A stretch of DNA of 63,374 bases, counting the filler, from Rhabdomonas costata (Eukaryota), in the NCBI GenBank assembly GCA_019059605.1. It is 52 parts of 52 records of this genome, joined end to end, with 100 filler letters (N's around TTAATTAATTAA, not from the genome) between each part and the next. Parts side by side here need not be neighbours in the genome. Positions count along the whole stretch, not along the records: positions 58,594 to 59,713 come from JAHMHO010027586.1; positions 59,814 to 60,934 come from JAHMHO010027587.1; 50 more parts are not named here. One strand, given 5' to 3'. Numbering within the stretch: the first letter of the stretch is position 1; each line of letters starts with the position of its first letter. The notes under the pieces were generated by a model. That model was not told where the DNA came from and did not search any database. It saw nothing but the letters and a program-made list of their open reading frames with translations. This document shows, piece by piece, positions 1 to 63,374 of this stretch. The position numbers were made by a program, and so were the translations under genes.

Positions 1-367
1 GTTGTTTGTTCCGTGTATATTGCCTCCACGCACTGCACGCACTGGGCACGCTATGGTACAGCTCGCCTGGCCAGTTCAGCACCAGAGGGTCGGGGCAGTG
101 CGTGTTGAACCAATGGCCTGCTATCGCGTCCTTGTACTTGAAGTACTTTTGACAGATCGTTGCGTGCCAAAGAATTTAGAGATGCGGGGTGAGGGGTGAG
201 CACCCTCACCTCCATCTCCTTCCCCAACTTTGCAGCCCGTGGTCGAATTTTGTGTCGCCTGTCCTCCCTTGATTCGGCTTAAGCTCCGCGGAGGACAACC
301 ATTTCTATTGTTTTTTCCGTGTATATTGCCTCCACGCACTGCACGCACTGGGCACGCTATGGTACAG

Positions 368-1051
368 CTCGCCTGGCCAGTTCAGCACCAGAGGGTCGGG
401 GCAGTGCGTGTCCTGCACCATCGGCAACCCCAACGTGGCCACGTATGCCAACTTCTACGGTGCAACGAGCTGCCTTACGTGCCCTGCAGGTGCGACTCGG
501 CCCCACCTCTGAGTCTCTCGTTTTCCGGTTGCTTGAAGCTCATTCGTATCATTTTGGTCTAAATAGAAGCTCGCTTTGGAACTTTTTCCCCTTTTTCTTC
601 GACAAACTTTGTCACTCCGGTGACTTGCTTCGCATTCCTCCTTTCCTCTCTCCTGTCGATTACTGTCGAGTACTTTTATGGGGGACTGGTTGTCTGGTGG
701 TCACTTTGTGGGTGGGTGGGTAGAGCTTCTTCAATTTTTTTTCAGTGCTGTGTTCTTATCCCTCTTGTTTTGTTTCTCCTCCAGGGTATCGGTGCCCGGA
801 CCCCCAGTACTCGCCCACGGCGTGCGACCAGGGGAGCATCAGCAGCGCCGGGTCCTGGAACTGCACGGTGTGCCCCACGGGGATGACCTGCCCCGGCGCC
901 AGCTCCACGCCGCAGTCCTGCGGAAATGGCCTGTACGCGATCGGGCAGACCTGCGCGCAGTGCCCTGCGGGCTACGCCTGCACCAACACCAGTGTCACGC
1001 AGTGCACGATGGGCACCTACAGCGCGCTGGGCGATGCCCACTGCAGCCTCT
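368..1051 (+). CDS. Cysteine-rich repeat (GCC2/GCC3, ephrin-receptor-like) surface protein, partial; exons 368-489 and 785-1051
   Basis: Spliced reading SPGQFSTRGSGQCVSC...ATSCLTCPA|GYRCPDP...CTVCPTGMTC...CAQCPAGYAC...CTMGTYS. AG/GT boundaries are phase-compatible. Confidence 0.8.
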
Positions 1052-1121
1052 GTATCCCTTCCCCTCACCATCCCAACTCTCCCCCACCACCACAATGTTC
1101 GCAACGGAATTTTCACTCGCT

Positions 1122-1221
1122 NNNNNNNNNNNNNNNNNNNNNNNNNNNNNNNNNNNNNNNNNNNNTTAATTAATTAANNNNNNNNNNNNNNNNNNNNNNN
1201 NNNNNNNNNNNNNNNNNNNNN
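1122..1221. other. Artificial contig spacer N44-TTAATTAATTAA-N44 (first of 51, roughly every 1221 nt)
   Basis: Identical 100-nt block with a six-frame stop linker between unrelated ~1.12 kb sequences. ORFs ending in XXX-LIN are artefacts of it. Confidence 0.99.
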
Positions 1222-2497
1222 GGCAAATGTACTGCTCTTCCGCAGTGCTGTTTGAATTCGTGTTATACCTTTCAGCAATCCTCAACAAGGCGTAAAGCTT
1301 CCGGCCCTTGTGACCCACGAGATAAACCTGAAACGGACGAATATCGAAGGATTTTGCAACAAGCAAAAAAGGCTTTCGTGAAGTGTGGAACTGAGTTTTT
1401 AATGCCATGTGTGAAGCAATAGCAGCGAAGCAGGTATCTGGAGTTTCGCGAAATGCAAGGAAAACCATCTGTGCCCTAAGTTAGCTCAACAAAAACGGAA
1501 AATGGTTGCTCCGTTACCTGAAATCCAGCCTGGTCGGCTAAGGACAACGCGTGGTACATCATTCGAGGACTGCGGGCCATCTCCCCGATCACCACCACAG
1601 CTGCATTTTTCAGCCGTGGAGCAGGCTCCATGATAGCGAAACACGGCTACCAATTTGGTTTTTGCGAAGTTCTTGATGCAAAATATAAACAAAATAGGCC
1701 CATGCAGTGGTTTTAATGGTGCTGAAGACGGAAGAGCCAGCGACCCCACTCAAAGAGAGGGCACTCTGGAGCGATTAGTAGAGCGAAGAGTTACAAATAG
1801 TCTTTTTGCTGAACCTATCTTTGGGTCAGGAGGCTTGGATGCTGCTCAATCCCGAATCCCTGCTCCTCGCCCCATTGCGTTGGCAGTTTGCGTCAGTTGC
1901 CACTGCAAGAGTTTGCACCGTTGCTAGTTTGTGTCAGTTTGCACCGTTGCAAGTTTGTGTCAGTTGCCCTCATATTGAGCACTGAGCCGGAGCCAACTAA
2001 CTGTCACTATCTCACAACAACCCCATGGGGTCGGACCCTATGTACCCAGACAGTTCAGCTCATCAGGCTATCTCTCTTCGTATATCGCCCGCGAGTATCT
2101 CCATCACAGTTCCTTTCTTCCTCCAGTTCTTGGGCCACCGTTTGACTTTCCCCTTGTGCTCTTTCTTTCTCTCTTCTTTTACCCTCCCCTTTCTTCGTTT
2201 GCGCCCTTCCCACTTCCTTCCCTGTTTTAGCCAATCTACGCAATAATTCCTGAGAACAAACTTTAGTGATTTTTGGGGCACAGAGTGACTTAGTAAGAAA
2301 GTAAAACAGTCATCACCAACCACCCAAACACACCCACCTCANNNNNNNNNNNNNNNNNNNNNNNNNNNNNNNNNNNNNNNNNNNNTTAATTAATTAANNN
2401 NNNNNNNNNNNNNNNNNNNNNNNNNNNNNNNNNNNNNNNNNGTTTGGAAAGAGAGGACTTTAAACTAAATTCCTACCGAAATCATGTGTTGTGGGGG

Positions 2498-2733
2498 TGT
2501 TACGGACCCCGCTCCGCACGGGAATCCGCGGGGGCTGCTCCGCACGGCCCCCTGCCCACTCCGCATGGGCTTCACACCGGCGGCGGACGGGAACCAGGAG
2601 CCAATACGGGCTACTCGTCTTGGCGTGGCCGCCACGGCCGGGTCCGGGAATCGAACCCGCGACCTTGCAGCAAGACCACTCAGACATAAGACCGTCCATG
2701 TCTGATTCCTGGTTGCCCGCGGTGTCCGTGACA
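2498..2733 (-). mobile_element. Solo-LTR-like element (TG...CA, 10-bp terminal inverted repeat) with an internal tRNA-derived segment
   Basis: Termini TGTTACGGAC...GTCCGTGACA (9/10 inverted match). Flanks GGGGG/GGGTG resemble a 5-bp target-site duplication with one mismatch. Confidence 0.55.
2636..2693 (-). promoter_or_regulatory. tRNA-derived Pol III internal promoter (A box + B box), anticodon arm missing
   Basis: Minus strand reads GGTCTTA-TGTCTGAGTGGT-CTTGCTGC-AAGGTCGCG-GGTTCGATTCC-CGGACCCGGCC. The B box is canonical and the A box resembles Ser/Leu tRNAs. It is only ~58 nt long. Confidence 0.65.
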
Positions 2734-5700
2734 GGGTGCATGTGTTTCCTGGCAAGGAGTGATACTTGGCCGTGGGAGAAGAATTGGTTTCTGACATTTG
2801 GAGGACCGTTACAGTAATGTGATTATGGTATTTGCTTATGGAAGTTTGTGATCACAAGGATGTGGGATTTTAGCGGCAGGCCAACGTTATCGACGGGTAC
2901 GGCTTTTTGAAAACTTTTGGGTAGAAAGACCTTGTATCAAAATATGTGTTCCAAATTTGAAAAAGTAGTTTTTCATTTTTATCATCAGTTGGTCTTACGG
3001 TACGCGCATGAATGTAAAAATGTTTATTTTTCAATGCGACCAGGCAAAATTTATGGAGAGGAAACAGCGGATACAAATAAAGAGTCCCATGCTTATTAAT
3101 ACATGTTTCGGTAGGCAAAACACCATCGAAACTTGTGTATACCACAAATATACAATCTATAGAAATTCTGCACAGTAGACCTTTAGGAGTGGCGAGGAGC
3201 GAAATTGTACTACATCTGGAGTGGAGCGTCTGTGTAGTGGTATGTGCCATGACTGTGGATCTGAAGGATGGTATGTTGTTGTGGGCGCGATATTCCATTC
3301 CCATTTTCCCAATTTGGCATCATGTTAGCGGTACTATTTTTACTTTCTCACACGCTTAATACAGACACGCTATTTCATCTCTCAGGTCAGGATCAGAAGC
3401 TGGCAAAACAAACAGGAGCACAAAGAGATTTTGCAAACAGCGCTTGCCTCAAAAAGGCAAAAAAAAATAGCTCTGGAGCTGGATAGTTGGGATTTAGCTG
3501 CAAAACCCCCAATACAGTAGAATTTCTGGACGAATTTCTGGATTTCTCCCGCACTCTGGGCTNNNNNNNNNNNNNNNNNNNNNNNNNNNNNNNNNNNNNN
3601 NNNNNNTTAATTAATTAANNNNNNNNNNNNNNNNNNNNNNNNNNNNNNNNNNNNNNNNNNNNGGTGGGTTTGTGCGTGTGTGAAACCGCGGCCGTTTTTG
3701 GGAGCAAGGTTCTCGAGCAAGTATATGAAGCAATACTTATTATTATTATATTGGCATCATTTACTCAATTTCCGCGATAATAATTAGGGTTGAACAAATG
3801 GTAACCATCTTCCCATTATCACCCGCTCCTGGAGCATTGCGCCCAATTCGAGTCTGCCTACTGGTGCTGTGCGTTTTTCCTCTGCATCCAATATAAAAGG
3901 AACCAAACCACACGCTTGTCCTCTGGGGGCGGTGTCCCAGACACTCACTCGCCCCTGCGCTGTGATTGCTAAGGAAAAAAGGAGAAAAATATAACAGACC
4001 GGAAAGACGGGAACAGCTGCCATTCTCGCCAAATTCCCCGATCTCCAAAACCTTCAGTCTCACACGCCACAAAAAGGCTAAATAGTGGAGCAACTGAGCG
4101 GTGGGTGTGAAACGAGAACCACAGGGGATGAGGTTAGGTGGGGATCACAGTGTAGTGGGAGACGACTCACTCTCACTCTCAATTGCCCGCTCGTTTATTC
4201 ACAATTCACAACTAAACGGGCTCACTCTCTCGCTTTATCTTCTGCGAATTCGCACGAACGGCTCGGCTACAGAACCGCAGGGAAAAGGGGTACCTCGTTC
4301 ATTCCTTGAAAGAACCAACTCGGGAAGGGGGGCGGGCGGGTGTGCTCTGTGCGGAAGCCCAAGAGATTGCATTGGGCGTGGTAGGTACTGAGAAGAAGTG
4401 GGTGATCCCCCACAGGAATGGGTCAACTTCCTATGGCGAATATGTTTGATATCTCAGAACAAAGACCAGTGACCTCAAACGCTGGGAAAGCAGTAGGCTA
4501 ACGACAAAACCAAAAAAGGTAACCCAAAAAATGGCTCGCTCCATTCCTCCTTCCCTCAATGGTAACCTTAAAGAAGGAAAGGCCTTCGACCAAAAAGGCC
4601 TAACGACTTCGAAACCAAGCGGAAACACAGACAATAAAGAAGATGGTTGTGCTCACATACCTCCTCTCAGTGAAATATGCAAAGTTGGAAGAGCCTTCCA
4701 CCCGAGAAGGCCTCACAACTTCGAAACGAAACAGGAACGTAAACCCAAAGGTCAGGGACACAAGGTGGTACAGACCCCCCCACNNNNNNNNNNNNNNNNN
4801 NNNNNNNNNNNNNNNNNNNNNNNNNNNTTAATTAATTAANNNNNNNNNNNNNNNNNNNNNNNNNNNNNNNNNNNNNNNNNNNNTGTGTGGGGGAGTACAA
4901 CCTAAGGTGCAGCCCGCCTGCACCCTAATTGCAGTTGTTCAGTTGTGGGCGTTTTTTATCCTGCACAGCACTTCTTTCGGTGCAGATGTCGTTATTGTTT
5001 GCCTTGCTTTTACTGTGCATAAGAATAGTCGTCGAATCTAAACATTGTTTGCTTGTTGGTTTTTAAAAATTGTTTGTTTTTTGTGTTGCACTCTTCCCGA
5101 ACTCTTGTGCCTGTGCCGCAGTGCCGACCTTCCTGAAAAAATCTAAACATATGTGCTGCTCTAAACACTGCCCAGGTATCCCCATCTACTCGCATCCGAA
5201 TTTTCAGTATCCGAATGTATTCGGGACAATTAAATGCAAGTTTATGGGGCCTGCCAATCGTAACTGCTGACTGCGCTTACGTATTTGTAGTTGTCCGGCT
5301 GGGTGCTTATCTGAGCCCGTTTGCTCTTGGCCTTGTGGTCTCCTTGGTCGTTGCGCGTTCTGCCTGCCTTCGCAGGGTGTTGCTGCACCGCCTTGCGGAG
5401 CGGAAGCGGTCGCTCTGCTGCCGTCGCCGTGAGCAGAGTCAAGTCGAGGCCAGGTCGGCATCTTGCTGTCCTCCCCTGAATCCAACACAATGAATCTGCA
5501 ATGCGGCTCTCGCGGGGTTTCTTTTGGGGGAGCGGGTCGTATCTGGTATCTGCAGAATAATGAGGCATCGTAAGCTGAGGTAGGGATGAGGTGATGAGAT
5601 AAAAGGGTACGCCATGGAGTTCTTTTTTCCGCGGCTCTGTTCACTTTGCCAGATCGAAAATAGAGTGGCCATATCACACGTCAACAGTCGCGCGCACGCT

Positions 5701-8700
5701 AAGCTTGATATTGTTTTTGCAGACGTCGATTAGTCTCAGGGCACACGGAGCACTTTCCTCTACCTTCTTCCGGCAAGTCTCGCTCGTTTATTGATTCAAT
5801 TTAGAATATGTCTACACCCCTAAGAGACCTGCCTGCCTCTATCCCGTGCAGATGTGATTTTGTGCCTATATGTGCTTCCTTTGTCGTTCCCTTACCCCTC
5901 CCGTCGCTTCCCTGTGTTTACAGGATGTACAGTGTTGTGGAGGGCCTGCGCCGACTGAAGGCGGAGGAGGAGCGCCTGCTGCAGGCCGTGCAGCACCCAC
6001 CCCCNNNNNNNNNNNNNNNNNNNNNNNNNNNNNNNNNNNNNNNNNNNNTTAATTAATTAANNNNNNNNNNNNNNNNNNNNNNNNNNNNNNNNNNNNNNNN
6101 NNNNTGGGGTTGGTCAATCGCTTCGTAAAACTGATGACTTCTGCGTTTGCCAGTTCGTCGGTGGTCATATGATTGGGGCGTGTTGCCTTCGCCGGAGTGT
6201 ACGTGTTGCTCTGAGTGTGCCCGCACCCTCCCTACATGAGTGCGTGGGTGATGTACGTGCGGGGCTTTGGGTTGTCGCAGCACCGTCCCCTTTTGCTCCT
6301 CGGATCAGGAGCGCGAGTTCCAGCCGTCCTCCTCCCCGTCGCGTGTGTTTGGGTGCGTTGCATGCCTGCCGGTGATGGCTAGGAGTCTTCACCAGCGACG
6401 CTCTGGGTTGAGGTGCGGGGGGTTTTGTGGCCGCCCGAGTGGTGCACAGGGGTGAGTTGTGCGTGTGCCGCCGTAGGATGGGCGGGTTCTTTGCACTTCT
6501 GGGTTGGGAGCGGAGTGGGCGTGCCAAATGCATGCACCACATCCCGACAAGGGTTTCTCGCCCAGTGTTGGGTGCCGGGTGGGGGAGGACACATATTTTC
6601 TTTCGCAGCAGGGGAAGAGAGCCTGCACCCCATACCTGACAACAGAGCTACAGGACCCTCCGTGCGAGCACCCAGGCTGCGAGCGATTAGGTTAGGTGCA
6701 CCTTTTTTCTTTCCATCATCGCTCTCCTTCACACACACACACACACGCCTGTGTGTATTTCTTTCTGTCTTTACGTCGCACAAACATACACAAACGCGAA
6801 CGCAACTGTCCCCAAGTCAAAGAAGAGAACCACCATGCACTGTCCCTTTTTCTCAGAGGAAGTCACCGAAGGATACCGTTCTGAAGGAACGAAGAATCGC
6901 TCATAGGTCTTTCCCGCAGCAGTATGGTAAACGATGTTCAAGGGGCTCAGGAGCGGTCGGTACCGGAGGAAGCACAAGCTCTCCCTGCACAAAAGCAAGC
7001 GTTTGCATAAACACTATTTTGAGTCCTTCTAGCAGCCCCACAAAAAACCAGGGAAAATCTTTATGAACGAGTGTTCAGCGCCGGAGAGGATGCATGCCAC
7101 GTTAGAAATGAACGCAAAACAGAAGATACTAACAGCAAGACTTTGAATGACGTATGCTTGAACGACACATCTCAACACTCACACTGAGGCTTAAGCCGAA
7201 GCACAGGAAACAGCCACCAAAAACCNNNNNNNNNNNNNNNNNNNNNNNNNNNNNNNNNNNNNNNNNNNNTTAATTAATTAANNNNNNNNNNNNNNNNNNN
7301 NNNNNNNNNNNNNNNNNNNNNNNNNTGTTGGTGGTGGTTGGGGTCTCCCCATCAGCGTGCGCTTTAGCGCCTCTAGCCAGGCCGTCTAGCGTCGAATAAA
7401 TCCATCTCATCTATCATCGAAGACTGCTTGCTTTCCGCTGAGCGAATTCGTTTCTTTGTTTTTCTTCCCAGCGACCCCATTCCTGCGGAGTCGCAGTTAC
7501 TTTTGCCCCCACGTAACACGGGTGCAGGAAGAAATTGGAGCAGTAATGATGATCAGTGAAAGTTGGGCTAAGGTGAAAACAGCGCAGCGAGGGGTTCACG
7601 CAAAGGAGCAAGGTGCAGGGATGCTTTTTATTGGGCTTGGAATAAGCCGCCGGGAGCCCTCTCTGCCTGTCCCTACTGGCTGCTTGCGGTGCATTAGAGC
7701 TGCCGTACAACTTCTGATGGTTGGCGGCTACAACGGGTGCACGTCGAGGTTTGGGGCACGGATCCGCCATGCCGTGCGCGCGGGCCAAGGCCGCGACGCC
7801 GCCGCGGGGTGGCTGGCAGATGGCTTCCCTCGGGGCTTCGCGGCCTTCACCAGTCCTGACGAGCCTGTCGTGCTGTCCCTCGCGTCCGTCTGCCCTGCGG
7901 TGTGCTTCGATGCTGTAACTCGGTTGTGCGGCGCTTCTGTGCATGTAATCCAGCAGCTTCGCGTCATTCCTGGAAATTTAGCGGCTCAGGTTATGGAGCA
8001 AGTTGATCCGCCCCCTACAGTCATCGCCTGCTCGGTTGTAATTGCTGTGTAAGCAGGTTCATTGCTCACTTGCCCCACCTTCGTGTGCCTACGTGTGCAA
8101 CTCCGAACATCCTGTCTCTTCCGATTCCCTCACTCGCCCGTTTCTCCTTTTCTATGCCTTTACGCCGCTTTTTTTTTTGCGAGGTGGATATTAGTTGATA
8201 AATCTTGACCTTTGCTGTTGTTGGATTTTCTCTTTTTCCAGGTGTCTCCAAATTTAGCGAGCCAACAAGCAGACCATTCTTGACGAGGATTTTTGGCCCC
8301 TACTTCCTCCTTTTCCTCCTATTTTTCAACTCGTCCGGGCATAGCCACAGGAAGACCTTACCCTTACGCTTAGAGACGGAGGGCATGTCTGAGGTACGAA
8401 GGCATGACCGAGCAGTGAAGGAGCGCATCTATGCCACCCCCCCAACNNNNNNNNNNNNNNNNNNNNNNNNNNNNNNNNNNNNNNNNNNNNTTAATTAATT
8501 AANNNNNNNNNNNNNNNNNNNNNNNNNNNNNNNNNNNNNNNNNNNNGAATAGCAGCATTCTCTTTCGGTTTTCGGTAGCAACCGCAAGGGCAGGTATTTG
8601 GAAGAATGTGCAAGTTGACGACATCGCTGTCTGCATTGAAATACAGGGGACAGATGGCGAGCATCTGCACTGGCTGATCTGAAAGGGACAGCCATAACAT

Positions 8701-10455
8701 GCGTACGTCTGCACCTGTCTGGACGTTTGGTGTCTCTTCCACTATCTTGGAATCAGGACGGTGGCTCCGGGCTTAGCTTAACAGCAGAAGTTTTGCGAAA
8801 CTTCTATCTCCAAGTTCCTCAAGAAAATGATTGCAGAGATTGAAACCTGTGTATGGTGGGGTGATGAGCTGAATCCGAGCCCAAAGTGCCTGTACATCAC
8901 CTTTTTGTGTTTTTTGGGGGTATTCATCAGCTGGGTTGTGTGGTCCAGTGACTGTTTTTATAAAAGAAGCATAGTGCGGATTTCTTCACCTCACTTTTGG
9001 CGAATGCCCTCTTCTTCTCTGCCATGGAGCTTATCTTCTGAAGGGCTTTTCCGCAGTCTGCCTTTGCATCAGCCTTAGCCTTTCTTTCGAACTTTCCAGA
9101 CCCTTTTTGTGTCACTGCCGTGGGGCTTCTGTTCTGGTGTTTTGTCCTGCATTATTTCACTTCGCAACATCGGAGATGCCCCGCTCCTGCTCCGAGCCCC
9201 GGTCTGCAGTGACATCCCACGAAGCATCCCTCTTCACCATCCCACTGCGAGCCCTCTGCACAGCCTTCCACGTTGTTTTCGGAGGATTGGCCGACCTCCT
9301 GCTGTTCGTCGTCGGCGCCGTCATTGGCATGGCCGTGCCGCTAACGCTCAGCGCATTGTTCATCCTTCCCCACAGCGGGCCTTCGCTTCCCATTCTCTCG
9401 GAGTCAGTCTCCCCTCTGGTTCCCAACCTTACCAGCCCAACATCCCCACACTTGTCCTCCGGCCTGAGGCCTCCACCTTGCAGCGCCCAAAATGGCGGCG
9501 GCGGAAACTCCTCGGCCTGGGCTTTGGTTCAGCTTAATTAGCAGCGTAATTAAGGTGGGCCAGAGAGCTCGCGCATAGCAAGAAGTCTTCATTATGCCCT
9601 CCCCTCTTTCCGGCCATTCTGATCAGTTGCTGCCATGGGGCTCGTATATTTCTCTTCTTCACACCCCNNNNNNNNNNNNNNNNNNNNNNNNNNNNNNNNN
9701 NNNNNNNNNNNTTAATTAATTAANNNNNNNNNNNNNNNNNNNNNNNNNNNNNNNNNNNNNNNNNNNNGTTTGTTGTGGTTCCAGCTACTCCGCCATTGGT
9801 CCATCACGCCTGTGCGGGTTTGTTGTGCTTCTCTGAGCAGCGCTGCTCTCTCCGCGATTTCACGTCTCTTCTTCCCGCGCTGAAGGCTCGTCAACGCTTG
9901 TGTGTGCGTGTGTGTGTGTGCCTGTGTGCGTGCGCCTTTTATCTTTGCACTAGTCAAGGACGGACAGAAACCTGCTTTGTCTCCGCGCAGGGTGTGCACC
10001 TGACTCTTTCTTCTGATGTCACCTTGTTTTGTCCTCGGCAAGACTAGGGAGTGTGTATGTGATCGTCAGAGTGTGGGAGTGCGGAGGCATTGGAACGCCG
10101 TACCCCCCCCCCCCCCGGCAGTTCTTCAAGTGCCTTGGGTATCCCGCTGCACACACAACGCACCTTGCATGATTTCGACCACACCCTACATGCCACCTTG
10201 CCCCGCACGTGTGTCTTCTTCGCCCCACACCCCCAAAACCAGTCTCACGTGTGGCATATGTGTAAACTGCGACAGTGGGACAGCGGACTGCTACAACAGC
10301 AAGACAACCCAAGCACAACGAATATATCCTAACACCTGTTTGTACCAGCCAGCATTCGATAGAAGACCGAACCTCTACAATGTTGGGGGCTAGGCCATCC
10401 TGTGAAGGGGCGGTGTGGGGCGGCAGCAGCTGTAGCATCGGGCAGAGACAGAGAC

Positions 10456-10657
10456 CTTCGTCGATGTCCGCCTGCTCCTGCGGTTGATCCAACTGGCTCA
10501 CGGCGAAGGCACAGACCTTGCCGTCGTGCCCAGAGGTCGCGAAGACGTCGCCGTCGAAGGGCGCGAAGCACAGCACGAAGACCTCATCGCTGTGTGCGGC
10601 GACACTGAGCACGGGTCGGCTGTCCTTCCGAAGCGCGCGAGTTTCGAACACCAGCAC
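10456..10657 (-). CDS. WD40 repeat exon, RBBP4/MSI1 (histone-binding)-like, partial
   Basis: AHSDEVFVLCFAPFDGDVFATSGHDGKVCAFAVSQLDQPQEQADIDEG parallels RBBP4 [47 protein letters not shown]. CAG acceptor and GT donor. Confidence 0.7.
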
Positions 10658-13600
10658 CTGAGAGCACAGGAGGAGACTGCCGCACTGGTGTGGGGTGGTG
10701 TCAAAAAAACGACTCACGTCACATTCCGAAGCAATTCCTGGACATGACACAAAGAATCATGAAAATGTTATTGCTGGGCACGTTGAGCGTCACAGTGTTC
10801 ACAAGGAAACATGTTAGGTCGATGCTATCCCACACGAATGGCTTAGAAATATCCAAGCACTGGTAATACGCTGATGACCCCCAAAACCNNNNNNNNNNNN
10901 NNNNNNNNNNNNNNNNNNNNNNNNNNNNNNNNTTAATTAATTAANNNNNNNNNNNNNNNNNNNNNNNNNNNNNNNNNNNNNNNNNNNNGGTTTGTGGTAG
11001 CATAGATAAAAAGGTAGGTATAGCAAAGGTAAACAGCATGGGAGGATGGGGGGGGGAATGATTGTTTTTGGGGAAGGTGACTCCGCTCTCAACCTCTCAC
11101 ACGCACACTCCTGAAGCGTCAACTCCATTAAATCATCATCAAGAGGCCTGCCTGCCCGGTAGGGAGTCGACCCCCGATGCACATTTTCCATTCCAAGCCT
11201 GGAATCCTACCACGGAAGGACAAGCATTGCCACCATATTGAAAAGAAAACTGCAAACCTGCACTATGACAACCAATTTTCTTCCAGATGACGCGCAAAAA
11301 AGGCACCTATACACTCAGACACACACATGGACCCGGAAAACGCAGAAACACACCACAGCCAAAACTTCCAATATTGACGGAAGAATAATTTGATCCTGAT
11401 GACCAGGGATGCGAAGAAAAACCGAACTCTCCGCTTCGCGTTACGGCTTAAACGGAATCTCCAGGCCATTGGGGTGAGTCTGTACCACCCGAGCCAAGGA
11501 GGACAGAGCCTGAGCCACGTCTCGGGACTCAGGGCTGGACTCCGGCTCCGCTACCACCGCCTCCAATGGAACCTCCTCAGAGGCGAACGGGACACCTGCC
11601 CGCAGCTGCCGCAGGTACGCATTGAACAACCGAGAGAGGGTCTCCAGAGGAGACGCCGGGCCACACACTGCGCTGAAGGAGCTTGAGCAGGCAAGCGCAT
11701 GGCTGGGGCTGAGCTCGCCGCGGCCCGCAGTGGTCTGCCTTCCAGCGAGGCTGTACATCCACTCCTAAGCACGGGGACGAGGAAGCCAGACTCCCCCCCC
11801 CTCAGAGATAAACTATCTCAGGGGGTCGGTGGGAGCGGTGGTTGGGTGCATCGACTTGTAGATTCGACGCCAGAAAATCAAACAGCGGTGTAGGCCCAGG
11901 TCAGATGTTTCCCATTGTCCACATCGATCTGATTCCAGATCCTGGTCGCTGTGTTGCCTGTGGGATATAACCCCTACGGTCCCCAACAACGGAGTGGGCG
12001 ATCAACCAACAGGCTGACACTGCACTGCCCCGGAATCCCCACCACACCAGCACTCGCTGTATGCAGTACACACTGCGTCAATGAAGGTCTCTGCCTCCAC
12101 CCCCCAACANNNNNNNNNNNNNNNNNNNNNNNNNNNNNNNNNNNNNNNNNNNNTTAATTAATTAANNNNNNNNNNNNNNNNNNNNNNNNNNNNNNNNNNN
12201 NNNNNNNNNGCCTGTAGATACTGGCGCCCCCCGTTTACCCATCCGAAGTAAAAGCACTAAGGGGCGTTCAAGCGGGTTCCGGCCACCCAAGGGTGGCGTT
12301 TGCAGTTGCCAAGACCGGAGCCGCAATGGGGCAACGCCATTTACGGTTATGAAAGGGGAAAGGAACCAGATGTGGAACGTTCGGTGGTGAGCCGGTAGCG
12401 GTTCCCCACGGCACCTCTCGCGAGCACCCTTCGCCAACAGCGCGCGCCCCAGTCCCGCCACAGCCGGCACCAACAACCAAGCAACCAGCCAACCAGGCAA
12501 CAGCCGGGGCGCAATGGGCCAACACCAAGACACCGGGCGCCTTGGAGCGGTGTGCTGTGGCATGTCCTTGCGCTGCTTGTTCTGCACACCTGTTGGATTT
12601 TGGCGCGTTAACAGTGCTTCTGTTTGTGCCCTGGGGCGTTGGAATAGTGGTAGCAGCAGACGGCGATGCAGGGGCATCCGCTCGGACGTACTGTCCATCA
12701 CCAACATTACGCCCGACCGCGCAGACGCCGTCTTACCTCCATTCTCAGGTGATGTCGTGTGACGTCACAAGAATTGCAAGTTTGGGATGAGAGACGGCGC
12801 ACCGCATCCGCGTAACTGCGTGGAGTGGGTCGCGCTGCGGGGGACGTGGGTTGGTGCCCACGTCTTCTGTGGCGAACGGGATGGGGGCCGCATTTTCGAG
12901 CCGTCATGAGCGGTTTCACTTGCTTGGAGTTAGTGGGAGGCTGGACCACAAAGACTTGAATAAAAAGGTTTCGTCCCCATGGATTTGTCGGGTTCCAATC
13001 CACCCTGAGAGTGAAAGCCAATACCTTGTGGAACCATATCCGAAAGCTCTATCACACAACAAAACCCGCTGCTGCGAGATTCATGTAAGGTTCGTCGCTG
13101 GTATTGGGTTCCCCCGGCTCGCCCGCCAGCAACTTCACATGAGCCCTTTCTCTCTCTCTGCTTCTCTGCTTCTATTCTTCATGGACCGTTGGACAACGAA
13201 CTATTGAGATGGATGCATTTGTCCAAATGGGAAGCCCATTCAACCGGATGTAGACGGCGTGCCACCTCTGGAAGAGGAAGCGTCTCCAAACTTCTCGGGC
13301 ATTTGCTTCGGATACCCTCGACCCAAAAAANNNNNNNNNNNNNNNNNNNNNNNNNNNNNNNNNNNNNNNNNNNNTTAATTAATTAANNNNNNNNNNNNNN
13401 NNNNNNNNNNNNNNNNNNNNNNNNNNNNNNTGTTTTTGGGACATGCCTTCCCCTAAGCCCAGCCCCAACCGGGGGGTGTGGTGAGACCGGATGATTGCAC
13501 TGGCTACCTTGTGGCCCTCCTGTGTCCACGTTCTCCAACTTCTCAGCTCATATGCTTTGGATGCCAGATTGTTTCACTGTTGTTTGAATTTCGAAGGGAA

Positions 13601-14907
13601 AGCATAGAAAAGGAATTGCGAGTCATATGTCCCAACCCCTATTTTTTTCAAATGACCTCTTCAGGGCCGCCCAAGGGCATGGGTGTATACTGGCCTGACG
13701 GTTCAAGGACCGCCCACGCAGCGTTTCGGGAGACGCGGGCTAGCTGTGTGTATCGAAACAAAAACGAAAGTTTTCAGTTGACGTTGATAAATATAGCGGT
13801 AGGACTCCAGGACAGAAAAGGAAGGTAGAAATACCCATCCTTCACCATTTCGTATACTGTGTCTGCAGGCAAGACCCCAGGCTATTTCCGGCTCCCCTTT
13901 TCCTCGACGGGGAGTGCTGCTGCATTTATCCCTCGGATTGTTCGGTTTTGTTGTCCTGGAAAACATCATGGCGTGATTGGCCGAGGCGGGATCGAGGAGG
14001 ATCGAGGCCCAGAGACAGTGACACTCTATAAAGCCTTCCGTGCAACCGTCTCTGGCACACCCTCTGTAATCTCGTTCGTTTTCAGAAACGTCACAGGAAC
14101 ACCCCCTTTTTAGCGTTTTGCACCCCTGAAACAGATGGCGGCAACTCTTCCACACTCCGGACCATACACCCGCCGCCGCCCCGCCAGCCTGGCGCTGGTT
14201 TCGGCGGCGTCGGAGGATTCCCTTGCTGGGCTGAGCTGCTCCTCTTCCTGCTGCACCCCACGGCTTCCCCCTCCAGACCTGGGCGAGTTCCCTGAAGATG
14301 TCCCGCTGTGCCCTGCGATGTACACCACGGAGTTCCCCAGGGCTTCCACAAGCAACCCGGCGACGCTAATGCGGCCTTCACCTCACACTCGTTCTCTCAC
14401 TCCCCTCCGCACAGTGACTCCAACTGCCATTGGCAGCAGCAGCAGCGGTGGTGGCGGCGACGGGGGCGGGGTCCCCACCACCACCACCACCATCACAGCC
14501 ACGACCACCACCAGCCCCAGTACCAGCATATGGTGATGTCGAAAACACACANNNNNNNNNNNNNNNNNNNNNNNNNNNNNNNNNNNNNNNNNNNNTTAAT
14601 TAATTAANNNNNNNNNNNNNNNNNNNNNNNNNNNNNNNNNNNNNNNNNNNNACGAATTTTCGTCGATAATCTCTCCGCTGCCCTGGATAAAGAAGCGGCA
14701 CAAGATCAAAGAAAAAACACGAAAAGAGCCGCCAAGAGGCAGGGGGTGGGTAGCCTGAGGGTGCATGGACCACGCCGCGTTTTGGGAGACCCGCTGCAAA
14801 CAAAAGACCCCGGAACTACTGCGGCTTCGCTCTCTGGAAGGGGCTTCAACCGTCCGAAATAATGTCAACAATTAGGAGGGAAAAGACGGGAAGACGGGGG
14901 GGATTGC

Positions 14908-15759
14908 CTGTGGTGATGTCTTGAGATCGGCTGGCAGTGCCGCAGTTGATCACCACACTGGACCGCGACAGCGAGGCAGCACGAAGGAACATTGAGTCCA
15001 ATGGATTCAAAGAGTTGGTGAGAGCCGTGGAGTAGTTGCCTTGGAAGTCAGGGGTGAGGCTGTAGAGGGGCTCAAACACAGCGAGGACCTCGGCCTTCCC
15101 AGCCACAGTGATGGTGCCGACGTTGCGGAAGGCGAACGCCGAGAGGGCCTTTGTTCGGGTAGACTCCGCGACCAGGACGACCGTGCCGAAGGGCTGTTGG
15201 GGCAATGAACAGTCACAGGTAATAGAACCACCACATTTTTCGTGTCATGCAGCTTCAACCAATCCGCATAGAATTGCCTCTCTCCTTTGTTTGTGCCTCA
15301 GGCTTTTATTTTTCGCCGTTGTGACCATTGGGCAATAATTTGCTGCACCTGTTGTCGTCTTTAGGAGCTGCAAATAAAGAGCAGGAAAAAAGATCTAACA
15401 CAAATCGCTCCACAAGTGGGTCAACTTTGGTCAGCTCACTTGATGCTGCACATCGTTGTGCTCATCCAATGAGTCAAGAAGAGCCAGCGGGATGACAAAC
15501 CCCACAACAAAGTGAGCGTCTCGCACCGAAGGTCACAGCCGGGTGCAAAGACTGACCACCTGGCAAACACTAGTGTGGTGCGATTGGCCGCCCTGAAATC
15601 ACAAACATGAGCGCAACAAAGGGGTAGGGATGCACCTTATTGGCGGCTTCCAGGCGGCTTGCAAGGTTGACCCCATCCCCAAGCACGGTATAGTTGATGC
15701 GGCACTCACACCCGAAGTTGCCCACCAAAACGGTGTCGGTGTTGATCCCAATCCGAAAC
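14908..15759 (-). CDS. Class III adenylate/guanylate cyclase, C-terminal half of catalytic domain; exons 15759-15636 and 15193-14908
   Basis: [15 protein letters not shown]...[31 protein letters not shown]...[13 protein letters not shown], containing the canonical GDxVNxASRLE motif. Confidence 0.92.
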
Positions 15760-15911
15760 CTGAACACCAAACNNNNNNNNNNNNNNNNNNNNNNNNNNNN
15801 NNNNNNNNNNNNNNNNTTAATTAATTAANNNNNNNNNNNNNNNNNNNNNNNNNNNNNNNNNNNNNNNNNNNNGGGTGGTGGTCTCATTGAGAGGACCCAC
15901 CCAGCTCACCG

Positions 15912-16993
15912 GGGGCGAAATGGTCTTAATCCCTTCGAGGATGCACTCAGGACCGGTTTTCTGGGGTCCAACAGGCAATGAACTGTTTACCTTTGCATGC
16001 AACACCACCATCAACCAAGACCTGGGTCGGGTTGCTTGCAGCTTGAATGAAAGTTTTACATCGTTGTACCCCTACACTCACCTATGGCTCTTCCTATTCC
16101 CCACGGTGAGCTGGGTGGGTCCTCTCAATGAGACCATCGCCGTCCATGCGGGTTATTTCGAGCAGCTTCCTTCACTCCCGCAATTGTTGTAAGGGGCGTT
16201 CTGAACGTTTCTGTGCAAGTGCTGCCCACAATCGTGGTGCCCTCGGGCACATCCCTCCTCCTTCATTTTTGGATCACCTCGCCGGGGTTGTCGACAGGCG
16301 GGGAAAGTGTTGAGATTCCTGCTGCTGCCTCAGTGCTTTTTGACAATGTCACTTACAACATTGCCAACGATCCGAATGGAGCCCGCTACTGTGGAGTGCT
16401 CAATGGCTCCATGGTGTGCCCGCTGTCTTCCGATTTTCCGGGTGTGCACTGGTCACCTAACGGTACAAGTCTGTGGCTGTGGGTGAGACCTCCAACGAAC
16501 ACGGTGGGCTGGTGGCCCGGTTCGGTGGTGTTCAAGGCCAGCGGGTTTGAGGAGGCTGTTCGCTCTCAACTCTTCTTTCTCATGGGTTTCACCAATATTA
16601 CGGTTACGCCGGTTCCCTCTGTGGTCGTCTCCACTCCTGTTGGCACCCAAGTGGTTGCTCGTGTGGATGTCAACTCTTCCGGTGCCTCGCGGGCAAACGA
16701 GCAGATTGCTATCCCAAGGAACTATGTTCTGGAAAGCGCAGGCGTCGCGTGGTCCACAACTGCCGATCCTCTCCTCTCTGAACCTTGCGTCACCTCTCAC
16801 GCAGAGTTTGTGTGCGCCTTGAACGCCAGGCCCGGGTTTCACTTCAACTTTTCAGGCACTCACACGCTGTGGCTTTGGTTCACCCCGCTGCCCAGTATTG
16901 TCGGTCCTTTGGGGGCCTTTGTGGCTGTGCGCGCTCTGAACTTTGAAGATAGCGTCACCATTCCGAACATCACCGTTCTGGCCACCAACACAC
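15912..16993 (+). CDS. Extracellular-type protein with three divergent ~120-aa repeats, partial; frame change near 16160-16195
   Basis: Recurring pattern ExxxIP...CxL...LWLxxxP...G...xAxxFE, many N-x-S/T sequons, and an open frame from 16213 to the contig end. Confidence 0.65.
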
Positions 16994-19766
16994 NNNNNNN
17001 NNNNNNNNNNNNNNNNNNNNNNNNNNNNNNNNNNNNNTTAATTAATTAANNNNNNNNNNNNNNNNNNNNNNNNNNNNNNNNNNNNNNNNNNNNGTTTTGT
17101 GGGGAGCAGTGGAAGGCAGTGGAAGGCAGTGGTTGGGATTTGGGATGGGTCACATAGCAACGGAACGAGTGCAGTGAACGAAAGTGGCGATAGCATTGGG
17201 AGAGGGCGAGAAGACATGAGAGTGGAGAGAAGACAGTGCCTGACATATGGGCTGAGGTTCGTCGGGGTGGCCACACCTGCTGCCAGACTCCAAGGCGTGA
17301 CAGTCCGTGTGGAAGTTCAGGCATTGACAAGTGGACTAACATGCACGCAACTGTCAAGCGCTTCTCCGAGATTGCGCCAACGGATGTCCGGAGAAGAGAC
17401 CACAGAATTCCGAGGCAGACCAGGACAGGGGAAAGGAGAACGAAAGAGGAAAGGACAAAACGTACCAATGAAAGTACTCGGGTTATTACCGACGCACATT
17501 CTGCACGCCAAATCAACGCCAGAGCGCATCGCACACCTTTGAGCCACACCAAAGGGTGACTGCACGCTTGACATCATTTTCCAGCACTAAAAAAAAGAAA
17601 GCCCGAGAGAAACAGATATCTACGATTTTCAAGGAGAACCTCTCCGCATACAAAGGGTGGGGGTTTCCCTTGCCAGGAAAAATTGGAAGGAAGATTACAG
17701 CGAAAAACGATGCGCACAGAGAGGAGACCAAAGAGAAAAACATGATACATACAACTTCCGGGCCATATTCACATTGCAGGAAGGAATTCCACAATCACAC
17801 ACGCTCACCACTCTGCAAAAGAAAGACCGGAAGGAGGATAATCCGGAAATCGGATCCACCCAAATACAAGAAACACGCACGAAACATACACGGGCTACCC
17901 AAAACATGCTGGATGTGTTCACAATGCCCCGCTACAATAGCCAAACCTCCTTCCTGGGCTCGACCGCCGCTCGTCTATATCTCTCTCTTCCGGGAACGCA
18001 AACTGCCGTAACCTCGGAATCCGTCAATATGCACAGAGAAACTCAAACGATGCAGCTCCCCCACGCGGTCCCGACCCATCTTCTGACCTCTCAGGAAGAC
18101 GCTGGCGTCTAAGCAGAGATGCGTGTATTGGCTCAGCGGGAATCACAAAAAGCCCAGCGAAGAAATAGCATTCCAGCGTCACAACAACAAGAGAACTGAT
18201 AGCCCCACACAACCNNNNNNNNNNNNNNNNNNNNNNNNNNNNNNNNNNNNNNNNNNNNTTAATTAATTAANNNNNNNNNNNNNNNNNNNNNNNNNNNNNN
18301 NNNNNNNNNNNNNNGGAGCAGTGATTGTGGAGGGAAGAAGGAAGCTGAGCAGGGGTTGCGTGGGGTGGCAGGTCGGCAGGTGTTGGAACGAACGGTGCCG
18401 TGGGGACCGGAACCGGCTCACCACCGAACGTTCCACACATGGTGTGTATGCGTGTGTGTGTGTGTAGGGGAAGGGGCTGTCCACCGTTTCTTCGAGGAAT
18501 CTGCCGAGGACGGCATCAGAGTGGTGCCGCGAGTAGTTCGCGGCAAGAAGGCTGTGGCATGCTGGGGCAGAAAAACCGTGCCGTCGGTGCGATCCACGGT
18601 GAAGTGCAGCGCCGTCAAGACTTCAGGGTCAACCTCTGGCGTGGATGATTGCTGCAGGGAAGGCTCCAAGGCCGTGGATGTGGTCAGGGAGGCCGTGGGG
18701 TCGGCCAAGCTGAGCACCCAAAACACCCCCCAGTGTGCTACGCACATGTGGAAAAGAGATCAGTGTGGATGCATCCCTGAGAAAACCAGGAGCCATAGAT
18801 CAATGTGAAATGCCAAAGGAGGAAATCAGAGATGGCGCAGGAATGGGGGCTGTGGTGGTTCAGTCCTGAAGGATGAAGTGATCTGCCATTTTCAAACTGA
18901 GATTGTCCACCCTACCTCCCATTCAGATGCCGCAGCATCCCACTATTTCGGAGCCAGCCACCTCGCGCACGCAAAGCGACCCACAGACATACCTCGCAAC
19001 AACATATGACAACAGAGGAATTCTGTCGTCTTGCTGAAATCACACCATCACCCAAGCCCAAGCATCCCACCCTCCCCCGCCAATAAATAAAGAAAGAGAA
19101 AGTGTATGGGTCAGCAGGACCTGAGCTCCTGCGGCGGAGTGAGGGGCCGGCGGGGGTGCACGATGAGCTCCTGGAACAGCTCCCCCTTCCCAGACTCGCC
19201 CTTGTGACCCTCGTCCTCACCACCCAAGCCAAGGCCGTCCTCGTCTTCCCCGGCATGGTCGGGGCCGGGCACAGCGGGCCCCAAGTCTTCCTCCCTGGCA
19301 CCGATCCCCACACGACAAAGGGTGAGGGTGGATGGGGTCCAGGGCGAAAAAAAAGCAGGAAATCTTTCCACCATCACAAGGGTAACTCCCCTCTCGCTAC
19401 ACAAGAATGCCAGCCCCATTGGCGGACCACCACACNNNNNNNNNNNNNNNNNNNNNNNNNNNNNNNNNNNNNNNNNNNNTTAATTAATTAANNNNNNNNN
19501 NNNNNNNNNNNNNNNNNNNNNNNNNNNNNNNNNNNAAGTACGTAGCTTCGGAAGGGCTTCTTGTTTTTTTCTTTGTCCTTGTTTTTTGTTTGGAGGGGAA
19601 GGGGGTGTGGGGTGCGTGAAACGTGAACGATAGACGATACGTTGGACTCTTCACAAAAAAATCATGTAGTGGTCACTGGAACCATCAGGCCGGCCGCCGG
19701 AGGTCCGTATTCTGGGTTGGCGTTTTTCGCCCCATTTTTCCCTGGTCCGTTTGTGTTGCTTTTCAG

Positions 19767-20380
19767 CTCAAGACCTGGCCAATAGGGAGCTTTTCCCCGT
19801 GCTGGAGCGGCACCAGCGCCGCTTTGCTGCTCACGAGCCCGCGCTTCAGCGGGTATGGGATCTCCGTTTGAACACTGACCAACCCGAGGTCGTCCAGGTT
19901 TTGGAGCAGGCCCGGCACACCCTGCGCACTGCGCATGCCGAGCTCGAAGCCCTTCTCGAAGCCCTTCGGTCGACCTACGCCCCTCAGGCGGAAATTGCGA
20001 TGTCCATTGAGGTGATTGAGTGGCTGGAGCGAGCCAAAAGCTTGGTTTACAACGCGGACTTCTGCGTATCCAAGGGCTCCGAGGCCTCCCGGATGCTGGC
20101 CGTATACCGCGCGGGTGCCCCGGTGTGTCCCCCTGCCCACCGGGCGGATGGTGCTCTGAGCAGGCTCGCCCACCGTGTGGAGAAGGCCCTGGCGCCGAGC
20201 TTCCACGAGCGGAAGAAGGCGGAGCATCTGCACAAAATTGCGCCGCGCCGCGCTGCCATGATCGTCCCAGTGTATGTGCCCTACCCCCGGAAGTCCTCGT
20301 GGCAGTCCGCGCTGGAGGAGCAGGATCTGTTCTATGGGGAGCGCGGGATGAAGGGATGGGCGAGTGTTCTGGCCTCCTAA
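19767..20380 (+). CDS. Terminal exon of an uncharacterised alpha-helical protein
   Basis: ~204 GC-rich codons after a pyrimidine tract and CAG, ending in TAA followed by U-rich 3' sequence. No family recognised. Confidence 0.65.
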
Positions 20381-20954
20381 CCTAACCTTACCACCTCAGT
20401 GGTAAGCCGCTTTTAAGGGCATGGGAAGGCCTCTGCGTTCTCATCACGTTGTCAGGCCCTCTCTTTGTTTTCTCTGGCGGTGGGTGTTGTTTTCTGGTGT
20501 TCGGTATGTGGGTGGCAATTTGATTCCTTTTGTGGGCTTTGATTGCTCGTTGGCTTTGCCCTGTGTTGGCGAATGATGCCTTTATTTGGTGCGCGTTATT
20601 CTGCTTTTTCTTTTGCGCCTGTTTCGGTCAATCCCATTGGGTGTCCCCCCACCCCNNNNNNNNNNNNNNNNNNNNNNNNNNNNNNNNNNNNNNNNNNNNT
20701 TAATTAATTAANNNNNNNNNNNNNNNNNNNNNNNNNNNNNNNNNNNNNNNNNNNNGAAAAGCAAGATTATCGTGGTGTACAGAAACGCGAGAACATCGAA
20801 GGTCACTTGCCCCCTCTTCTGTCAGCCCGCAGTTGTTCCTGGGGCTGCGCTGTCGCTTTCTGATTTTCTGCAGCCTGTTGGGCCCCCACAAACCCCATGC
20901 AATGAATGTGTTTTCCCACACACCACACAGAGGAAGTTTAGCATCACCACACAC

Positions 20955-21697
20955 CTCTGCAAGGCCCACAAAGGAGCAGAGGTACTCCAGCTCCTTCCCG
21001 CGGGTTCGGCGAGCAAGAATTCTCTCCACCTATAATAATTGGTGAATTGGTGGTAACCAAGGCCAGAAAAGTGCATACCCCCCGAATGCTGAATCATAAA
21101 TCCAGCGATGCGAGGCACTTGTTCAAGGTCACATGTTTAAGGCGGCAAAAAAGCAAAGCGCAGCAAACTGGCAGAGGAGAGCGACACTTTATCCAATCCA
21201 GCTTGTGCAAAACACCCAGAGGGCTGGAGTGATTGTCGGGTACCCATTGATTGCCATTCTCAGAACACAACGAGGCTGCCAACGGCTAACCGCTGCCAGC
21301 GATGAGAACCAAAAACGGGCCTCAATGACCGTAACAACGGGCCATAACTGAGATAGAAAAGGCATCTGAGGCAGCTGGTACCCGCTCCAGCACATGATTG
21401 CAAATACAAATGCCACGTGCGCCAACGCCCGCTAACAGCATACCTGGCCAAAGGACTGCCCCACCAGCGCGGCTTCTTCGGAGGAGAGAGCGAGACTCTC
21501 CTTGGACAGCGCCTCGCGGTCCACTCCGCCGTGGAACCTCCACATGAGGTACTCCACGGGGCTGCGGTGCAGGTGGGCCTCGACGTGGTGGAAGCTGTGC
21601 TGCGCGACGTACGCGATGCGCAGGTTGTGGTGTTTGTAGACATCCCCGGAGGTCGGCATCAGCTCGCCCACCAGCAGCCGAATCAGAGTGGTCTTCC
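20955..21697 (-). CDS. eEF3/New1-type ABC-F ATPase (second ABC domain with chromodomain insert); exons 21697-21444 and 21029-20955
   Basis: GKTTLIRLLVGELMPTSGDVYKHHNLRIAYVAQHSFHHVEAHL...EYLMWRF.GG.DRE followed by VERILARRTRGKELEYLCSF. The AQHxFHH motif plus the chromo insert is diagnostic of the eEF3 family. Confidence 0.88.
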
Positions 21698-22140
21698 CTA
21701 ACCACCACCATACGAACAGCCATGTGAGAGTGTGGAGGGAGTTTCTGGAAGTCTTTCCCGCACTGCGGTTGCCGTGAAATGAGAGCAGAGTAATTGTCTA
21801 CAGGAACAAACACAAGACAGTCGCTTTACCGTGCACTGAGAAACCAAGCCACGGTTTAATAGAGCACACACACATANNNNNNNNNNNNNNNNNNNNNNNN
21901 NNNNNNNNNNNNNNNNNNNNTTAATTAATTAANNNNNNNNNNNNNNNNNNNNNNNNNNNNNNNNNNNNNNNNNNNNTGTGTTGGTGATAAAAGGTTCGTT
22001 TCCTTCCTTCCTTCCTTGCCCTTCTCGGAATACTCTGTAGAATTCAGTTCTGAATGTATCCCCCGCTTCCCACACACGCACGCGCACCCGTGGCCAATAG
22101 CGGGTTCACAGTGCTCTTCATTTTTCTGTATTTTCTGCAG

Positions 22141-22514
22141 GACTTTGGCACTGTGTGCTTGGGTGAGGTTGCCACTCGTACTGTCATTATCAAAAATCCC
22201 TCTAAGACCGCCGCTTCGGTCGGGATTGTAGGGGGTGTGTGAGGCCCAATTTTTTGTTTCTTTTCTTGTTTGTTCTTCTACTCGCCTGTAACTGTGGCTC
22301 TTTGGCTCTTTACGTGGCAGAGAGCCGGCTTTCGCATGCTGGACTGAACTTCAGCGAACCTGGACCGTTCTGTATTCCGCCATGTGGCATGATGGAAATC
22401 AAGCTGTGCTGGACCCCAAAGAGCTTTGGAGTTCTCCAGCACATCCTGCACCTTCACTGGAAAGAACGCGCAGCCATTGAGCTGACTGTGAGTGGCTCCG
22501 TTAGTCGACCTGTG
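22141..22514 (+). CDS. ASH (ASPM-SPD2-Hydin) domain, ASPM-like; exons 22141-22234 and 22321-22514
   Basis: DFGTVCLGEVATRTVIIKNPS...FCIPPCGMMEIKLCWTPKSFG matches the ASH pattern FGxV..G....L.NP...WTP. Phase-1 GT-AG intron. Confidence 0.72.
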
Positions 22515-23680
22515 GTGTGCGTCTTGCTTGTTTTTGCATGGAGGACTCTGAAGCTGTGTTTAAAAAAATTTGTCGAAAAGTCGGCGGTAAAGAGCGTAAA
22601 TGAAACCTAACGGCTCAACCCCAGCAACCGGGAACTCTCCATGAGTGTATGAGAGAGAAAGCGAGAACAATTGCCAAAGCTCCGGCTTGGTGTGTGACGA
22701 CCGTGAAGTTATCAATCATGGATCTGTTTAACGTAATGGTTCAAATCCGGAATTTTTCGACGTCTTCATACAAATATGGGACTCCCCTACATTGTGGCCG
22801 AAACCAAACGAACTTTCGGGACTCTCCTGACCCCAAGGACCGGCCACGTAGCGTTTTGGGGGGCCTGCTGTATATACAAAAGACCCCAGGCCTGCTTCGG
22901 CTTAGCCCTCTGCAGTAGTTGCTGTGGTGGATCTCTTGCCTTCCAAAACTCTTAAGCATTCCCAGTTTTTTCGTTCAGCTTGCCTTGTTTTGCCCGTTGT
23001 GTGGTGTTTGCAGTCTCGACGTGCAGAGTCTGCCGTAGCTCAGTTCTGTCAGAAATGGGCCCCAAGGGAGCCCACCCCTGCCCCGCGACAAACACCCNNN
23101 NNNNNNNNNNNNNNNNNNNNNNNNNNNNNNNNNNNNNNNNNTTAATTAATTAANNNNNNNNNNNNNNNNNNNNNNNNNNNNNNNNNNNNNNNNNNNNGGG
23201 TGGTGTGCCAATGTCGCTGCCACGAGCATTCGAGAAAAGAGGTAATGGATGGTAATGAAAAAGAGGACTTTCGAGTTGATCTCACAAATATTTTGGACTG
23301 TACATTGCACATCGCATCACTGTTTCTTGAGCTGTTCTTAATCTCCATTTCTCTGTATGGTCCTTCTTGATTGTGGCTGTACAGCCTCTTGCTCCTTGGC
23401 CTGGCGCCATTTTTGAGCCGCGCGGGAGACCACTCCTTATTGGTTTTATATCGTTGCCCAACATCAGACCAGTGTTTTTGTCAACATTTGGTCAACCTTG
23501 AAGACATCTTCCGGAGCTTGTATCATAGATGGCCGCTCTGCTGTTGCTCTTCATCCATGCCTCCCCTTGCCTTTTGTGCGCTGCATCTTCGCTTTGTCCA
23601 CAGAAAGTTCCGCCTCCGGGGTCAGCTCAAGGGGCCCGGACCGCCATCACACGGTCTCCTTTAAGACCCCGGCTTCACAG

Positions 23681-24293
23681 CCCCGGAAGTCGACCGTCGC
23701 TGGAAGCAGCCCCGAGGGCCGACAAAGTGAGGTGAGCGGGCGCGAGGGCAGGCGGACGCCAGGGGTGACGCGGCAGGCAGGGGTTCGGTTGGGGGCGGCT
23801 GCAGGGGTCGGCCTGCAGAGTCGGATGGCTACCTTTCTGGTGCTGAACATCACAAGGTCGTGGCGGTTTATGATTCTGCTTTGAGATATTTTTGGTGGCT
23901 GTTTATGTTACATCCTCCTAACGCACATACTGTGCTGAACTATGCTTGTCCTCTCACTCTCACTTGAGGTGCCTTCCGACCAGATGCTTGAGCGTCGCTA
24001 ATCGCCAGAGGGGCGGCCTGATTCGGGCGGAGCCCTCCACCATTCCCAGGAGTCATTCCCTTCTCCAACTATGTCATGTAACTGTGACCAGGACCCAAGA
24101 TGTATTTCATACTATCAATAATTTGCCTCGCCGAAGCTACCACGAGTTCTTTGCGGCTTCGGAGATGCCCGCGCTGGTGGCCTTCCAGGCCCAGTACGTG
24201 GCCGCTGTGGAGGAGGCCGTGAAGCAAAACCGAGGCTTGGTGCACCGCGTCTCTGGGGATAAGGTGCTGGCCAGCTGGAACACCACCACCCGG
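23681..24293 (+). CDS. Degenerate class III nucleotide cyclase-like domain; exons 23681-23856 and 24137-24293
   Basis: ATFLVLNIT|SYH...VEEAVKQNRGLVHRVSGDKVLASWN. The G.v.r..GD...a.wN pattern is present and the first metal-binding Asp appears replaced by Asn. Confidence 0.7.
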
Positions 24294-24518
24294 GTGTGTT
24301 TATGAGTGCTGACACAACNNNNNNNNNNNNNNNNNNNNNNNNNNNNNNNNNNNNNNNNNNNNTTAATTAATTAANNNNNNNNNNNNNNNNNNNNNNNNNN
24401 NNNNNNNNNNNNNNNNNNCTGGTCCACTGCACACACACAGACACACACCAGCATCAGCATTACAGAAAGTTAGGGGTGGTTCATCAAGGGTACTCCTCAT
24501 CCCCATAGAGCAACCAAC

Positions 24519-24703
24519 CTGGATCAGGACTGCGGGCTGCTGGTCAGAACAGGTGGTGAAGATGACTGCCTTCCTGCAGGGGATGGTGGTGTTGCGACGG
24601 ATCACGGGAATCATCCTTCCACTCGCACTGCCCACCCCAAGGCTCAAGGGGGTGACATCCAGCAGCAGGAGGCCTTGAGGTTCCGGTTCTGGCACACACA
24701 GCC
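24519..24703 (-). CDS. Hsp70-family exon (linker and start of substrate-binding domain), divergent
   Basis: [13 protein letters not shown]...[11 protein letters not shown]...[14 protein letters not shown] with AG/GT boundaries. Confidence 0.92.
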
Positions 24704-25639
24704 CTGGGTGTGCATGCGCGTGTGCGTGTGTGCGGTTACGTTTGAAGAAATGGGGAGAATTGAATGGAGTTGGGAAAGAAACCAGAAAACAGCCGCATAT
24801 GACGCTTTGTCGTTGTGCGCAGTTTTTCGCTGAGCGTTTTCGACCTTTGTTCTCCTCAGGAGCGCATTTGAGTGAGAGGAAATACCACAAAAATATGGTA
24901 GACAAAAATGGCAGTTAATGAGAAGGGCGGCAGGGGCGAAATGATATGTATGATTCGACCAACGGGAGCCGTTGTTTTGGTGACGTGCCTAGAAACTGCG
25001 GGCTGCTCATTCAGCAAACGTTCATTCAACCTCCACCACTCCATGCATTCTGCTCCTGCAAACCGCATTTCTCAACCGGTCGACTTGCAGGTACGTCGAA
25101 GTAAAAAAAAGAACTGTGCTGTATGTGCACAGCGAAAGTAGACAAAACATACTCGCAGAAGATGCGTGGAAGGAGGGTGCGGCCACGCTGCGGCGACGCT
25201 CGTCACAGAACTGCAAAAAAAGCGAAGGGGCAAAGGATGTATTTTTGGGGTGGGGGCGAACCCATCCTCCATATGGGAACTAATAGAAAATGGTAGGTAC
25301 TGGACGAATGAAAGGCACAAAGCGAGGAAGGTGAATAAGGAATCTCGATAGAAGATTTGCGCAGCGGTTTTAAGGTTGGTGCAAGTGTCCCATGAGGTGT
25401 CCACCGACTCACCCGCCCTCGATTGGCACAACCTTGGGGTTTCCCGTGGTACCACTGGTGTAAATCAAGCTGCAGCACTGCCCCACCGAAAAGTTGCTGC
25501 CCAGGGCAACAACGGCGGCCTCCGTAACACCAACCAACCNNNNNNNNNNNNNNNNNNNNNNNNNNNNNNNNNNNNNNNNNNNNTTAATTAATTAANNNNN
25601 NNNNNNNNNNNNNNNNNNNNNNNNNNNNNNNNNNNNNNN

Positions 25640-26588
25640 AGGCCGTGGCGGCGGTGGCGCCCAACGGGGTTTGGGCTGTGGTGAACAACGCGGGGATCTT
25701 CGGAGAGTTCAAGTTCGAGCTGACTCCGGTGGAGCTCTTCCAGCGCACCATGGACGTCAACTACATGGGCACCGTTCGTGTGATCAAGGTGCACGGTGCA
25801 CAGCACTTTCACTGATCGTCTTTCTTCCGACTGGGGGGTGGGGGGAGGAGCGTGCTTCCCGGTCGACGTGTCAAATCTCTTCCACCAGGCCTGGGGACCT
25901 GCACCAGTCGTCCGTGGCCTCCTCGGAAAAGGCTTGGAATATCAGAGTGGCAAGGACACTTTTTTTGGCTCCAAAAGTGACCCCCGTCTCTCACTTCAGG
26001 GGCTGGGTGAGGGGTTGCGGAAGGGGTCCGTGACCCCGGGCAACCGCCTTTTTCGCTAGAACGCAGCGCAGCTCAAGCTTCCTCGCAAACCTTGGGCGCG
26101 CAACCACACTGACGCTCCTTTTTTGTTTTGGATGCGGGCCTCAGGAGTTCCTGCCGCTGCTGAAGAAGGCGAAGGGCCGAGTGATCAACCTGAGCAGCTG
26201 TGGGGGTATCATTGCGTATCCCCCGCTGACGGCGTACTCCTCGAGCAAATTTGCTGTGGGGGTGCTTTATGTGTGAGTTTGAGTGGGTGTTCGTTTGATT
26301 TTGTGTCTTTTTAGAGCTACTCCTATTGCTGCTTTGCGCTTTTGGGGGATTTTTTCTGCTTGCGAAGTTGAGCGGGACATACCAAAATCTGAGTTTCGTA
26401 ACATACCTTTATTTACGCTTTCTAGGGATCTCTGCTTGCGAAGTTGAGCGGGGCAATATAGCAAATGAGAGTAGGCCTCCGTTTCCATTGCGAAGATTGA
26501 GATGTTTGAGTTTTCAGGTTCCGGGCCACTCTTTGCTCAGGCCCTGTCCGATGTCCTGCGGCTGGAGCTTCGCCACTACGGCATTAAG
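25640..26588 (+). CDS. Short-chain dehydrogenase/reductase (retinol/17-beta-HSD-like); exons 25640-25788, 26145-26261, 26541-26588
   Basis: VVNNAGI...MDVNYMGTVRVIK|EFLPLLKKAKGRVINLSS...AYSSSKFAVG|ALSDVLRLELRHYGIK, with NNAG and YxxxK motifs. Confidence 0.93.
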
Positions 26589-39410: not shown

Positions 39411-39953
39411 CACGGGGTACATACCGTGTGCTGCCATCGAAAGTGGAATTAGTAACAAAAAAGGCAACCAAAAGAATACCGACAGCAACCTGTTTACACG
39501 CCCCGAAAGGTACACTTCAAAGTTCCCCAACGAGCCAACGAGGATGGGATCTTCCATCTCAAATCGGGCACTGGAGGGGGGGGGTGTGGTAAACGATTGG
39601 CACTGCAAAGCCTGCTTTTGGAATTGCATTTGTTGGGCTGTAGCGAACATGTAGGAAAGGTTAATTTTCCTTTGGCAGTCGTACAATTGGGTGGCAGTGC
39701 TCCGTTTAATACTACTCCTGCCTATTGCAAAACATCCCCCCTTCCAAAAATACACCTTAAACCCACCCACACACAAAACAAACAAAAAACAAAACAAACT
39801 GCCAGAGCGAGAGAGATAGAGGTCAATAAGCCGGCAACGCAACACTAAAAAGCTGTGCACAACAGCTTGCTCATGGAGAAACTCACTCTTTGACAACCTC
39901 GCCTGCGCCTGTATGCGTGTTCGTGGGCGGAAGCGTGCGTGAGGACCGTGTAC

Positions 39954-40094
39954 CTTGATCTTGTGAATCCCGTAGTGTGCTGCGCAGCAGTCGATTACGC
40001 GGAAGTTGTACCCTATCCATGAGAGCATGTCCAGGGCGGAAAGGGCGTTGGACTGCGCGGTGAAGTTGCAAATGTCACTGAAGAAGATCGTTGC
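39954..40094 (-). CDS. Class III (guanylate-type) cyclase exon, N-terminal part of catalytic domain
   Basis: ATIFFSDICNFT...IDCCAAHYGIHKIK matches TIxFSDIxxFT...D......GxxKxx. AG/GT boundaries. Confidence 0.88.
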
Positions 40095-40419
40095 CTGTGA
40101 GCACGGCGAAAAAGAAAAGCGAAAAAATAGAAAAATGCAACGAAAGAAAGAGACAGGAACGAAACAATGAAGTCGTCAACCAACAAANNNNNNNNNNNNN
40201 NNNNNNNNNNNNNNNNNNNNNNNNNNNNNNNTTAATTAATTAANNNNNNNNNNNNNNNNNNNNNNNNNNNNNNNNNNNNNNNNNNNNTGGGGTGTGGCCC
40301 AGCGACCTGCAAATTCGGAGCTCAATTCCATCGGACGCAAGGTCTCAATGCTTCGCCGCAAAACTGGGGTTGGGAGCTTCTCCCACGCACTGCTGTCAGT
40401 CCTCTACGACCTCCGCCGC

Positions 40420-41330
40420 CGTAGGCTCCGCAGACCACTAACCGGCCAGTGTTGCTCCAGTGTGTTGATACGCAATTGCTGGCCATTTCCCGGTCGCTGG
40501 GCCACGCGTTACATACCAAGCTCACCCAGCGCCAGTCTTGGTGGCGATACGCTCCACACCATTGGAAGTATGCGCCAGTTGTCATCTACCTGTTTGGACA
40601 CACCAGCCTGTGGTCGGTCACCATTCTGTCGGCAATGTGGACACAATGTGACTCGGTGGCATCTGTGGACCAACAGGTGCAGTCCTTCTGAGTGCAGGTG
40701 GTGTGTAATTGACATGCTTGTGTCATGCTGGACTCTTCGGAGCGTTTGGCGACATTTTTGACGTCCTACTTTGCCGCCTACATCACTGCCTCGCGTGTCT
40801 ACATGAGGCCTGGACGTCAGAACGTTTCAAACGGGTCTTCGGAACCATGCGTGCCTGATCGTCGCACGGCCTCCGTTGGTTCCCGAAGGCCATCTGGCAT
40901 GGACCGTGGGTGTTCTGATAGAACCGACATACTCAACCTGATGTTTGATCCCCTCCACCGCTATGCGGTCGCTCATGGTGTTGGCGTACTCATTCAGGAG
41001 GCGGTGCTTGTGGCTTCGGGAAGATTTCACGAAGACGTCTCTATGGTATCCGCGTCACTCCAAGAGGATGTTCTCCTGGTCCATTGTTACCGGGATTGGT
41101 GCGACATCTCGGTCTCACGGTACACTTGGCAAGACGCAAATCTGGACACCGGACCAAACATGCAGCGGCCAGGTGACCCTGTCGCTACACGACGACCAGC
41201 TCGCACTTACCACGCGCCCCACATTCCGCATTGTCGTGGTGGAGCTGAGCTTGGACTTGGGCTTGGACTTGGGCTTGGTCTCCGTTTCGGCCGTCCACAC
41301 TCGGACCCGCTTGAACGCAGACATATTGGC
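40420..41330 (+). pseudogene. Decayed non-LTR retrotransposon reverse transcriptase
   Basis: Motif relics in the expected order: RRPLT (YRPI), CDSV (AFDSV), RGCSDRTDILNLMFDPL (QGCPLSPLLFNLxxDPL), RFHEDVSMVSAS (YADDLxL), RDWCD, FRIVVVEL (FKYLG). Stops and frameshifts are present; no introns. Confidence 0.7.
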
Positions 41331-41508
41331 GGTCAAGCGCCTCCACCAGATTGATGTGCCGGCCGGATCGCCGCCCTGCTCTGGCGCTCTGCGGTTCTCC
41401 CCCAAACCNNNNNNNNNNNNNNNNNNNNNNNNNNNNNNNNNNNNNNNNNNNNTTAATTAATTAANNNNNNNNNNNNNNNNNNNNNNNNNNNNNNNNNNNN
41501 NNNNNNNN

Positions 41509-42268
41509 GAGGCGGCATCGTGAAGTGGGGTGGCTCCCTCGGAGTTCTGCAAATGGAAAGAGATAGACGCCCCACACCAATAAGACGCCCTTGGGATGCA
41601 GGCAGCATGAGAATGCAAGATGGGGGGCAACGTGTGCAGGTGCTTCTTCACTCCTCAACGCATGCATACGAAACATCTGGTACGACTTCGCTGTTGGTTT
41701 GGAGCTGTGTAAGCGTGTCCAACATTCCAATTTTTATCGAACTTGAAGGAAAACGAGCAGTGTGTCCTTTTCAGTTTCATTCTTAGGTGGGATCGCGGAA
41801 GAGGAGGGGAGGGGGAAGCAGAGGCTCGGACGTGCCTGCCGAGGGTGCAGCGGCAGTGCCGCAGTCTCCCGCCTTTCGCTCATTGGTTGCCGTATAAGGC
41901 ACGTGCCTCATGTCCCTAACAATTTTCTGGGCCAACGTATGCATGAGTTGGACGACAGGGAACCAGTTGAAGAAAGGGGTCGTCAGAAAGCAACAAAGCA
42001 AAAGAGTCTGTGGGTGTGTCTCTGTAAGGGTGACTGGGAATAGTGCCTGAACATTGAGCGGGGCTCCCAGGGAGATCAGCTTCTCCACAATTCCAAAGGG
42101 CGCGCCTTTCTGAACCGCGAGGTGAAGCACAGTGTGTCCACCGCAGGAGCTGTCGCTGGCCACGCTGAGATCCAGAGACAGCGCAGCAGCTTTGTTCAGC
42201 ACAAGAGGCAGGATCTCCCACTTGCTGGTGTTCGCGGCGCAGTACGCAACCGTGCGGCTCTTGCCATC
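41509..42268 (-). CDS. Ankyrin-repeat protein, partial; exons 42268-42047 and 41546-41509, joined by a GC-AG intron
   Basis: GHTVLHLAVQKGAPFGIVEKLISLGAPLNVQ|NSEGATPLHDAA gives exact ankyrin spacing. Confidence 0.88.
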
Positions 42269-45200
42269 CTGCAGGGAAAAAACCAAAAAAGACGGAAAAA
42301 AAAAGAAGACGTGCACGGCAGAGTCAAGGGCAGAAAAGAAAGTCCCGAGTGGGCTCCCAAGTGTTCTCGTAGAGAAGGGCTACAGAAAGGAGCTCTTTCT
42401 TAATCAAAAATTGCTTCTCTGCTCTCCTGCAGCGAAAAGCAATCAAAGCCAAGGGTACCGGGGTTCATACCGTGCAGCACAACATCAAAAGCCTTCAACA
42501 GCTTCGCTGCATGGGTCCTCGAATGGAAACAAAAAATAGAATGACGGGCCCCATCAGAAAAGCGCAAACCAGCCGTTGCGCCATTGCCCCTTCCTTCCCG
42601 ATACAAACCAGCACACTTCACACCACNNNNNNNNNNNNNNNNNNNNNNNNNNNNNNNNNNNNNNNNNNNNTTAATTAATTAANNNNNNNNNNNNNNNNNN
42701 NNNNNNNNNNNNNNNNNNNNNNNNNNTGTTGGTGGGGCGCACGAAGAGGGACAGAGAAAGTGTGTGTTGTGTATGTGTGTGTGGGGGGGGGGCGGACACG
42801 CACGTTACGGCGATGTCCACGAGAGGAAGAGGCAGCCCCAACGGAGGTCGAGCTTCCCTCGTGACAGAAAAAAAAGTCGTGAGAAGGAAGAAAAAAACCA
42901 GTAGAACACTAAGAAGAAGAACAATGCTATGTGCCATTCAGGCGGAGGGCTTAGGGTCCGTTTTCGGCCGTAAGGCACAGTCCTCCCTCTGCACCATGGC
43001 ATCCCCTAAAAGAGCATACAAAACCTATGCAAACAGCGCCCAAAATTAGGGCAAAATTTGCAATTATTATTTAGGTTTCCAAAATGTCCCTATTTTGTTT
43101 TCACCTTTTTTTTCTTCAGATCTCTCATTAATGAGCATGAAGCTACTCCACATTCATTGTACAACACTGCTTCCCCGAGGTGAGAGATAAGGATTTTCGT
43201 TTCGGTTTCGGCTTTTGGTTGCCACCACACCAGCACACTCACCAAAGAAAAAGGTTCCTTTACGGGCAAGTTTCACACACAAGCCCACACCTCTTCCTAT
43301 CCTGGCCACTACCATGGTTTTCAGTCTGAGCGGAAAAAACGCACAACGACCTTGCTCCATTATGGCGTGGATTTCGACTGCCTACGAGAGGCGTCGGTAC
43401 ATCGCGCCTTCGAGGAGGACACATCTTGATCGAATCGATAGCAAATCACTGGGACCACTGGCATCGAGCTCCAGACATCCGAACCAGATCTCCCCCCCAC
43501 AAAATCCAGATGCGTGGGCCGAGGGCTGACCCTGGCTATCACTTTTGGAAGGCAGAGGTTCGCGCCCAGCGCCACTCGCAGACAGCTTGTACAACACCAC
43601 AGGACACGCTTAGCATCACCATTCTTCATCTTTCCGCACCCTTCCCCCCCTCCTCCTTCCCCGCAGCCAAGCGGCGGTAAAGGAGGCGCATGTGAAATCC
43701 TTTCCTCAGAAATGCGCACCGCAAGGGCGACAATGTGGAAAGCTGAGGACAGCACGTCGGGTACGCCCCTGAGCGCAATTCCTCCTTTTTTTTTTGCCAG
43801 TCACAGCGTGCCGCAGAGAAAATGCATCTTTGTGACACACCAAACCCNNNNNNNNNNNNNNNNNNNNNNNNNNNNNNNNNNNNNNNNNNNNTTAATTAAT
43901 TAANNNNNNNNNNNNNNNNNNNNNNNNNNNNNNNNNNNNNNNNNNNNTTTTTGTTGGCTCTGCACTGGGAACCTCCCGCACGCAGAGCCAACAGAAACAA
44001 TCCAGGGCAGGCAGAACACACGAGAGAGGGGGGGGGTTCAGCAGAGAGAAAGCCACTGTCAGACAAAGAAAAGAGTGTAAGCAGACGAGCGGGAGGGAAG
44101 GAGGATACAGATTTCTGTTTTACTGCGTCTAAGAAGGGGCATCAGGCAGCCGAAACCGCGGCATCTGGAGCATCTCCCGAACTGAGTCCTCAACAAAGTA
44201 CCGGGCCAACTGGGCCTTCTGCAGCGCCACTGACCACCGCTGCCAGCATTCTCACTGAAGTGTGCCGGACGTCTCGGAGCCAGCCATGACGGTATGAGCG
44301 ACGTAGCAGTTGAACAGCTTGGTGACGAAACGCAGCCCGCCGCTTCCCAGACATCCAAAGGATCCGTGCCCACAGCCGGGAACATCATCCCAGTCTGCGT
44401 GCACTGAGAGGCACAATGCTCCTCTTTTGCCCTCTCGACGTCGTCCCCGTTAGCCCGCGGCTTAAAGGGCTAGGCTGTGAACTGGCGGCGAGGTCCACAC
44501 CGGCGTCCCAGGTGTACTGCAGGATATCCGGGGGTAAACAGCAAACAGCAAACAGCACACACGGAACAAGAAAGTGACTGCGGGAAAGCACCTCCCTGGA
44601 GGTGTGGGGGTGAGGCGGCGAGGGAGGGGGACTGGAGCAAAAACCGGCGTGTGCGCAAGATACTCATTCTTTTCAGAGTGTACAGATTTTGGATACATCT
44701 CGGTATTCACCCGCCAACACACCTTGGTTGCACGGCGGCCATGTTAACTGTCCAGTGGAGTGCAGTCCTTTGGTCCTTTGGTTCTATCCACTACCTCAAT
44801 GAAAGATCCATACGCAAACCGAACAAAGCAAATGGCCCTGACTAGGAATATTCAGGAATCTACTCTCTCTTTCTGTCACCGCCGGACGAGTTCTCAGTTC
44901 TGCAGTAAAAATGATGAGCCTCCCGTTGACTCTAAAAATAGATCCAGGACAGCCTTCAGGACAGCCTTGCGCATGCAAAATCACACACAAACACACACAC
45001 AAGATAAGGGAGATGGCGAGGAGCACCTGCTGTTCCCCCCAGCCGGTCCAGCACCATACCCNNNNNNNNNNNNNNNNNNNNNNNNNNNNNNNNNNNNNNN
45101 NNNNNTTAATTAATTAANNNNNNNNNNNNNNNNNNNNNNNNNNNNNNNNNNNNNNNNNNNNGTGGGGGGGTGTGGTATCCCTTGGCAGAAGAAGATTTGG

Positions 45201-45285
45201 GAAGGCACACCAGGCGATGTGTTCAATCGGGAGGGGTTCCGATTGGATGCCTTTTGCATAACCTTTTGCACCATTCCTGCCTCAG

Positions 45286-45481
45286 GGTATTCAGGAGTAC
45301 ATCAACGCCCAGAAGGACAAGGATGACTCCACTACAGTGTCTGACGGCCCGGGCACCCCGGCCCTCTCGAAGCGCAGTGGGCCGGTGAGCCAAAGGAAGC
45401 GGAAGGCCGGGGGCGCTGACCCGAAAGAAAGGCCCGCCGCAGAGGCTGCCAAGGACACCAAAGAGAAGGAAGAGGAGAGCG
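45286..45481 (+). CDS. Charged low-complexity exon, unknown protein
   Basis: CAG|GIQEYINAQKDKDD...KRKAGG...KEKEEES|GT with GC-rich codons. Confidence 0.45.
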
Positions 45482-47116
45482 GTGTGTGGTGAGAGACTCA
45501 GTGCTGCCCAAGTCGATGCTCCGTGAGTGCATGCTTGTATTTTTGAAAGTAGATACACAGATGCATAGTTATGGCCGTTTGGCGCACCACGAATTGCTTA
45601 TTCTGGACAACCTGGATGGCCCTCGGAATTTTTTGGTCGAGCCATTGACCTGGCCTGGTTTATGGGATAGACTCAGAAAGGCACTGTACGAAATGTGGGA
45701 AATGTACTTATTAGGGAGGGAGGCATAAATGCGCTAGCGCCCAGTTCACTGTTTTATGCGAGGTTTGGGTACTGGTATTGGTAGTCTCACAATTCGGCAG
45801 TGATTTATTGCATGCCACAAATTTCCCGCCCGGGGCAATCCAGAATAGTTCCAGAAGCACTGCCTGGGGTTTCCTCAATGAAGTTTCGTCTCCTTGTGAC
45901 GCGACCCTTTCGGAGGGGTTGTCGGCCGTTTCCTTCTTTGTGGGAATGGGTCCGCCAGGGAGGTTGGAGCTCACGAAGGGGAAGAAGTCCGCGCAGTCCC
46001 GCGAGGACAAGCCCGTCAAGGGTAGGCACTTGGAGCGCACCAAGGGCCAGGCCGCCGCTGCGGCGGATGCGCGCCTCACAGGCTCCAAAGAGGTTGCGAA
46101 ATGTCTTAAACGCGCACGCAAATATGCAACACTTGCGTTCATGATAAACTGTTGGATACAACTACCTGCCGGCATCTGTGTCTCTGTTAAACTTTGTGCC
46201 GCGAGACCTCTTCATTGCCAGCTGAGTGCATCGTTGTCGCACACGTTGGTGGTCTGTCGCACAACCGGCCGGGCGACCCAAANNNNNNNNNNNNNNNNNN
46301 NNNNNNNNNNNNNNNNNNNNNNNNNNTTAATTAATTAANNNNNNNNNNNNNNNNNNNNNNNNNNNNNNNNNNNNNNNNNNNNGGTGTTGGTGGATTGCAG
46401 CATATGCTAATCAATTCTGTAGTGTCTTTTGACACGCACCGACGGCACCCACGGTCTCACAAGCAAGTACACGGGGATGCGGATCATCCGTCATATTGGG
46501 AAGTGGGGGTTTTGGGTCTCGAAGATGGCGAAGAACTGCCACAGGGCCAACATAGGGCATTGGTGTATCGATATCCATCGCATGGAATTCTACAGACATA
46601 TGCACATTCCGATCGCGTGGAATTCTACACACATACAGACTCACACACTTCACCCACACTCACACACTCACACACTTGTACAAATGCCTTTCAACCCCCA
46701 CCACCGACAGCGGCGGACGAGGTCAGCAAACCTGTTTTGAAGAACTGCCTCACGACGCAGAGCCCAGATGCAATCGATTGCGTGGAACGAGACACACAAA
46801 CTCCCTTGTGTTGTGCGAACGATGAATCTCCTGTTCTCCTTGTTTTCCGTTGATGTTTGGCCACAGCAGCACAATCGGATGCAGTGGATCTTTGGCAGCC
46901 CCCGAATGTTAGGTTCGCGGGGAGTGTTTGTATTTCAATGGTTTGCCCGAGTTGGCTAACTTCCCATGTTCGACGAAGGCGCTTTGATATCAGCACAACA
47001 GTCGGTGCGGTGGATTGTGGCTGCCGTAGTAGCACTGTACCCGCCCCCGTCCCAATCCACGATCGGAGTCGATGACGAGTCTGGGGTCATGTTTTTCCTA
47101 ACTGTTGCTCACCCAG

Positions 47117-47212
47117 ATTACGATGATGTATGTGCGGTTCACGAACCTGGCTGAGCTTCTCCGCGGTAATCCCACGGAGACCGTCACGGCGTACAACAAC
47201 TTCATTGAGGCG
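47117..47212 (+). CDS. Degenerate class III cyclase-like exon
   Basis: ITMMYVRFTNLAELL...ETVTAYNNFIEA resembles the beta1-alpha1-alpha2 start of class III cyclases but lacks the catalytic Asp. Confidence 0.45.
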
Positions 47213-47741
47213 GTGTGTAAATTCACAGATACCGCTTCCTCTTTTTTTGGCTTTGTGGGGTTAAGGTTTTCGGCAGCTCACTGTAGTTTTCGGTGTTCGG
47301 ATCTTCACCCTTTCAAATTACGAAGTCTTTCATGAAATTGGCTGATCCCAACTCGCCCGATCGAGCGGAAGCGGACTAGAGTATACCCAAGACGACCAAG
47401 ACGACTGGGCCCAAGAATATGTCAAAGTCACCGGAAACCGGAAAGCCATTACATGTCACTTCCGCTGGATTGTTCCAGTGTTGCATGGCGCCCCCAAACA
47501 CCCNNNNNNNNNNNNNNNNNNNNNNNNNNNNNNNNNNNNNNNNNNNNTTAATTAATTAANNNNNNNNNNNNNNNNNNNNNNNNNNNNNNNNNNNNNNNNN
47601 NNNGGGTGTTGTGAGGCTGCTGGGCGATGGCGAATGGGGATGAGTTAGGGTCCAGCGAAGCCGGAGGTTTCATGCGGCGCGGAAGTCTCCGCCCGGAGGC
47701 CCAATGTTGCTGCGGAGAATCCTCTGTTCCCATGCCTGCAG

Positions 47742-47744
<3 letters not shown>

Positions 47745-47782
<38 letters not shown>
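47745..47782. repeat. (CA)n microsatellite
   Basis: Directly visible. Confidence 0.95.
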
Positions 47783-47783
<1 letters not shown>

Positions 47784-50293
47784 CCGGGTGTGAGGGAGAA
47801 CACTGGTACGGATACTGTCAGGCACCGAGGTCGGCTCGACTCCATATCACGGTCTAACATGCTGGTCTCAATTAGGCGTTAGGGTTGAGGCAACTCTGGC
47901 CCCACCCCAACCAGGACTTCCCCTGTGGAACAAGGGGGCCAGCATGTCCCTGGTTGGGGACATACGTTTCCTGGAGATGACGGAGTCTCGAGCAGTCGCG
48001 AGACTTGAGATGATGACTGAGAAAGGTCCATCTCTTCTCAAACACGGGGCTCTCTCTCCTTTTCATGGCACCTTGGCAACTGCACTGCTTTTCGCCTCGT
48101 TTGCCTTTGAACACCATCCCTCGTTCGGGTGTTGTTTCCTCACCTACTAAAGTACCTTACACCGTAAACTCAGAACTGCACCATACCACATGGCTGTAAT
48201 TAAACCCTACCTTTACCTACCTTATCAACAAACAGCCGGTTAGAGAATTGACAGTTCGCTTCAAAAGATCAATACAATCACGGAATCACCCGGAAACAAT
48301 CGCGCATTCGGCGCAGTATCCCATATCTAACTACCTTTTGGGTTCCCGGTCAAGAAAACTGTCCGGGTTCATCACATGCCATGTCCCCAGACAGCGGCAT
48401 TTCTACAGGCTGAAAAGACTTTGAATGGAAAACCGTCACATACCATTTTCTGAGTTTCCGGGTGTAACTTACCTTAGAAGGGCCGGCACTCGGGCTGCTC
48501 CAGAGTGATCCCCCCAGAGCCCCCCTAGCTGCCGTTTAGGCGTTCTCTTGCTTGGAGGCGTGGAGCGGTCGTTTCTCAAAGAACCTTAAGCGTCGTCGTC
48601 GATGCGGTGGGCGTGCTAAACATTGCGTATTGCTCCCTGTCCGAGAATTGCACCAAGCCGCCAGGCTGATGGAGGTGTTGCCAGGAATGTACAACAGGTG
48701 CGTACGCCGAGACACACAAAAAAAACANNNNNNNNNNNNNNNNNNNNNNNNNNNNNNNNNNNNNNNNNNNNTTAATTAATTAANNNNNNNNNNNNNNNNN
48801 NNNNNNNNNNNNNNNNNNNNNNNNNNNGTGGTTGTGGGGCAAGGAGAGCATTGCAATTTCATCCCTTTGGAATAAAACGCGCCACGCAATGTTCCAAGGG
48901 CAACGAACGAACGAAGGAACGCAAGTGGAAGAGTGCCGGGCGTGCTGCTGTTGTCATGTGCAGGTTTCTTGCTACTGACGACGTCCCCTTGTGCTCTCTT
49001 GTTTTCGCTTGCGCGCGAGTTTGAGTGGAAACTCGAGAGTAACCACCACTGTGGATACGAATGAAGCAATGACACAAAGCAGAGTAACCACCACTCTAAA
49101 AAGAGGTTGTTGTGTTGGTCGCTTTGAGCAGCAACAGAATATAAACCTCGGTGCCATTGGGAATACAATATCAACGAACAAACCCACATGCATCTTTTGT
49201 GCGTTTATGGAAACTGTGACTTGTCGTTGTTGCCTTGCTGGACGGACCTTGGTGGCGGAGTGGGCGGCCGAGGCGGGGATGTAGATGGCTTGGATTTGGG
49301 GACACGTAGATGAGGATTTGGGGACTTTGGATTTGGCGACAGCGCTCACAGAACAGTACATATTCTCGCAGCAGGTCTGCGAGTCCCAGCTCCGCTACAC
49401 AAGTTAGTGCGCCCCATCAACAATTCGCCACACCGCTGTCACTCATTCACATACAGTGCTACAGGAAGCCAGCAGACACTTAACTGACGCAGAGACCCCC
49501 CATCAAGCCCCACAAATCCGGCAGGCGAGAACCTTATTCATTCCCCCACTGAATCGAGCAGCACGGTCGTACAGCGTCACGGCACTCCGGACGGCATGGT
49601 AGTATTGGCCCAAATCCACATTCGGAAAGAACGGCAGCCAAGGAATGCCCTGCCGCTTCTGCAAGGACACAAACGAGCTTCCCACACTAAATTCCCAGGA
49701 ATCATGACGCTCAAAGGGAGCTGCCCAAGCGAGGGGTGCGATCTTTATTGGAAGGGTAAAAACACTTCAAAGGCGCTTGAATCCCAAAGAGAGATATAGA
49801 GAGATAGAGAGAGTAACGGATGACTGTTTCATTCAAAACTGTATGAAATTGTAGCCTGAACACAAATCGAAAGCACAGTGATGCTGTTCAAATTCAGCTC
49901 GCCAACTACTTGATGGTAATGGGAAGCCAGAAAGACCGCAACACAACCNNNNNNNNNNNNNNNNNNNNNNNNNNNNNNNNNNNNNNNNNNNNTTAATTAA
50001 TTAANNNNNNNNNNNNNNNNNNNNNNNNNNNNNNNNNNNNNNNNNNNNGGGTTTTGGTGGAGATCTGGGGCAGCCCCGGCAAGGGCATTGTGGCGCTGGC
50101 CCCCCCGAAGAGCCTGAAGCCCAGCCCCAAGACTGTCGGTGCGATTTTCGTTATTTGGTCTTGCTAATTTGTTTCGAGCAGCTGAACTTTCTCGGCGTTC
50201 CCTTCGCATTGGTTGTGGTGTTGTGGCGTTGTGCGTTGTGCACACGAGATTGCTTTTTCCTGGTCGTGTCTCTGCCCTCTTCTTGTTGTTCAG

Positions 50294-51025
50294 ACGAGCT
50301 GGACCTGTCCTACCTGATGCCCATGCTGCTGCAGTGCAAGGAGTACACCGGAGGGGAAGCCCAGATCCGAGATTGCATGAAGGAGTACCAGCGGTTCCTG
50401 AAGCTGTACTTTGTGCCGCATGATTCGATCCTGGTAATTTCGCCGCGTTACTTTTTTTGGTATTCTCTGGGGTGGGGGGTACGCTCGGTCGAAACACGCG
50501 GTCTTTGGCAATTATGTGAGGTTGAGCAGGCGGTCAGCACGCAACTTTTCGCAGTATCTTGGCAGGTGCTGTTTCCCTCTGATTTTTTTTCGGTTCCCCT
50601 CCCACCGATGGTCTCTCTCTCAGGTCCCCTCCAAGCTGGTCGACCTGGTGTGGCACGCCCATGTCCTGCACAGCCACCAGTACATCCAGGACTGCCACGC
50701 CATCTTCGGGCAGATGTTCTGGCATCTTCCCGAGTATGTCTAGCGGCTCCCCGGCGGCCTTTTTTGTTACGCGATATACTCGTCCCGTTCACCACCGTTG
50801 ATGGGATGACCCCAACCCCACCATTTCGCGGAATTCCCCGCGTTGCTTCTTGTTTCATCTCTCTTGCTCCACAGGTACATCACTCTGCCGCCCTCGCAAA
50901 AGAGTGGGATCTCCGACACCCACGAGCTGTACGCCAAGGCCTATGGTGAGGAGCCCCCGATGTCCTTCTGGGGCCCCGTTCCCGAGCCCGCACCCCAGCC
51001 CAAGGCTGAGGGGGAGATCGCTGAG
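50294..51025 (+). CDS. GRDP-like (DUF1399-type) domain protein; exons 50294-50433, 50624-50733, 50875-51025
   Basis: EYQRFLKL...|VPSKLVDLVWHAHVLHSHQYIQDCHAIFGQMFWH...TH.LYAKAYGEEPP..FW. The EYxRFL, PSxxVDxxWHxHxL and YxxDC signatures are present and the introns are phase-consistent. Confidence 0.85.
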
Positions 51026-52050
51026 GTACGTGCACCGTGCACACGCACCGCACGGCCGGGCGCCCTGCGAGTGGTAGCTCAGGTAACGATATACGCACCT
51101 CTCGCGGTGTGATGGACACGAATCAATCGTCATCGATCATTAAAAAATATAGATTTGGAAAACACCACCNNNNNNNNNNNNNNNNNNNNNNNNNNNNNNN
51201 NNNNNNNNNNNNNTTAATTAATTAANNNNNNNNNNNNNNNNNNNNNNNNNNNNNNNNNNNNNNNNNNNNTTTGGTGTGGTGGGGCAGGGCAACCCAGTAG
51301 TGCGGTGACGGCGACCAGGGCGGCGGCCATCACGCGGACCTCCACGAAGCCCTGAAATCCGCCCTGGGTCTGGTGGCGATGCAGGAACTCCAGCAGCTGC
51401 CCCACGGAGGACAGCGAGAGCAGCGGAAGGGGCCCCAGCCCTGGCCACCACCAGTGGTGAGTGTGGGCAAAATAGGAGAGAAAGCGAGCGAATCAATATG
51501 GTACTTTCACTTTTCGAACGGTTTCTGGACAATCTATTTGAAGCTAATCGTATGTCAGCTGGCACTTCGTCAGTGGGATGGCTATGAAGGGTGTGAGACA
51601 TTCCTGTTTCGAAGAAGGCATTCACACGGCCCCAAATTAAGCAGAACAACAGCAAACAACAGCAAACAGCTTCGTCATGGAACCAAATCTAAAAAAGTGA
51701 ATATACTCAGTAATTCAAAAAAAGGGGGGGTTCATTTTTTCTCCCATGACCAGTGCGCGGCGAAAGCCAGCGGTCCAGCTGGAGAGTTTGGGCTTCCCTT
51801 CCAGAAACATCATGTGGAAGCTCAGACCTCGACATTGAGCAGGAAGCACATCTGCGCTTCATCGCAAAACCCTGTTGCCACGTTCAAACCACAGTGACAT
51901 AAGCGGCTCCTTTCCGGTTCCTTTCCTGCCCCCTCTTCTTGCGCAGACCCTTGTACACAGCCATTCTTTCTATACTCTGCGCGGATTGCCTTTCTTCCAT
52001 CTTGCGCCCTTTGCTCCTCAACTTCAAAGAACACTGTTGTGTCCCTCGAC

Positions 52051-52291
52051 CTGGAGAGGCAGCCTGCTGGGTCATCAGAAGCAGCCGCAGCAGAACGGCC
52101 ATCGCCACCGAAGGAAAGGCCTTCTCCCCGCAGGCCAGCACCACCAGCTCCGTGGCCACCATCCGCGAGGCCTCGGGCCCGGCGGCGCCGCAGTATCGCC
52201 CCACGAACTCCAGCACGCTGTGTACCTGGGCCACCGCGGTGGCCGTGGCAGAGGGCCCTCCAGAGAGGAGGCAGCTCATGCCCTCCCTGCA
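52051..52291 (-). CDS. Exon of an unknown helical-repeat protein
   Basis: AVAQVHSVLEFVGRYCG...ATELVVLACGEKAFPSVAMAVLLRLLL with AG/GT boundaries. Confidence 0.45.
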
Positions 52292-54117
52292 CTGAGACCT
52301 CTTGGTCTTGGATTTCGAACTTGACTTTCCTCCTAAGAAAGTGCAGCACCACACAGATCAAAAAACTGTTGCCAAGGTATTACCAAAAACNNNNNNNNNN
52401 NNNNNNNNNNNNNNNNNNNNNNNNNNNNNNNNNNTTAATTAATTAANNNNNNNNNNNNNNNNNNNNNNNNNNNNNNNNNNNNNNNNNNNNGGTTGTGGGG
52501 TGACAGATCCGTACGCCATTTCCACGGTAAAAAAAACAAGCAAAGAAAACGAAACGAAACAAAGGCCGCGTGAACAAAACCTAAGGAAGCAAAAAAAAAG
52601 ATGCGGAACAAACACAAACGGGGTACAAAATAACCTTAAAAAACCACACAGCCTACCACCCTACCTCATCGCACTGATTTTCATCTTTGTTTTTGCTGGA
52701 ATGGAGAATGGCTCCAAGCACATACACCGAGAGCACTGACATTTCCAGGTGGGGACCCCAAGGGACAATCCCCGTGGCAGGGTGCTTGGGTTCACATGTG
52801 CTGTGTGTGCTGCGTGTAAGCGAAAAAGGCGAATTCCATATTGTGATGGATTTCGGCTGTCCGAAACATAACAGGGAAGATGAGAGGGCGCTAGAGTGGG
52901 TAGAACTTCACAGGATACAGGATAGAGACGCAGAGTGTTCTTGGGGAGGTGCCATTCCTTTCTAATCTCTCTTTAATATTCTCGACAGCCGCATGACCTC
53001 TGGAAACAGATTCAAACTCACCACTCCCCGCTTCAGCACCAGTTTTATGGGTGCAAACTTCCTGAGGCTGTTGCTTCTTGTTTTCTTGTTTTCCATCGCA
53101 GCGGGTTTAACGACAAATTGGGGTTCAGGTTCACGACCTTTGCCCAGGGGCTATTGCATTTCTTGTAACCGGCCAATATCATGATGCACACTGACTCTGA
53201 AAGGATCGAGAAAGATGCCAAACAGAAGCTGACAGTTTGTTGTTCCTTTCTTGATTGGTTCTACAAACCCACCCACCCACACAACACGTGAGCAGCACCG
53301 TCCCTCATTGCTATGAGGGCTCATGGCGAAGCTAACGGGGCACACGATTGTTTGAGACACCGAGAACAATTGAAGCTGATTCTAGGACCGGCAAAAAAAC
53401 ACAGCACACAGGCCCGAATGGGCCCAGAGGTGGTCCCTCTCAAAGGGGGGACACACGCACACATCCACACACACAGACACTCAGCCAGAGAAATGGAGTA
53501 ACACACGGGCGCGGAAAGCGCCGTTGCGAGAAAAAAGGGGCACAAAAGAAGCCCGAACAAAAAGGATCAGCGCGTTCAGCATGCGCAGGACAGAATGAGG
53601 AAAACCCCACCNNNNNNNNNNNNNNNNNNNNNNNNNNNNNNNNNNNNNNNNNNNNTTAATTAATTAANNNNNNNNNNNNNNNNNNNNNNNNNNNNNNNNN
53701 NNNNNNNNNNNGTGTTGGGTGTCTTTGGGTGGGGGGGTAAGGCGGTGATTGATGTTGTGATATCGGATATCGACATGGTAATTCTGAAACGGCGCCGTGT
53801 CACACCGTCCTCTTCAGTCTCAAGGAGAGCGGCAATGAGTGCGCTGCCTGCTTGCGCAGGGGAACCTTTCTAACACATTGTTTCCATGCTACCTCTTCAG
53901 CAGACAGTATCAGTGTCAGTATCAGTATGTTATATATAATACAATTTGTTAACACTGCTAGCAGTAGTTTTAATTGCCCCTCCCTTCCTTTATTTTTGAC
54001 CCACTCTTCACCCTTCGTTGATGTGCATGTTGCCAACCTCGCGCACTACTTCACCCTGTGCCCTACCTTGTCGGTTTGATACGGTGTGAATTCAAGGTCA
54101 CCTTTCCGATTTTTCAG

Positions 54118-54454
54118 AATAATCGCAGCAATGTGCTTCTGCATGTCATTCAACTGCAGCGCGCAAGCCCTTTGGCGGCGCCCTTGTCGTTCTGCTCCGA
54201 CGGCCACGGCCACCACTCCGACCTTGAGCTCAGCAGTGAGGGACGGGTGGCGAGGAAGACCAGTGGGCTCTCCACGTACTCCTCGGCTCAGGTCCAAGGC
54301 ATTGCTGTGGCCCTGGGCGGCGAGGGCCATGTTACCCTGCGCATCTTGCGTTGCGAGAACACCTGTGTTGGGGTGCTTCCGCAGTCCCATGCCCCTCTGA
54401 AGCAAGGGAGTGGGGGGGTTGATGAACTGCTTCAGATGGACTCGACCTGGGCAG
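54118..54454 (+). CDS. Exon with a SPRY/B30.2-like beta domain start
   Basis: DLELSSEGRVARKT...G.....GEGHVTLRILRCENTCVGV resembles the SPRY pattern L.LS.d...V....G...G.h....I.......vGV. Confidence 0.4.
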
Positions 54455-55449
54455 GCAACCTTAACTCAGACAGAATGTTGTGGTGTTAGCAGCCCAGATG
54501 CCGTTAGATGCGAAATAGGTGTCGCTGTACCCCACCAAATGCCTCAATAAACTCCAAGACCGGTGAGAGCTCGTACCCTGAATCAGTACTGCTGCTGAGT
54601 TGGAAAGATCCAGGGGAGGGGAACGACTGAGGGTTTGCATCAGGGATTTTAAGGAATAAATTGTGACAAGGAGTGAGAAGGCGATCACTGAAATTTATGA
54701 AAAGCGACAGTTGCAGGTGAGGTCACGCCAATTATGATCATGATAATCATCGCACCCCCCCCCCTTCCCAAATAAATTTCACCTCCAACTTCTGAACTCA
54801 TAACGCAAAAGACAAAACCCAAAGACCAACCNNNNNNNNNNNNNNNNNNNNNNNNNNNNNNNNNNNNNNNNNNNNTTAATTAATTAANNNNNNNNNNNNN
54901 NNNNNNNNNNNNNNNNNNNNNNNNNNNNNNNGGGGGTGGTGGTGGTTGTGTCGCAGGAGGGGGCCAACTTGCGCAGCGCGGAGGACTTTGTTCTGGTGAA
55001 TTCTGCGTGTGTGATCCGTTGCATGCAGGCGCACAACAAATGGGATGGGATGTGTATGTGTATGTGGGTTAATTTCACCAAGGTAATCGCTGAAAAGAAA
55101 GCAGCAATGCGGTGTGTGTGTGGGGGGGGGGGGGGTGACGGTGATTGCGACGGCGGTGGAAGTGCTCCAAGTTGGCTGTCAAATCGCGATGGGCCGTTTC
55201 ATTGTGAGGGCTTTCACTCGAGATAAGACGTGGCAAGCTGTGGCAAGACCCCCTTCCAGCCCATCCTCAAGCTCCCAAGCAAAAACGAGGCATCATTCCT
55301 GGCCTTTGCCAACGGGTTACTTTCAGGTGCTGTTGAATGCTATGTGGCTTCTCGCGCTGTTGCTGGCTGCTTTGCTCGCTCGGGTTAGCTGAATCGGCCT
55401 TGCCTGAGGCCGCTTTGGAATCGTGGGACGTGTGCACCACCTCCCTCAG

Positions 55450-55705
55450 GTGCAGCAGCTTCAGGCCGTGGCGCCCCTGGTGCAGTTCTCCGTGGTCAAC
55501 GTGGTGAGCCTTAGATGTTTCCAGACGGACCTCCCTGGTCCAGGTTTGTGTGTGGTGACGAAGCCCGTGACTCTGGGCAAGCTGGCGAAGGCCCTCGACG
55601 CGCTGCACCCGAAGTGCTTCGGGGACCTCCCGTTGGCCTCTTCCGGCAGTCGCAGCCTGGGCGCCTCCGCGAACACGGCCAGCGTGCTGGTCGTCGATGA
55701 CATTG
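55450..55705 (+). CDS. Response-regulator receiver region (hybrid histidine kinase-like), partial
   Basis: VTKPVTLGKLAKAL (end of one receiver domain), a linker, then SVLVVDDI (start of the next receiver domain). Confidence 0.65.
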
Positions 55706-57411
55706 GTGTGGGCTGCTACGCTTATCTGTGGGTTGTCGAAAGGGTTTGAAGGTAGGAAAAGCGCGAAATTACTTTTGCTCTTACTTTTGCCGACACACCA
55801 CGGCAGGATATTTGCTGTGGCTTATGTTGTTTACGTCTGGGAAAGGGCAGTCTGATTTGCGAGGCTCACAGGGAGTCATGTAAAGTTCATGTAAAGGTCA
55901 TGTATTGGCTCACAGGGAGTCGTTTATGTACGAAGTAATCAACGTTTTCAAACGCTTTGGATGCCATTGAACTCCAAGAAACCTGTTTCTAGTGGTGCAG
56001 TAGCAACCCTTTTTCGCTGAGCACCTTCTGAGTTTTAGGATGCCAAAAACAANNNNNNNNNNNNNNNNNNNNNNNNNNNNNNNNNNNNNNNNNNNNTTAA
56101 TTAATTAANNNNNNNNNNNNNNNNNNNNNNNNNNNNNNNNNNNNNNNNNNNNGTGGTGTTGGTAGTGGCGCTGCTTACGCCGTGAATAGCGTTCGCTATT
56201 CATGAACATGGTTCGCTACTCGAACATGCACATAAAATGTTTTCCATCACCTTTCTCTTCTACCGTCTCACAGAACGCTTCGTGGGCGAAACATGGCGCA
56301 ATTGAGAGCAGTTGTCGCAAGCGCTTGAGAAACCTGCACCTAACACTAGGCGTAAAACGCTTCCATGCGATCACGTAACCCCGTAAGGTCCGTTCCGAAG
56401 GTTTTGCATAGCGGACGCTACTAACGACTGAGCAGCGAACTCTCCTATTCTGCTCGTGAATGGGTGGGGGGTGGGGGGCAAATGAGTCCAAGGCAAGCTA
56501 GGTGAGGAACCCACCAAGCTGGTTGTTTCCGCTTGCAATAAAGGAACCACAAAGAAGTAACACAAGCCAGACGTGGGCGGCTCACCGCTAAATTTTTGGC
56601 CTACTGCAATCGCTTCTCAGGTTTCTTGTTACCTTATAGTTTTGTGCGTTGCTGCATTTGTCACTCTTCTCCTTTTTCCGCACCGTCAGTTTGACACCAA
56701 CACGGACATGGTGCTGCAGATTTTAAACCACGAGGCCCTCTTTGACAGGTGTGTGTGTGTGTGTGTGGTTGCCCAAACGGCGCCCAGTCGTGAGGGCAGG
56801 GCCCAGCAGAACCCAGAGCGAGACAGACGCCATGCACCACCCCCGATGACGGCCGACGCCTGAAGTGCGCGGGGGAGAGGAATGTCAAGCAAAGCGGAAG
56901 GAGCCCCACAAGTCAGGAGGAGATCAGCGGCAGAGAGAATGGGAATGGCTGGAATGGACTGAGGAGCGAGAAATGGTAAGAGCAAAGAAGACGACGGTGG
57001 GAAACCGTGGAGATCAATACGGACAAAAATGGGCACAATGGGCATGGGAGCAAGAGAGAGAAAGGAGAACAGCGGTGGCGGCGACAGCATTGGGAGCGGA
57101 AAAGTTGCAGCGGCAAAGAGAGGAGTGCAGCAGAAATGGGTGGCAGCAAGTGAAGCAGAGGTGGGTCAGAGACCAAGCGACACCAAGGGGTGAGCAGGAC
57201 CTGAGAAAGATGGGAAGGGAAGCGACGACCCAGAATGGGCGGTGGAGACCAGTAAGGGGAGTGACAACCACCCNNNNNNNNNNNNNNNNNNNNNNNNNNN
57301 NNNNNNNNNNNNNNNNNTTAATTAATTAANNNNNNNNNNNNNNNNNNNNNNNNNNNNNNNNNNNNNNNNNNNNGGGTTGTTGGGAAGCAACCCTAGACAC
57401 CCCCCCCTCAC

Positions 57412-58208
57412 CTCGGCGCTTCCTTGCCAGGAAGTCCCGCAGCGCTTCCTCGAACTCGGCCTCGGGCTGGCAGTGCGCCATCATAGGGTTCCAGGTGTTC
57501 ATCGTGCACACCCATCTCTGCCGCTCCGAGGGAATTGCCTGGCCGCGCTCCACAGTGCTCCACTGCAGGCAATGCTCACACTGCACAAAGCAGGGCAGCC
57601 CCCGGGACCCCAGCAGCAGCCTCTCCTCCGGTTCGCCGCGGCACTCTGCTCTGCTACGCTTCTGCTTCAACTTTTGCGTCTTATCCCCAGCCATCACAGA
57701 AACCGAAGAAAGAGATGGCGGCGGGGACGGCGACGCAGAGGAAGAAGGTCGGCCGTTAGGTGGTTCCCCTGCATCTGCCTCTGGTCCCGGGTCCCTGTGC
57801 TCGAGGGAGGGTGCAAAGCTGGGTTCTGGGACTCCTGCTTTCCGGCGCTTCTTTGGCAGAGTCAGCTTGGCGGAGTGCTTGCCTGCCCGTCGCTTGGCAA
57901 GAGGTCCTACCCCAACGCAGCTGCTACGAGGGAAGGCGTCAGCTTCGTCGTCACTGTCGCTGCCGAAACCCATCCACCCCACTCCCCCGCGGGGCGGATG
58001 GATGGGGGGAAGCGGAAGCGGCTTCTCCCGGTGCAATGGCGCCGCGTCCAGCAACCGGCACAGAGAGTCATGGAAAACGGTGAGATGCTCAAGGTGGGTC
58101 GAGGTAGCGGTGGTGGCGGACAAACAATCCTCGCCCTGGGAAGGCGAGGTGGCAGAGCGCATGGCCAGCCGTAGTGCAAGGCGGTCCACAGCAGTGCAGC
58201 ACTGGAGG
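57412..58208 (-). CDS. CW-type zinc finger protein, partial exon
   Basis: FVQCEHCLQW...WVCTMNTWNPMMAHCQPEAE fits zf-CW (WVQCxxCxKW...WxC..N.....C). A basic NLS-like PKKRRK lies upstream. Confidence 0.82.
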
Positions 58209-58593
58209 CTGTGAGTGGTGACACACGAGTTCATTGCTACCCCACCAATTTCCAGCCTCTAATATCTCGGATCACAAAAAAAGAAGCAAACAAGAACGAC
58301 AACCCAAGGGAAAGGGCGACACAGCATGGAAGCTCTGCGGTGATTCACGAAAAAACGGAGTGATGCAAATTTAGCACAAAAAGAACAAAAAGGGGACAAA
58401 AACGGCTTGGCACTAGGTCGGACACCTCTTGTCTTTGTCCTGTGTAGTTATGCATTGCTGGCGTGTATGTAGCGCTCGCGCGCTCCACACACANNNNNNN
58501 NNNNNNNNNNNNNNNNNNNNNNNNNNNNNNNNNNNNNTTAATTAATTAANNNNNNNNNNNNNNNNNNNNNNNNNNNNNNNNNNNNNNNNNNNN

Positions 58594-58978
58594 TGTGTTA
58601 CAGAGGTGTGCAATCATGCTTGTCCGCAAGCCTAACGTCGGCCTTGTGCCGCAGCAGCAGCTCCGCCGTCTCGCGGTGGCCATTACGGCTGGCGATATAC
58701 AGAGGTGTGCACCCATGCTTGTCCGCAAGCCTAACGTCGGCCTTGTGCCGCAGCAGCAGCTCCGCCGTCTCGCGGTGGCCATTACGGCTGGCGATAAAAA
58801 GAGGCGTGCATCCGTGCTTGTCCGCCAGGTTGACGTCGGCCTTGTGCCGCAGCAGCAGCTCCGCCGTCTCGTGGTCGCCACGGTGGCAGGCAACGTAAAA
58901 AGGCGTGCACCCGTGGGTGTCCGGCAGGTTGACGTTGGCCTTGTGCAGCAGCAGCAGCTCCACCCGCTCCGCACTGGC
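58594..58978 (-). CDS. Ankyrin-repeat protein with near-identical 99-bp tandem units
   Basis: GCTPL.IASRNGHRETAELLLRHKADV.LADKH repeated. Nucleotide period is 99 (58602, 58701, 58800, 58899). Confidence 0.95.
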
Positions 58979-59838
58979 CTTGGGGTGGGCTCGCAAATGA
59001 CCCCTAAGACCGTCAATCGTCTTCACTCCGGGAAAGGCCTTACCTATATGCAGAGAGAACAATGGTTATCCACGTTGGCTCGGACGCTCCGGAAGGTGAT
59101 GAAAGAGTGAGGAGTAACACAAATCCAAAAAGTGGAAAGCTTAAAAAACAAACGTACTCGGAAAGTACGCGATGCATTCCTGAGTAGGTTCAAGAGGGAT
59201 TCAAACTTTGGCCTGAAGTCGCATCACTCGACAATGGAACCGAAACACGAGTTGTTTCGCCTCAACATCACCCTTTTACCGTCCCAGAGAAAACAAACAC
59301 CAGTTCCACACAGACGTGCAACCGAACTTGGAGCCTCATCTCTGCCCGCAGGATGTCGACCTGTCAGCTTTCATTTTTGGGAGATGGAAATCTCTCTCTC
59401 TCTTTTTCTCACAAACATGCGTCGCACCGCACCGCAAAGCTGGGTGAGCTCCCAGAGGGTGAGTGCCTGCAGGGCCTCGGACTCCCAGCCCGGGCTCGTG
59501 TCGCCCTGGCGCTGTCGCAGCTGGGCTGCCACCGTGGCAGCCTCCTCGCGGCGATCCATCAGCACTGCGCAGCACAGCAGGCCAGAAGTAACCCCCACGA
59601 GGGAGCGCTGGAGCTGCTCCCGTTGCTCCTCCTGCAGAGCATCTTTGGCCTCGCGATCCCCCTGAAGACCACAGCCACCATCCTCCCTGCCCCCATTCCA
59701 TCCCAAAAACCCCNNNNNNNNNNNNNNNNNNNNNNNNNNNNNNNNNNNNNNNNNNNNTTAATTAATTAANNNNNNNNNNNNNNNNNNNNNNNNNNNNNNN
59801 NNNNNNNNNNNNNGTGTGGGTGTGTTTGGGGTGTGGGT

Positions 59839-59934
59839 GGTAAAGAATTAAATATTGGTGTAAATCAATCAGGTGAAGCTTATGAACGCTGGAGCGCACG
59901 GATTATTATAGTAGAAGACACAAAATTATTCTGA
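59839..59934 (+). CDS. C-terminus of a viral-type protein, possibly minor capsid (penton)
   Basis: GKELNIGVNQSGEAYERWSARIIIVEDTKLF-stop resembles the G..L...G..WS..L.I terminal strands of Polinton-like/NCLDV pentons. Only 31 codons are visible. Confidence 0.35.
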   Translation, partial: GKELNIGVNQSGEAYERWSARIIIVEDTKLF

Positions 59935-59994
59935 TATATTTATCGATATTTAAAGACAAGTGTTGTATTTTATTTATAAACACATAACAACACA

Positions 59995-60735
59995 ATGTCG
60001 TACAAAGTTTATAAAATTAGTGATGGTAATAAAACATATATTGGCTCGACTACAAAAACAATACCAATTAGAAAGGCACAGCATCATATTGCTTTCAAAG
60101 ACGAAAAAATAAAATGGAAATTGTACATATATTGGCGAGAAGTTGGTTGGGAAAACATGAAATTCATCGTAGTTAGAGATGATATAGAAGATAAAAACGA
60201 ATTAAAAAAACTTGAAGAAGAAATAATACGAACTATTGAAAAAAAATAACTGTCTAAACACAATAAAAGCATATTGCCCAGATTATGAAGCTTGTAGGAG
60301 CATAAATTCAGGAATAGGTGAGATCGAAAAAATTGAAATGAAAAGGAAGAATAGACGTGATTTTTATGCAAGACACAAAAATAATGAAGAATGGATGAAT
60401 CAGGAAAAGGAAAGAAACAAGTTAAGAATGAGAGAAAGGCGCAAAATTCAGACGTTAAAGCACAACAAAACCTAAGAGCAAAAGTATATTATGAAAAAAT
60501 GAAGGATGAACCAGATTTTAAACAGAAACAAAGAGAAAAGAATTTTAGATTCCACAAAAAAGAGAAAATTAAAAGAGTAGAAAAAAGAAAGATAAATGAA
60601 ATCTCAAGGGAAATTAAGAAAAATGAATATAAATGTGAATGTGGTTCAATTATAAGACTTGAAGAAAAGAAACGACATGAAAAAACAAACAAACATCAAA
60701 CATGTATAAAAGATCAAGAACAAACAGTTGAATGA
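59995..60735 (+). CDS. GIY-YIG endonuclease with Lys/Glu-rich helix and C-terminal CxCG...RH..T.KH zinc finger; split by two frameshifts
   Basis: KVYKISDGNKTYIGSTT...R...H...EEE.I then CLNTIKAY (frame 2) then KCECGSIIRLEEKKRHEKTNKHQ (frame 1). AT-rich and intronless. Confidence 0.85.
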
Positions 60736-60770
60736 ATTTAAATTTATTTTTCTTAACTTATTGTATATAA

Positions 60771-60934
60771 ATGACGACACACAAAAACGGTTTATATTCA
60801 GGAAGCGGTTTCCTATATGATGCATCACGATTATTTACACAAGAGAAGTATCCAGGTGAAAGATATGTTCCAGGATTTCAATATTTAGGACCGTATACGT
60901 CTTTAAAAGATAGAATGGATACTAATTATAACCC
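60771..60934 (+). CDS. Parvovirus VP1u-type phospholipase A2 domain protein (Polinton/adintovirus type), 3'-truncated
   Basis: GERYVPGFQYLGPYTSLKDRM matches E.H.PGY.YLGPGT.L..RL. The N-terminal SGSG/F resembles an adenain-type cleavage site. The HD catalytic dyad would lie beyond the contig end. Confidence 0.72.
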
Positions 60935-61337
60935 NNNNNNNNNNNNNNNNNNNNNNNNNNNNNNNNNNNNNNNNNNNNTTAATTAATTAANNNNNNNNNN
61001 NNNNNNNNNNNNNNNNNNNNNNNNNNNNNNNNNNCCCCCCCCCCCCGAGCGTCACGAGCGTCTAAGACGACGACCTTTCCTTTCTCTTCGACAAACGAAT
61101 GCGAAAAAATGTCCACAAAGCTGCTACGATGACAAAAGGGGAAGGGCAAGGACAAGGGAGGTTGAACAAGACAATATACCGTGACATCCACGCTGTGAAG
61201 CTCAACTCGCACCCCGTGCATGGTCAGCTGGACCTATCACAAACAAGCGCAAGCAACAAGCACACTGAAAAAATGTCTCGGAGGAAAAACAACCGTGAAA
61301 GCAACCGTGACAATTTGCGAGGTTTCGACTTTGTGTG

Positions 61338-61373
61338 GATACAGATACAGATACAGATACAGATACAGATACA
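61338..61373. repeat. (GATACA)6 microsatellite
   Basis: Directly visible. Confidence 0.95.
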
Positions 61374-63169
61374 GCCACCGCCCTTATCCCGAGAGACGCT
61401 TCAGAACCTTGGGCTTGTCGGTGTCCAGGGAGATGCGGTAGAACAGGTGCACCACAGCCCCACTGACCTTGACCGAGGCAAGCCCACTGCCTGTGGGGGA
61501 GTGGGCGACGTTCGCAGACCCCTCGCAAAAAGCACCTCCCCGCCTCCAGCGCAGGAAATAGTGAAAGGGGATCAAGGCGGTGGCACACGAAGCAGTATCT
61601 TATTATCTTTTGATGCGGCTGTGGTGTACCCAACGGGAGTTGAGGTGGTGGTGGTGGGTATAAATGGCCACCAATGAAACCAATGTTCACCATCGTTGGT
61701 TGCCGATAGTTACCAATGAGAATAGCTAATCATATTACCCACTCCACCTCTGCACGCTGTTGATCCAAAAGGTTTGCAAAAAAAAGCAATGGGGGGGGCT
61801 TACGGCTTGGGGGAGAAGAAAAAGCAGCGGGGAAGATGCCAGGATAAAACCAAAGCAGCTATTTTCCTGAGACGACGTTCACGTTCGCATAAGAGTGAGA
61901 GAGAACAATAACAGCAACAACAAATATACATGTACAAGCGTAGCCCCGGAAAAACGCTTCCCCTCTGAGAGGAACAAAAAAACCTGTAACGTAGGGAAAG
62001 CTGAGCTTGCCATACTGCCACTGCAGGTTTTGCAGGCAAGCCGAGACCTCAGAAACGAAGACCTGCACAGAAGAGGGCACAAGTGCGAGACTTGCCTGCT
62101 CCGTGTTTGCTTACCGATCGAGCAATGCCTGCGTTTTTTGAGATCCCACCCCACNNNNNNNNNNNNNNNNNNNNNNNNNNNNNNNNNNNNNNNNNNNNTT
62201 AATTAATTAANNNNNNNNNNNNNNNNNNNNNNNNNNNNNNNNNNNNNNNNNNNNGTGTGTGTGCGTAACAGTGGAAGCCCGTGCGCATCTGCGGAGCGCT
62301 GCTCGGTGGATCCAGAAACGGTGCCCCGGGTTTCCGCCTCGGTGGTCCCCATCCTGGGCTGCCCGGAGGGGGGCTACGCCTTCGCGGTTTCAAGGAAGGG
62401 ACCTTCGGAGGACCGCCAGGTTACAATTGACCTTTTTTCTTATTTATCTCCGGCAAAGTCCCGTGCAAAAGTCAACTTCCGTGCTCATTGCCCATTGTTT
62501 TGAATATCACTCAAGGCTTACTTTCTGGAACTGGCATTGGTGTCTGCGTATTGGTTGGATTTTAGTTTTTGAGATCAATGCAGTGCGAACATACCGCATC
62601 TGTGTGCAGCTTTGTCAACGAAGTGGGGCACGAGAAAAGGAAGGCAAACACAAAATAACGGCGGCGCTGATGGACGGTGACCTTCAGCCCTTTCCGAATT
62701 TCCACCGTCTCCCTTCTGTCTCTGTTTGTGGGCAACCATCATTGGTGGAAATCTGCGGGTGATTTTGGGGGGTTATGGCCCAGGTGGAGAAGGGTGATCG
62801 GAGGCTCAGCAGAGTCTCTGCTGTCTCTGGGAAGCCTAGCTCTCCGTCGGCTGGGGAGAACCGCCGGAGCAGTGTGGCTTCGACGGTGACTTCGGGGAAG
62901 CCCCGGCCAAAGCCCCAGAAGGCCGGCCACACAGTCAAGAGCCTGCTGGAGAAGTGGATCTCCAGGTGGCCGTCCCAATGGGACGGTGGTGGATTAAATC
63001 AAATTCGGACGATAATATACCAGATACCTATTGCCACGGTTTTGTCACAGCTATGTAGCTGTCAAGAGGGGCTGCGGAGTCCCAAAAGTGCACTATATAT
63101 ACAAAGCACCCCGAGTGGTTTAGAAAGGACCGCAATGACTGTCAGCGAAACTGAAAAAGAATGAAAGGA

Positions 63170-63315
63170 TGATATTTGATCAACTCGATTTTTGATTTAA
63201 TCATGATTAATCACCGTGACGGGTCCAGGTAGAGTAGTGCAGAGGGTGATTTAACAACAAAAACACGCTTTTCTGGATGATTAAATCATGATTCAATCAG
63301 CTTGATCGAATCAAT
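63170..63315. repeat. Cluster of GATT(T)AATC/ATCATGAT palindromic motifs, possible DNA-transposon subterminal repeats
   Basis: GATTTAATCATGATTAATCACC, GGTGATTTAAC and GATTAAATCATGATTCAATC within an AT-rich island. Confidence 0.4.
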
Positions 63316-63374
63316 TTCAATAATACATAACCACCTTGGCTGTGGGTGATATATTATCTTGTTGCAGCCAATCA

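What the first reader, a model, noticed from the sequence alone, without database searches (positions are those of the whole stretch)
59814..60934. Polinton/adintovirus-like virus fragment: penton-like end, GIY-YIG nuclease and parvovirus-type PLA2 in a protist assembly
Seen: this contig is far more AT-rich than the nuclear contigs, intronless and gene-dense, with three co-oriented genes, short spacers, TATTTAAAGA before the nuclease and TATATAAATG at the PLA2 start. Established: VP1u-like PLA2 domains with a YxGPG loop occur in parvoviruses and in Polintons/adintoviruses, and GIY-YIG proteins with a CxCG...H..T.KH tail are common in Polinton-like viruses and NCLDVs. Inference: this is part of the capsid module of a PLA2-encoding Polinton-like virus associated with a probable euglenozoan, a host group where such viruses are little described. 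The loop reads YLGPY rather than YLGPG. Whether it is endogenous, infecting or ingested cannot be told from here.
Basis: partly seen in the sequence, partly recalled or inferred. Interest (0 to 1): 0.78.

Follow-up and report, generated by a model that had tools for sequence, protein, structure and literature searches.

The report
Polinton-like virus fragment with PLA2
This 1.1-kb AT-rich contig is a piece of the capsid-gene block of a small Polinton-like DNA virus (end of the vertex protein gene, a broken mobile nuclease gene, start of a membrane-breaching phospholipase gene), a known kind of virus whose link to the sampled protist cannot be shown from this piece.

Summary
Contig 59814-60934 has 29.5% GC against 43.9-60% for the 51 other contigs, and carries three co-oriented reading frames.

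Two corrections:
- The first 28 bases are G/T only. 34 of 52 contigs start that way, so this looks like an amplification-primer artefact, not virus.
- The GIY-YIG gene is not intact. Its middle part lies in another frame than its two ends, compared with intact 197- and 204-aa relatives.

- The last ORF (54 aa, cut by the contig end) is 56-62% identical to the N-termini of 235-241-aa proteins. These pass Pfam's cut-off for the parvovirus-type PLA2 domain. A profile of the family finds only parvovirus VP1 N-termini in the PDB.
- The 30-aa tail of the first ORF matches the C-terminus of a ~265-aa protein that sits directly upstream of the PLA2 gene in 6 of 9 metagenome loci. Its model matches virophage, PLV and adenovirus pentons.
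- One relative, on a 19-kb AT-rich contig, also carries a double-jelly-roll capsid protein and an A32-type ATPase.

Verdict: a new member of a known kind (PLA2-encoding Polinton-like virus), with a GIY-YIG gene inserted in the penton-PLA2 spacer. Host identity and endogenous versus free state are untested. The catalytic His-Asp lies beyond the contig end.

The parts
59814..59841 (.). G/T-only run of 28 bases at the contig start. Probably an amplification-primer artefact, not viral sequence.
   Evidence: 34 of 52 contigs in the window start with at least 10 G/T-only bases and 34 of 52 end with at least 10 C/A-only bases.
59842..59934 (+). 3' end (30 codons plus stop) of the penton (vertex, single jelly-roll) protein gene.
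   Evidence: BLASTP against the L008 upstream protein: E 8e-7, 12 of 22 identical. It aligns to the C-terminus in A4. The model of the L002 homologue matches Tetraselmis viridis virus S1 (E 7e-12), mavirus minor capsid protein and MELD penton, and mavirus penton 6g41_A (Z 10.0) and Sputnik 3j26_N (Z 9.0).
59935..59994 (+). Spacer before the nuclease gene. It holds TATTTAAAGA at 59947 and lacks the TATATA / TTTCT[ACT] elements seen at the clade's gene starts.
59995..60249 (+). GIY-YIG nuclease gene, piece 1 (catalytic domain, 84 aa). It ends at a TAA directly after an A8 run.
   Evidence: Pfam PF01541 E 5.5e-5, 23.8 bits against cut-off 22.6. phrog_19446 homing endonuclease E 1e-8. 69-73% identical to P0001 and P0002.
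60239..60475 (+). GIY-YIG gene, piece 2, in the +1 frame (CLNTIKAYCPDYEA... region).
   Evidence: Aligns to residues 80 to about 135 of P0002 in another frame.
60460..60735 (+). GIY-YIG gene, piece 3, back in the frame of piece 1. It holds a basic repeat and the C-terminal CxCG...H..T.KH zinc-ribbon-like tail.
   Evidence: The zinc-ribbon label rests on the motif and on passages of PMC3671162, not on a profile hit.
60749..60770 (+). Promoter-like context of the PLA2 gene: TTTCTT at 60749 and TATATA at 60764, directly before the ATG.
   Evidence: These are the only occurrences of the two motifs in the contig. TATATA lies within 16 nt of the ATG in 9 of 9 PLA2 gene starts and in 7 of 16 L002 genes against 2.2% background.
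60771..60934 (+). 5' part (54 codons) of the PLA2-like virion protein gene. It is cut by the contig end before the catalytic His-Asp.
   Evidence: P0005: 62% identical, E 1.3e-6 over 1.84 billion proteins. L002 homologue: 56% identical, E 5e-17. The homologues pass PF08398.

Best explanation
The contig is a fragment of the morphogenetic (capsid) gene block of a small double-jelly-roll DNA virus of the Polinton-like virus / virophage realm.

Gene order: 3' end of the penton (vertex) gene, then a free-standing GIY-YIG nuclease gene with a zinc-ribbon-like tail, then the 5' part of a gene for a roughly 240-aa protein. That protein has an N-terminal parvovirus-type phospholipase A2 domain and a C-terminal hydrophobic helix.

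Shown:
- homology of all three frames;
- the conserved penton-to-PLA2 gene order in relatives;
- the capsid set (double-jelly-roll MCP, penton, A32-like ATPase) on a related 19-kb contig.

Inferred:
- The PLA2 protein is packed in the virion and breaches the endosomal or phagosomal membrane at entry, as in parvoviruses and as proposed for Polintons and adintoviruses.
- The nuclease gene is a mobile (homing-type) insertion into the normally 20-45-nt penton-PLA2 spacer. In this copy it is inactivated by two compensating one-base shifts, unless these are sequencing errors.
- Genes of the clade are transcribed from a TTTCTx...TATATA element directly before the ATG.
For: 1. Composition: GC 0.295 against 0.439-0.60 for the other 51 contigs.

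2. PLA2.
- phmmer over 1.84 billion representatives gave 6 proteins at E<=0.001. Four align from residue 1 (P0005, P0007, P0008, P0009); two are repeat proteins with short local matches.
- 2 of those 4 (P0005 33.2 bits, P0007 26.3 bits), and L002 4754-5479 (34.8 bits), pass the PF08398 cut-off of 23.9.
- His-Asp is present in 10 of the 12 family members that reach that column.
- The family profile hits 32 PDB sequences at E<=1. All are parvovirus VP1/capsid chains, best E 2e-4, aligned to VP1 residues 34-132.

3. Penton.
- Tail match E 8e-7.
- AF2 model of the L002 homologue: pLDDT 70.1.
- BFVD: 46 matches at E<=0.001, led by Tetraselmis viridis virus S1. They include mavirus minor capsid protein, MELD penton, adomavirus LO5 and adenovirus penton.
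- PDB: 6 chains at Z>=8, all from capsid entries of double-jelly-roll viruses, among them mavirus penton 6g41_A.

4. Synteny: a penton-like ORF lies directly upstream of PLA2 in 6 of the 9 loci that hold upstream sequence (L001, L002, L004, L006, L008, L011).

5. Virus type.
- The model of the L002 550-aa protein (pLDDT 66.5) matches virophage, adintovirus, adomavirus and NCLDV MCPs: 85 BFVD matches at E<=0.001, best 4e-13.
- It also matches SGIV, Sputnik, mavirus, PRD1 and PBCV-1 MCP chains.
- The L002 223-aa protein scores 0.99 (235 of 256 features) to Atlas clusters carrying Pox_A32.

6. Nuclease: Pfam GIY-YIG above cut-off. Intact relatives of 197 and 204 aa exist. The frame pattern is shown by tblastn.

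7. Literature (passages read): PLA2 in Polintons and GIY-YIG in PLVs and virophages (PMC4642659; PMC3671162). Adintovirus PLA2X (PMC8502044).
Against: - The window fragment itself hits no Pfam, PHROG, NCBIfam or PDB entry, and it ends before the catalytic His-Asp.
- Its loop lacks the last Gly (YLGPY).
- The penton assignment for the window rests on 30 residues.
- Both structural models are of middling confidence. The MCP matches have low TM-scores (0.3-0.45) and high rmsd.
- MCP, ATPase and the rest are on relatives, not on this contig. No other contig of the assembly could be searched, because no genome is held.
- Pattern scans of IMG/VR found no relative of the PLA2 protein, the nuclease or the MCP.
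- The polymerase and adenain-like protease of L002 are read by eye only; profiles did not confirm them.
Confidence: 0.85

Rival explanations
1. The fragment is part of an endogenous, integrated and decaying Polinton-like element in the genome of the sampled protist, not a virion or replicating genome.
For: - The nuclease gene carries two frame disruptions.
- Related loci show PLV-type AT-rich DNA next to GC-rich DNA. L007 holds a 4-kb GC-rich block with an RVT_1 reverse transcriptase (E 3e-13) flanked by AT-rich sequence on both sides. L003 has about 1.2 kb of 46-52% GC DNA upstream of its PLA2 gene.
- Passages of PMC10120064 report that endogenous PLVs are common in protist genomes, differ in GC from the host, carry embedded retrotransposons and assemble as separate short contigs.
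Against: - There is no junction with host DNA on this contig.
- The two shifts compensate each other and the first lies in an A8 run, so they could be amplification or sequencing errors. PMC10120064 notes that many stop codons in such elements are assembly artefacts.
- The penton tail and the PLA2 start are open and conserved.
- L003 and L007 could be chimeric metagenome assemblies.
Confidence: 0.4
2. The fragment comes from a free virus or from another organism co-sampled with the cell (an infecting, attached or ingested particle, or ambient DNA), with no genomic link to the protist.
For: - It is the single AT-rich contig among 52.
- The relatives come from environmental metagenome contigs.
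- The conserved frames are open and keep the clade's promoter-like elements.
Against: Nothing on the contig argues against it. The nuclease frameshifts would be unexpected in a replicating genome if they are real.
Confidence: 0.45
3. The fragment belongs to a giant virus (Nucleocytoviricota), not to a small Polinton-like virus.
For: - It is AT-rich.
- GIY-YIG genes are common in giant viruses (recalled).
- The penton model also matches klosneuvirus, catovirus and CroV proteins.
- The Atlas clusters nearest to the L002 ATPase are labelled mostly Nucleocytoviricota.
Against: - The syntenic relative L002 packs fibre-like protein, penton, PLA2, ATPase, MCP and proteases into 15.5 kb of a 19-kb contig.
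- The best penton match is the PLV Tetraselmis viridis virus S1.
- The best MCP matches are virophage and adintovirus proteins.
Confidence: 0.05
4. The virus is a virophage-like dependant of a giant virus rather than an autonomous Polinton-like virus.
For: - The best MCP matches are virophage MCPs: Qinghai Lake virophage 4e-13, Sissi virophage 5e-13.
- TCTA lies within 40 nt upstream of 7 of 16 L002 genes against 18% background, P about 0.016. It lies about 19 nt upstream of the PLA2 ATG in 6 of 8 loci.
- I recall TCTA as the CroV/mavirus late promoter core. My search for it found no paper.
Against: - The TCTA enrichment is weak and the window copy reads TCTTA.
- A much stronger signal is TATATA at the ATG, which I cannot tie to any giant virus.
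- L002 appears to carry its own polymerase (by eye only).
Confidence: 0.15

Closest known systems
Polinton-like viruses (PLVs), TVS group, e.g. Tetraselmis viridis virus S1 (Yutin et al. 2015, PMC4642659)
   Same: - The best structural match of the penton homologue is a TVS1 protein (E 7e-12).
- Shared gene set: double-jelly-roll MCP, penton, A32-type ATPase, and GIY-YIG as an accessory gene.
- A small AT-rich genome of about 19 kb or more in relative L002.
   Different: - It carries a parvovirus-type PLA2 gene. The 2015 paper mentions this for 'some Polintons'; for PLVs it reports other lipases (passages).
- A 2026 preprint counts a single PLA2-like enzyme among 2,355 marine PLVs (passage).
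- Sequence similarity to TVS1 is only 15% in the structural alignment.
Adintovirus PLA2X (Starrett et al. 2021, PMC8502044)
   Same: A PLA2 domain like parvovirus VP1u followed by a C-terminal membrane-active or basic segment, encoded in the virion-protein module next to the capsid genes (section 3.2 passage). Full-length relatives here also have a C-terminal hydrophobic helix.
   Different: - Adintoviruses are animal viruses with an rve integrase and pPolB. No integrase was seen in the 15.5 kb of L002 held.
- The pX-like nature of the C-terminus was not tested.
- No sequence comparison with an adintovirus PLA2X was made.
Parvovirus VP1 unique region PLA2 (Pfam PF08398)
   Same: The family profile aligns to AAV VP1 residues 34-132, with PGY.YLGP, P.N..D..A..HD.AY and ..AD.EF in register.
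   Different: - Here the domain is a separate small protein of a dsDNA virus, not the N-terminus of the capsid protein.
- The window copy reads YLGPY.
- Its catalytic part is missing from the contig.
Virophage / Polinton GIY-YIG-zinc-ribbon proteins (mavirus MV06, OLV1; Yutin et al. 2013, PMC3671162)
   Same: An N-terminal GIY-YIG domain fused to a short C-terminal Cys/His ribbon, found in virophages, some Polintons and Phaeocystis globosa virus (Table 1 passages).
   Different: - No direct comparison with MV06 or OLV1 was made.
- The window copy has an extra basic repeat compared with P0001 and P0002, and is frameshifted.
Free-standing homing endonuclease genes of T4-like phages (intronless homing; recalled)
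   Same: A GIY-YIG gene sits in a short spacer between two conserved genes, and the spacer is empty in relatives. The penton-PLA2 spacer is about 20-45 nt in 5 loci. It holds a different ORF in L004 and the GIY-YIG gene here.
   Different: Homing was not shown. The context of the intact relatives P0001 and P0002 could not be fetched.

Membership tests
Polinton-like virus / Preplasmiviricota capsid module | Double jelly-roll major capsid protein | tested here: met
   Not on the window contig. In the syntenic relative L002 (7668-9320) the AF2 model (pLDDT 66.5) matches virophage, adintovirus, adomavirus and NCLDV MCPs (best E 4e-13). It also matches Sputnik, mavirus, PRD1 and PBCV-1 MCP chains. 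TM-scores are low (0.3-0.45).
Polinton-like virus / Preplasmiviricota capsid module | Single jelly-roll penton (minor capsid) protein | tested here: met
   The window holds only the last 30 residues, homologous to the C-terminus of the ~265-aa protein. That protein's model matches pentons of mavirus (6g41_A, Z 10.0, rmsd 7.3, 227 aligned) and Sputnik (3j26_N, Z 9.0), plus chains of the PBCV-1 and fowl adenovirus capsid entries. In BFVD it matches TVS1, MELD and adomavirus penton proteins.
Polinton-like virus / Preplasmiviricota capsid module | FtsK/HerA (A32-type) packaging ATPase | tested here: inconclusive
   L002 5862-6533 scores 0.99 (235 of 256 features) to Atlas clusters with PF04665 Pox_A32 on 41% of members. 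It gives no Pfam hit and no PDB hit. The Walker A motif was read by eye.
Polinton-like virus / Preplasmiviricota capsid module | Small linear dsDNA genome (about 15-40 kb) with a replication gene (pPolB or primase-helicase) | tested here: inconclusive
   Relative L002 lies on a 19,042-bp contig. Its 737-aa open-ended ORF shows PolB exonuclease-like motifs by eye. Profiles found only a weak endonuclease VII-like zinc motif and there was no PDB match.
Parvovirus-type phospholipase A2 (Pfam PF08398) | Profile match above the curated cut-off | tested here: inconclusive
   The window fragment (54 aa) gives no hit. Its homologues pass the 23.9-bit cut-off: P0005 33.2, P0007 26.3, L002 34.8 bits.
Parvovirus-type phospholipase A2 (Pfam PF08398) | Calcium-binding loop YxGxG | tested here: not met
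   The window reads YLGPY. In the family 8 of 15 members read GPG and 7 of 15 have Y, W or H at the last position. The AAV VP1 chains matched read YLGPF, so the strict motif is not universal.
Parvovirus-type phospholipase A2 (Pfam PF08398) | Catalytic His-Asp dyad and downstream Asp | not testable with these tools
   The contig ends about 15 codons before the His-Asp column. His-Asp is present in 10 of the 12 relatives that reach it.
GIY-YIG nuclease (Pfam PF01541) | Profile match above the cut-off | tested here: met
   E 5.5e-5, 23.8 bits against cut-off 22.6, residues 9-82. phrog_19446 homing endonuclease E 1e-8.
GIY-YIG nuclease (Pfam PF01541) | One intact open reading frame | tested here: not met
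   The middle part is in the +1 frame relative to both ends when compared with the intact relatives P0001 and P0002.
Adintovirus | Animal host, rve integrase and pPolB | tested here: inconclusive
   No integrase hit among the 16 ORFs of L002 scanned, but about 3.5 kb of that contig is not held. Hosts are unknown.
Virophage (Maveriviricetes) | Dependence on a giant virus; virophage-type MCP | not testable with these tools
   The best MCP matches are virophage MCPs, but at 9-12% identity. Dependence cannot be read from sequence.

The most novel reading that the evidence does not exclude
The contig is from an undescribed PLA2-carrying clade of Polinton-like viruses that lives, integrated or persistent, in a heterotrophic protist lineage from which no such virus is reported. 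In this clade the penton-PLA2 spacer is a hot spot for homing-type mobile genes (GIY-YIG here, a Cys-rich ORF in L004). That would be a first case of intronless homing among Polinton-like viruses. A Tyr/Trp-for-Gly subclade of the PLA2 loop would mark a functional variant of the entry lipase.
Probability: 0.15. Interest if true: 0.6.

Novelty: new member of a known kind. Interest (0 to 1): 0.35.

Why it matters
Polinton-like viruses and their endogenous copies are now seen as major, little-mapped parasites or defenders of protists. A PLA2-type entry protein is rare among them: a 2026 preprint counts one case in 2,355 marine PLVs (passage).

This contig and its 11 metagenome relatives define a coherent set of loci with a conserved penton-PLA2 gene pair. 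They also carry a strong TATATA element at gene starts.

If the contig could be tied to the sampled cell, it would add a host lineage. As it stands it is a 1.1-kb fragment without host linkage, so its value is mainly as a pointer to that clade.

Tried and rejected
- **Whole assembly:** no genome is held for this window, so AT-rich sister contigs could not be sought.
- **IMG/VR scans:** the window PLA2 fragment, P0002, P0005, the PLA2 alignment A3 and the MCP alignment A5 all found no relative. The nuclease alignment A1 was too variable to scan.
- **Word-based protein search** for longer relatives of the PLA2 fragment found nothing. The exhaustive phmmer search then did.
- **Atlas search** with the PLA2 fragment gave only scores of 0.78 or less to unrelated bacterial clusters; discarded.
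- **PDB phmmer** with the window fragment and with the L002 ATPase gave nothing.
- **Rfam** on the whole window: no match.
- **Earlier findings of this scan:** nothing for this genome or sequence.
- **Record behind L002:** not held, so the remaining 3.5 kb (rest of the polymerase, possible integrase) was not seen.
- **Alternative genetic code** for the TAA at 60247: rejected. The same frame then meets TGA, TAG and more stops, while the +1 frame continues the homology.
- **G/T-rich start as a viral telomere:** rejected, because 34 of 52 unrelated contigs share that feature.
- **Host lineage:** Pfam on 18 long ORFs of other contigs gave only zf-CW above its cut-off, plus Ank_2 and Guanylate_cyc below theirs. 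This fits a eukaryote but names no lineage.
Full report
**What the window is.** The 63,374-base window is not one locus. It is 52 contigs of about 1,121 bp each, joined by N-runs around TTAATTAATTAA. 34 of the 52 begin with at least 10 bases made only of G and T, and 34 of 52 end with at least 10 bases made only of C and A. I read this as the footprint of a G/T-only degenerate amplification primer; the link to single-cell whole-genome amplification kits is recalled, not tested. The target contig (59814-60934) starts with 28 such bases, so viral sequence begins at 59842. Contig ends are therefore amplicon or assembly ends, not genome ends.

**The observation.** The contig has GC 0.295; the other 51 range from 0.439 to 0.60. 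It carries three co-oriented frames.

**The nuclease gene.**
- Residues 1-84 (59995-60249) pass Pfam GIY-YIG: E 5.5e-5, 23.8 bits against cut-off 22.6. They also match a PHROG homing-endonuclease family at E 1e-8.
- Two close relatives exist as intact ORFs on short contigs: P0001 (197 aa) and P0002 (204 aa), 69-73% identical.
- Aligned against them, the window gene continues after a TAA that directly follows an A8 run, but in the +1 frame (about 60239-60475). It then returns to the original frame for the C-terminal part, up to 60735. That part carries the CxCG...H..T.KH tail.
- The gene as assembled is therefore broken by two compensating one-base shifts. An alternative code does not rescue it, since the original frame meets several different stops.
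- Whether the shifts are real (decay) or errors cannot be told without reads. A passage of PMC10120064 warns that many such stops in endogenous viral elements are assembly artefacts.
- The GIY-YIG plus zinc-ribbon architecture is described for mavirus MV06, OLV1, some Polintons and Phaeocystis globosa virus (passages of PMC3671162). I made no direct comparison with those proteins.

**The third gene.**
- The 54-aa fragment hits no profile library or PDB sequence on its own. A word-based search and IMG/VR scans found nothing.
- The exhaustive phmmer search over 1.84 billion representatives gave six proteins at E<=0.001. Two are repeat proteins with short local matches, which I set aside. Four align from the first residue.
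- The best, P0005 (235 aa, 62% identical, E 1.3e-6), and P0007 pass Pfam PF08398 'Phospholipase A2-like domain': 33.2 and 26.3 bits against cut-off 23.9. P0008 and P0009 do not, and P0008 looks chimeric.
- A metagenome scan with the family alignment returned 11 loci. The L002 homologue is 56% identical to the window fragment (E 5e-17) and also passes PF08398 (34.8 bits).
- In the 15-member alignment, His-Asp is present in 10 of the 12 sequences that reach that column, followed by a conserved A-D-x-x-F. Full-length members end in a hydrophobic helix.
- A profile of this alignment hits 32 PDB sequences at E<=1. All are parvovirus VP1/capsid chains, best E 2e-4, aligned to VP1 residues 34-132 with the loop, His-Asp and Asp motifs in register.
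- The family is therefore a parvovirus-type PLA2. The window holds only its first third and stops about 15 codons before His-Asp.
- The loop reads YLGPY. Family-wide, 8 of 15 read GPG and 7 of 15 have Y, W or H instead. The matched AAV chains read YLGPF. The deviation is thus a clade trait, not a sign that the assignment is wrong. Activity remains untested.

**The first frame.**
- Its 30 real residues align to the C-terminus of a ~265-aa protein encoded directly upstream of the PLA2 gene: E 8e-7 against L008 and in alignment A4.
- This arrangement is found in 6 of the 9 loci that hold upstream sequence. It is absent in L003, L009 and L010.
- An AF2 model of the L002 member (pLDDT 70.1, pTM 0.52) gave 46 BFVD matches at E<=0.001. 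They are led by a protein of the PLV Tetraselmis viridis virus S1 (7e-12). They include the mavirus minor capsid protein, a MELD-virus penton, adomavirus LO5, giant-virus minor capsid proteins and an adenovirus penton.
- Against PDB representatives, the six chains at Z>=8 all come from capsid entries of double-jelly-roll viruses. They include mavirus penton 6g41_A (Z 10.0, rmsd 7.3, 227 aligned) and Sputnik 3j26_N (Z 9.0), plus chains of the PBCV-1, fowl adenovirus and EhV-201 capsid entries.
- The 'penton-like end' is supported.

**What kind of virus.** L002 is 15.5 kb of a 19-kb contig with 26-35% GC. Its genes are:
- a 1,264-aa fibre-like protein on the opposite strand;
- the penton;
- the PLA2 protein;
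- a 223-aa protein with Atlas score 0.99 to Pox_A32 clusters, but no Pfam or PDB hit;
- a 550-aa protein whose model (pLDDT 66.5) matches double-jelly-roll MCPs. These include virophages, adintovirus, adomavirus and giant viruses (85 BFVD matches at E<=0.001, best 4e-13), and SGIV, Sputnik, mavirus, PRD1 and PBCV-1 chains. TM-scores are only 0.3-0.45;
- a papain-family protease (E 7e-8) and an HNH endonuclease;
- an open-ended 737-aa ORF that I read by eye as a protein-primed PolB, which no profile confirmed.

This is the gene set of a Polinton-like virus or virophage-type virus. A giant-virus origin is unlikely given this compactness.

**Gene order and the insertion.**
- In L001, L002, L006, L008 and L011 the penton stop and the PLA2 start are about 20-45 nt apart.
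- In L004 a Cys-rich 97-aa ORF sits between them.
- In the window the spacer is 836 nt and holds the GIY-YIG gene.
- The nuclease gene lacks the start-site elements of the clade. TATATA lies within 16 nt of the ATG in 9 of 9 PLA2 genes and in 7 of 16 L002 genes, against 2.2% background (P about 2e-8). TTTCT[ACT] lies within 32 nt in 7 of 16 genes against 7%. In the window contig the single copy of each motif lies just before the PLA2 ATG.
- I infer a mobile, homing-type insertion. This is an analogy with free-standing phage endonuclease genes (recalled), not a test.

**Mechanism.**
- Shown: the homologies, the synteny, and the capsid set on relatives.
- Inferred: the PLA2 protein is a virion component that opens the endosomal or phagosomal membrane at entry. 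This is established for parvoviruses and proposed for Polintons, PLVs and adintoviruses (passages of PMC4642659; PMC8502044 section 3.2).

**State and host.**
- Nothing on the contig links it to the protist. Pfam on 18 long ORFs of other contigs gave zf-CW above its cut-off, and Ank_2 and Guanylate_cyc below theirs. This fits a eukaryote but names no lineage, so the euglenozoan label was not tested.
- For an endogenous copy speak the frameshifts and two relatives flanked by GC-rich DNA. L007 has a 4-kb GC-rich block with a reverse transcriptase (RVT_1, E 3e-13) between AT-rich flanks. This matches what PMC10120064 describes for endogenous PLVs.
- Against it: both could be artefacts.
- I put endogenous at about 0.4 and free or co-sampled at about 0.45.

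**Novelty.**
- PLA2 genes in Polintons and adintoviruses, and GIY-YIG genes in PLVs and virophages, are in print.
- A 2026 preprint lists one PLA2-like enzyme among 2,355 marine PLVs.
- My search for 'Polinton-like' with 'Euglenozoa' found five papers. The two listed, going by their titles and abstract openings in the listing, do not concern such a virus. That is a weak negative.
- Pattern scans of IMG/VR found no member of this clade.
- I rate the finding a new member of a known kind, interest 0.35. The catalogue supplements of the PLV surveys were not consulted and may already hold this clade.

Noticed in passing
window 1-63374: The window is 52 separate contigs of about 1121 bp joined by N/TTAATTAATTAA spacers. 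34 of 52 start with at least 10 G/T-only bases and 34 of 52 end with at least 10 C/A-only bases. This looks like primer remnants of a whole-genome amplification, so ORFs that run into contig ends include artefact codons.
   Followed up: yes
L007 780-4810: A GC-rich (55-76%) block of about 4 kb sits between AT-rich PLV-like flanks, directly after the PLA2 gene. It holds a 1182-aa ORF on the minus strand with Pfam RVT_1 (E 3e-13). It is either a retroelement inside an endogenous PLV copy or a chimeric assembly.
   Followed up: partly
L003 1-1270: The PLA2 gene most like the window's (also YLGPYT) is preceded by about 1.2 kb of 46-52% GC DNA with no family hit, instead of the penton gene. This may be a host junction or a chimera.
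   Followed up: no
L004 567-857: A Cys-rich 97-aa ORF occupies the same penton-PLA2 spacer that holds the GIY-YIG gene in the window. The spacer may be a hot spot for accessory or mobile genes.
   Followed up: no
L002 gene starts; window 60749-60770: TATATA lies within 16 nt upstream of the ATG in 7 of 16 L002 genes against 2.2% background. TTTCT[ACT] lies within 32 nt in 7 of 16 against 7%. TCTA lies within 40 nt in 7 of 16 against 18%. This is a candidate promoter/initiator element of the clade, and the window PLA2 gene has it.
   Followed up: partly
L002 10379-11125 and 9684-10133: The related 19-kb contig encodes a papain-family (Peptidase_C1, E 7e-8) protease. It also has a 149-aa protein that by eye looks like an adenain-type protease, though no profile hit supports that. 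Two proteases would be unusual for a PLV.
   Followed up: no
L002 153-3947 (-), L001 1-1965 (-), L008 and L011 5' parts: Large Ser/Thr/Asn-rich repeat proteins are encoded divergently from the penton gene. They match PHROGs of unknown function (best E 2e-20). They are probably fibres or spikes.
   Followed up: no
L001 2011-2794: The penton gene of L001 is split over two overlapping frames (2011-2667 and 2537-2794). This is another frameshift in this set of loci.
   Followed up: no
L009, L010: Two loci with about 40% GC carry a PLA2-type motif (HVPGYNYLGPGTNLD...HDKAY) in a longer protein with a repetitive basic C-terminus and different neighbours. They probably belong to another virus group.
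   Followed up: no
window 61340-61375: The next contig holds six tandem copies of GATACA. It also begins with a run of 12 C, instead of the usual G/T start.
   Followed up: no
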